Assembly (NCBI GenBank): GCA_030264375.1
Contig: JASCQW010000132.1
Location: 57,631,729-57,695,728 of the forward strand
Direction: 5' to 3'
Length of the DNA: 64,000 bases
Origin: Carcharhinus longimanus
Taxonomy: Eukaryota
The number at the start of each line of letters is the position of its first letter. Within the stretch, counting starts at the first letter, position 1. Made by a program: the position numbers and the translations under genes. This document shows positions 1-64,000 of this stretch, piece after piece. A model generated the notes under the pieces. The model did no database searches and was not told where the DNA came from. It saw only the letters and a list, made by a program, of their open reading frames with translations.

Positions 1-203
1 CATGAGCAGTGGAAGGCTCCGATCGGAGCTGCAGTGTTTCGGGCGCAATAAACACCATCTACAGGCTTCTACAATGTGACTCAGAATCACTGATTTTTTT
101 CAGGCAGAGTGCGCAGAGGGGCACTGGAGAACAGGTCTAAAAGTTGAATCTAAAACAACTCCCAGATTCAGTACTTAGAATCAAAATGGCAAAATTCGGC
201 CCA
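1..203. mobile_element. End of a non-autonomous DNA transposon (Harbinger-type MITE family)
   Basis: CpG-richer segment ending AAAATTCGGCCC, the terminus type shared by the other TIR elements in the window. Confidence 0.45.
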
Positions 204-364
204 AAGTCTGCAAAAGACACTTTGAAATTTATTTTGTTTAATCTCAGCATGGGTCCTGAGAATCTGCACATGGTAGATACTAGAAGTATGATTCCCAGAG
301 AAGCCTGCCACCTAGAATGAAAATCTGACCTTCTGGGGCAGTTCCTTTGTGGAACTTGGAAAAT

Positions 365-597
365 GGAGGTGATGTTAAACTAAGCTCCCACCTAACTGAA
401 TGTAAACAATGCCCCCGTAATACTCAAAGGACAAGAGTGTTCTCCTGGGGGCCTGATCAATATTTAGCCCTGAACTAAAAAGCTTAATATCTGGTCATTA
501 ATAACATCACTGTTCAGAGGATGTTACTGTGCAGGCCTACATTATGACATTAACCACTTTTCAACAGTATTCTATTATCTCTAAAGCACTTTAGGGC
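365..597 (+). mobile_element. Deu-domain SINE relic (AmnSINE1/SacSINE1-like)
   Basis: gatgttaaac...gttctcctggggg...caatatttagccc...atctggtcatta...ctacattat...taaagcactttaggg follows the recalled Deu-SINE core and tail in order. Confidence 0.6.
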
Positions 598-2126
598 AGA
601 TTCTTCATCTCAGTATGTGAGGAATAGAAAAGCACGTTAGAACAGGTTCTAGAACAATTTAACCAGTGATTTATCAGACTCATTCTAGTTTGTACAATTA
701 ATATTGACTATTTGTTTAGCATCAGATCCACAATGTGATGCCCGACTGATCTTGCCTGTATTTCATGTACGGGAACTGCAAGCTGGAGGTGGATTTCCCA
801 TCATCTGCTGAGGAGGTGGTGAGATATCAAATCAAGACACAAACTGCCTGTTCCACAAACAAAAGGAGCTGACTCAATTTCTGACTAATGTTCACCCTTT
901 AACCAATGTGTGACCACACAGGAGGGCTGATTTGCTTTTGCTTTGCACCAAAGGGAAACTTACTTCCTGATTATTATGCAGAGGGAAAATAAGGAAACAA
1001 CAACAGCATGTTCATGCAGGCCTCCACCCTGCTAGACTTCACATTTCAGGAGTTTCCTTGTGTTTGCTGCATCTTCCATGATCTGTCAGCGGTAATTGTG
1101 TCACCCCCACTACACAGAACAAGCACAAAATAGCATAGTAACGAGATGGGAACGATGCCACCCATTCTGCTGCCTTAATTTCCTTGAGGTCCTAACAGAA
1201 CAGTTGCTACAATAACTGCTCTGGGTGCTTGGCACATCAGAGAAAAAAAAACAGGCTGCAAGCATCCAAGCACCAAAGCTATAAACACCTTTGCTGTCAA
1301 GCAGAACACTAAAATTTTTTGGACTGGCATCTTATCACAGCATCACACTATTGTTACAGCACAACAAGAGGCCATTTGGTCCACCAGCTCCCCAAATGAG
1401 CGTGGTGATTTAGTGCCATTCCCTTGCCTTTTCCCCATACCCTTGCAGATTGTTGGTTGTCCTTTCCATCGCTCCTCTCAGTACCATAACAACTGATGCG
1501 CCAGTGCTAACTTTCTTTCCCTAAGGCAGGGAGCTGGGGAAATGATCAAGTGGACCATATTTTGTGGTCAAGAAATGCACTAATTTGTGAGTACATATTG
1601 ATGGACAGCACATCTCTCCCCAAAGCTTCAAATTATAATGAAATACTCGTCCCTCTCAATCATCACAACTTGCCTTGATGAAATGCTCGCAGCAGTGTGA
1701 GCAGCTTGGTCTGTGGAATTCACCTTCTGAAAGAGATCACCGTTTCACATTTAGATGACAAAACTGCTACCTAGATCTGATTTTTCATTCCAGGATTGGT
1801 ACTTCTATACAGTACCACGTTCAGTAATCCCCTCAAGTCCAACACAAGCAGCAGCATGCACACCTCACCGGTCAGCAAACAGTAAGTTGCCTCCACAATG
1901 CGTTTCCTTTCATTTTATCTCAGCATGGCATTCCTCATAAACTTTCTTCCACTATTAAATAATTAAAATCAGAAAGACTGAAATAATATTTTCCTCAAAC
2001 GTAGGTTAATAATCTTCAAATGCTCACTTTGATTTAAATTGGAACCATGAGTCACAGGTTTTGCACATCCTTTTGAATCAATCTTTCTGAGCACAAACTT
2101 GCCAACATTATAAAATTAGACTCCAA

Positions 2127-2875
2127 GGGTGGAATTTTACTGCCGGTTTACACCAAGCAGTGGGAAAATGCCGTAAAATGGGGCGTAAAGTGGCTAGTGC
2201 GAATGGCGCAGGTTTCTGCGATCAGTGCAATTTTACGAGACCCGGATTTCTGGCGTGGTCAACCTCTCGCCGGAAGTGGGCGAGAGGCTGGTTAATTTAT
2301 TGAAATTTATGGAAATAGTAATTTTAATGTAGTTGTTGAGCCTGATGCTCAATAGTTTGAGCTCACCTGCCTTTATGGCCTCATGGGGAGAGGTTCTCTC
2401 CAGCGAGAAAAACACCTGCGCCCCATGAATGGCAAACAGTCATACTGGCCTCACTGTGGAACCGGAAGACATTGAGGCTCCCCCGGGAGGCCAAATGCAA
2501 GGAGGGGGTGCCCAATGGGGCATCTTCGATCAGTAAGGGGAGGGAGGTGGGGGCTGCATCTCGGGCTGTGAACCCCTGCGAGATTGTTGGGGGTTTGCTA
2601 CTTGAGGCTGCCTGCAGTAGCAGGGCCTGACAGCTCTCTCTATCTGTTAGAACCCTGCTACTGTTAATGCACATGTGCAGTGTTGGAGGTCTTTACGTGC
2701 ACAATACCTCCCACTATAGGCTGTTTGGCAAGGTAAGTCCCGTCCACAGCCTCTCTGGCCAGAAACAGATTAGTCTAAAATTTTAGAGTCAGAATGCATA
2801 AAATGGGGTGTGGAAAATTCGTCAAGAAAATGGACCTAGAACTCTCCCATTTTCAGGCTAGCTGGACACCTGGAA
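2127..2875. mobile_element. Non-autonomous DNA transposon (Harbinger-type)
   Basis: Begins GGGTGGAATTTTAC; GC/CpG-rich island in AT-rich DNA; internal resemblance to the 13408 and 51060 elements. Confidence 0.5.
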
Positions 2876-3149
2876 GTCTGAAATATAAACAGGAAGTGCT
2901 GAAAATACTCAGCAGGACTGGCAGAATTCAATATTTGAAAGACTTAATACAACTAAATTTTACTATTTGCAGTGGTCTACTTTGATGGTGCCAGCAAACG
3001 TGTAACCTTTTGCTCACCAAGATGAATAAAGTCAGCATTATTGGCAATTTCAGCATTTTCAAACCAAATGCAGTTAAGAGTAAATCATAAGTAAAGTTCT
3101 ATTTAAGTCTATCAATGTGCCTCAACTATGACTCCAACAGAAGTACAAC

Positions 3150-3440
3150 ATTATTCTTCTTGTTTTGTTTTTATTCCAATTCAATCCAACCAAGTCCAAT
3201 TCCAGTTGAGACATTCTTGATCCAAGCTGACAAGACAGGGCTCTCGCCTTGTCATGGCTTGATCTACATGATCCAAGCTGATTGGAGTAGGTGTAGCTCC
3301 TCCTACAAGGCTTGCTCTCATTTGCATTTTAGCCAAAAGGCCAAGATGCCGCTTTAGAAAAATTGCTTCAAATGAAGCTGAAATGTAACCTAATGACTTC
3401 AACGAAGTGCAGCATGTCAATACTACACTTGATCTTAGCC
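3150..3440 (-). mobile_element. U2 snRNA-headed retroposed element (SINE-like or U2/U2-targeting-LINE chimera)
   Basis: 3420-3440 reverse complement GGCTAAGATCAAGTGTAGTAT = U2 nt 19-39; 3329-3349 is about U2 nt 4-24 with 2 mismatches; degenerate (TTGGA)n plus AATAAAAACAAAAC tail. Confidence 0.6.
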
Positions 3441-3699
3441 CAATTTCCCTTTTTCATAATAAAAATGCTGTTATTTTTGGAGTGAAGCTGGTAACATATT
3501 TAAGTTCTTGCTGTACAATGAATTCCTGCCCATGACTAGCAGCTCAATCTCTTTTCACGCAGCAAAGAGAGGATGGGGGTTTCCAGCCCACCAATCAGTA
3601 ATAGGTCATGACCTGGGTCTCAAGGATCAGCCAGTCTCCTAACCAACTGTACCAGTGTGATCTAGAGTAAATTCTTTTAATTTGCTACTCTTCACAGCT

Positions 3700-4180
3700 C
3701 AAAGTCAAACAGGACACAAAGATTGCACAGTTGGGTAAAATGAGCAGCTGGGAGGAGGATGGAATTAGCGGACAAGGCTGCTGAGTCTTTGTTGAGACCT
3801 AAACAACATAGTTTTGGTCTTTAAAAGGTTCAGTTGGAGAAAACTTATGTAGTCAGAGGATGTCTGGGTGGTGCCAGGTTTGATAGCAAAGTGACAGACT
3901 GGAAGTGATATTATGCTGACAGGTAATGTCATCTCAAGACAGCAAGTAGATGAGAAAAAGCAGGTCAAGGTTGGAAAATGGGGCACCTCCGTAGTGGGAG
4001 CAGGTGACTGGAGGAGAAGCAACAGCAGGAGATGTGTCAGTTGCAATGGGCAGATGGGTGAGGAACTCGGCAATATAAGTTGTATTAAACAACAATACAG
4101 AGGAGAAACAGAGGAAGAAGATGGAGTGTCAACAACATTGAGTTCCCAAATTCAAAGAGGGCAATGAGAATTGATGTATC
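3700..4180 (-). mobile_element. Old L2-type LINE fragment (RT region)
   Basis: Purine-rich plus strand with remnants resembling the reverse complement of RT PQGS/YADD-region sequence; no open frame. Confidence 0.4.
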
Positions 4181-5149
4181 ACAGCTCCAAAAAGAAATCA
4201 CGTCTTTGGTAACTTTAACTTGGGGCGGGGAGGGGATGGAAATTGAGGGCCTGGGTAGAAGTTGAGATGGTGTACACTCAATGGACCGAATGCCTTTCTT
4301 CTGCACTGTACGGATCTTGAGGGCAGTCATTCAGATATATTGCATGCAAGGAAAATAAACAAAATAATGAATTAATGCTACTCCTTACACTTGTATAGTA
4401 ACTGGGAGAATATTTTAACTTATGATTCTGTATTTGGAGGAAAAGTTGCAATTCCTTCATACTTATTGGTCAAATCATAATGCATTGTTAAAGGAAGTGA
4501 CTTGTGGACTCCGAACATTGACATTCAAGGTAAGAAAAAGGAAAGCTCACAGCATGAAAACTGAATTGATAAAGCAAAATTGTAACCAGCTATTATTAAA
4601 GAAATGATTAAATCAAGATGTGTGATGTTTGGCTTGAAAAGTTATTAAAAATGTGTAATTCCAAACACAATATCTCATTGTACAATACTCCAGTTTGGGC
4701 TTTTTTTAAAATTAAGTAGTGAATGACTCCGTATTATAATCAGGAACATCTACATTCCATGAACACTCTGATGAAAATTCAATAATAAACAAAAAATATA
4801 ATCAACAAGGCTAGCAAAAAACATTTAGAGACATTTTTCAACCAAAATATGAATTTTCAGATAAAATCTCCTAATGCGTCAAAACACACGCAAGTTAAGG
4901 GGAAAATCCTAAGAGTCCTGAGATACAAGACATAATTATGCAGAAACATTCCTTTGTAAGTCGAGCAGTAGCATTGTTACTTTAAATGTGCAGGCTGTTT
5001 TCTGGGTTTAAAATAGAAAAAGCAGAAGCATGAATGCCATGAAGCCCTTGTACTATATGTAAGTCACTGTGCTTTAGACCAATTAAGTTCACTAAATAAT
5101 CAAGGTTGGTAAGGTATGCAACAAGTATTCATCTGCTCAGGAAGTCAAA

Positions 5150-8100
5150 TATCTTAAAATTGTTTCCTTGTAATGACGGAAAAATCCTTAACCTTCAGAA
5201 AGCAACATACTGCTTTGTAGCACTGAACATGTTGCTGTATTGTATTCTGGAAACTCCAGGATGCTTCCCATGTCCTGGATAACCATTTGTGCAGGAAAGT
5301 GCCATCGGTTGCAGCTGATTGAATTCTGCGTTTCGGAACCTGGACAACAGTTGGGGTCACTATGGTGCATCCCTGAGGTTGACAGCTTTGTGAATAGCAC
5401 ATTTACAGTTGTGGTAAGCCCGCAACTGAAGAGTGTGCAGGGAGATATGAGATGTATGGCCGTCAGACAGGCAAAAAGAAACAGACAGGTAGTACAGGAG
5501 TCCTCGGAGTACATTTCACTCTCCAATCAGTATTCCATACTGAATATTAATGAGAGCAATAGTTCATTGGGGAATGCAGCCAGAGCCAATTTCATGACAC
5601 TATGAGAGGCTCAGCTGTACAGGGTGATACAATCTGATAGATGATTTGATAGTTCGGGGGATAGTTAGGCTGCAGACATGAATCCAGGACGCTGTGTTGC
5701 TTCTCTGCTGCCATGGTCAAGAATATCACTGAGCAGCAGTACAGCACCCTGAGGCGTGTGCAGGGTGAACATCTGACAGTCATGGTCCACAACAGTGCAA
5801 ACAGCATAGGCAGAAAGAGGAGTGTGGTCCTAAAATTAGGGAGCTAGGTAGGAAATTAGCCAGTAGGACCTCAAAATCAGTAATTTCAAGATTATACCCA
5901 AAACCAAATGCAAGTCAGTATAGAAAAAGATAAACCAGATGAATGATGGGCTGGAAGAATGTTGTGGTGAGGGAGGGAGGAGGCTTTAGATTCCTGGGAC
6001 ATTGGAACTGGCTCTGAAGGAGATCGGACCAGAACAGGGAAGACAGGTTGCACCTAAAGAGAGCCAGGACTGAATTCCTTGTGGGTTGATTTTGTAGTGT
6101 CATGGGAAATGTTTAGAACTAATTTGGCAATGGTGTGGAAACCAGGAGATAATATCAGAGAGGAATACCAAGGTGCACAGGATACGAGGATTTATAGATA
6201 ATGCTACATATAATGAATAATACGTAAATGAGGGAGGGGGTCACGCTAAGGGACAAAGTAATAAAGACCAAATCAGGGTTACTATCCATTTATGTAAATG
6301 CATGGAGTGTGGTGAATAAGATTGGTGAGTTACAGGTACAGAGTGCCATTTGAAAATAAGTGTTGCAGCTATCACAGAGACTAGGCTCAAAGAAAGGTGT
6401 GTTATGTATTCCCGGATACAAGGTGTTCAGGAAAAGATAGGAAAGAAAAAAAGGTGAGGCGGTGGTTTGATTAAGGAGAATATTGCAATGCCGGTGAAAG
6501 AAGATGCCCCAGAGGGATCAAGGGCAGAATCCGTTTAGCTAGTGCTAAGAAATAAAAAAAAGTGCAATTACATTTGGCGATGTAGTGTTTATGCCACCAG
6601 CTAGTGAGAAGGATGTAGAGGACCAAATTTGTAAGAATGTTACAGAGGCTTGTAGAAATTATAAATTTGTTATATTGGGAGACTTTAATCATCTGATAAA
6701 GGGCAGAGAAGGGCAAGAGGTCCGAGTGTGCCTTCAGGAGAATTTTTAGCATCAGTTTGTTTCCAGTCCAATCAGACAGGAGGCACTGATAGACTTGCTT
6801 CTTGGGAATGAGATGAAGCAACTGTCAGCAGGAGACCTTTGAGAGAACAATGATCATTGTTTTTTGTTGGCCTAAATCTTATAATTCAATCCAGGATAAG
6901 AATAGTTAACTGGGAAAAGGCAACTTCAATGGGATAAGAAAAGATCTAAGCCAAATTAACTGTCGTCAAAAGTTGGCAGGAAAAGCTGTGTTGAACAATG
7001 TACTACCTCCAACGGAGAGATAGTTTAGGCACATTCAAGGTACATTACTTCAAAAGGGAACGACAGGGTAAACAAAGTCAGAGCCCCCTATCCCAAAAGA
7101 GATGCAAATTAAGATAAAGAACCAAAAGTATGCTTATGACAGACATCAGATAAAAAATACAATTGAGAACCAGGTGGAACATACAAGGTTCAGGGAAAGT
7201 GAAAAGGCAAATAACAAAAGCTAAGAGAGAGTCTGAAAAATGACTGACAGCCAGCACAAAAGGGAATCCCAAAATCTCCTACAGGTATATAAATAGTAAA
7301 AAGGTGGTAAGAGGAGGAGTGGGAACACTTATGAACCAAAACGAGGATTTATACATGGAGGCATTGGGCATAGTCGTGGTATTAAATGAGTCTTCTACAA
7401 TTGCCTTTGTCAAGCACGATATTGTTACCCAGTTCATAGTGAAAGTGGAGGTAATTTAGACATGAGAAGCGTTTAAAATTGTTAGAGATGGTATTGGATA
7501 CGTTGTCTGTACTTAAAAGTTGATAAGGCACCAGCACCACAAAAGATGCATCCAAGGATAATGAAAGAGAGCATGGAAATTATGAAGTCACTGGCCATGA
7601 TTTTCCATTCTTCCTTAGACACGGTGTGGTGCCAGAGAAAGGGGGAATTACATGAAATGATTGTTTGAAAGGGTAACTATAATTCAGTCAGTTTAACTTT
7701 GGTGGTGTAAAAATTTCTAGAAACAATAATTCAGATCAAAATAGTCACATGGTCAAATGCTAGTTAAGGAAACTCTGCATGGTTTTCTTCACGGAAAATT
7801 GTACTTAATTCACTTTCTGGAGTGTTTTGAAGAAGTAACAAAGAGGGCAGATGGGGCAATGCTGTTGATGAGGTGTACATGAATTTCAAAAAGGCATTTG
7901 AGGCAGTGCCATATAACAGACTAGTGAACAAAGTTACAGCTCATGGAATAAAAGGGACAGCGGTGAGATGGATATGGAATTGACTGAGTGACAGGAGGGT
8001 AGTAATTAATGAATGCTTTTCGGGCAGGAAAAGATTAGTGGAATTCCCCAGGGGTCAGTGTTGGGATTCATCCCTTTCTGATATACGTTAATGACCTAGA

Positions 8101-8540
8101 CCTTGGAGTACATGACACAATTTCAAAGCTGCAGATGATACGGAACTTGGAAGCATTGTGAACTGTGAGAAGTATAGTCTAGAACTCCAAAATGATTATG
8201 TAGACCAGTTGGTGCAATGGATGACAGGTGGTAGATGAAGTTCAATGTGGAGAAGTGTAAAGTGATGGATTTTGGTAGGAAGGACATGGAGCAACAATAT
8301 AAAAATGCTCTAAACAGGGCACTGGAATACAGGGACCTGGATGTCGATTTGCATACATTATTGCGGGTGACAAGACAGGTTGATATGCAGTTAATAAAGC
8401 ATACAGAATCCTAGACTTCATTAATAGGGGCACACAGTACAAGAGCAAGAAGGTTTGGTTAAACTTATATAAAACACTGGTTCAGTCTCAGCTGGAATAT
8501 TGCATCTAGTTCTGAGCACCATGCTTTAGGAAGGATTGCA
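5150..8540 (+). mobile_element. Near full-length decayed CR1-clade LINE (ORF1 plus endonuclease/RT ORF2, many stops and frameshifts)
   Basis: ORF 5240-5605 resembles CR1 ORF1 (C..KC..LQ...RQVVQES...LSNQYSIL); esterase-like remnant 5620-6130; endonuclease start about 6290 (NA.SVVNKIGELQ; AITET); RT PQGSVLG at about 8047 and ADD at 8131; LYKTLV...LEYC near 8465. Confidence 0.88.
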
Positions 8541-9116
8541 AAAACCCTACATTTACAACACATATCTCTTTATAAATTGCTTAGCAGTCTGTCTTTTCTT
8601 GTTCCTTAATTCAGGTCTGTATAAGTGAAATTTGAGCTGTTAATTTCCTAAACTGTAAATTGGCATTCCTGGAAATAGCTTGCTGCCGATGCTTGGAAAC
8701 TTGTAGGCAGTATGCCCAAAATTTCCTGATACTTGTGATTAGTGGAGACTTGAAACTAGACCCTTTGATGTTCTCAAGTCACAAATTAGAGCTGAGGTTT
8801 TCTTTTTGTTGCCTCCAATTTTTAATCTGCAACATTTCAAACTGGTTTCAAGCTACCTTTCAATTCTCCCTTCATGGTTCAGCCAAATTCAAGTCCAGTT
8901 TAAACTAAGTTAATTGACTGCAGGGTAACAAAAGGAGAGCAGCAAATGGCTCCAGAAAAAGAAAATGGAGCAAGGATCAAGATTTCCACACCTCATCATT
9001 AACTGGAGAACTGCACTAAATGAAGATTAGGTGACCAGTACTAAGTGAGGTTCGGGTGTCAGCAATGGAAGCTAATGTGATATCTCCTATGCTGAAATAG
9101 CCTGCCAACACTCATA

Positions 9117-9241
9117 GGCCGGAATTCACATGAGTGGGATTCTCTGGTCTCGCTGCAGTAAAAGGGGATTTAGCTGACTGCCAAATTGTTTGCCCTTGCT
9201 TGCAGTGGCAACGGAGCATGAATGACTGGAAAATTCAGGCC
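9117..9241. mobile_element. Short MITE
   Basis: Imperfect terminal inverted repeats GGCCGGAATT ... AATTCAGGCC. Confidence 0.5.
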
Positions 9242-9271
9242 ACATTAAAAGATTACACAGAACCACAGAGT

Positions 9272-9600
9272 GGGCGGCATGGTGGCACAGCAGTTAGCAC
9301 TGCTGCCTCACAGTTCCAGGGACCTGGGTTCGATTTCCGGCTTGGGTCACTGTCTGTGTGGAATTTGCATGTTCTCCCCGTGCCTGTATGGATTTCCTCC
9401 GAGTGCTCTGGTTTCCTCCCACAGTCCAAAGATATGTGGGTTAGGTTTGATTGGCCAAGCTAAATTCTCCATCAGTGTCAGGGGTGCTAGCAGGGTAAAT
9501 ATGTGGGGTTAAGGGGATAAGGTCTGGGCGGGATTGTGGTGGGTGCCAGAATCGATGGACCGAATGGCCTCCTTCTGCCCTGTTGGGATTCTGCAATTCT
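9272..9600 (+). mobile_element. HE1/V-SINE (tRNA-derived), CR1-type tail
   Basis: GGGCGGCATGGTGGCACAGCAGTTAGCACTGCTGCC (A box), GGGTTCGATTTCC (B box), V-domain TTCTCCCCGTG...TTTCCTCCCACAGTCCAAAGA, tail GAATGGCCTCCTTCTG. Confidence 0.9.
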
Positions 9601-10046
9601 GTCTGAGTTTTGTGTTGAACATGGTCTCATTGAACAATGTTCATTATTGGGTCACCTTGAATTTTTGTAACCTGAATTTTCACTCGCGCAAGCAGCAAAC
9701 TCATTCATGCACCAAGTACACATTCGAAAATGCTTCTGGCTTATGCTGAGAAGGAGCGCACTTCCTTACAGTCAGTACTTTTCTTTTGAACAGCTGCTGT
9801 GCCATCAGCAACTCTCATTTCATTAGGAAGATCAAAGGGGCAGTGGTGCACAGGAGTAAATTTATAATTAAGCGACAGCATATGCATACCTGTACTGCGG
9901 TCCAACACTCAGCATAGGGTGGGGAAAGCTAAGGAAATGGTGTTCTTCACTCAGCCGAATCTCTCATGTATGATATGCGTATCAAGTCCTTCCTGCTATT
10001 TGAGGTATTGATGCAAGTTGTTCCTTTGTTGAAGAAAATGTTTGGT

Positions 10047-10122
10047 ATAAGAACATAAGAACATAAGAAATAGGAGCAGGAGTAGGCCATCTAGCCCCTC
10101 GAGCCTGCCCCGCCATTCAATA
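10047..10122 (-). mobile_element. 3' end of a young CR1-type LINE running into an assembly gap
   Basis: (CATAAGAA)n tail plus ATAGGAGCAGGAGTAGGCCATCTAGCCC, nearly identical to 25779-25854. Confidence 0.8.
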
Positions 10123-10222
10123 NNNNNNNNNNNNNNNNNNNNNNNNNNNNNNNNNNNNNNNNNNNNNNNNNNNNNNNNNNNNNNNNNNNNNNNNNNNNNN
10201 NNNNNNNNNNNNNNNNNNNNNN

Positions 10223-10462
10223 TCCCCGTGCCTGTATGGATTTCCTCCGAGTGCTCTGGTTTCCTCCCACAGTCCAAAGATATGTGGGTTAGGTTGATTG
10301 GCCATGATAAATAGTTCCTTAGTTTCCAGGGATGCGTAGATTAGAGGGATTAGAGTGGTAAACATGTAGAGTTGCAGGGATATGGCCTGGGTGGGATTGT
10401 TGTCAGTGAAGCTTGATGGGCTGAATGGTCTCTTTTTGTACTGCAGGTTTTCTATAATTCTA
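10223..10462 (+). mobile_element. HE1/V-SINE, 5' part in gap
   Basis: V-domain and CR1-type tail (GGGCTGAATGGTCTC...TTCTAT). Confidence 0.85.
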
Positions 10463-10794
10463 TTGAGCAGTTGGATGTGTTACTGGTGGCCACCCACATC
10501 TGTGTCCAGCAAAGGATTAGTAGCTTCAGTAAAGGAATGAAAAACGGCAGAAAACAAATCAACAAGACCAAATAAATGGCATAAATTAATTATTTGTACT
10601 CAACATACTTTGTTCCTATAGATTGATTCATGCACGTATAAAAAGTTAAAAGGAAGATGGGAAGTCATGCACGACATTTTAAAATCTAAAAGTGTTTGAC
10701 TTGGAATAAATCAACTGAGAAGGCTATTTCAGCAGAGAGCTTAAATGGAGTTAAAAAAATAATGGGAAGTAATTTTAAAAACTTAAACGTTTGA

Positions 10795-11147
10795 AGACGG
10801 CACAGTAGTTAGCATTGCTACCTCACAATGTCAGGAACCAGGGTCTGATTCCAGCCCTGAGTGATTGTCTGTGTGGAGTTTACATGTTCTCCTTGTGGCT
10901 GAATGGGTTTCCTCCGGGTGCTCCGGTTTCCTCCAAAGCTTTGCAGGGTAGGTGGATTGGCCATGCTAAATTGCTTCTTAGTGTCTCAAGACGTGTAGAT
11001 TAGGGAAGTTAGAGGAATAATTGTATGGAGCTAGGGGATCGGGCGGGGGTGGTGGGCTTGGGTAAGATACTATGTCAGAGACTCAGTGCAGACTCAATGG
11101 ATTGAATGATCTCCTTCTGCACTGTAAGGATGCTATGATATCCTATG
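10795..11147 (+). mobile_element. HE1/V-SINE, CR1-type tail
   Basis: GGCACAGTAGTTAGCATTGCTACCTCAC head, V-domain, tail CTCCTTCTGCACTGTAAGGATGCTATG. Confidence 0.85.
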
Positions 11148-13407
11148 AGGTATAATAACAATTGTTTGGAATGTCTGGGTTTAAGAATTTTTCCTTAGAA
11201 CTTTTGTGTTCAAGATGGCAGCAGCTAACATTGTGACGTTTATCTGTTATAACATCATCTAGTGTCCTGCTGGAACTACATTTTGACACAAGTAATCATC
11301 ATTTGTAGAAAACTTTGGAATGGTTATGAGGTACTTGTGACTTTGGGTTCATTGGGACACAGTAGTTTAGGTCTGATAAATGTACAAGCATTTTGCTTTG
11401 CAGTTTATCATTGAATCAAAAATAACATGGGAAATGTCAAACTCTAATCTAAGCTTGGACGGAGCACCTTATAGCACATATCTACATAGACATGCAAATA
11501 ACTTATTGATGCCTGAAAAAATCGTTTTCATTTACATCTGCAGCATTTACTGAGAAGGGAGTAACCTGACCCAAGAGAAACCACCCAAAACATGTCAATT
11601 CAAGCATTCCGAAGACCACACCAGCAAAGGCTATTGATTCTGCACACAAACTTGCACTTGGATTGCATAAATAAGCCACTGTGTAAAACCATTTATGAAA
11701 ATGTGACCTTATAAGAATTTTCAAAGTGCTTGATGTGCAGTTCCAAAAAACGTACTGTGAGTTAAAGGATTCCCAAGTTGTTCAGCGTTCTAATTATGTA
11801 AACCATATTTTTAAATACCAGATTTTTTTCCCCCACATTTACTAGCCGGCAGATACTGTGCACCTCAAGGTAGCTGCAGTCTTATTAGTCTCTTTTTCAG
11901 CCATTTGCAAGCTTCACACAAATTTAAGTTACATTGACTTAAAATCAAGAGAAATTATTAGTTTTATGACGACAAAATCCTACTTCTTACCCAACAGCAA
12001 TGTGAGACCACTTTCAGCAGAAGTGACTCAAGCAGCCCACCATCATCTTCTCAGTGCAACTGCGAAGGGGCAATAAATGCTACCCTCACAGCAGATACCA
12101 CCTTCCATAAATGTCTTCTCTCAGAACTACAGTTGCTTCATGCATCAGGTTTCCAAAACTGATTACATTTCCAAACTGTAAGCAATTTCCACAACTTTGG
12201 TGTCACTGAGGACACAGACTAGTGAATCATTCACTCCATAATTTGGGAAGGATTACCGGAAAAATGTATCAGCCCTTATGAATAGATGCCATTATTGCAC
12301 TGTTGGAGTGCAACATTTAAATGCCAGAATCACTGACTAATGCAAACACAATGCCACAGCCAGAAATAGAAAATGTGACACCATTGTAACGTTAATACCT
12401 CAAAGCAAGAGCTAAACCACTCACCTGGTGCAGCTGTATGTGTGGTTTTTATACTAGCAATAGGGAACAGCATGTAATGTGCACGTCAGCATGCTGCTTC
12501 CAATTTTGCAGCCACAACATATCAAACAATATCTGTCAATGACTTCTCTCATGTCCAGATTAGAGTTCTTATAATCAGTCACTCCTAAAAGCAGTCTGAC
12601 ACTGGAATGATATTGAAATTCCATTTACTAGAGCCAGAAGGAGCACCTAAACATCCAAGTGCTGAACATTTTTCACTCCCCTCTAAAACAGGGCACCAAG
12701 TTGAACTCCAGATTGTAAAACTATGTAAACTCATTAATCCTCCCCGCCTGACAAGTTGAGTCCCTTCAGAGGAATAGCATGTTACCTTTAGAAAAGAGAA
12801 ACAGAAGCAGCAGAACCCACCCTGTCAACCAATCTCAGAACAATATAGGTAGTACCCATTTGAGGTTTCAGAGAAAGGCTATTCTGTTTGTTGTTTTAAA
12901 TCATTCAAGTCTGTGGCACAATTACAATGTTGCATCATACTGTGCCTGGAAAAATTAGTACTTCTGCACATTTTTCTCTCCACATGCCACAGTTTGTAAA
13001 TCCTGACAAACTAATCAACAAACTGCATTTGTAACCATATAGAACATTTGGCATATGTAACTTCCTACTTTACAACTCGATATTAAATTAACTAACTAGT
13101 TGCCACATTGTCTAAATGACAATTTATTGATTTATGAACATAACAGTGCTTCTCTTAGACAACTTTAAGTTGATATAAGAGTTACCACAGAAGTTATAAT
13201 TCATATGAAGACTAAACACACCTACAAAACAGAAAAAACTTGAGACATACAGTGCAATTACCCCGGATGGTACTTTTGACAGTGCAACAAAACTACTAGT
13301 TTCCAGATGTCTTTGAAAAGTGAAAAGAGATTGTGTCACTGGTCACAAAGCTGAGTTCTTTACAGATCAGAGCTGGAATAGTTTTGATCCACTTTAAACA
13401 GAGATCT

Positions 13408-13892
13408 AGGGGGCGATTCTCTGGCTGTGTTGCGCTCTGTACAAATCCTGCTGTCGGGTAAGTACTGGCAGAGCCTTGGAATGGGGTTTGCACTGATTGC
13501 CAAACAGTTTGCGTGCTTCCAGACAGACGCAATCAAGATTGCATTGCCAGGATGCCTGAGGCAGTGTCAAAGGGGCAGGGCATGAAAGGGGTGGGATATG
13601 AAGGGGGACACAATGGGAGTGCCCTGATGCCAGCAATCTATGTTCAGAGTGGCAGGAGTGGTAACATGCCATCAACGAGGGAGGGGTCGGGGCTTCTTTA
13701 GTTTTACAGCTATAGACACTGCCTGAGTTAATTAGAGTTTGCTAGTGTATTTAGGTCCCGCCATTCACACTGACGGCACAAAACATGCTCCCTTTCAAAA
13801 AAATTGGCAAAGTATGAGAATATCTCGCTGGGAAACTCACATGCCAGTTTACTGATTGAACCTGACACTTGGCCTTTTTCTTCAGAGAATTC
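13408..13892. mobile_element. Non-autonomous DNA transposon (Harbinger-type)
   Basis: GGGGCGATTCTCTGG at the left end, CAGAGAATTC at the right end; internal similarity to the 2127 and 51060 elements. Confidence 0.5.
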
Positions 13893-14587
13893 TATTCATT
13901 ATCTCAAAAGCACAATTCCCTCCATCTCTCTTGATGACACTAACTCAGGCAGTGTCTATATGTTGACAGCAGTGCCTACTCATCAGGATAACTCTTCTGA
14001 TACATTAATTACAGAGCATTACAGGAGAGCCCAATGTGAGCTTCCTCAATGCATAAAATGTGGGTTTCCAGTTGGGTTTTTGGATTATGACCAAAAGCAT
14101 AAACTCTGGAATATGTCCGCTTAGTTTAAGATTAACAAAAGTTAAGGGACAATTAATGGAAGAGGTTAGGGGTAAACTTGAGCTTAGTTTGACAGTGGAC
14201 AGTACAGGCTGGTAATTAATCTATCAATGGAGCTTTTATATAAAATTATTAAATTGTGCTCGAAATTTGTTTCAACTTTTTGTTTCCTATCACTATGTAG
14301 ATTCTTAACTTCCATAGCATCTTTTTTTATCACAAATACTACCGAACAGGCAAAGAAATAACCAACATGCCCTGGGTTAAGAATGAGGCAAAATGACAAC
14401 AATGGCCCCCACTGGAAGATGTAAGTGGACACTGTTATGTTCAGCTGTAATATCACTCATGGTCAAAAAAAAGGCCAAGTGGCTCTTGTGGAATTCTAGC
14501 TTTACAGACATTTGGTAACTCCACAAGAAAAGTACAGAAAATACAGAAAATTAAGGGCAAAGGGTTGGGTTAGCCACAAATACCAAA

Positions 14588-14880
14588 GGGCGGCATGGTG
14601 GCAAGCACTGCTGCCTCACAGTGCCAGCGACTTGGGTTTGATTCCTGGCTTAGGTCACTGTTTGTGTGGAGTATGCACATTTTCCCCTTATCTGCGTGCA
14701 TTTCCTACGGCTGTTCTGATTTCCTCCCACAGTGCAAAAGACGTGCTGGTAACGTGCTAAATTCTCCCTCAGTGTACCTGAACAGGCGCCAGAGTGTGGC
14801 GACTGGGAAATTTTCACAGTAACTTCATTACAGTGTTAACATAAGCCTACTTGTGACACTAATAAATAAAACTTTAAACT
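14588..14880 (+). mobile_element. HE1/V-SINE, alternative-tail subfamily
   Basis: Standard head and V-domain followed by AAATTCTCCCTCAGTGTACCTGAACAGG...TTTTCACAGTAACTTCATT...AATAAATAAAACTTTAAAC. Confidence 0.88.
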
Positions 14881-15262
14881 CAATGGACTGACATGCATAC
14901 TCCTGAATTCTCAATATAGTGGCAAAGTCTCCATGCTGGACACTGAAATCTGAAAATTAATCTATGTGTAGAGATATTGTAAGTGCATTCAAGAAATATC
15001 TTCTGTTCAAAGAATCACAGAATCCCAAAAGTGCAGGAGGAAGCCAAGTGGCCCATCGAACCTGCACCAACAACAATATTTTCCTATGTTTTTTCTAAGA
15101 GATACCAAACAAGAAACATTCCTTACTGTACTTAAAATATCACCACATACAGTGATCCGAGGAATTTTTATATGTGACAAGCTTACAGAAGGGTAGCTCG
15201 GTATTCTGCAATAGATTTGATGCATCCAGGTATCTTATCAGGTGACTATCCAGTTAATTTAC

Positions 15263-16531
15263 CTTGTTGGCAGTCACTTCCAGAAGCCCTTTCAGTTTGT
15301 TCCTGGGCCCCTGGATTCGCACTGTTGTTTCCTTGCAGGGTGACATCTTTCTTGAGATGAGCGCCTTTATTTACAGAATTAACACGCGTTGGAATTGGGA
15401 CAAATGTAGGATCTAAGTCCATTATCAGCTTATTAAGTTGTTCAATTGACTGATCAATGTCCAGTGTTGGGGAAGTCGACAAATCTTGCTTTTTATCTCC
15501 CAACCCTGCATCTTCAGAAGGTTTGAGGTAAACCTCAGAAGGTTTGAGACCTTGATTTTCACGTTCAAACAAGACTTCGGGGCTTTGGTGGTCTGGTAAT
15601 TTACTGTCTCCTGATAGCGTATTAAGCCCCCTCTGAACAGCATCTCGACTGCTGGACCCTCTTGCTGGGGTATCAGGAAGTTTGGGCGTAGTTTGCGTTC
15701 TACTCTGATCTTCTCCAGTTCCCACCATAGCAAACCTCAAGTCATTTTCTGCTGGATAGGCGTACTGTTGGGCTGCAACCATTTGCTGTTGTTGCACCCA
15801 CGTCTGAGTTGAGTAGCTGCTCTGGTTATAACCCTGTGGCTGTGCTGACAATGAAGGGTTTCTTGGTCGTTGAAAGGTGTTCTTCCCCTCAGTAACGCCA
15901 ACAAATGTTCTGTCATACGCTGTTTCTGTGCCTATTCCAAGGTCAGGTACAAGAGCATTATGCAAATCATCTCCAGTGTTACTTCCAAAACCATCTGACA
16001 GCAAAGAATTCTGGCTGCTCTTGTGAAAACTGAAGTTTCCCAGATTGTTTGAAGGCTGGCCTTCTGAAGAGGAAAGTGTCCCTATGCTGTCCACGCTATG
16101 CAGATCATGATTTGGCATTTCATCATCTAAAATATCAGTCTCCCTGTCCTTGGCTTTCAGTTCACCATTCACATGGACCTGAACGGGTACAATGTGACGT
16201 ACTCCACTGTATTTTACTCTTGTTTCTGTCATTTCCTTCAGCTGTACAGAATTCTCCAGCCCAAATCCACTTAAAAGCCTGTCCAACTCAGCCTTCTCCT
16301 GCAGGCTTAGGCCTCGCTTAACACCCGGTGGCAAGTGCTCCTCTGTCCGATCTGTTCTTATGGAGGCTGTGGAGTTCCCAGAGTCACTGCTGACTGACAG
16401 AGTGTGGTCAATTTGGTCAGGTCCTGTAGTCGCGGGAGCACCACCACCAATAGGAATGTTGCCCTCAGAGGAACTTTTCTTTCGTACCTTAGCGTACAGA
16501 CTTCCATCAATTGGTCCTTGGGTGTGTGACA
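15263..16531 (-). CDS. TNS3: Tensin-3 large exon (V/SHTQGPIDGSLYAKVRKK...DIDQSIEQLNKLIMDLDPTF...SDCQQ/G), 1269 nt, phase 1->1
   Basis: Inside ORF 15246-16571; ttatcccag|TGTCACAC...CAACAAG|gtaaat; TNS3-type motifs EKAELDRLLSGFGLE, DRETDILDDEMP, SSQNSLLSDGFGSN, YSTQTWVQQQQMV. Confidence 0.97.
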
Positions 16532-19500
16532 CTGGGATAAGAAGGAACAAAAAAAAAGACTTATTAACCAAACGTTAATGGCATTAAACCACCAGTTATC
16601 AATGATACCAGAAACAGTTTGGAATTCTTGCTCCAACATTAGCTTAAACTCAATGGAAGGAAATATATGCTTTCCATTTTAATGGTGTGCAAAGATTGTG
16701 TTATCAAGAATATTTTCTTTATTTCCCAGCCTGATTTTACATCTATCAGTAATGTTCACTAACCTACTCTATTTGCTCAACATATACAAAAGACATATAC
16801 AGAAGACCTTTTTCTCTGCTGGGCTATATACACAAGCTTGGAGCATTACTCAGAGTTATAACCTTCAATTTATTTCATACTAAAAATATTTTTACCAGGA
16901 GTGAGTTTCATAGTTTATGCGAGCGTTCCTTATCAAAATATAAGTTGAAACTTGTTTTATCATTCAAAACTTTCCACATAGGCGCCTACCAGATGGTATC
17001 CATAAATAGAAAAAGTTGGATTCATTTTGTAAAATGTACCTATAAACAAAATAGGTCCTGGAAGCAACAAGCTATAACAAATGCTTTCACTAATGTAACT
17101 AACTACAATTTATTTGGGACTTCCTCGTTAGTGATTTGTCCAGCCAACCTCATGACTGGAGATAGTGATCATATTTTACCACTGGCGTATCCTCTATGAG
17201 TCTTGTGTAAAGAAGCAATCAAAGTGACAAGCAACTGATCTTTTCTTGCCCTCAAGGCACCATAGTTAAGGAATTACAACAGTCAAAATGACTGTACATA
17301 TTTTTGCTGGAGGGCATTGTTATTGTGTTACGGCACTGCACAAAAAGAGTACAGCATTTTCCTTATCTAATCAGAGTTCCCAAGATTTCCAAATAGCATT
17401 TTATTTTCTATTTTGTTATCTGCAGCAGATAATCCTTTGCAATTCCATACAATCAATAGTATTTATGCTTTGCATACAAATACAAGCAAATACCATGAAA
17501 GCCAAAAGGACTTATCTTCTAAGGATTTACAATTATTGGTTTAATTCTTAAACTCAGTATATTCTTCAGCTGTGTCTCAAATGTAGTAGATTGACACGAT
17601 GTTCCCTGTATTTAGCTACGTAGTGAGTGACTTAAAGAACAATATCGTGCAGGCAAGATGCAAGGTCTGAGCCCTGCTGTGCATTAGAAGTCAGCTGATG
17701 ACAAGATTCAACTGTGATGCCCTCCACAGCCATAGTGTCTGCTGATATTTAATGTGCTAGCTCATGGAAGACTAAACACTTGAGTGCAGTCTTCTAAGGG
17801 CTGCTAGCAAACTGCACAACATGCATTAGCATCGTAAAACACGGGAGAAAATTGAAAAAAATTAGCCAAATAGAGTTAATCTGTCATAAACCGCAAGGAA
17901 AACATTAAATCAAAGCCTTTTAGTTTAGGACACGGTTTCCTTTTCCTCTAAAGAAAATATTGCCACATAGTGCAAGGTCTTGAGCAATATGAGCTGCGAA
18001 TCGTGTGGATTGTAAACATCACCTGCTACCTGTCCCCTAGATGGCATTATTCTGCAGTTAATGAACTTTACAAGAATTACTATCTTGTGCTTCCCTTGCA
18101 AATACTGACTCATACAAATCATTTTCACCTGCTCTTGCGTTCACAACAAATAATACAATCCTGTGGAAATGGGTTTCCATATTGAGAATCGGGTACATTT
18201 TCTTCAATGTACTTCTATAGTGAAACTACGTTAGTCAATTTGCCTCATTTCATCTCACAATTCTCCCTCATTTAGTAACCAAAAACATTTCATTCCATAT
18301 TGGACAGAGACAAGAGTTTTAATGTCTTTTATACTTACAGGTGATATTCAGGTAATATTCACAGCATGGAAAATACTGACACATTCCAACATTCTACAGA
18401 ATGAAGAAACAAGTCAATTCTCTCCAAATGTGCACTTTCACAATTCCGTATACATGTAATGAAATTATAGATTAACCAAGTTCAAAGATCTTCACATTTC
18501 AACTAACATCAGAACAAGTCTGTCATATTCAATTAGAAAAACTGACCTCAACGTCATCAAAACATTGGACTGAAATGAGTTAAAAAATATCTGTTCTCTT
18601 GCTGCTGTGCTGTACTCCTATTTTCTTTAATCCTTTACTGTCTGGGATGTCCTGCCACAAAACCCACACAGGACTAGATAAAGGCATTTCAAGCTGATAA
18701 CATGTCCTATAGCTTTCCTTCTGCCACTCATTCAACACTAGTAAAAATAGGGGCACATTGATTCCAGCTAGGTAAACACATCTGGGCTTCAACCATATGC
18801 TATCCCTACTTGCAATCAGCACAAAACTCACAGTAAGAATTGATCCGATGAGGTGGTGTGTAGTTCAGAGAAAGCAGCTAAACCAAACGTTTTGAAGAAC
18901 GACTGCACACTGAGGCAACTCTGGGCTTGTTCAGAACTACATTCCTTTTCGCAAGAAAGTGTTTTTTTTAAACTTTGCCTTTGTCCCATTTTTCATGCTA
19001 GTACTCCCCTACCCCCAAATACACGAGCTTCGATCGTCACTACCTATGTTAATACAAGCAACTTACCTCTCACACTGTGTTTCATTACTGCAGGTATTCA
19101 AAGTTCCTCTAAAGACTGCAGCTTCAGGAACAATCACTGCACTCCAGGCTTATGGTGCAACAACAGTGTTGGAATGGGGCCTTATTTTTCATTACACTCT
19201 GCGCTTTCCTCCCACTGAAGGTGACTGGTCTTACAAGATATGCATNNNNNNNNNNCAGACTTCACACTGGCCAAATATGGCAATGGAAAATGTAAACAAG
19301 GGGGCGGGATTTCATGTGTGTGTTCAAGCTAGCTGCAGGCACCAATGGAATTTATGCTTACTGATTGAAATCATACTACATATAATTTGGTGACTGTGTT
19401 GAAGGCATTCATTTTGTTAACTCAGTCCAGCTGTTCAGTCAGAATTCTCAACAGCCTTGAGCAGGCAGGTTCTAACTAATAAGGATAATAACCCTGAAAT

Positions 19501-19641
19501 TATGCATGGACTACTACAGTCGGAATACTTAATGCGATCGTGCACATTCTCAATCTTTATTATTTTATGAAGATGGTAAATCGTTAAAAGAAAATGGGTT
19601 AAGCCTCTACTAAAATAGCAGAAGTCAATCTAAATAATGGC

Positions 19642-20363
19642 CTAAATCTTCCAGTCTCCGGATTGTCAGGGGTAGGACGCTAGTTGCGGGGTGTGCATCA
19701 GGCCCTCACAGAAGACATGATGCATAGACATGCTTTGAAATTGCCCAGAAGGTTCAACTGCCAAAGGGCTGCCTTCTGCTACTTGGGGCCTCTACTAAAG
19801 TCATAGACCTTTAGGACTCAAATGGACATACGTACCCTGGAAACATTACATGGTTTAGTAAATGATCTAACTCAGTGGTTGAGTAATATACTCAACTAAG
19901 CACCATAATGGACACGTGGGCAGATCTGATTACCCTCCATCTCTGGCTAAAATCCCTGCAACTGACTATGTTCCTCCAGCCAGACCCAACTATCCTTTGG
20001 CCATTTAGCCATCCTCTGACTAGGCCCAAGCACCCCTTCAAATTCCTGACCTAACACCACATCCTCCCCTGACTACACCACACCTCCCATCCTTGGAGCA
20101 GACCCAAATACCCCCTAACATGAATACCATCTTACCAACTTACTGAAAACCTAAAACCTTTAAAAACATACCTGAATACAGTAGCCACTGTGATGAAAGA
20201 GGGGCATGTTCTCTCTTTTTGCACTCTGGAGAAGCTTCACTGACCCGCTGATGCTTCAGCTGGGATCAGAAGATAAGGGTGAAAAACTCTTAGAGGGTTG
20301 GTTTGCCACAACCTTCTGGGGCAGTGGCAATAAGCTCTGCATTGACCCTGACTGGAAGATTAG
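19642..20363. mobile_element. Non-autonomous TIR DNA transposon
   Basis: CTAAATCTTCCAGTC (19642-19656) and GACTGGAAGATTAG (20350-20363) are near-perfect inverted repeats. Confidence 0.65.
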
Positions 20364-20595
20364 TGTCATTATTGTTCACATTACTTCAAGCACACCTTAT
20401 GTTCATATAGCACCTTTAATGAAGAAGAGAATTTTACATTTGTGGCATTGTTGGATCAGGGTCACTATAGGTCAGCATGCACAGGAGTGATGGGGTAATG
20501 GAAGTTGATGTGTGTTAGGACAAGGGCAGCAGTGTTTTGAATGAATGCAGATTTATGGAAGTTGGAAAGGCAGCCAGGAGAGTACTGGGATAATC

Positions 20596-21205
20596 CATAA
20601 TTCCATAAGATACAGGAACAGAATTAGGCCATTTGGCCCATTGAGTCCGCTATTCAATCATGGCTGAAAAGTTTCTCAATCCCATTCTCCCACCTTTTCC
20701 GTGTAACTTCTGATCCCCTTACCAATCAAGGGCCTATCTATTTCTATCTTAAATACATTTAATGACTTGGCCTCCACAACCTATGACAATTAATTTTATA
20801 GATTCACCACCCTCTGGCTGAAGAAATTTTTCCTCACCTTAGTTCTAAAAGCTCATTCCTTTACTCTGGGGCTGTGTGCTCAGATTGTATTCTCTCCTAC
20901 TAATGGAAATATCTTCCCTATGTCCACTCAATCCAGGTCTTTCAGGATTCTGTAAGTTTCAATGAGATCCCTCCTCAACCTTCTAAACTCCATCAAGTAT
21001 AGATCTAGAGTCCTCAAATGTCCTCATATGTCAAGCTTTTCATTTCCTGGATCATCCTCCTGAACATTGGACTCTTTCCAAGGGCAGTACATCATTCCTT
21101 AGATATGGGACTCAAAATTGCCCAAAATATTCCAAATGTGGTCTCACTAGAGCCTTACAAAGCCTCAGCAGTACATCCCTGCTTTTGTATTCCAGGCCTC
21201 TCCAA
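20596..21205 (-). mobile_element. CR1 LINE 3' fragment
   Basis: CATAAGATACAGGAACAGAATTAGGCCATTTGGCCC tail (reverse complement) plus ORF2 C-terminal remnants. Confidence 0.8.
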
Positions 21206-21256
21206 GTCTGAAGATAACAACTTTCTGCCTTCTTTCAGTTTTGGCAAAGAGTCTAT

Positions 21257-21383
21257 GAGTGGGATTTTCCGGCTACGTTTGCCCTGAAACCAGAAAATCT
21301 TGCCCGAGGTCAACGGACCTTTCCAGAGTCCGTCCTCACCCGCTACGATTCCTATGGTGAGTGGGACAGGAAAATTCACCCCC
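21257..21383. mobile_element. Short MITE
   Basis: GTGGGATTTTCC ... GGAAAATTCACCC imperfect TIRs, with ATG near both ends as a possible 3-bp TSD. Confidence 0.55.
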
Positions 21384-21519
21384 ATGACACAAAATGCTAA
21401 CCTTAATCTTCCTTCTGATAGGTGCTGGCAGAACTGATAACATTTTCCAGGGTTCTCTGTTCTTGTTTCAGTTTCCAGCATTCACAGTATTTTGCTTATC
21501 TAAACATTTAGAAAAATGT

Positions 21520-22860
21520 TTGAATTCATTTATGGGACATGGGCATTGCTGGCTCAGCCAGCCTTAACTGCCCATCCCTAATTGCCCTTGAAAAGATGGT
21601 GGTGAGCTGTCTTTTTGAACTGCTGCAGTCCCTGTGGTGTAGGTGCATCCACAGTGCTGTTAGAGAGGGAGTTCCAGAATTTTTATCAGTGAAAATGAAG
21701 GAACAGCAATACATTTACAAGTCAGGATGATGAGTAACTCAGAAGAGAACTTGCAGGTGGTGGTGTGCCTGCTTTCCTTGTCTTTCTCGATAGTGGCGAC
21801 CATGGGTTTGGAAGGTGCTGTCAAAGGAATCGCGGTGAGTTCCTGCAGTGAATTTTGTAGATGGCACACAGTGCTGCTCCATTCATCGGTGGTTCAGGGA
21901 ATGAACATTTGTAGATGGGTGCCAGTCAAGCAGACTGCTGTTCTGAAAGGTGTCAAGCTTCCTGAGTGTTGTTGGAGTTGTACTCACCCAGGCAAATGAA
22001 GAATATTTCATCACACTCTTCGCCTGTGCCTTGTAAATAGTTAACAGGCTTTGGGAGTCAGGAAGCTAGTCCAGTTCAGATTCTGGTCAATGGTATGCCC
22101 CAGGATGTTTAATGGGGGACTCAGAGAGGGTAATGCCACCCAATGTCAAGGGGCAATGGTTAAATTCTGGTCATTGCTTAGCACTTATGTGGTGCAGATG
22201 TTATTTGCAACCTGTTAGCTCATGCCTGGATTTTGCCCAGGTCTTGCTACATCCAAACACGAGGAGTCATGAATGGAGCTGAACATTGTACAGTCATCAG
22301 AGAACATCCCCACTTCTGACTTTATGATGGAAAGAAAGTTACCGACGAAGCAGCTGAAAGTGGTTGGGGCTAGGACACCACCCTGAGGAACTCCTGCAGT
22401 GGTGTCCTGGAGCTGAGTTGATTGACTACCAACAACCACAACCATATTCCTCTGTGTGAGGTATTACGCCAACCAGCAGAGGGGTTTCCCACTGATTTCT
22501 GTTGACTCCAATTTTGCTAGGACTTCTTGATGCCACACCCGGTCAAAGGCTGTCTTGATGTCAAGGGTTGTCACTCTCCCCTCACTTCTGAAGTTCAGCC
22601 CTTTTGCCCATGCGTGAACCAAGGATGTAATGAAATCAGGAGCTGAGTGACCCTGGTGGAACATCCATGAGCAGGTTATTACAAAGCCAGTGCTGCTTAA
22701 TAGTGCTGTTGGGGACCCCTTTCATCACTTCAGTGATATCCAAGAGTAGACTGATTGGACAGTAATTAACTGGTTGGACTTGTGCTGCTTTTTGTGTACA
22801 CGACATACCTGGGTAATTTTGCACGCAGCCAGATAGATGCCAATGTTGTTTGGCTAGCAG
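21520..22860 (-). mobile_element. LINE (CR1/L2 group) 3' half, decayed RT
   Basis: Minus-strand ORFs give NYCPISLL, LDIKTAFDRVWHQ and AGVPQGGVLAPTTFSCF..MFSDDCTMF; tail GGGCAATTAGGGATGGGCA...GTCCCATAAATGAAT. Confidence 0.88.
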
Positions 22861-23039
22861 CACAGATAGCTCTGGAGGTTTCAGTAACAGGTGGGCTGGG
22901 ACAGGAGCAAAGACTGGTGATGTTATGGAGGAAACCTACAAGGAAAAAAGGGATAGAAAAGGGGGGAAAAGATTGTGGGCTGAAATTGTTGAATTCAATG
23001 ACTTAGCCTTCCAGACACAATGCTGAATTCAACAAGTTC

Positions 23040-23480
23040 TGATCATCATAATCTCTGCCACAATTTTGCTTTCCTTTGCTTTGCAGGTTTTGGTTTAAAT
23101 TAATTTATCTCATGTTTTTGTGATCAGATGCCATTTGTGCATCATTCTGCCATTCACACTCCTCTAGATACATCTTTTGTTTCTTTACTTGGCCCCATTA
23201 CCACTCATGCACCATAAGCCCTGATGTCATTTAATCTCTCCTGTCCTCCGCCCCATCGCAGACCTACCCGTTTTGTTTTTTTTTCTCACCACCCCACCAC
23301 CTCAGCCTTTCACTGGCTTAAAACTTTTTAAATGTCCAACATTACCCAGCTCTAATGAAAGATCATCAACACGAAAGGTGAACCCCGTATCTTTCCCCAG
23401 AAATAGTGACTGATCTGCTAAGCATTTTCAGTGCTTATTGTCTTCCTTTTGGACTTCCAGCAGCCATTTTGTTTTTAGTG
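23040..23480 (+). mobile_element. Penelope-derived short repeat (degenerate hammerhead-like motif)
   Basis: CTAATGAAAGATCATCAACACGAAAG...CTGATCTGCTAAGCATTTTCAG; related pieces at 21385, 24297, 54303, 61273 and (minus) 2880. Confidence 0.5.
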
Positions 23481-24296
23481 CAGGGATCTGCAATCTGTGA
23501 CAAGGGGACGGAGTTTATACAGTAGCCAATGACACAGGCTTCAGTTTCCAGATGTTCTGTTGGAGGGCATTTCAACTCATCCACAATAAGCTTCAAGCAG
23601 TAAGTGTGATTTTATCTCTCATAACGTTGCAGCCAGAAACAAAATTATATTTTTGATTAAAGTTATTAATCCTGTGGAGAATTTATCACCCTACTATAAC
23701 TGGCACCATTAAATTTACTTGTCAAATATGCTTACTTGATAACGCACTTGAGTTGATTTGCAGCAAACAGTATCACAAAATCAGAACAGTTTCTGTTACT
23801 GCGTCACATATACCCCTACTATTCCCAACACAGACTGTAGTTTCTGGAACGAAAGACTGCAGCTGAACAGATTTCAAACACAAATAAAATCAGCATACAC
23901 TGGGTTCAATAAAGTTTCTCACTGAGATAAATCAGCTTTCCAACGATCTCCCAGCAAAACTACTTTTAAAAAAGCAAAGTGATGAATGCCCCTACCCCCT
24001 CCACATGAACGCAAGGTCAAAATATGCCCTTAGTCTTAAAGGACAACGAGTAAAAAGTTACAGAAGCATTGCATTCATATTATTTACCATTCTGTGTTAA
24101 ATATAAAAATTCTTTCCTGCCCAACATTCAATTCAGACATCTCTACAGACAGACTGTTGAATGAATGACTTATTTTCCCATTTCCAAAAGAGTGACATCA
24201 ACTTGTTACTCTACTGGGTTAAACTTGCACACAAAACCTCACTGAGATAAACAAAACAGAATTACTAAATCTACTACACAACCAGAGAGAATGAGC

Positions 24297-24395
24297 TCGG
24301 ACGAAGAGACATCCTAACTCAAAACATTGGCTCTGTTCTCTCCCCACAGATGCCGTCAGACCTGCTGAGATTTGCCAGCATTTTCAGTTTTGTTG
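24297..24395 (+). mobile_element. Penelope-derived short repeat
   Basis: GGACGAAGAG...CTCAAAACATTGGCTCTGTTCTCTCCCCACAGATGCCGTCAGACCTGCTGAGATTTGCCAGCATTTT. Confidence 0.6.
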
Positions 24396-25778
24396 CACAT
24401 GGGCAACAAAATGACAACATTTCTTTTTCTTGTTTATACCACTGATATTTGTATCTTTTACATCATTTTATCCAATGGTTAAAAAATAGGTTCCTAATAA
24501 GTTATTGCTTTATTTTTGAGATCAATCGCCTGAAATACATTAGAAACTTCTGAAAAAATGGTGAGCAACAATGTCGCTCTGCTTGTTTTTACTTCCCTTT
24601 CCCACAACCAGCTCCAAAATGTCTGCTCTACGCAGGCAGTGGTCACATTAAAATTATATCGAGATCAAGGTACCAATTGCTAGAAAGATCTTATTTTGTG
24701 TCTTTCTGGGGTCAACACGTTCATTTCGCAGCAGTTGAGTACTTTGGTTACATGATAATGCAAAGCCATCATCATCCAGCTTGTTGCTATTGCTCTGTTG
24801 TATGTAATAGCTGAAATATCTATGACCAGCTGATTGCTTGAAAGACTGGTTACATATTTCAAAGCTACCAATTGGGAAACATTCCACTGCTCTTCCCAGC
24901 AGGCATTTTCTTGTTCTGAATCATTTCACACTTATCCCAATGATGAAAGCATTCTCATAAGAACAAATCCGTGCTTTCTAACTGCTTTGTATCTTTGTGC
25001 CTACACATGGTGTCGATAATGGTGTCCCCTTTCAAGTCCTACCCTCCAGCTCCTTCTCAATTCCGAGGTCAGCTACATTCTGTGTTTTTAGCACAAGTTT
25101 TCAGGGACTAATATTGCACTTCATGAACTTTGATCATGGCCCTTCTCTTTAAGAGTCATGTGTGAAGACTCTTTACATACCATTAGAAAGGTATGTTTTC
25201 TGGCATCTGGGTTGCATTCCATATACGCGGTGAAATTAGTATACCCTACAAGTTTTGCATTGCTTCCCTACATGTCAGTCTGTTAATGAAGGGACACCTG
25301 CAACGGAAGACAAGGTTTTGTGGTTTTTCATACATATTTCTGGGAAGTAGCACTCAGCATTTAAAATACGTCATCAAGGTGGGTGGAAGTCTGACATTAT
25401 GAAGACTCAAAGGTATCATTTTCTCTTATCTTGAGCGGTCACTGAATTTCTTCTTGCACTATGGAATTGTGCACTGGTTGCCAGAGTTGACACTCACTCC
25501 CAAGGACATCGCTTCCTACTGGAACAAGATTACACTCTTCAAGGGCCTCCTTTCCTCAGCACACACAAAAAAGTTCATTTTTGTCAAAATTCCAGCCATC
25601 AATACTTCAACTGAAATGTCTGTAAATTATCAAAGTTCAATGCCAAGAACCACCAGCCACTCCAAACTACGTGGTAGCCCAAAATGTTTTAAGCACAAGA
25701 AGGTCAACCAGTCCCATTTAAACTGCAAGAGTCATTTTACTACATGCCCCCACATATAGCCATGCCAAGTAACTGGGA

Positions 25779-26030
25779 CATAAGAACATAAGAAATAGGA
25801 GCAGGAGTAGGCCATCTAGCCCTTCGAGCCTGCCCCGCCATTCAGCAAGATCATNNNNNNNNNNNNNNNNNNNNNNNNNNNNNNNNNNNNNNNNNNNNNN
25901 NNNNNNNNNNNNNNNNNNNNNNNNNNNNNNNNNNNNNNNNNNNNNNNNNNNNNNCTGCAGCTTTTCGCCTTTTAAATAATAATCCCTCCTACTATTATTT
26001 CTACCAAAGTGGATAACCTCACACTTGCTA
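25779..26030 (-). mobile_element. Young CR1 LINE spanning an assembly gap
   Basis: (CATAAGAA)n tail before the gap; CR1 ORF2-like CTACCAAAGTGGATAACCTCACAC after it. Confidence 0.75.
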
Positions 26031-26299
26031 AGCTTGGAAGCATACTGACAATCTTAAAATTACACTGGGCCAGGAAAACATGAGGGGGTCATGTCAAGTT
26101 TACACTGGCAGAAGCATATGTTGACAATAAAGTTACTATTAGAGAGAAAGCTAACTCTCCAAGTCTACCATCTTTCACTTAAACTGGTGCCAATCCAAGC
26201 TTCACATTTCAATTTTAATTTATTTTTTATTTGGGTTCATTGGAATCCTGCTCATTTGTTTTTAAGGCTTTTCCTCATGAAAGGATGCACACAGGTTGT

Positions 26300-26445
26300 A
26301 GGTAAGCAGTATTGTTGCTGCTGCACAATGGCTGGCTCGTTTCTCTACTTAACAGTCACCACCCTCCACAAAGTAATACATTACATGAAGCGCTTGAAGA
26401 CATTTTCATAACATGTCAAGATGATTTAAAAATACATACATTTCA
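26300..26445 (+). mobile_element. Deu-SINE/L2-type 3' tail fragment
   Basis: GCTGCACAATGGCTG...AACAGTCACC...AAAGTAATACATT...GAAGCGCTTGAAGACATTT. Confidence 0.4.
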
Positions 26446-26644
26446 GTACTTTCCTTAATTGAATTGACTTCTCTTAACAAATTTATTTTCACAACTTAAT
26501 CAACATTTGTTTAAGATTTTACACTGGTTACATTAATTCTTGAAATATTGCCACAGAGGAGGGATGTATTGAAGGGATATATATTCCACATAAGATTACT
26601 CACACATGCAAGGCAGGATCACACAATACGGAGTAGTGAATACT

Positions 26645-27890
26645 TGGCTGGAATTTTCAATGTTTTGTTGAAGAGGGGAAGGTGGGAACTTAAGCAGGTG
26701 GTGCTGGTGATTCTGATCCTTGACATGGTCCGAGAGTATGGTGCCATTTTTAAGGGGCAGGTGTGCATTCTGATTCAGCCTTCCTTTCGCACAGCTTTAT
26801 TCACAGCCTTCAGTCAGCAATAATGCAACCCTGCCATTGGGAGAGGGCCAAGAGGACACAGAGGCAGGGATGGTGAGGGCCTAGTCAGCAAGGTAGAAGG
26901 AAAATCCTGTATGATCCGATGGTTCAGTAATACATGTTCTCCTCCAGGATAACTGAGTAGGCCGGTGGTCCTCCACCCCGGGCAGGAGGAGGTGATCGCG
27001 CTGCTTGACCAAGCATGCCTGAAGAGGGCAGAGGAGATTAGCAGCTGTGCGGACATCAGTAGAGCACCAGTGTAACAAGTGTGTTCAAGGTCTCAGCTCC
27101 ATATAGATGACAACCACACTTCAGTTTCCTTCAGTGTTAGCAACTGTCTGTGCAGCTGCTGGGGAAGTAGAGCCCAGCATGCTGGTGGCAATGGGATAAG
27201 GCCACAATCTCCTATTCGAAAGTAGTGGCTGCAGATCTCTAAAGGGGCATTAGCAGTCTGGCAATGGCAACTCTCGCAAGGTTACTCCATAGTGGACCAG
27301 TGCCAAACGTGAGACAATGGCCACACAGGCAACAGCCAGGACGCCACCCATTTAGGTCTTGTGCTGTTTGTGTTGGGCAACTCACATGTTTCATATCCCC
27401 AAAGGAGAAGAAGGCACACAATACAAAAGAAAGGACCCAAACTAGCAGTGGGGCTTTCACTTCTTGCTATCCTCACTCCCATGGAGGAGGTTACTGAACG
27501 GTTGGCAAAACAATGCCAACTCCATTACGGACAATCATGCAGAAGTGCAGTCACAAGAGTGCTAGCAGCCTTTAGCGAGCATCAGGGAGGCTTAGGTGAG
27601 CACGACGGATGGCGTTTGTCTCCTCCAATGTACATGACCCTGAACAGCAGCCAATTGTGAAGGCTCCTGTTTGGAATGACAAAACCCTTTGATCTTTCTG
27701 TTCTCTCATGCTAGCCAGCCGCAGAAAGAGAGAGGTGCCAGCTCCAGGAGATAGTTGTGCACCTCTGAAGAGGAGGAGGGAATCAGAAGGTGCACCATCA
27801 CATCATCTCCCAGCACCTTGTACTTCTGCAGGAAATTTCATCTCCCCCCACCTCCAAGACCAACCCCAAATGGACTGGAAAATCTGGCCA
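26645..27890 (+). mobile_element. Harbinger/PIF-derived element with decayed Myb/SANT-like ORF
   Basis: TIR-like TGGCTGGAATTTTC ... GAAAATCTGGCCA; 27015-27095 translates with frameshifts to A(W)KRAEEISS...QCNK...L, a trihelix-like pattern. Confidence 0.5.
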
Positions 27891-27974
27891 TAGGTCAGAT
27901 TATTCAAGAGGAAAATGTGTTTTACCAAGTAATTTTGCATTTTTATCTGTACTTAGGTCAAACATTTTAGCCAG

Positions 27975-28205
27975 GGTGGGGGGAGCAGTAAGTCAGGCAC
28001 TGGCCTTTCACTTCAGTGAGATCTGATGAGCTAGAACTCTTCTTTGTAAGGATTTTGCATAAAGCAAGTTTGGGAATTTTCAATCCAGTTTGCAGTGGAC
28101 ATTGATTGATAACACTAAATAAGCAATCTCACTTTTATTATTGCTGGATGAAGAAATGGAAAGACAAAAGGCCACTGCACAATTGCAGAGAGGCTGGCAC
28201 TGAGC
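27975..28205 (+). mobile_element. LF-SINE-like relic
   Basis: GGCCTTTCACTTC head and AAGTTTGGGAATTTTCAATCCAGTTTGCAGTGGACA resemble the recalled LF-SINE GCCTTTCACCTC and GAGTTGGTGGTCTCAGTCCAGTTCCTAGTGGACA. Confidence 0.4.
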
Positions 28206-28401
28206 ATTATTACTGTCCCAAAACATAGAAAACTTGATTCTACACCTAACTGTTACCATAACTAATTTGGAAATATATGCTGAGACACCGAGTATCCAAA
28301 ATGAATACTATTCCATTCTATTTACACCCATCCATTAATGAGAACAAACTTTAAACAAAATCTTTATATCAGTCAAATTGAATGCAACAAACCTGCCTTA
28401 C

Positions 28402-28506
28402 CGTCCCCATCAGCAGTGAGAGTCTCATAGGAGTCCCATCGGATCAATGGATCAGCAGTGTTATAATCCACAGTTACACCATGATCATTCTGGAGATGCT
28501 CGGAAC
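28402..28506 (-). CDS. TNS3: Tensin-3 exon ([35 protein letters not shown]), 105 nt, phase 1->1
   Basis: ccttttatag|GTTCCGAGC...GGGGACG|gtaagg; conserved tensin [15 protein letters not shown] motif. Confidence 0.96.
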
Positions 28507-29029
28507 CTATAAAAGGGGAATATGTTTAGCGAGACATTTATAATTACGTGGCTTTGCATTCTCAAAAGCTGTTCACTGGCGCAAATACATTCCTGACAAC
28601 ACTCTGCTTCCTCCAACTGATAGATACTGTGTTCAAGAAGGTGAAACATCAATTCACTGCGAGCGACTAACAAAAGAGAGTTGCAGCTGTTGGAGCATTA
28701 AAAAGAAACTGCTTGAAAGGAAAGCTCAAAAAAGGAAGTTTCAGAGCTTGGATTAATTATACATTTAATGCACAATCCCACGAGTCTGCATACACCCATA
28801 GTTGTGGTTTGTGTCAAATTTATCCAGTAAGAACAGAACATTCAAAACTTACAATTTCTAACTGACATCTCTAATTATGTTTAACAGATATAAATATAAC
28901 TTTCTCATTTGAGACATTCAGTTTGAAAATAATAAAAGGTTGCTGGTTGACAGGAGAAAACTCTTGAGAGTATTGTTGGCCCCACATTCCATCAGTTTGA
29001 AATGTTTTTAAGCACAAAATCAGACCATC

Positions 29030-29412
29030 AACATAGAGTCATACGGTAAAGGAGACCCTTCATCCTATTGAGTCTGCACCGACAAGACTACAGTGAGCTT
29101 ACACCAATCCCACTTTTCAGCACTTGGCCCATAGCCTTGAATGTTATGACATTTCAAGTGCTTATTTTAAGTACATTTTAAAGGTTGTGAGATTTCCTAC
29201 GTCTACTACTCCCCCAGGCAGTTTATTCCAAATTCCCACCACCTTCCTCAAATCCCCTCTAAACCTCCTGTCCCTCACCTCGATATTATACTCCCTCGTT
29301 ACTGGCCCTTCAACTAAGTGGATTAGCAGCTTCCTATCCCTGTCCATACTCCTCATAATCATGTATACCTCAATCAGGTCCCCACTCAGCCCTCTTTACT
29401 CTAAAGAAAACA
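29030..29412 (-). mobile_element. CR1 LINE 3' fragment
   Basis: Minus ORF ...RRFRGDLRKVVGIWNKLPGGVVDVGNLTTFKMYLK, typical of the CR1 ORF2 C-terminus. Confidence 0.85.
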
Positions 29413-30420
29413 GTCGTAACGATGGCTCTCTGAACTCAAGTTTTTGCCAATACTGCATACAGTCTTTTGGAAATAAAGACAAGTTATTTTGTTGGAACGA
29501 ACTTTATTGAGTTTTTCTACCACAATCAGGAAAATTTCCACTTCAACACAAGCACATCATTTTTTTTGTTGTTGTGGTCAAACAGGATGTGAGGAAAAGG
29601 GGACCATTCAACTGCTCATCACCTGACCCTGTGCTGACATTTTTTGCTGGAAGTCAGATTGGAGGAACCATTTTTCCAGAGGTAGCATCTTAATTGGCTA
29701 TATCTGGCTTTGTCGTCCAATTAAGGATGATTGGAGAGTGGGGCTTCCAATGCTGCTGGCCCAATCGTGGGGGCAACTTTAGTGCCTTGGCAGCCCCACC
29801 AAGCTGATAGGTAGGAAAAGGTAAGGGCACTTGTAAATGGAGAAAAGTCCTGAAAAAGAGCCTGGCTGGAATAAATTTAATTACACTTGGGGGGGATAAA
29901 GGAGGAGTTGGGTGGGAGGGTGGGGGGGGGGGTGAGTAAGCAGCAGGTGCCACGGCATACAGGGGGAAACCCTCTGGGGGTTTGTCGGGGCTGAAGGGGC
30001 AAGCATTTCTGTCTTCAGCCCCAACAAAAGTGCATGAAGATTCTGCCTCCAATGNNNNNNNNNNTGTGCTGGCTAAATGCCAGCTGGTCCTCTAAATTTC
30101 CTCTAATTGGAGTCTTAATTATTTAAATTGCCATCTGTTCGGTTGGAATTAACCTACATCTTAGCCTGCTCTGAAGAAATTCCCATACTGGCAGGAAGAC
30201 ATTTTGACACAGATCTTCAGTATTTTCTTATCCACTTCCCAACATTTCAAGTGTTTCCAATTCAGCCACCCACAGTGACTTGAGTTGATTTGGTTTGATT
30301 TATTATTGTTACATGTATTANNNNNNNNNNNNNNNNNNNNNNNNNNNNNNNNNNNNNNNNNNNNNNNNNNNNNNNNNNNNNNNNNNNNNNNNNNNNNNNN
30401 NNNNNNNNNNNNNNNNNNNN

Positions 30421-31055
30421 CTTGAAAGAAAATAACCCAATACTATTCAGCCTCTCCTCATAGCTCAGATGCCCCATCCCAGGTAACATCCTGGTGAATC
30501 TCTTCTGCTCCCTCTCCAGTGTCCCCTCTCCATCTTTCCTATAACGAGGTGACCCAGAACTGCATGCAGTAGTGAAGCTATGATCTAATCCAAGTTTTAT
30601 ACAGCTCCAATATAACCTCCCTGCTCTTATAATTTATACCACAACTGATAAGGGCAAATGTCCTGTATGCCTTCTTAACTACCCTATTAACCTGTCCTGC
30701 CACTTTCAGGGATCCAGGAACAAGCACCCAAAGATCCCTCTGCCCTCATGAACTTCCTAGGATCCTCACTGAATAGTCCCTGGTCTTGTTATTCCTTCCA
30801 AAGTGCACCAACTCGCAGCTTTCAGAGTTGAAGTCATTCTGCCACTGATCTGCCCATCTGACAACCTGTCTATATCCAGCAACCCAAGACTTCTTCCTCA
30901 CTATTAACCACCCTGTCAATCCACGTGTCATCTGCAAACCTCCTTATCATGCCCCCACATTCGCATCCATATAGTTTATCTGACAAACAAGAAGGGATCT
31001 GGCACTGATCCCTGTGGTGTAGCACCGGACACCAGTCTACAGTCACACAAACAGA
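30421..31055 (-). mobile_element. CR1 LINE RT fragment
   Basis: Minus-strand remnants PQGS, FADD, WADQWQ..FN...C..VHFGR, LPGMGHLSYEERL. Confidence 0.85.
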
Positions 31056-31621
31056 CTTTTAAAAGTAAACGTTTCACAGAAAAGCAAAAGGAAAATTACA
31101 GCTTATACCTTAGCTGCCACAATAAAATTGCGCACTAAATTATTTGATTGAGCTTAGTTTTGATCTACATAATCTTTTTTTACTCACCCCATTTATATGC
31201 ATTCTATACTGGAAGGATTCATACTGATAACAAGAAATCTTTATTGTCTTTACTTCTTCAAGCTTTGCACATCCTGACTTCACGACTATCTAAGATACAG
31301 TGAGCGACTGGCCCAGGCTGGCATTCCAATGGGAGGGCTCACAAAATTGACTACACCCTCAGTTTTGAAAGGGTTTCTGTTGCTATTTTAAAGGGCTTCA
31401 TTCCCACAACTTTGCTGGCCAGATGGTTTTACTGAAGAAGATGTAAGATGACTGAAAAATATCAGACATCTTCCCATTCTACACACCCTGTGGATGATAC
31501 TTGTATGGGAAAAAAGATTTATCCTTCTTTGGTCTCCATGGATACTTCTTACCAGGACAATGCACTGCTTGGGCGGTGGTTGCAAACTTACTGTTGTGGC
31601 CAATAATAAATGAGCAAGGGA

Positions 31622-32390
31622 ACAGATCATCGAATCCTTACAGTGCAGAAGGAGGCCATTTAGCCCATCAAGTCTGCACTGACTCTTACCCAGGCTTATC
31701 CCGTAACCCCATGTATTTATCTCACTAATCCTCCTGTCTCTTTTACTCCGCAGGTGTGTCAGTCCACCTTGTTGTCTAACAAGGGGCATGCACACAGTGG
31801 GTCGTGCATGGGCTGCTCTTGGATGTTTCGAGAGTGGCCTAATACTTCGCGTCATTGTGTGTGCTTAAAACTGGACCAGCAGATGGGCACCACAACAGCT
31901 CAGTGACTATCACTGCTAGNNNNNNNNNNNNNNNNNNNNNNNNNNNNNNNNNNNNNNNNNNNNNNNNNNNNNNNNNNNNNNNNNNNNNNNNNNNNNNNNN
32001 NNNNNNNNNNNNNNNNNNNTGTGCTCTTAGGCTGATTGGTGTAACAAATTGTCCCTAAATTATTCTCCCCTGAATCTGGTTTCCAATGGGAGTACCATAC
32101 GTATACACACGGGTCAAGACAGGTGTAGGAAAATGCTTTGTTAAGATGGCGGTGCGGGCTCGTTGGGCCGAAGGGCCTGTTTCCCATGCTGTGTTGTTCT
32201 TTGTTTTAACATATATATCTTGGGATACTAAGGGGCAATTTAGCATGGCCAATTAACCTAAGCTGCACATCTTTGGATTGTGGGAGGGATTTGGAGCACC
32301 CAGAGGAAACCCACGCAGACATGGGGAGAACATGCAAATTCTTTACAGACAGTCAATATCCAAGGCCGGAACTGAACCCAGGTCCAGGGT
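31622..32390 (-). mobile_element. HE1/V-SINE split by a nested plus-strand element (about 31740-32205)
   Basis: Tail half at 31622-31737 and V-domain/head half at 32216-32390 flank a different CpG-containing element that has its own V-SINE-like head and CR1-type tail. Confidence 0.7.
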
Positions 32391-32827
32391 TAGCCAGTGC
32401 TCTGCCCATCAGTTCCACTGTAAAATTGCTTATTGCTGCAGTTCCTTTCAATGAAGCTCTGCCGAGAACACTGGCAGCGCCTCCACATCATTGACCATGC
32501 TGATTTGGCCAATTACACCCCTGCCACCAAGCTCCCAGATAAATATCAGGGCCAGCTGTCCTTCTACAGATAAGAAAAGCATTGAAGGAGAAAAGATATG
32601 AAGAAGTCTTTGTTCAAAAGTGTGACAAATGAAGCAAGCGTTTTGATTCCTGTGAATCCTTGACAACATAAACAAAGCACTTTTGTCTCTGGTGAAGAAC
32701 TGGATGAAGAACTAATGGTGGCATGAAAATAAATGTCTTTATTTAACCTCTTGTTTCATCTTTTTGAACATAACCTTAAAGTCTATTCCGTAATGAACTG
32801 TGTTGAGGAAAAATACATTGTACGTAC

Positions 32828-32893
32828 CTTGGATTTTCTCTGGGCTGGCTGAGAATACCAACTCAATCTTCCCATAATCCGGAAATCTGTCAT
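32828..32893 (-). CDS. TNS3: Tensin-3 exon (D/DRFPDYGKIELVFSASPEKIQ/G), 66 nt, phase 1->1
   Basis: ttttattccag|ATGACAGATTT...ATCCAAG|gtacgt; end of C2 domain. Confidence 0.96.
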
Positions 32894-33245
32894 CTGGAAT
32901 AAAATTGTAGAATTAAATAGAAATTTCTATTATTTGGATTTAGGGGAAGTGTTCAAAAGATTTTTTAGCCTAAATGGCAAACACTGCAAAAGCAAACAGA
33001 ATCTAGGTCTTTGTGACATCCAAAGAATAAACTGAGTACAGGAAGCACCCCTGTGAGAAGGCTGAGCTGCTGCTCTGTGATCTTAAGGCAAGGGAAAGCA
33101 TGAAGGGGAATATCTTCCTTTTTAAGTGAATACAAATTGCTGCAAATTAACTTTATAATATTGAATTATTTTTGGAAAAAGCCCAGATGCTTTGGAATTA
33201 TTGCTTTTTGTCTGATTGGCACTGATTTTAAAACAGAAAAATATT

Positions 33246-33553
33246 AAAAGTTTATTTATTCATGTCACTAGTAGGCTTACATTAACACTGCAATGAAGTT
33301 ACTGTAAAAATCATCTAGTCACCATACACTGGCACCTGTTCAGGTGCACTGAAGGAGAATTTAGCCTGGCCCAATGCACCTAACCAGCCTATCTTTCAGG
33401 CTGTGGGAAGAAACCAGAGCAGCCAGAGGAAACCCACGCAGATATGGGAAGAACATGCAGACTCTGCACAGACAATGACCCAAGCTGGGAATTGAACTCA
33501 GGTCCCTGGCGCTGCGAGGCAGTAGTGCTAACCATTGTGCCATCATGCTGCCC
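33246..33553 (-). mobile_element. HE1/V-SINE, alternative-tail subfamily, full length
   Basis: Reverse complement matches 14588-14880 and 62616-62926 along its length. Confidence 0.9.
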
Positions 33554-34037
33554 ACACAATTGGACACTTTTAGAGCAATACATCCCTGTTTTTAGACAAA
33601 ATGCATGCATTTGTAAATTTTTCAAACTTCTCAGGCCTCCCAACATCATATACCATTCATTGTGCGGATATCACATACCATTTATTGCGCTGAAAGGAAG
33701 CAACTAAATACATCAATGCTCAATTTTCTTGCATGCTTGTTTTAACAGGGTTATGTTTTTAAATCTCAAACTCAAAAAGACTTAAAAAAATAATGAATCT
33801 TGCAAGTGAATCATGATGATTGATACTGACACAGGCAGGTCCCTGTCAGTGTTGCTCTCTAATGGATTAACGTGGGGGTGTAAAAAAAAACAAGCAAGAG
33901 TCGCAGACCTTGCAATTTTACTTCCTCTCTGTAGCAAAGTTCTCCCAGACTGTAAAGAATGAAAACTCACAGTCAAGTACTATTTGACTTTTAGACTGCA
34001 TTTAAATTTGAGACACAATGAGGTTTGATCAATGTAC

Positions 34038-34167
34038 CTTTATTGGCATTGTCCAGGTCATCCTTCCCAAACACAAACCCAAAACCTTGGATCGAGCCTG
34101 TGTGAAACTGTAGCCGGAATATAACATCCCTCGTTGCAGAACGGTACTTCTTGTGGTAGCATTTAAT
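34038..34167 (-). CDS. TNS3: Tensin-3 exon, C2 domain ([43 protein letters not shown]), 130 nt, phase 0->1
   Basis: ttggttacag|ATTAAATGC...AATAAAG|gtacat; lies within ORF 33991-34215. Confidence 0.97.
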
Positions 34168-34434
34168 CTGTAACCAAGCAATTTTCTCATGCTGAATATA
34201 AATACCAATGATCAAATTACTTCAATACTTAAAATTATAATGTACACACTCCACAAGGATATAAAGGAGAATCAAAAACAATTATATTTACCAGGTTGAT
34301 CTCAAAAGCTGAAAAACTATATCCTAGTGTGCAATTGCTTCCCTGATAGACAGTCCTCCCTGCAGTTCCACTGCCTTTGAAAGGCAAATGTTCCGACTAC
34401 AGTATGACAAATACAAGTGCAAACTATATATTGA

Positions 34435-34577
34435 GTTAAAGTTATTTCTTAGCGTCACAAGTAGGCGTACATTGACACTGCAATGAAGTTATTGTGAAAA
34501 TCCCCTAGTCGCCATACTCTGGCATCTGTTTGGTACACTGAGGGAGAATTTAGCATGGCCAATGCATCTAACCAGGT
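34435..34577 (-). mobile_element. 5'-truncated alternative-tail V-SINE
   Basis: GTCACAAGTAGGCGTACATTGACACTGCAATGAAGTT...AGGGAGAATTTAGCATGGCCAATGC. Confidence 0.8.
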
Positions 34578-34669
34578 GGCCAAGTCAATACAAATCGATG
34601 TAATCATGTTCACTCCTGGTTCTAAAGTCCATTAATAATGCCACTAACCTAATGACACCTTTCAGGGTA

Positions 34670-35760
34670 TTTAAGAGGCAACATAAAAAAATGAGATACC
34701 AAGCTACACTCAGTAAATTGGGGTATAGTCAAAAACCTGATCAAAGAGGTACGCTTGAAGGGGCATCTTAAAGGAGGAAAGCGAGTGCAGAGAGGTTGAC
34801 TGGTTTGGGAATGGAGCTTCCGCCTTAGTCACTGGAATGCATGGTGACTTGATTAAAATCAGAGATATTGAAGAGGCCAGAATTAGAGGAATGTACACAT
34901 TCCAGAGGTTTGGGGTTGTTGCAGATTACAGCAAGAAGTCTCACTTTTAACTGTGTCCACCCCAGTCCAACACTGGTATCTCCATACGGCAGATTACAGA
35001 AGTAGGGAAACATTACGGAGGTTTGGAAACAAGAATGAGAATTTTAAAATTGAGGCATTGCTTAACTGTTAGTTAATGTTGAGGAAAGGGTGATTAACTG
35101 TGTCGAAGGTTTTATACACTTTGAGAAAGACAAGAGAGATAGTTTTCCTTCATCACAGTCACATTTGTGACTTTGATACTGTGACAGGGCATACATAACA
35201 TATGCCCCGTAATATGGGCAACATAAGAAGTCCAGGAAAAACGGCCACAAACTTCAGAGGCAACAACACATTCAAGGACTCTGGAGTGGAAAAGGATGTG
35301 GGATGGTAGTTACAACGTCAGTAGACTGACAGGTAGGTTTGTCAAGGAAAAGGGTATTGATGGAGGATTTGAAAGAGGGAGAGACAGAAGCTGAGGAGAG
35401 ACAACACTTAACGAAGCCAGCCAACAAAGGAGCCAGGAAGGAAAGTCGCCAGTTTAGTGAGAATAGGTTCAAGAGAGCAGGAAATGGGCCTCATGGGCAG
35501 GTCAAACTCAGAGAGGGCATGATGGTAGGAAAAAAACTAGAGAAAGATGCTGAGAGGGAACCTTGGAGGAAATTTGGGCTAAGGGATGGAAGGGATTTGA
35601 CACAGCAGCTGATTGGATAGTCTCAGTTTAGGTAACAGAAATCCAGGAGCATCTTGCACTTTTGGTGGCAGGGGTGGAGGTGACTGTGGGGAGAGGGGAC
35701 AGCTGTGGGGAGAGGGGACGGCTTGCAGCAAACAATGGATACCAGAGGCTATCGCAACAA
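34670..35760 (-). mobile_element. Old L2-type LINE fragments
   Basis: GTCAAAAACCTGATCAAAGAGGTACGCTTGAAGGGGCATCTTAAAGGAGG is the reverse complement of an L2-type 3' region; purine-rich plus strand; another piece at about 35980-36160. Confidence 0.55.
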
Positions 35761-37157
35761 TCCTGTACAACCCTGACATCATGAACAGTTTTTGCAAATG
35801 AGAACAAGACTGGAAAGCCAGCCAAATTCAGTGGTGAATGGCTGAATAGTTCAACATATGTTTTTAAGTTTGCATCCTTGGACTCAAGGGATCCAGGATG
35901 AGAACCATAGCTGGGGAACAGCCAAGGCTGGAGAGACATTAACAGATAATGCACCATTCCTCTCTAACCATCCAGTGAAGCATGAAAAGATAGCTTTTAT
36001 ATAACACATCCTCAGGCAGTACACTGGTAGACGTATTTGAATTGAACACTGAACCAAGAAAGGAGAAAGTGGCAAAGACAACTAAAATTTGACCAAAAAT
36101 ATGTTTGAGATTTGTAAAGGGAGAGTATGGGAGAGAGGCAGAGTTTAGGGAAAGAATTTCAGTTTGCTGTCTTCACTGTAGACACTGATGATTTTGGCAT
36201 TGGATCATACACTTTTCTGAAACACTGATAACTGCCATCAGTGGCAACCCTTGAATAAATTAATATATTTCAACTTAAAAATTACATGTCTGAATGTTTT
36301 GACAGGACAGAATGGGAGAAATTTTCTTTTCTGTATATGATTATTATGCTATGTTCCTTGCGGTGGTGTGCACATCTTTAACAAGCTTTTACTCTAATTT
36401 TGGAAATATTTGACAGGTAACTCAATTGCAGTTCCAAAAATGGCATATAAAGTACAACCAGGTCATTCACTCAAACTATCAATCTTTCAGTGTAAACGTT
36501 AGAAAGAAACATATTTATTACTTGTACACCCTCTTTCAGATTGTCATCTTTTATCCAAAGATAAACAATTTTCTCATTCTATCAATATACTGATGGAACT
36601 AGTAATAATCTACATGTTTACAAGTTTCAACTGTTGCAGAGACAAGCACAAACATGTTTTCTTAAAAAAATTTTATGATCCTATGAGCCTTCACTTAATA
36701 TTTCACCTGAAACTAGCAATAAGACTACAAAAGTAATTGAAGGTCAATTATAAACTTGTTCAATAACTATACTTGTTGAATCACTGAACATTCTACATTG
36801 AAAACTCTCCACTCTGTTCATGTCCGGGTAAATGTTACCAAGTATGAAGTTATATGCAACAAAGTACGTGAAAAGAAAGGGTTTCTTTGTGTCACTCATA
36901 ATAGATTCACTGAAGTTTGTTCTGCATGACTGCCAGCCCCTGTCAACTTTTGTCAATCAGTAATTCTAATTTTGCAAGCAGTCATGACATCAGGTTGTGT
37001 GTGTATTCTGGTATGCAATTCAGCTACTCCCATATCTCCTTGTTCTTGTGAAACTGTTACAACTCAGCATTGCATCACTACAAGGTTTGAGACAGCTTAG
37101 ATTACAAACATAAATCTCAGCCTCCATGCTCAGACCCCAAATCATGTCTCCAGGAAA

Positions 37158-37441
37158 GGGCAGCATGGTGGCACAGTGGTTAGCACTGCAACTTCTCAGC
37201 ACCAGGGACTCAGGTTCAATTACAGCCTTGAGTGACTGTGGAGTTTGTAATGTTCTCCCTGTGTCTGCATGGGTTTCCTCTCACTTTGCAAAGGTGTGCA
37301 GGTTAGATGGATTAGCCATGGTAAATGCCTAGAGTTATGAGGATAGGGCAGAAGGAAGGGACAGGGTAAGATGCCCTTTTGGAGAGTCAGTGCAAACTTA
37401 ACTGAGCGAATGGTCTCTTTCTGCACTGTAGGAATTCTATA
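37158..37441 (+). mobile_element. HE1/V-SINE, CR1-type tail
   Basis: GGGCAGCATGGTGGCACAGTGGTTAGCACTGC head; tail CTGCACTGTAGGAATTCTAT. Confidence 0.88.
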
Positions 37442-37442
37442 G

Positions 37443-37706
37443 TAAAGTTTATTTATTAGTCACAAGTAAGACGTACATTAACACAGCGATGAAGTTACTA
37501 CGAAATTCCCCTACTCGCCACACTCCGGCGCCTGTTCGGGTCAATGCACCTAACCAGTACATCTTTCAAACTGTGGGAGGAAGCTGGAGCTCCCGGAGGA
37601 AACTCACAGACACGGGGAGAACGTGCAAATTCCACACAGACAGTGACCCAAGCTGGGATTCGAACCTGGATCCCTGTGAGGCCACCAGGGGCCACCGTGA
37701 TGCCCC
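37443..37706 (-). mobile_element. HE1/V-SINE, alternative-tail subfamily, tail-to-tail with the previous copy
   Basis: AAAGTTTATTTATTAGTCACAAGT tail (reverse complement), V-domain, B box GGTTCGAATCC. Confidence 0.88.
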
Positions 37707-38674
37707 AAGTTCTATTCTCTGGTTAAAAGCGTGGTATATTTCTGGCTGTACACTTTCAAGAATCTCACTCTAACTGAAACAGGAGGTATTATTAGTAATC
37801 CTTCCAACGATGAAGGATCCCTTTCTGTAACTTCACATTGTGAAACCACAGAGCAAATTTTCCATCATATCCCACAAACACTTCAAAGCCAGTGGAAAAG
37901 AATTGCGCTTACAAGGTCTCTGATATGGCAGGGCTCTCTAAACTTTGTCATCTTAATGACTGCTGCACACCAAGAAGCTCTGAATAACTAATAACAACAT
38001 AAAAATGAAAATCATGGAAGGCTAACAATTTGCAGAACAAAGCTTATAACTTTTCAAACTATTTTTAGAACCAAGCAACATTTGTTATTTCAAGGAGTGT
38101 ATTTTTCTCATCATCTTGCTGGGTATATTTCTCAATTACAATTATTAGCTGTTTTCTACATGTTTGCATTTAAATACAATTGGAATTATATTAGCAAAAG
38201 TTTTTTTTAAGTATTCCTGTTTAAATTTCATAACTTTGCCTGTGACCTTACCTTTACTGAATGTGACCTTCACTTCTCCTCACCAGTCAGTGCCTCTCCA
38301 CCTATGACCAATTCTAACTGGTTCAAGCTCTAACCTGTGCAAACTAGACCTGCAGTGTGAAGCCCCAGACTAAGCCCAGCCAACTTGATCTCTGTGACCT
38401 CCAAATGTGACCATGCTTTCCAAATCCTTATCGTCATTTATAAATCTCTTTGCCCCAACTCTAATGTTACAACTCAAGGTTACTGGACCTCTATTGCTGC
38501 CCTCTGAAATATTACACTTTTTCTTTTATAGTTCACTGTTTAATTGTAGTAATGATAGGAGCTTCTGCACTTACTACCCATCCCTAGTTGCCCAAGAAAT
38601 TGGTGGTGGATCTTCTTACTGCTTACTCATATAACTGAGTGGGATTTTAGTCTACTTTAGTGGATAGTCATAGA

Positions 38675-39044
38675 GGTAGGAGATGGCCTAGTGGCATTAT
38701 CACTGGACTATTAATCCAGGAACTCAGCTAATGCCTTGGGGACCCAAGTTTGAATCCCATCATAGCAAACGGTAAAGTCAATAAAAAAAAAATCTGGAAT
38801 TAAGAATCTACTGATGACCATGAAACCATTGTCACTTGTTGGAAAAACCCATTTGGTTCATAAATGTCCTTTACGGAAGAAAATCTGCTGTCCTTACCTG
38901 GTCTGCTCTACATATGACTCCAGAGCCACAGCAATGTGATTGATTCTCAACTGTCCTCTGAAATGGTTTAGCCAAGAGCAGCGAGGTATGCGCAATAAAT
39001 GCTGGCCGGCCAGCAACACCCATGTCCCATGGATGAATAAAAAG
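38675..39044 (+). mobile_element. tRNA-derived SINE family B (3' tail shared with the LINE at 21520/57930)
   Basis: ATGGCCTAGTGG A box, GTTTGAATCCC B box, core CTGATGACCATGAAACCATTG...CCTTACCTGGTCTG, tail CAATAAATGCTGGCC...CCCATGGATGAATAAAAA. Confidence 0.85.
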
Positions 39045-40856
39045 TGCTACGTTTAGGGGAAAAATTACAGGTTTCCTTAGTGAAAAGTTGGACTTTTAAA
39101 ACAATCTGATATCTTCATGGCAACTTTTACTGAACCTGGCTTTTTATTTCCTAGTTTGTTTTTTTAACAACTTTCCATGGCTGGATTTGAGCATTGGATA
39201 GAGGCACATGTCAACAGGTGACAGCGAGAGCACACAGATATATGGATGTATGGTAAATGGAAAGTATTAGATGAACCTGTATGCGTACACTTGACAGATG
39301 TCTGTAGTATGGTCACAGTACCAGACTCTGAGCAGAAGCTTAGTGAGGTACAGTGGTTTCCTTGTTCTTAGTTCAAAACCAGCCTGGCAGAGGTACAGGC
39401 AAAACTCACTGCGGTGTGCACCAAGGTCTGATCACTCACACACACGAATATAGAATGGCCCATTCAGTATTTTAAAATTACTGAGCGGTCGCTCCAACTA
39501 TCCAGTACATTTGCAGGATTTTTGTTTCACTGGGGGAAGTGGGGGTTGGATGTTAGACTACATTAACTGAATATTGAATTCAAAACAGCAAAACAGCCCA
39601 AATTCTGATTTGCCTGAGGCACCTTGATAGTATGCAGTCTAAACACTGATTCACGCAGAGAAGTACTTCTTTGCACATGCTGTTTAGCACGTGGTGAAGC
39701 CGACAGAGGAAGCCACTGTGTTAGACTGAAACCACCTGGTGACTCCTGGTGTCACGGTCACATGAATAATGCTCTATAAATTCAGGTTGCTGCTGTGCTT
39801 ATTCCTAGAATGAGAATTTCTGCCACTGTGTGCAAAAACAGCAAAAATATTCCATTCTAAGTATGGCTACTCAGCAAGTATGCTCAAAGTAGCTACGCAC
39901 AGCATGTCACACTGGTTCCTCAATAAATCGCCTTTTTGTCTGCACAGGCAAGCAGCAATGTTCTTTAACAGTATAACAACCAAGAGTTACAAAAGCATTG
40001 ATGATGCTTACACATTTTTTGACTAGAAAAGAGCTTGAAGGCTGCAGGCCAGCACGCAACCATAACATATTCTGTCATAAGTCTAAATTCAATATTTATC
40101 TTTCACTGAACTGACCTCATCACTAAGTATGCTGAATGCAATGGGCTAATAGGACATTGATGGCCAGCTTGAATCCAAATCCTGCACTGGGTAGATACTT
40201 TGTCAAGATACATAGTTATGGAGGCACTGATCTCTATAAAATGACACAGTTTTTGTTCTAAGTTGCAAAATCTCAGTCATGGGACAGAACCCACATATAG
40301 GACACCACCAAGATTGAAACAAGCAATCGAAGCAATGAAGAATTAAATCAGGAAACTGTGACTTGCTGACTCCAAGCTTGTAATCCAAGAGTCCTGGTAA
40401 TGAATAATTTGAAGTGCAGACCAGCACAATGAATCATTTAGACACGAAACTCTTTTGGGTTCAAATGCTTTACCGGCATTTGTGCAGTCTGAACAGAATA
40501 CTAGGAAATGTAGTTTTGCAATTTGTCTCTAATGGCTCGAGTCGCTGAATTAAAAACTTGTCAATGTCATTCAAGTCAAGAAGATTCCAACATTCTTTAA
40601 CAGCTTGAACTAAAGCAGAATGGGCTTTTCTGAAGCAACATCAAAAGATAATAAGCTGATGTAACATAAATCAAAATGATCATTCCTTGAGATGGGAAAT
40701 ATAAGTTGCCAAGTTAGAAAAATATTCAGATTATTTGAAAAAGTGGTTCAATCATTATATTTCCAATTCTAAACCTGAACATGCTGTTTCATATTGATTG
40801 AGTTTTAAGGAGCACTTCACTGTGTGACTTCTTTATTCAATACTGATTCACTCATC

Positions 40857-41515
40857 CAATGGCATTACCATCACTGAATCCCCCCACTATTAACAGCCTG
40901 ACCAACGACCAGAAACTGAACTATACTCGTCATGTAAATACCGTGATCCCCAGAGCAGACCAAAGGCTAGGAATCCTGTGGCGAGTAACTTACCTCCTGA
41001 CTCCCCAAAGTCTATGCACCACTACAAGGCACAAATCAGGAGTGTGATGGAGTACTCTCCAATTGCATGCATGAGCACAGCTCCAGCAACACTCAAGAAA
41101 TCTGACACCATCCAGGACAAAGCAGCCCATTCAATTCTTACCCCTCNNNNNNNNNNNNNNNNNNNNNNNNNNNNNNNNNNNNNNNNNNNNNNNNNNNNNN
41201 NNNNNNNNNNNNNNNNNNNNNNNNNNNNNNNNNNNNNNNNNNNNNNNNNNNNNNNNNNNNNNNNNNNNNNNNNNNNNNNNNNNNNNNNNNNNNNNNNNNN
41301 NNNNNNNNNNNNNNNNNNNNNNNNNNNNNNNNNNNNNNNNNNNNNNNNNNNNNNNNNNNNNNNNNNNNNNNNNNNNNNNNNNNNNNNNNNNNNNNNNNNN
41401 NNNNNNNNNNNNNNNNNNNNNNNNNNNNNNNNNNGAAGCTCACCACCATCTTCTGAAGGGAAACTTGGGATGGGCAATAAATATTGGCCTAGCCAGCAGT
41501 GCCCACATCCCAACG
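40857..41515 (+). mobile_element. LINE 3' fragment (same family as 21520-22860), gap inside
   Basis: YKAQIRSVMEYSPIACMSTAPATLKKSDTIQDKAA; tail GGGATGGGCAATAAATATTGGCCTAGCCAGC. Confidence 0.85.
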
Positions 41516-42178
41516 CTTTATTCACATTGTAATGTTGCAGCAAAAGCTACAAGATAAACAGCCTGTACAACTTATCACGTTGTGGATTTGCTATTACGAG
41601 CGATCAGACTGGATATTTCATTCAGTTAATTGTGCTGACCTTCGTTCCAATTTAGCAGAATGTGAACATGCACAGCTGCAAGCAGTTGTTGTAAAGAAGG
41701 AATCTGACAGGCACATCATCTCTTAGTTTTTCATCCATGTTAAAATATTAATCTAGAAACTCAGATGTCAACCCCGTCAATTAATCATTTAAAATGTTAA
41801 ACCCTTGCAGGTGTTAACATGCAAAAGTCATCATTCATGTTAAGTATACCTGTATTTCAGCTGTGTGATGCATCTTAAATCCTTGAAGTGTATATTTAAC
41901 AATGGCACCTAATATCGTATATATTACAATATCAAGTTGGGATTACTAAGGCTTAGGGATATTTTTCTTCTGGTTATTAAACAGTCTGTTGTTTTACTGT
42001 AACTGGGTATAGATATCAGACAATCGCCTGGCACATCCTTTAGTCTTTTTAATGTCAAAGCTAGAGGGAAAGGCCAAGCACGATAGCACAGAAAACTAAT
42101 ATAGTTGGAAAAAGATCAGAAAAGAAAGCTAAGAAATACTGATTCGGTAATGTCAGACGTGGGTTTTGAAGGAGCCTT

Positions 42179-43430
42179 AGGCTGAGATTTTCACCAGGAT
42201 GGAGAGAGTCTCTAGAACTGCATAAAAACTCCACATCCCACCTCCGAACAAGGCATTTCCCATTGTTACATTCTGCACATGTGAATTCTACAGAGGCCAT
42301 TTAAATTGTCTGCTGCCTCCAATCTGGTTGGAGTTTGGAAATCAGGGAGTGTGGATCCCAAAATGCGCAAAGTGGGCCTGATAGGAGCAGGTCAGAACTT
42401 GGCATATTTCTTTGGACAGCCAGATGGGAGCCCTTGGAAAGGCAGGGTACACCTGTGGAATTTACTTAACAATTTTATTCACAGCCCCAGAAGTGACCCA
42501 AAGGAGTAATAGGGTGGGGCTCCAAAGTCTGTCTGGGCAATTATTTTTGCTCCTGCTGATTCTTGCACCCAGGTGCTGGAGAAAGGCAGAGAGAGATTCC
42601 TGTGAAGGAACATAGAAAATGGCCATAGCAGCCTTGCATAGTGAGGCCACAGAGGCCAGTCACAATGAGTAGCCAGGGATCAGAAGGTCAGGATGGAAAG
42701 GCTGCTGCCCAAGGAGGAGGAGGAGGAACACTTCCTTGTGGGAAGTATAAGACCAAAGATATTACACCTCAATTTGACAGAGAACCAGTTGCAAATGTAT
42801 CTGAAGCTAGGCCATGAAATGGGGACAGAGATATGTCACATGATGCAGCGGCAACTACAAACCATTGACCCCATATCTTGCCAGCGGCTGACAAGTTAAG
42901 CACTGCTCTCAGTTTATACTCAAGGTCTTTCCAGGGATCCTGAGGAGACCTGCTTGGTACATCCCAGTCAGCAGCACAAAGCTACAACTAATAGACTGTT
43001 TGCTCCTATGGGAGAACCACCTTAAATTCCTTACAGATTTAGTATCTCAGACCCAGAAATCCATGGTCTTTACCCAATTAACAGACTTCTCTCAGGGGCA
43101 GAGTGTTATTGATTGCACCCATGTTTCCAAAAAGAACCCAATTCAACATGCAGACACCTTAGTCAAAAACTGTTCTACTCAAAGTACAGGTGGCTTGCGA
43201 CCACGACAAGGCCTTTTCCTTTATGTGCGAGAGCTTCTCTGGCAGTTGCTGTGACTCCTTCATATCAAAAGTGTTCTCAATACCCTAAACTATTTCAGCA
43301 CCAACCCAAGAGTGCATTCAAAAAAAATCCTTTCAAAACAAAGCTCCAAATTGCTTTTGTGTTTTTCAATGTTGAGTGCCCTATGAAGCTTCCACATGCA
43401 TTCAGTAACAGCAGCTAACTCCCCCGCTCC
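42179..43430 (+). mobile_element. Harbinger/PIF transposase pseudogene
   Basis: ORF 43000-43254 contains QSVIDCTHV (HARBI1-type G.IDCTH DDE motif); upstream remnants GSFQG..GDLLGTSQSAA; left end GGCTGAGATTTTC. Confidence 0.7.
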
Positions 43431-43577
43431 GTTCACTGGTGTGTTGGCGAGCACCGGTAGGAATTCTCTTGGACTCCAGAAATTTTGCTGGGGTCAGCCA
43501 GAAGGGCACAAACACACTCTGCAAAATTCTAGCTGCATTGCTGTCTGTAAAGAAACTCCTGGTTATTTTGGTGAGCA

Positions 43578-43652
43578 CAGTAAAAAGTCTGACAACACCA
43601 GGTTTTAGTCCAACCTATTTACTTGATAATAGACTCACAAGCTTTCGGGGTT
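43578..43652. mobile_element. Penelope-like terminal repeat running into a gap
   Basis: AAAAGTCTGACAACACCAGGTTTTAGTCCAAC...AAGCTTTCGG, homologous to the left arm at 46338. Confidence 0.55.
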
Positions 43653-43997
43653 NNNNNNNNNNNNNNNNNNNNNNNNNNNNNNNNNNNNNNNNNNNNNNNN
43701 NNNNNNNNNNNNNNNNNNNNNNNNNNNNNNNNNNNNNNNNNNNNNNNNNNNNNNNNNNNNNNNNNNNNNNNNNNNNNNNNNNNNNNNNNNNNNNNNNNNN
43801 NNNNNNNNNNNNNNNNNNNNNNNNNNNNNNNNNNNNNNNNNNNNNNNNNNNNNNNNNNNNNNNNNNNNNNNNNNNNNNNNNNNNNNNNNNNNNNNNNNNN
43901 NNNNNNNNNNNNNNNNNNNNNNNNNNNNNNNNNNNNNNNNNNNNNNNNNNNNNNNNNNNNNNNNNNNNNNNNNNNNNNNNNNNNNNNNNNNNNNNNN

Positions 43998-44048
43998 GTC
44001 CCTGGCGCTATGAAGCAGCAGTGCTAACAACTGTGCTACCGTGCCGTG
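43998..44048 (-). mobile_element. HE1/V-SINE 5' head (remainder in gap)
   Basis: Reverse complement GCACGGCACGGTAGCACAGTTGTTAGCACTGCTGCTTCATAGCGCCAGGGAC. Confidence 0.8.
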
Positions 44049-44519
44049 CGGTTTCTGATCTACTCCCAAGGTTTGCCCTGAATCTCCAAGCTCCAGGCTT
44101 AGCAAATAACTTTTCATGTGGAACTCACTCAAATGATTTTTATGAGTCAGTACATTTAACCCTCAAGTTTACCACTATACAGTCTTAAATAAGGCCTTTC
44201 CCCTTGAAACAGTGAGACCAGTGGTGATCCCATCACGTTAAATAGTTCAACAAATTCCACATATGGAAAACAAATAAGTGTGGTAAGATTGTGCTGTTAC
44301 TGGTCTGGGCTGGAGGAGGGCCAAGAAATGCAAAGCTGTAACTGAGGATTACATTGTGTAGTTTCTAATCTGCAAGGTAATGGGAATAAATAGGCTGTGA
44401 CATCTGGAAATCTTGTGCTGTTTTATAACACAGGAATCATAGTACTTTCTTCAGGGTAATAAAAATATTTTTAAAATATGTGGTGGTTAAATCTTGATAT
44501 TATTATTACACAGTACTTA

Positions 44520-45265
44520 TAGCAAAGAAACAAGTCCATACTGGTGTTTTAAGTTCTGTACAAACCTTCTCTCACTCTTCCTCACCTGGCTCCATTAACA
44601 TTCTCTATTATTCCTTTCTCATTCATGTATTTATTTAGTTTCCTCTTAAACATATCCATGTGATTCACCTCAAAAACTCCTTGTGGTAGTGAGCCCTACA
44701 TTCTACCCATTCCCCAAGTAAAAGGCATTTTCTGCATTCCTTATTTGATTTATTAATGACTATGTTATATTTATCGTCCCTCGTTCTGGTCTCGCCCACG
44801 ATGTTTTCCTGTCATCAATCCTATCACTTTCATCATCTTAAAGACCTCCACCTAGACCACAACTCCTTATTCTTTCAGACACAAGTCCCAGCTTGCTTGG
44901 TCTTTCTTGATCAGTTCTGATAAAATTCTAAGACATTTTTCTTGCATTTTCTCCAGTGCTTTTATATCCTTTTCATGATATAGAGAGAACTGTTCCAAGC
45001 GATCATCAAATAAAGGAATGGTTTACAAAGAACAAAGAAAAGTACAGCACAGGAAGAGGCCCTTCGGCCCTTCAAGCCTGTGCCAATCATGATGCACTAA
45101 ACAAAATCTTCTGCCCTTACCAGGTCTGTATCACTCTATTCCCCCCTGTACCCATCCAGTTGCCTCTTAAATGTCGTTAATATGCCTGCTTCCACCAGTT
45201 CCTCTGGCAGCCCATTCCAGGTACCCACCACTCTCTGCGTAATAAGCTTCCCCCACACTGTTTCC
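44520..45265 (-). mobile_element. Two CR1 LINE 3' fragments (older 44520-45000, younger 45025-45265)
   Basis: (ACAAAGA)n tail plus AGCACAGGAAGAGGCCCTTCGGCCC; minus ORF TQRVVGTWNGLPEELVEAGILTTFKRQLDGY. Confidence 0.8.
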
Positions 45266-46337
45266 ACACAGGAAGCAACCATTTGGCCTGTCGTGTCTCT
45301 GCTAGCCCTCTTTAAGAGCAATTAATTTATTGTCATACTCCTGATATTCCCCCATAGCCCAGCAAAATTTCCTTTCTCAGTTAATAATACAATCCCCATC
45401 TGAAATCTTCAGTTGACCCTGTCTCCACCTAATCACATTTAGTGAAGTCACCATAGTCGACAGTGATTAAACAATTCTGTGGTTGATGAGTTGTTAGCTC
45501 CCCTGACCTGCTGGCTTGGTGTTACTCTTGGCTGCTGTATAGCAGATGTGAACAAAAGTCCAGCAAATTGTGTGCATACATGTCTTGTTGTAACTGTGAT
45601 ACTTCTTTTAAGGTGGTGAGTCATGCAATATATTATTTCATCCAGTATACACTGTACTATTGGGTCATTGGTTCACAGTGATTGAGCAAATCAACTGACC
45701 TGGATTACTCTTTTGAGTTTAATAATAATATTAATTTTATTATTACATTTTTAAGTACAAGGTCCAAATGAGTATGGTAGAGAAGATATTCCATGTTTCA
45801 AGTAAAAAGGAGCAATATCAGAAAGACAAGGTTGGTTATATTGGATGATGCTGCTGGGAGGCTAACCTTGTGAATTTTTTGAGTTGGAATAATGGATTGA
45901 GAGAGGACTCAGAGGTATGAGGGTTCAGGAACACTGGGAACAAATCTGTGGCATTTCAGGACACAGGGAAGTAATGGTGCTTGGAAGCATTGACAGGGGT
46001 TTGTTGAGAGTGGGGAGGGTGTTTCATTATGGCAAAACTGGTGTGGTAGGAGTGGGAAAGTAAGTTAAAGTACAATCAACTAAGGTTTAATGTTTAATCC
46101 TTGTCTCATTACAAATTATTCAGGCATTGGGCAGACAAAGGCACAATGACTTGATTATCTCAGTCATATTTTTGAGTCACAAGCTGAAGGGTCAAGTAAC
46201 TCTCTGAGGGGAAGGGAAAGAATTGAAGGGAGAGTAGTCAGTATTACAGTGCCAGAAGCAAATCTGCCAGTTTCTTTAACGGGACAGGGTAGAAACTAAG
46301 AATATGAAGAAACTTGCAACCTCCCAAAGTAAATACC

Positions 46338-46488
46338 GTAAGAAGTCTCACAACACCAGGTTAAAGAACAGGTTTATTTGGTAGCACGAGCTTTCGGAGC
46401 ACTGCCCCTTCAGCAGAAGCAGCGGTCCAAAAGCTCGTGCTATTAAATAAACTTTGGACTTTAACTTGATGTCGTGAGATTTCTTACT
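46338..46488. repeat. Imperfect ~150-bp palindrome of Penelope-like terminal repeats
   Basis: GTAAGAAGTCTCACAACACCAGGTTAAAG...TAGCACGAGCTTT pairs with AAAGCTCGTGCTA...CTTTAACTTGATGTCGTGAGATTTCTTAC. Confidence 0.75.
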
Positions 46489-46679
46489 TGCCTATCCCAG
46501 TTCAATGCTGGCATTTCCGCAGCAAAATAAATATGAAGTATTTAAACTTAAAGATATAAATTAAGTCCCATTGTTGTGCATGCGATCTGAAAAATTACAA
46601 CATGCTTTCATTCAGTTCTTTTCAAAACACAGGAAGGTTTGCTTTCACATTATTGCCACTACTCTAAATGCTGTTAGTT

Positions 46680-47797
46680 CACAGAATCTTTGCAATGCAG
46701 AAGGAAGCAAGTTAGCCATCAAGTCCATACTGGCTCTCTAAAAGAAAATCCAAACTCCTCTACCTTCTCCCTTTAATTGTGCAATTTTTTTTCATACAGC
46801 AATCCGATTTCCTTTTGAATATCTTGTTTGAACTTGCCTCCACTGCCGACTTGGGGAGTTTGTTTCAGGCTCCAACCCCTTCTGGGTACTTTATTTCCCC
46901 CTCACACATCACTTCTGCTTATTTTTCCTATTATTCTGAATCTGTGCCCTTTAGTTCCTCATGTACTCTTGAAGGAGAACAGTTTCTCACTCTTTATCCT
47001 GTCCATACCCTTCAGGATTTTGAATGCCTGTATTGAATCTCTTCTCACACTTGCTTTCTCCAAGGAAAACATCCCAAGTCTCTCCAATTTATCCTTCTAG
47101 TTACAACTGTTTATCCCTGGAATCATTCTTGTGAATCTCCCCCGTACTCTCGCCAATGCTTTCACATCCTTCCTCAAGTATGGTGCTCAGAACTAGGCAC
47201 AATACTCCAGATGAGGCCTGATTCGTGTATTACATAAATTCAACATGACTTCCTTACTCTTGTACTCAATGACCCAATTAATAAAACCCAAAATGCTAAA
47301 TTGTTCAGTAATTGATCTCTCAACATGCCCAGCCAACTTCAATGACTGCTGTACATATACACCAAGATCTCTTGGTCCCTGCACATCCTTTAGAAGTTCT
47401 CCCTTTATTTTAGACTGTCCCTCCAAATTCTTCCTATCAAAATGAATCATCTCACATTTTTCTGTATTGAATTGCATCTGCCACATCCGTGTATGTTCTT
47501 TTCAAGTTCAAGACTATCCTCATCACAGTTGACAATGCTTCCAATCTTCATATCATCTGTAAATTTTTAAATCATGACCCGCACACCACAGTCTAGGTCA
47601 CTAATATATATCAGGAAGAGCAAGGGTCTCAATACTGACCCCTGGGGAATCCACTGCAAACCTTCCTCCAATCTGAAACACAACCATTTATCTTACTTTC
47701 TGTTTCCTGTCACTCAGCTAATTTCTTATCCAAGTGTCTACCTTCCCTTTTATTCCACGAGTTAGAATTTTGCTCACAATTTGGTGTGTGGCACTCA
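46680..47797 (-). mobile_element. CR1 LINE 3' 1.1 kb
   Basis: Minus ORF WQMQFNTEKCEMIHF...RDLGVYV...EYKSKEVMLNLCNTRIRPHLEYC; PQGSVL at about 47645. Confidence 0.88.
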
Positions 47798-47810
47798 AAG
47801 CGGAACTCAC

Positions 47811-47886
47811 CATTATATCACCTTTTAGCAGCTGGGCTGGCTCAATCGAAATGCAAATTCTGCTTTGATTTTCTGTCCCAACATTA
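47811..47886 (-). CDS. TNS3: Tensin-3 exon, C2 domain (NVGTENQSRICISIEPAQLLKGDIM), 76 nt, phase 2->0
   Basis: ttttttttcag|TAATGTTGGG...GATATAATG|gtgagt. Confidence 0.96.
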
Positions 47887-48121
47887 CTGAAAAAAAAAGG
47901 AAAATGAAAAATGTTATAGAATCACATAATTCTTTTCACAGCACCAAAAGGGGCCATTCATCTCGTCATGGAGGGGAGAGAGCTTGGGTAAGAGTTGATG
48001 CAGGCACAATGGGCTGAATGGCATCCTTCTGCACGGCAGGCATTCTATGTCAGTGACCTTTACACAAGGGTGACAGTACTAAAGTAAAAAAAGTAGTAAT
48101 ATTTACAATTGCAAAACTTAC

Positions 48122-48182
48122 TAGATTCCTGATGTGTAGACTGGTTGCATTGCTTGGTAAATCTTTAGAAAAGGGCGACAAA
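48122..48182 (-). CDS. TNS3: Tensin-3 exon, C2 domain ([21 protein letters not shown]), 61 nt, phase 1->2
   Basis: ttttacag|TTTGTCGCCCT...GGAATCTA|gtaagt. Confidence 0.96.
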
Positions 48183-49286
48183 CTGTAAAATAAAAAGTGA
48201 TAGTTTCTTGCATTTAGAATGTTTGATGTTGGTTACCTGTATCAAGTGAAATGTTAAAGGTATGGAAAAGTATATATTGTCTTTAACTATATTGATAGCT
48301 ATATTACTCTATAGTATACACTGTTCCTCAAATTAATTTTGCAAAGAAATGCAAAAGGAATGAATAACCTGATGCACTGTACTCTAAAAAGGATTTATTT
48401 TTGCAAAATAATTCACTGGCCTCAGTCAGCAATTAAAAACAAATAAATTGTAAGGTAATTATTTTTCTCATTCCAGTGAAGACTATTTTTATTTCAATTC
48501 ATATAAAATGTTTGAGTTATTAGGAGAGGCTGGATAGATTGGGACTTTTTTCTCTGGAGCGTAGGATCTAGACAGAAGTTCCAAATTTGCACAGGTCACA
48601 ATCATGAGCACCAGCACTCTCGATAACTGGCCCAGCTGGGATGAGATAAAGAGTATAGCAGCTACACCACATGGGTACAGCAAGGGGCCGCCTGCACAGG
48701 TTGGCATTGGTCTTGGCTGTCCTTTCACACATTAGAAACAGCAAATTAATTTTTCAATGCCAGGTCCCAGTGTACCAGCTTTGAAACCTACACTGAATAT
48801 GATAATATGCAACAACCAGCTCAGAGACCCACTGCTATCAGCTTTGCCTCCTTCTCACCAGGGATCCCAATAATTGAACTAACTTTTTCTTTCTTCTAAC
48901 AAAGCATTAGTATCATTCATAGTATTTTCAGCTTTTCAATTTAGTTGAAGAACATACATCAATTTTGCCAGTATTAAGCATGAGAAAAATATTTGGCGCT
49001 TAAACCTCAAAAAAACGATTTTGCATTTTTAATCACGCTTCAAATAGTAGTCTGATCTTTTTTAGTTCAATTTAGCCGCACACAGTTTTCTGAAGAGAAA
49101 TCAACTGGTTCTGTCTAACTGATCCTGGCTATACCAGCTGAAGAAGTCATGGCAGCAGGAGTTACAGTATAATGCGATTGTGCCAATGAGGCAATTTGGA
49201 GACTGAGAAAAGAGCAAATGAGGTTTAACTTGCCCTTTCACAGTTACATTAGTGAATATCAATGTTCACCTATTTCAAAGTATTAC

Positions 49287-49399
49287 CTCCTCCAGTATCA
49301 AAGCTGGGAATGCCATGCAAAATGACAAAGTGCAGAAATAAGGGAGTGGTGTTCATTTTCACTGAACCGGACAGCAGGCCGTTTAAAAAATGGACATAC
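49287..49399 (-). CDS. TNS3: Tensin-3 exon ([37 protein letters not shown]), 113 nt, phase 2->1
   Basis: ccccttag|GTATGTCCAT...GGAGGAG|gtaata; PTP/C2 boundary of tensins. Confidence 0.96.
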
Positions 49400-51059
49400 C
49401 TAAGGGGAAGAACACATTGTAAAGTTAGTCTGACCTGCTGCGCTTATTATTTTCTTTAATCTTTCAAGTAACAAAAATGTGTGTACTTGGAATGCCATTT
49501 AATTAAGAGCTGAGAGGTGTACTGGGTAAGCAGTCACTACAGTTCCTTATACAAGGAAACTGAATGAATTATTGAGAGAACAGGTCCCTTTCCAGTCATA
49601 AAGGCTAGATAATTGGAATGAATCATGAGCAAATATTTTTCTTGAAATGTGTTTGTTTGGCTTAAGGAGTCAAAAAAGCAAATTTGGCATTTATCTTGCA
49701 TTAGCTACAATCCATTTTGTTCCTTTGCCTTTCCCAGGTAGGAAGTGAGAAGTTGGGTAAACAGTGCCTGAGGTTGCATCACTGCCTGTGTTGAGCCAAG
49801 TTCATAGGTTTGACAGTCTTTTCACATTCTCCTTTTGATACTTTTGTTCAATCTAAAACTACACACATTGATGCAAACCGATGTGCATCAGGATCTTTAT
49901 TTACTGCGTTAGAACAGAATAGTTCATTTCAATACAATCATACAAGAATTTTTCTGTCGTTTGTCAAAATTTAGTCTAACACGTGCTGGCTATAATTGAT
50001 CATTTCAGATGCCAGTAAGGAGTCCAATCTGTAACATGTGCTCGCTCAAGACATCCATTTTCTTCAAAAGCCAATTTCAAAAACCTGAGTTGATTGACAA
50101 TTTTGAGAGTCAAAGACTTTCAAGTGGTAACAGGCTACGTTACACTGTAGCAGAGTCCTAAAGATTTAACATGTTCTCAACAGATCCTTCTGTTTTCTCT
50201 TTAAGCTATGAAGTTTACTAGAAAACCACTGATTTGTTGCTTGGGTTCCAGCCAAAATATATTAAATACCTTTGTATGAATTAGGAGCAGGAGCAGGAGC
50301 AGGCCATTCAGCCCCTTGAGCATAGCCCACCATTCAATAGGATCATTAACGCACAAAAGCTCCAGCATTGCTAGAATGGGTATGGATGACCCAATTTAGG
50401 ATTTATGCCCCAATGACATAACTGTGACCCTTCACACAAGGAATGGTGATAAACTAAATGGAAATTGTTGAGGCTGATCCCAGAATGCCAAATCTCCCCA
50501 CATGGTCCATTGATCTTTGAAAGTTTTGTGATTGGTTTTGGTATTTCAGTTTCACAGATGCTTTGAGGTGCAGTAGCAACAAAGTTACAAATGGCTATAA
50601 AAAGACAAAGGTCTAAATATAAACTTGCACTATTAGCCAGCGAGTGATGATTACAATTTGGGGAATTTTAATTTACTGTAAATTGTAAACATGAATATGG
50701 TTTAACTTTGACATGAGGGAAACAGTCCTTGTAGTTTGATGCCTGGGTCAGGCAGGTTCAGAATATTCCAAAGCGCTATTGACGATCTACCTTCCAGGCT
50801 TGGTCACTGGTGGGATCTGAGACTGAGGCTCAGATCCTTCCAATACAGCTTCAGGTAAGTCTGAAGTCAGTCTAATATCAGACATGGCATTTCTAGGTGT
50901 GGAACAGCAGCTTCGCTAAAATGTTGCCTATTCTTGAAGCATCCGTACGGAAGAAAAACATTGCATCAATCTATTTTTTCCAGGCTTAAATAGTGAAACC
51001 AGTCCCCATAGACAACGGCTCTCCCAAATAAAAGTGTCATAACAACGTGAATAATGGAG

Positions 51060-51948
51060 TGATGTGTACGATTCTCTGCAATGCTCTGCATTGCAATCCT
51101 CCCACACTCAAGTCACTTCTTTGGAGAGTTGAGAGTTTTGTGCTGGTAGTGGGAGGTGGGGAGTGGGGCCGAAACGTTCTGGTGAGCCTGGCTTCCGATC
51201 GCTTGGGCACTGTTTTGCAAGGATGCCCTGATCGCAAGTGTGCATTGGGAGAACACCTCCATAAACACACGGACATCAAGATACTGCCCTCCCCCGCCCC
51301 ACTGGCGGTTGTATGTTCCAGCAGTCCCTTCTTGACATGGATCACCTGCAATGGGGCCCTCTAGTAGGCCCTCCTTCAGAACCCTCAACATGTCTCCCCA
51401 TCACAATCTGCCCCTACATGACCTACGCTCCCTAGATCACCCCAGTTATAGCCCCTACTCAGCCCTATACCCTCGACACTGCCCCTGGCACACTGGCAGT
51501 GCCCAAGGCCCAGTCTACCACCTGGCTGTCCAGTGGCTGCTCTCAGGCCCTGCCAGTGTGTCAGGTGGGCACTGCCTAATGGGCACCACCCAGCCGTGTT
51601 CCCTGACCACCAGGGGCTTCAGAGGCCTCCAAGCCCCACTTCGGCATGACCTTCATGCCAGGACACCACTGGTGGAGACCAGCAGTGATTCTTGCCATTA
51701 TCACAACACGCCCTAAAGCTAGTGAATTCCATGCGTAGGGATTTGAATGGGCTGTGTATATTTAAATATTACATTAAATATGCTAATCAGACTTGCATCC
51801 TTTTGGGTGCAATCCAGTTCATGCCATTAGTAATGAACCAGGAGGTTTGCAAACTGTTTGGTGTCGGGTATGAATTTTTAGGCCCACGCGCTGCTCTCCA
51901 GGACTGGTGCAATCTACTAATAGCACGGTGAGGTCAGAGAATCCCCAC
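51060..51948. mobile_element. Non-autonomous DNA transposon (Harbinger-type)
   Basis: GATTCTCTG left and CAGAGAATCCCCAC right inverted termini; GC-rich interior. Confidence 0.55.
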
Positions 51949-52209
51949 TTACTCAGTATCTAGTTAAAGTAAACCCAAATTAACATGAATTTCTCAGCAA
52001 CTTATTTTTGAAATTCAAACATGGTGATGAGTTTTTGTTCATGCTAAAAACAGCTTACGTTTTCCAGGCCCATCATGTTAGTTACCTGGCAGACCAGGAA
52101 TAAATGTGGCTAGAAATGTACTTGGCAAACAGCTCAAGAAGGTGGGCCTAGCAGCATGAAGTATTGTGAGCAGACAGATATGTATTAAATTCAGGAAAGC
52201 TTCCTCTCT

Positions 52210-52232
52210 GTGGTGGTGGTGGTGGTGGTGAT
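52210..52232. repeat. (TGG)n microsatellite
   Basis: gtggtggtggtggtggtggtgat; accounts for the poly-H/P/T in spurious ORFs. Confidence 0.9.
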
Positions 52233-53029
52233 GGGAGGGCGGGATGTTCTTCCCCCTTTGCCCAATATTTCGGCAAGTGTTTCCAACACACAGTGTGTGT
52301 GCGCAAAGATGCAAGCATCACCCACAAATGGCCTGGACATGTAGTCATCAGGGCCTAATGGGGAGTTTTGCATCTTTTAGTGATCCACCTGTACTGTCAC
52401 AGGCCTTTGAAGACTAGTTTGGTGTATTGCCCGAACATAAGCCAGGGTGCCCACCTTCAACACATGAATAGCCCAGGTTTGGAAAGCTGGCGGAAAGTCA
52501 GTGGGAAACGTTAGCGAGACACTGGTCCTGCCAAACCAGACATCTGCTCCAATCAGAAGTCTGGGTCGGAAATGTTTTTCCTACATACAATCTTAAAAGT
52601 ATAAAAAAAACCTGCATTGTAAAATATTATGTCTATTACAGAGTAGAAATTTAGATGTATAATCATAATATATCTGCATACAGAACAAAATAAACAATAT
52701 TCTAGATTTATGCTGGTATAGAAATGTCATGATAATCTTCAAAGAGTCAAATTTTCCTCATAAGCTAGGGCACAATGCTAAGACTACTGTTCTCTGATGT
52801 ACTGCCAAAACAAATTATCCTTTGAAGTCCTTGCTGGACTGGGCATAGACTTTTCATGTACTAGTTAGTTAGCAAAGGTAAATTATAAGATCCAATCAAA
52901 GGGTGATGCCATTTTCCTCAGAATAGTGCTAAATAGTTATCCTTACATTATAAAACTGTCCGTAAACTTCCAGAGCACAATTTCAGCCAGAGTCAATATA
53001 AACATTACTTTAAAATATGCAGAGGTACT

Positions 53030-53260
53030 GATAGGTGCAAAGGCCCTTCAACCTAGTTTCAAATTCTGATTACATTACTGGAGTCTCCTAGCTACATTGC
53101 TTTTGTGTGAATTGAGTTTGATAGTTTCAACAGTCTTGAGTAGGTAAACAGCACATCACAAAGCTGCTCTACATGATAATAAATTAGCTTCCTCACTTAG
53201 AGAAGCTAACAAATGGTAAGTGTGGGAAATTTTTAAAAAAAGCAGTTCCTGATTTTGCTC
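53030..53260 (+). mobile_element. LF-SINE-like relic (second copy)
   Basis: GGCCCTTCAACCT..TTCAAATTC head; TGTGTGAATTGAGTTTGATAGTTTCAACAGT...CACATCACAAAGC. Confidence 0.4.
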
Positions 53261-53346
53261 TCTTGAGGTTTGGGTGCACTGCTTGAAACTGGCTCTAAGT
53301 GTCTGAAATATTAACTATCCGTTCCCCAGCATCTTAATTATTACAA

Positions 53347-53690
53347 GGGGGAGGCCATCGCAATTAATCCAGAAACTCAGCTAATGTTCTGGGGATCCGG
53401 GTTCAAATCCCATCATGGCAGCTGGTGGAATTTGAATTCAATAAAAAAATCTGGAATTAAGAATCTACTGATGATCATGAAACCATTGTCAATTGTCAGC
53501 AAAACCCATCTGGTTCCTTTAGGGAAGGAAATCTGCTATCCTTACCTGGTCTGGCCTGCATGTGGCTCCAGAGCCGCAGCAATGTGGTTGACCTTCAACT
53601 GCCCTCTGAAACAGCCTAGCAAGCCACTCAGTTCAAGGGCAATTAGGAATGGGCACTAAATGCTGGCCCACATCCCATCAGCAAATAAAG
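53347..53690 (+). mobile_element. tRNA-derived SINE family B
   Basis: GGGTTCAAATCCC B box; same core and tail as 38675. Confidence 0.88.
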
Positions 53691-54302
53691 CAAAAATACT
53701 GTACTCTGAACAGTTAAACTAAATAGGACTTTCTTATTAATAGCCAAAGTATTATCTTCACGTTTATATTACAGAACAAAGTGAATAGTTCTTTAAATGA
53801 AATTTAAATTATGGAACCTGTCAAGCTATATTAAGGGGTGGATTCAACAACTCCCAATACATGTACAATATTCCAACTATATCAATGTCACAAACTTAGA
53901 TTTACTTCTGACAAAATTGGCACGCTGGTGATAGCAACTGTGCCGTAATATATGAGGTCACTTAAGTAATCCTGGCAGCACTTAATTTAGTGCTACAGCA
54001 AAACAGTATACTTCCCAGTTCTAAGCATGGGAATGTTTAAGAAGTTTCACTTCCAAATTCCAGGTGGGTCTGAAATGGCCCAGTGGGATAGCTATCCATT
54101 CAAGACAATCAACTTCAAAGATGCAAAGGAGCCCTTTATCAAGGTAAACATGCTTCTTTAAATAGTCACTTATTGACTGCTTATTTATTCATTTGATTCA
54201 ACACAAGGATGCATTTAAAAATGGCCTCCACAGTAGTGATTGGCTGGGCATGCTAAACTTAAAACAGAGGTAACAACCTGATGTCCAAACAGGGAGCTTC
54301 TC

Positions 54303-54435
54303 ATCTGACAAAGGGTCAGCTGAACTCGAAACATCAGTTCTTTTTTCTCCTTACAGATATTGCCAGACCCTCTGAGATTTTCCAGCATTTTCTCTTTTGG
54401 TTTCAGATTCCAGCAGCTGCAGTAATTTGCTTTTT
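54303..54435 (+). mobile_element. Penelope-derived short repeat
   Basis: CTGACAAAGGGTCAGCTGAACTCGAAAC...TACAGATATTGCCAGACC...CCAGCATTTTC. Confidence 0.6.
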
Positions 54436-55730
54436 CCCAGCTTCTTATTCATACTCATCAAATTGAAACACAGATTCAAACACAACTGATATTTTAAAAA
54501 TATAAAATGCAAACTGAAATCTCATTGCTCAACAGCAGGTTCCAGATTTGATTCTCTATCCATACCGAGGAGATTGGTCTTGGGTGTGGTAACAACACGA
54601 GTGTTACAACTGCCTTCATTAATTTAGCATGTGCGGGGAAACATAAGACTATCCCCAGACTGCTGGACAGCACGCTCCGGTAGAATATCCAGAATCAAAT
54701 TCAATTGTGATGTTACGTTCTCCCCATCAACCACAGCTGAACACGCTTCCAACATTAACTTGTTAAGTTGGACCTAGAATCATTCAGGTGAACTGTGAAG
54801 GGCTGATAATGCCAATGGAACTGTACCTCAGCGTCAATGTTTCGATAGGTGATAAAAAAAATTTGAAAATCACGGGACAGAAAATACTTTCAAACAAGAC
54901 AAGGTAAGGTTTTCCGGGATTTGCTTTTTAACCATTGCATTTAGCAAGTTTGTTTAACTGCTTTTTGTTAAATAAAGAACCTCTGTAATTATCGCACGTA
55001 GATCAACAGTGTTGATGCTACATCACGATTTCAATTTGACTGTATTTCAGTGATTTGTTTTTTCTAATAATAAGTTTCATTTAACAAGTGTTCTATTAGA
55101 TGAATGTGTTAATTTCAATTAGCCCACTTCAGCACTATAGATTCTAAGCAGTCTACGTAATGGACTGCAGATCAAACTTGGGATGGTGTGCATAGAATCA
55201 TAAAATCCTACTGAGCAGAAGGTGCATGGCTCAAACTCATGCCTCCAAGTCGTTGTGACAGCCCTAACATTTTTAACATTCATTTCCTTCAGAGAGAATT
55301 AAAACAAGCAGGAAGAGAACAGGAACAGTCCTCCAGAGTTCATTTCAGCCGCCTCTCATCACTCTCCAGATGTGTGCACAACTGCTATATATTGAAAACA
55401 CACTTAATGGGGAACAGGGGAAAACAAAAATGTTAATGTATTTTAACAAAATTCAATGCCAACTCTTTATAGAACAACTGTAACGACTTTGAATTCTTCT
55501 CTCTTTATGATTAAGATGCTGGCTGCTTGATTTTCTGATCCTGCCTGCTTGATTTTCTACAGCCTTAAATTCTACTCCAGGCCAAGGGGACGCAAAGTTT
55601 GTTCTTCACCTCCACTTAAAAATTTTCTAGAGAACACTGAAGTAACGGTTGAAAGCTCTGACGACAGGATAACTATTAATTGTAAATAAAAACTCAACAA
55701 GGATCAAATGAAACAAGTGCACACACTTAC

Positions 55731-55814
55731 CGCTTTTGTGAAGGCTGCATTAAGGCAGAAACTTTATCATCATAGAACTTCTTCATAGCAAACCTGTCGA
55801 GAGCTTGATCAGCA
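55731..55814 (-). CDS. TNS3: Tensin-3 exon ([28 protein letters not shown]), 84 nt, phase 2->2
   Basis: ttgttacag|TGCTGATCAA...CAAAAGCG|gtaagt; tensin PTP-domain C-terminal motif QPSQKRY. Confidence 0.96.
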
Positions 55815-56248
55815 CTGTAACAATAAAAGGTTCAGAGAGTGATGGCTGAATAATCAGCAGCTGACAACACAAGGCAAAATGAATACTGAAGAGGCGAAAC
55901 AGTAAGAAAGTCAGGAGGAACTGCTGTTCAGATGGGTGGCAGTAAAATGGAGCCATTTGTAATGTTCTAGTCCTGAAGTGGCACAGGTGGACCTAGATAT
56001 AGAATAGATCATTTGCCTGTCAACTCTTTTAGTTGATATCCATTGTGCAGCATCAGGTAGGGACAAAGGGAGGAAACCTTGAAAATAAGATGAGGTGAAA
56101 TAAGGGAGTGTTAACTTAGTGAGTTTTGCAAGCAAGCTTTGCATTTGCATCCCAATGGTTCAGATGGGAATGAAAGCGAGCCTTTGAAATTATAAAGACT
56201 GTACAAACTGTAGAAAACTAAGAGCACTGTTCAGTTTGGGTTTGTTAC

Positions 56249-56313
56249 CTTGCCGAAATGTTGGTGAAGTGCATGTACGATGAAATAACCACTCCTATTC
56301 TGCCTTTTCCTCC
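56249..56313 (-). CDS. TNS3: Tensin-3 exon, PTP-like domain (GGKGRIGVVISSYMHFTNISA/S), 65 nt, phase 0->2
   Basis: Minus strand tttctag|GGAGGAAAAGGC...TCGGCAAG|gtaaca; second half of the tensin C-x5-R loop. Confidence 0.95.
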
Positions 56314-57929
56314 CTAGAAAAAAGAAATTTCGCAAGTGAAACAGTTTCTGATTAACTCCAAAAGGAAGGCCGTAAAACAAGATGCGCAAGCTATTTCCAT
56401 CATTTGTCACAGTGATATCTGTAAGAGTAAAGGAGCATGTACAATACCAAGCTGGGAGATCTTGTTTACCCTCGTTCAATTGTGGGTGGAAAGTTTCTCA
56501 ACTTAAAGTGTCTTTTGCAACTAGATGATGATTAAAAGCAACAGTCTACATCGTCATTACAATGATCGTTATTGAGTGAGGATTAAGCGAGCACTGAAAA
56601 CTAATTTTATCAAATGAATAGATAATTTCCCAGGAAAATTAATGCCCTACCATAAGATGCATTGCTAAATTATAGTTGACTTTGTTATTTAAGATCGTAA
56701 TTATATAGAGGTTTTATGCTACGTGTCCAACTGCTGGTTTGCAAACTGATTGAAATGAATAAACTAGACATGAAAGTATTCGCATAACTAAACAGCATTA
56801 AATGCTATCTGATTTTAACAGGACGGAACATCCAAAGCTTTCAGTCAAAGCAAAGAACTCCCACTTTAACACAATTAGACCATGACTCTATATTCTGGGA
56901 AACTGCACCATTTCCACCCAGTTCATGAGATGCTCATGAGACTTTGCTTCAGATCTTTTATTCAGCTTCTGGTATTTTATATGAGTCAGACTTTACATAC
57001 TTGTCAACTTTCCTTCCTTGTTATTTCAGATTGAAAACTCAATCAAAGCCAGGAGATGGACGTCTTGCACTAGCTTGTCTGCTCTAAGGTCTGGGCCTTT
57101 CTCGGCAGAGAGCACTAAGGATGGTGATACTTCATTGAAATGGCCAATCGTCATGTGTGAACTGAGACAACAGGTTATTTGACCAGGATGTCATCACACC
57201 TGACTCCAAATTTCAGTATTCAAATCCAATAGGGACTAATATCAAAGATGGAACTGAAAGCTAATTACCATTCTTCCCTTCCTCAACTGAAGTATTGAAG
57301 CAACTGAAATCCAGTATCATCAGCTGAGTACTAACTACTAGGCGAGCAGGGAAACACTTCTTCAAATTTTTGGATGAATCCACTGTATACAGCGGGACTG
57401 TCCAATCTCAGATGCCCCACCACTACTGTGAGCGAGAACGGAGGATTTGGCACTCAGCCAAAATTTTGCTCACTGCAGCAGAACTAGAGACTCCTATCCG
57501 CAGATAAGTTAGGAGATCTCTGGCTATGGTTTCTTCCAAATGGAATGCTTCAATATAAAATGCAGAAATAAATATATAGTTAGCCCAGCTCTCCCATTTA
57601 AAGCTTTTAACAAAACGTTTACTGCACAACTATCTGCAAAAATAACCTCAAGAAAAGCAGCACACTTGGAAGTGTTATTATTTTAGAGAAAGCATGTTTC
57701 TCCTTAAAGTTATATCGCATTATTTGAAATTGCACATCAAATTGATAACCTGCCAAAGTGTTAAATCCATGCATAATTAAGAAAAAAAATCATTAGCATC
57801 ACAGTGATCAGTACTCTAGCTAATCTAGTCATTCACACATGGACAGGTCAAACAGATTCAGTGCCTTGTTTTCATTCAGCCACAGCTTGATCCAGAGATA
57901 ATACATCTGGTGATATTAGATCTATTTTG

Positions 57930-58490
57930 TAGATGGTAGACACCTCCTAACTGCCCAATACCTCTCACTATCTAGAAGATACAGCTCTGGAGTACGATAG
58001 AATACTCTCCATTTGTCTGCATGAATGCAGCTCCAACAACACTTAAAAAGCTCGATACTATCCAGGAAAAGCAGCCTGCTTGATTGGCACCCCAACCATC
58101 GCCATAAACATTCACTCCCTCCACCACCAACACATAGTGGCAGCAGTGTGCACCAACTACAAGATACACTGCAGCAACTCACCAAGGCTCCCTCATCAGC
58201 ATCATCCAACCCCATGACCTCGACTGCCTAGAAGACAGGGACAGCAGATGCATAGAAACATCACCACCTGCAAGATCCCCTCCAATCCACACACCAATCT
58301 AGCCAAGAACTATATTGCTGTTCCTTCACTGTTACTGAGTCAAAATCCTGCAACTTCCTTCTGAACAGCCCTATGGGTATGGTTACACCACATGGACTGC
58401 AATAGTTCAATAAGGCAGCACACCCTGACCCTGATGGTCAAAAAATGCTACCTAGCCAGTGACACACACATTCCATGAACAAATAAAAAA
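57930..58490 (+). mobile_element. LINE 3' fragment (same family as 21520 and 40857)
   Basis: GAATACTCTCC...CAGCTCCAACAACACTTAAAAAGCTCGATACTATCCAGG; tail CTAGCCAGTGACAC...CCATGAACAAATAAAAAA. Confidence 0.85.
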
Positions 58491-59124
58491 GACTAACCCA
58501 GAGTGAAAAGAAGGTGGCACAGAACCTCACTGGATTAAGAAGCTACTCACCTAATGTTGATTCAGCTCCTTCTCATGGTTTAAATGCCTTAAATTGCATG
58601 ACTACTCCCAACAAAGCAAATATTCTCCAACTCTAATTCAAATCTATTATTATTGAAATATGTTATAAACAAAACATCTCTTTGCAAATTAATTAAGCAT
58701 TTCCTCCCAATTCTAATATTTCCAACATGGATTTGTGCTTTTCTGGAGCACACATATCTAAAGGCGCAGTATTTTCAAAATGATAAAGGGCAAGAATGAG
58801 CTAATAAAACTTCCCAATCAAACAAAATAGCATAAACATTGTTCAAACTTTTGAGTCGGCAAGCCCTAACACCCAGTCTTAGCCAGGTGCGAGATATCTC
58901 AGCTCAATTGTTCAGAAATCTGAGGCACGTTGCCAAATCTCTCCTTGCTGAATGGACATGATCTATGCACGTTGCTCTATAAAACGCAATGACAGTAGGA
59001 GTTATTGTAAGAAGACAGTCTTGCATTCCAGGAACAGATGATCCATCATCACAGTGTTTGCCTAGTTCCTTATGTGCATGAACAGAATCCCCATTCAATG
59101 CAACTTAAATATTATATCAAAGAA

Positions 59125-59480
59125 GGTAGAGGCATAGTGGTATTGTCATTGGCCGAGTAATTCAAAGGCCCAGGGTAATGCTTGGGGGATTCAGGTTTGA
59201 ATCCCACCACAGCAGATGGTGAAATATGAATTCACTAAAAATCAAAATTCAATAAAAATCTGGAATTAAACATCTAATGACCATGAAATCATTGGCGATT
59301 GTCATGAAAACCCATCTGGTTCACAAATGTCCTTTAGGAAAGGAAATCTGCCATCCTTACCTGGTCTGGCCTACATGTGACTCCAGGCCCACAACAATGT
59401 GATTGACTCTTAAATGCCTTTAGGGGTGGACAATAAATGCTGGTCAAGCCAGCGATGCCCACATGGCATGAAGGAATAAA
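59125..59480 (+). mobile_element. tRNA-derived SINE family B
   Basis: GGCATAGTGG A box, GGTTTGAATCCC B box, core and tail as 38675. Confidence 0.88.
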
Positions 59481-61011
59481 GTAAATAGCCAATTATTTTG
59501 TTTTCCATCTTATCAAGTAACTATTCAATGCAAATAGTTTATTGTCTCAGAAACTGATATTGAAGATGCATAAACATACGGAAGGCAGCGATGGGGGATT
59601 CTCTGGGGCCTGAAGACTTTTATGTCATATTAAAAAAAAAACAATGGGCAGTATCACTCACTATTTCTCCGTCACACGTACTGTGATGGTGGGATAACTG
59701 AAAGAGAGGTCTGGGGAAGAAAGTAAAAGGAATAAACTGACTCTTACTTTGTACTGTAACAGCCTTCAGTACATGTTGGTCAAATTGCTATTCTTCCTAT
59801 GTCAGCCTTTACTATGATGTTTCAGTAGATTATTCAGCTTTGAGACAAGGCAATGAAACTTAGCTGTACCCTCACTGAACATGAACATGTTTTCAAGGAG
59901 AAGCCAGAAAATCATAATCCAGTTGTTCTTTCACTCTTGCATTAACAGAGATACTGTAGTTGATATGGTAGCACTCCAATTGCTATTGAAACCAAACTAG
60001 AACTTTTCTATTTAATGCTATGTATTAATGAAGCAACAAATCTTCAGATCTATACTTCTGCACAATTCATTCCTCATGTGCGCAAATTACAAACTTTGTA
60101 GGTGCTGAAGAAAATAAGGAATAATAGCATGAAGTACGCAAATTGTGATTTCATATATTTTGCTTTAATTGGGCACAAAAGGCACTATATGCTAACTTTA
60201 AATGGAGATCGAACACACCAAGGACTAGATATAGCCACAGTACTACTTATAACTTATGTTCCATACACTGCCTTCGTCAGCCTACCACTTAGCCAAATGT
60301 GTCACATTTAACTGTACTCCAGCTTCCAACTTTAGTGAGGTCTCAGAGGGGTTAAATTTTAAATCAGACTGCCTAATTACTTTCCTCAGAAGTCCAGGCA
60401 TTGACAAAAATCAGTTACAACTTCCAAAAGAGTAGAGGAGATTGCAAACAAATTATCGCAGTGTTCCCATGAAAGCCAGCACAAAAGAGAGAATAGTTTG
60501 CTGTAGCAGACAATAGAACAGGAAATGGAACATTATTCCCAAGATGAATACAACAATTCCACATTCTTGAAAGATTGCACCTCTTGAATCTCACTGACTT
60601 AGAAATCTAAGACTTGCCCCACGAGTCCGTTCTCAATTCTCGCTTTCAGTACAGCATTCCACCAAATATCAGATGATTTACATTGTATCCCTATTCTCCC
60701 AAAGCTTTTTATATGTTGTGCACCAGCAATTAATTTAAAAATTGCTCACAAACTAATTAGAATACAGCTGGAATCATGCAGAAGTTACCTTTTATGATGC
60801 CTACAAGTCTTTCCCAAATATTAACTTGAACACATGACACGAACATTTTGTTACAAGTCCTGTGGGTGATCAGTATTCTTAACAGAGCTTTCCTTTGGAG
60901 ATGCTTAATCACCCTTGTTGCCTGTTCTGCGGTTTCATGTTCATGATTCTAGGACACTTAATTCTACCAGTGCCACGTACAATCAAAAGTACACAAAGTT
61001 TTATGACATCT

Positions 61012-61221
61012 TTCTGTGTCTGCATGGGTTTCCTCTGGGTGCTCCGGTTTTGTCCCACAGTCTAAATATGTTCTGCTTAGATGGATTGGCTGTGCTAAGT
61101 CGTCCCTTAGGGGGACTAGCTAGGGTAAATGCATGGGGATAGGGCCTGAATGGGATTGTGGTTGGTTCAGACTTGATGGGCCAAATGGCCTCCTTCTGCA
61201 CTGTAGGATTCTCTGATTCTC
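61012..61221 (+). mobile_element. 5'-truncated HE1/V-SINE, CR1-type tail
   Basis: V-domain GGGTTTCCTCTGGGTGCTCCGGTTT and tail AATGGCCTCCTTCTGCACTGTAGGATTCT. Confidence 0.85.
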
Positions 61222-61272
61222 AACCTTTCCCTGCATCTGTACTTGCTCCAAAGCTGCTACATTTCTTTTCCC

Positions 61273-61405
61273 ATTTGAAGAAAGTCATGGACCTGAAACA
61301 TTAACTCACTTGATGCCCCCAACAGACACTGCTGACCCTGCTGAGCATGTCCAGCACTTTCTGTTTGTATTTCGGATTTTCAGCATCTCCAGTATTTACT
61401 TTCGC
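61273..61405 (+). mobile_element. Penelope-derived short repeat
   Basis: TTGAAGAAAGTCATGGACCTGAAACATTAACTC...CTGCTGAGCATGTCCAGCACTTTCTG. Confidence 0.6.
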
Positions 61406-62615
61406 ATTAGTGTTATTTACTGTGGTGGATCTGCAGCTCCAGTTCAAGGGTAAACTATGAGGTACTGACATATAGTGACTGATTGGTGTGCGAGTAGGAG
61501 AGGATCATATGACTCTTGCACAGCTGCCAGGAGAAATCTTATAAATTGATTTCCTGACAGTATTCCCTTTATTTATCTATCTCATTGCATGATAAAAGGA
61601 GAATAATGAAGAAATTATCTTTGCTTTAACGATTAGAAAAATGGTAAGTAATGAACAAACAAGTTTGAAACTTAGGATTTAATATCTTACGATAAAAGTT
61701 AAATTTAGGCGAGTTGAACCCACAAGAAAGAACATTTTGACCTTTATTTGGTAGGTCATTCTACTCCATTGAATACTCTTTTAATTTCAAAAACTGTACA
61801 AACAAGATGCTTTGCCAGGTGCCCTAAGCCACGTGAAGTGGCCACATTCATACAGCCATATTCGGTCTCCAGCTGTGCTATCAAATATATTATATAATGA
61901 AATTTCCACAGCACTTTGACACGTTAAAAAAAGAATACCAGTCTGTAATGAGCCAGAATTCTTTGGAGAGTTTAATAGCCACACCCTACAGATTTGAAAA
62001 GTGCAGAGCACATGACAGGTGTTGGAAATCAAGGCCTCGAGCTGCTTGGCAAATGAACATTTTGAAGACTTGAGGTTGCCAGATTTTTGTTCAGTAAGGT
62101 TATGAAAGCAGGATGGAACAGATATTTATATCATGCATGATCTAATGTCATGGTGGAATCGGCTCAATGGCATGAATGGCCTACTCCTGTTATGTTTCTA
62201 TTTCCTACATAATACTGCAAATGAGAATCCGATGGAAAAATGTAATTGCAACTAAATTTCTCATATGAAACACTCTAAAGCTGATTTGTTTGTGAATGAA
62301 TGAGAAATGACTCTCCCAATGCCCTGTCGCATAGAGGCAATCCATAATGTTGCACCAAACCAGACTAGAAAGTTTCAGGCTTACTTCTTAGCCTGCTTCC
62401 AGTTGGCAGAGTTTAACTGGTGGTTGTCATAAGATTGTTACAGCTGATATCTCTGGGCAAATGCTGAATGGGGAGCGAAGGGGGAATTCAAATTGTCAAC
62501 AAATATCCCAATAGGAAAAGCACGTGTACATATAATGTAAGGAGTGAATAAAGCTTGCCTTTGATGCCTGTTATGTCGAAAAATGCAACAACATTCACTG
62601 AATGGGCTTGTACAT

Positions 62616-62926
62616 GGGGTGGCACAGTGGTTAACACTGCTGCCTCACAGTGCCTGGGACCCAGGTTAGGTTCCCGGCAGGGGCCACTGACTGGGCGGAG
62701 TCTGCATGTTCTCCCCGTCTCTGCGTGGGTTACCTCCAGGTGCTCCAGTTTCCTCCACAGTCCAAAACATGCGCTGATTCGGTGCACTGGCCATGCTAAA
62801 TTCTCCTTCAGTGTACCTGAAAAGGCACCCAAGTGAGGCGACGAGGGGATTTTCACAGTAACGTCATTGCAGTGTTAATGCAAGCATACTTGTGACAGTA
62901 ATAAATAAGCTTTAAAAACTTTAAAC
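62616..62926 (+). mobile_element. HE1/V-SINE, alternative-tail subfamily
   Basis: GGTGGCACAGTGGTTAACACTGCTGCCTCACAG head; tail ATTTTCACAGTAACGTCATTGCAGTGTTAATG...AATAAATAAGCTTTAAAAAC. Confidence 0.88.
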
Positions 62927-63217
62927 AGGAGGACTACCAATTTACCCTGGCGTGAAAGCATAAATTTCACTTTCAAAAGAATGTAAAATTGCCAACTTAA
63001 GGTTACAAGAAGTTAGCTGAGAAAACTGGTTTTAACATGGTAAGGTTTTCGTCACTAATTGGTCACTGAAGAGCTGATAGAACAGCAATGTTTTATGCAA
63101 TCATTAGAAACGAAGGGATTGCACAACTAACACAAATGTTCAAATATTTCTTTAAAAAGTGCAAAAGACAAGATACACAAAATTCTCTACCACAGAAGCC
63201 TATAGAGGCCAAACCAA

Positions 63218-63550
63218 GGGGAAGCAATGGCCTCGTGCTATTATCGCTAGACTATTAATCTAGAAACTCAGCTAGTCTTCTGGGGACCCAGAGATGGAAT
63301 CCTGCCACAGCAGATGGTGGAATTTGAATTTAGTAAAAATTATCTGTAATTAAGAACCTACTGATGGCTATGAAACCACTGTTTGTTGTCAGAAAAACCC
63401 ATCTATTTTCTTTAGGGTAGGAAATCTGCCATCCTTACTTGGTCTGGTCCACAGCAACATGATTGACTCTCAACTGCTCTCCAAGGGCAACTAGGGATGG
63501 GCAATAAATGCTGGCCTGCCAGCAATGTCTATGTCCCACGGATAAATAAG
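63218..63550 (+). mobile_element. tRNA-derived SINE family B
   Basis: GGGAAGCAATGGCCTCGTG head; core; tail GGGCAACTAGGGATGGGCAATAAATGCTGGCC. Confidence 0.88.
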
Positions 63551-64000
63551 GAAGTGTATTCCTAGATACTAAAAGCATCCAGAAGAATGGGGAGAGTGTG
63601 AAAGTATGGCACTGAGATAGAGAATCAGCCATGACCAAACTGAATGACGGAGCAGGCTTGATGAACCAAATGTTTCTATGAGTAAATGGCATTCAGTTCT
63701 TTGCCATAATGGGACTGATACAAATGTTAGCGTGCAATAATTGTCATAAACAACTTGTTTTGTTGCCACAGCACTGACGCCACACATGGAATACAGTTGC
63801 AAAATCAATCCATCCTGAGAAACAACGTTTGATTTCTTCCAAATGTGGGAGAACCGACAGGCATAGAAGAATGAGAGCAAAACTTCAAGGAAAACATTCA
63901 TGGTCTAAAATACTTTCTCATTCGTTTTGCAAGTTAACGTTTCTGAAGTTTCATGTTTAGTAAAAGGACCTATTTTAGAAAACTTTCAAACACAATACTT

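Follow-up and report, generated by a model that had tools for sequence, protein, structure and literature searches.

A SINEU-type retroposon family built from U2 snRNA segments in the shark Carcharhinus longimanus and its likely U2-headed LINE partner

Judged from its sequence, the element near the start of the 64,000-nt stretch of Carcharhinus longimanus DNA analysed here (the window) belongs, as a decayed copy, to an abundant family of non-autonomous, SINEU-type retroposons. The family consists of dispersed, non-coding, A-tailed units of ~310 nt. We consider it probable that this retroposon comprises about three U2 5' segments, is transcribed in U2 genes and is copied by a LINE that itself carries a U2 head. 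The evidence comes from the anatomy of the element, from copies of SINE and LINE that lie inside U2 genes and from U2 upstream DNA that was retained by some copies.

The features of the window copy, called against the U2 gene of the same genome (locus L031), are collected in Table 1. This copy is 89.6% identical to the majority of 30 family copies and has lost the 3' arm of its last hairpin (H6) by deletion. A preliminary description of this DNA had placed here a U2 head of nt 19-39 with the branch-point recognition sequence, a second U2 piece, an octamer, a repeat pair and a tail. All of these were recovered at the same coordinates, the head proving to be the 5'-truncated version of a fuller one. 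Examination of the flanks revealed no clear target-site duplication for the window copy, Rfam gave a single chance match to SNORA7 on it (E 0.77) and the two minus-strand frames that cover the element had no Pfam match. The sense orientation in a tensin intron that had been proposed is fitted by a minus-strand PTEN_C2 (tensin-type) exon at 33994-34221, detected in a Pfam scan of 148 of the 331 minus-strand frames of the window. A 442-aa open frame on the same strand (15249-16574) has no Pfam match; together with the PTEN_C2 exon it is consistent with a minus-strand tensin-family gene. Broken fragments of a LINE reverse transcriptase lie at window positions 22218-22721, likewise on the minus strand.

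Table 1. Features of the U2-derived element in the window
Feature	Position	Strand	Remark
Whole copy, U2-built SINE-like retroposon, young subfamily	3151..3440	minus	5'-truncated by ~18 nt
U2 snRNA head, nt 19-39	3420..3440	minus	compared with U2 gene of same genome
GTAGTA, branch-point recognition sequence, within head	3421-3426	minus	
Antisense arm, predicted pairing to U2 nt 12-39 (hairpin H1)	3389..3415	minus	
Small hairpin H2, then T5-6 run	3365..3378	minus	U2 nt 61-110 or U4 nt 19-47, both borderline
Second U2 copy (nt 4-24), remodelled to extended stem-loop I (H3)	3324..3349	minus	
Second U2 piece itself, nt 4-24 with 2 mismatches	3329-3349	minus	
Octamer ATGCAAAT, overlapping H3 3' arm	3320..3327	minus	
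Twin hairpin H4; old-subfamily 3' arm aligns to U2 nt 30-65	3270..3317	minus	0-1/500 shuffles
Twin hairpin H5; 3' arm opens third U2-derived unit (nt 39 to ~105)	3219..3264	minus	
Hairpin H6 5' arm, aligning to U2 stem IIb	3203..3212	minus	
Pentamer-repeat tail, AATAAA (3170-3175) and A-rich 3' end	3151..3202	minus	
13-nt direct repeat, two copies	3218-3230 and 3269-3281		

The element is not single-copy; its body recurs throughout the genome in two subfamilies. Used as a query, the 291-nt window element retrieved 2565 first-look candidates, and scoring the best 40 of these gave 39 non-self matches with 86-91% identity across 266 nt or more. A 25-nt motif of the body matches exactly at 1138 places in the genome (556 + 582; control 0), and as 18 of the 30 top loci have preserved it, the young copies would number about 2000 or more. 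For the older subfamily the genome search returned 1340 candidates. The old and young majority sequences are 79% identical (21% divergence), and mean identity to the own majority amounts to 93.6% for young and 87.6% for old copies. Full copies keep U2 nt 1-39/40 at 100% identity to the U2 of the same genome. A perfect head of U2 nt 1-40, unlike the truncated one of the window copy, is present in 17 other copies, and all 17 begin exactly at U2 +1 and are embedded in unrelated flanks. A script found clear target-site duplications (12-16 nt) at three of the 30 top copies (L012, L015 and L029), and inspection by eye recognised them in L106, L114 and L147. The duplications expected of a SINE are thus borne out in these six copies; they were not found for the window copy and are not visible in most older copies. 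An all-against-all comparison among the flanks of 30 copies themselves showed no common immediate flank. High copy number, constant architecture, a common A-tail and the duplications of several copies support the earlier suggestion of a U2-headed SINE family. Extra pieces of U2 nt 1-46/56 were observed 5' of SINE or LINE heads at L016, L024 and L158, resembling the 5' extensions known from SINEU-2.

Some copies of the family are located inside U2 genes, at a position used by known retrotransposons: according to the available passages of PMC4640811, U2 nt 38/39 is the insertion site common to Keno and Utopia. A pattern search of the genome identified four SINE copies that end in poly(A) and continue directly into U2 at nt 38/39 (control 0), and these insertions fall in two U2 variants. 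Our census covered 30 of the 31 exact U2 nt 39-60 sites, some of which are possibly assembly duplicates: 21 keep the U2 5' part, two follow a SINE tail, three a LINE tail and one another A-tail, and the remaining three are headless. At L091, a copy has been inserted into the head of an older copy at the same U2 position. Dispersed insertion sites are not enriched in a U2-like motif (TCTGT at 1 of 87 sites, p=0.21, by a script that missed some ends), hence the target preference is weak. Further arrangements at U2 deserve mention. At L208 (1400-1500), an A-tailed insert of unrecognised family sits at U2 nt 38, with a tail that resembles the old SINE and a body that differs. U2 pseudogenes whose sequence begins at nt 37-39, without a recognisable insert upstream, occur at L196, L200, L223, L051 and L057. 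At L059 (2066-2226, minus strand) a SINE copy continues into U2 nt 38-188 and has a full 5S rRNA copy directly joined to its U2 head.

Seeded from a U2-site insertion, a LINE was recovered whose ORF1 has ZCCHC3-type RNA-binding domains and whose ORF2 has an APE-type endonuclease and a reverse transcriptase, with matches to PF03372 and PF00078 that lie below the curated cut-offs and in broken frames. By this domain content, rather than by phylogeny, the LINE belongs to the L1/Tx1 group; a homologue search returned two unnamed matches. It is inserted before U2 nt 38/39 at L061, L063 and L065, and most of its copies lie elsewhere. At six of eight LINE 5' ends, a stretch of U2 that reaches to nt 35, in two cases from +1, precedes an antisense arm of the LINE's own; one of the remaining two is truncated and the other is cut by a SINE. 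SINE copies adjoin the LINE directly upstream of its 5' end in two of eight cases and directly at its 3' end in three of 11 LINE loci; at one of these three the LINE itself lies within the head of an old SINE. The link to Keno drawn in the preliminary description gains substance from the SINE insertions at U2 nt 38/39 together with this U2-headed L1/Tx1-type LINE. Its alternative idea of a read-through into the 5' end of such a LINE found no support: beyond the U2 head and the antisense arm, SINE and LINE show no similarity in body or tail (best E 0.66). Nor do they have a common 3' tail beyond AATAAA/poly(A), so that the partnership rests on common sites, common heads and nesting.

The lack of a common 3' tail would also agree with mobilisation of the same SINE family by another LINE, be it Utopia or one of the L1 or CR1/L2 type, the U2-headed LINE being merely a fellow user of the site. 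We regard this as unlikely, since tails of poly(A) and duplications of 12-16 nt are, as is well established, in keeping with the L1/Tx1 group, and since the SINE and the U2-headed LINE nest mutually and are built to the same head-plus-antisense design. Utopia does use the same U2 site and its reptile families are only weakly specific, as stated in the available parts of PMC4640811, and the insert at L208 demonstrates that another A-tailed sequence of unrecognised family has reached this site. On the other hand, no shark appears among the Utopia hosts listed in Table 1 of PMC4640811. The likely agent that mobilises the SINE family is, in our assessment, the U2-headed LINE of the L1/Tx1 type.

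The body of the element had been described as unique. This view had to be revised, as the body opens with a stretch antisense to the head and consists of decayed U2 in its 3' half. The 27 nt that follow the head (body nt 43-70) are antisense to it and predicted to cover the branch-point sequence. This arm is Watson-Crick paired in the old subfamily and G.U-rich in young copies, in which three A-to-G changes convert pairs of the head hairpin to G.U and none is broken; across 41 aligned copies 96.6% of the cells of this hairpin are paired. All three of these stem changes are A-to-G opposite U, as duplex RNA editing would leave, a speculative observation. In the old majority sequence the 3' arm of H4 aligns to U2 nt 30-65 (0-1 of 500 shuffles as good), and the 3' arm of H5 together with the last hairpin and the tail aligns to U2 nt 39 to ~105 (0-24 of 500 shuffles, depending on the U2 variant); the aligned segments were chosen after an unbiased local test that gave 1 of 300 shuffles for two U2 variants. 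In the young majority sequence the U2 signal of the body has faded (38 of 500 shuffles). These alignments lead us to regard the element as about three remodelled U2 5' segments. The assignment of body nt 55-82 is borderline, with 20 of 28 matches to U4 (0 of 300 and 6 of 300 shuffles, among ~24 tests) and an equally weak alignment to collinear U2 (9-206 of 500 shuffles).

The element is predicted to fold strongly, with z values against shuffles of -6.5 for a good copy, -2.6 for the window copy and -5 and -6 for the two majority sequences. The twin hairpins H4 and H5 have an identical base, and their upper stems differ yet stay paired. Stems change less than loops between the subfamilies (20/134 vs 26/96, and 24/149 vs 23/80; p ~0.03), and in the last hairpin a T-A pair is swapped for C-G (16 vs 11 copies, 11 mixed). 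About half of the stem pairs that changed between the subfamilies are broken, and covariation over the 41 copies does not rise above shuffles (69 of 500). Modest support for selection on the modelled fold is thereby suggested.

Strong folding, twin hairpins and slowly changing stems would also be expected if the copies were processed pseudogenes that stem from a structured variant of U2 RNA, encoded by the host and with a cellular function. Some copies score above the cut-off of the Rfam U2 model, and words of the element occur, in part or whole, in 20 sequencing runs from 12 studies that are labelled with nine organisms, one run possibly being that of the source sample; both observations would fit such an RNA as well. 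None of the runs is listed as RNA, and six that are tentatively taken for RNA contain 0.21-0.33 of the words. However, the copies form successive subfamilies (21% divergence) with AATAAA and poly(A), they were inserted into U2 genes and into their own heads, and the loci retrieved included no gene copy that was near-invariant and had its own promoter. We therefore hold an origin from a host RNA to be improbable and continue with the reading of the family as retroposons.

The octamer had been put forward as an snRNA distal element. Little speaks for this role: it is present in 20 of 22 young copies and 2 of 18 old copies and is thus a late by-product, half of it is formed by the 3' arm of the extended stem-loop I, and no site resembling a proximal element accompanies it. 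The scan of the element for a proximal element returned best scores of 3.6/6.4, compared with 8.7-14.3 for seven of ten left-out gene sites; as the other three gene sites also failed the crude matrix, this test is a weak one. Head-to-tail tandem stacks of copies occur at six of 29 old-subfamily loci. The younger copy lies upstream in seven of nine readable stacks, with one contrary and one ambiguous case, and at L177 four copies with an identical spacer between them follow each other, the youngest first. Generic reuse of A-rich sites can also explain tandem stacking. In the Drosophila element HeT-A, a 3'-located promoter drives the next tandem copy. By analogy, the 3' part of each shark copy could act as promoter for the copy that follows in the stack, the octamer serving as distal element, for tandem stacks are frequent, the octamer is positioned ~180-200 nt upstream of the next head and real snRNA genes in this genome have octamer-like sites at -211 to -283. 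Yet the absence of the octamer from 16 of the 18 old copies and the low proximal-element scores, weak as the matrix is, make this very unlikely, and of the 17 full-head copies L114 alone has element sequence upstream.

Rfam scans over the element detected U2 only and no tRNA, 5S or 7SL head, and with A and B boxes absent or loose a Pol III SINE derived from tRNA, 5S or 7SL was rejected. An ordinary Pol III SINE could nevertheless have acquired an internal promoter from A- and B-box look-alikes in its U2-derived sequence, and two loose B-box matches (GWTCRANNC) are indeed found at positions 141 and 194. A strict GTTC B-box is missing from the element, and three T runs (T4 at nt 15, T6 at nt 97 and T4 at nt 120) that are conserved in both subfamilies would stop Pol III. 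Runs and boxes together argue against Pol III and render this explanation highly improbable; the same argument from T runs has been made for SINEU in the accessible text of PMC4494074.

Transcription from a U2 promoter is suggested by loci that combine the end of the tandem variant-U2 spacer with U2 +1. A genome search for this pattern yielded four matches (control 0), and all four loci are interrupted at nt 35-40, by a SINE at L247 and L248, by the LINE at L249 and by poly(A) alone at L246. As the pattern was designed from L246 and L247, the other two constitute independent cases. The spacer homology reaches 110-220 nt past the searched motif, with scores of 81-207 vs shuffle maxima of 40-50 for five of six pairs, and in two of the loci the U2 3' end precedes the spacer. 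L248 comprises spacer, head, body and poly(A) but lacks the 3' part of U2; a 5'-transduced retrocopy from a source inside a U2 array would look like this. These spacer-flanked loci have diverged, and we infer that the spacer served as an active promoter. Among the loci fetched there was no intact source copy inside a gene with a recognisable promoter, and no U2 promoter was seen in the upstream flanks of the 17 perfect-head copies. As far as can be read from sequence, the data suggest that SINE and LINE are promoter-less and borrow the U2 promoter.

The notion that the copies arose independently as U2-chimeric retrocopies by template switching and form no family, which might be drawn from the variable U2 5' extensions of a few copies (L016, L024, L158), has a negligible probability and is ruled out, since over 1000 copies have a constant head-body junction and architecture and the subfamilies are set apart by diagnostic changes.

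The retroposon transcribed in U2 genes and copied by the U2-headed LINE could operate as follows. A source copy would reside in a U2 gene at nt 38-40, and the Pol II transcript would start at U2 +1, cross the body of the element and stop at its poly(A) signal. Now and then a transcript would begin in a tandem U2 unit further upstream and take spacer DNA along. In the transcript, the antisense arms would fold over the U2 branch-point and U6-pairing region, a fold predicted to stop the element RNA from acting as a faulty U2. The head hairpin may double as a recognition signal, because the LINE head forms a hairpin of the same kind. Endonuclease and reverse transcriptase of the LINE would then insert the SINE, mostly at unrelated sites that start with A, where copies would have no promoter and would be dead, the window copy likely among them. 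Occasional landing in U2 or in U2-like heads would renew the source copies and build up tandem stacks. Going further, and with somewhat less than even confidence, we propose that SINE and LINE constitute a pair living on U2 genes that arose independently of the crocodilian SINEU, both transcribed from the U2 promoter and both silencing their captured U2 branch-point region by antisense arms, with the SINE as a trimer of remodelled U2 segments that offers new landing sites to either partner.

SINEU is, to our knowledge, the sole SINE class in the Repbase scheme whose head derives from a Pol II snRNA, that is, without an internal promoter. The shark family is a member by the features tested, namely a U2 head, a non-coding unit of <500 bp with poly(A), amplification as a unit, LINE-type duplications and no internal Pol III promoter, and it is likened to the crocodilian families by description and not by sequence homology. 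As far as the available text of Kojima 2015 (PMC4494074) goes, SINEU-1, -2 and -3 were found in crocodilians only, target Mariner-N4_AMi and have Tx1-Mar LINEs as partners, and the question of how SINEU is transcribed was left standing. The same text describes much that recurs in the shark: an snRNA-derived head, several U2 pieces, a length of <500 bp, poly(A) and internal T runs. Its account further includes copies inserted in tandem about a duplication, some copies lengthened 5' by additional U2 sequence, and a partner of Tx1 type with a U2 head of its own (Tx1-11_Crp). In contrast to the Mariner-N4_AMi target of SINEU, the shark family prefers U2 nt 38/39 and U2-like heads. It also retains U2 upstream spacer DNA, shows no U1 part and has an antisense masking that does not feature in the SINEU description as far as available (PMC4494074).

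Comparison with other U2-associated sequences leads to similar distinctions. Keno is a U2-specific member of the Tx1 clade (passages of PMC4494074 and PMC4640811), and the shark LINE resembles it in its APE-type endonuclease, its reverse transcriptase and insertion before U2 nt 38/39 (PMC4640811, in part), whereas it is mostly dispersed and has a head of its own made of U2 nt 1-35 and an antisense arm. Utopia, a member of the NeSL clade, uses the same insertion site and is weakly specific in reptiles; unlike the shark LINE with its APE-type endonuclease and two ORFs, it has a restriction-like endonuclease and one ORF (PMC4640811, in part). U2 processed pseudogenes (RF00004) are likewise retroposed, U2-derived and numerous in the genome, but the shark family differs from them in that its U2 segments are reiterated and remodelled and join non-U2 sequence at a constant junction, and in that it has a poly(A) signal and was amplified as one unit. 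We found no U2-headed SINE from cartilaginous fish in the literature searched; subscription papers, Repbase Reports and Dfam lay outside this search and may list the family.

Several other U2 sequences of this genome were noted in passing. U5 and U2 genes alternate in tandem at L034 (1121-2636, with a ~1045-nt period) and L032 (470-920), and these units have an octamer at -248 of U2. The small contigs L046, L047 and L048 have in common a 190-nt leader, U2 nt 1-160 and a repeat tail; the leader contains what we take to be a tRNA-like box, and the unit may represent a further repeat family with U2 content. The U2 genes on the small contigs L033 and L058 diverge strongly, one of them standing beside a histone 3' stem-loop, and possibly originate from a contaminant or parasite. 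Many U2 retrocopies (L035-L039, L057 and L200) have a common 3' extension of ~35-50 nt past the mature end.

Copies that pass the Rfam U2 cut-off can inflate counts of U2 genes. Self-masking provides a testable reason for the tolerance of an abundant RNA that contains the U2 branch-point sequence. The present findings extend the SINEU class to a distant lineage and lend genomic support to a specific route of SINEU transcription, with sources inside U2 genes at the Keno site and U2 upstream DNA carried along. If true, an independent SINE-LINE pair on the U2 promoter would answer the question of how snRNA-headed SINEs are transcribed.
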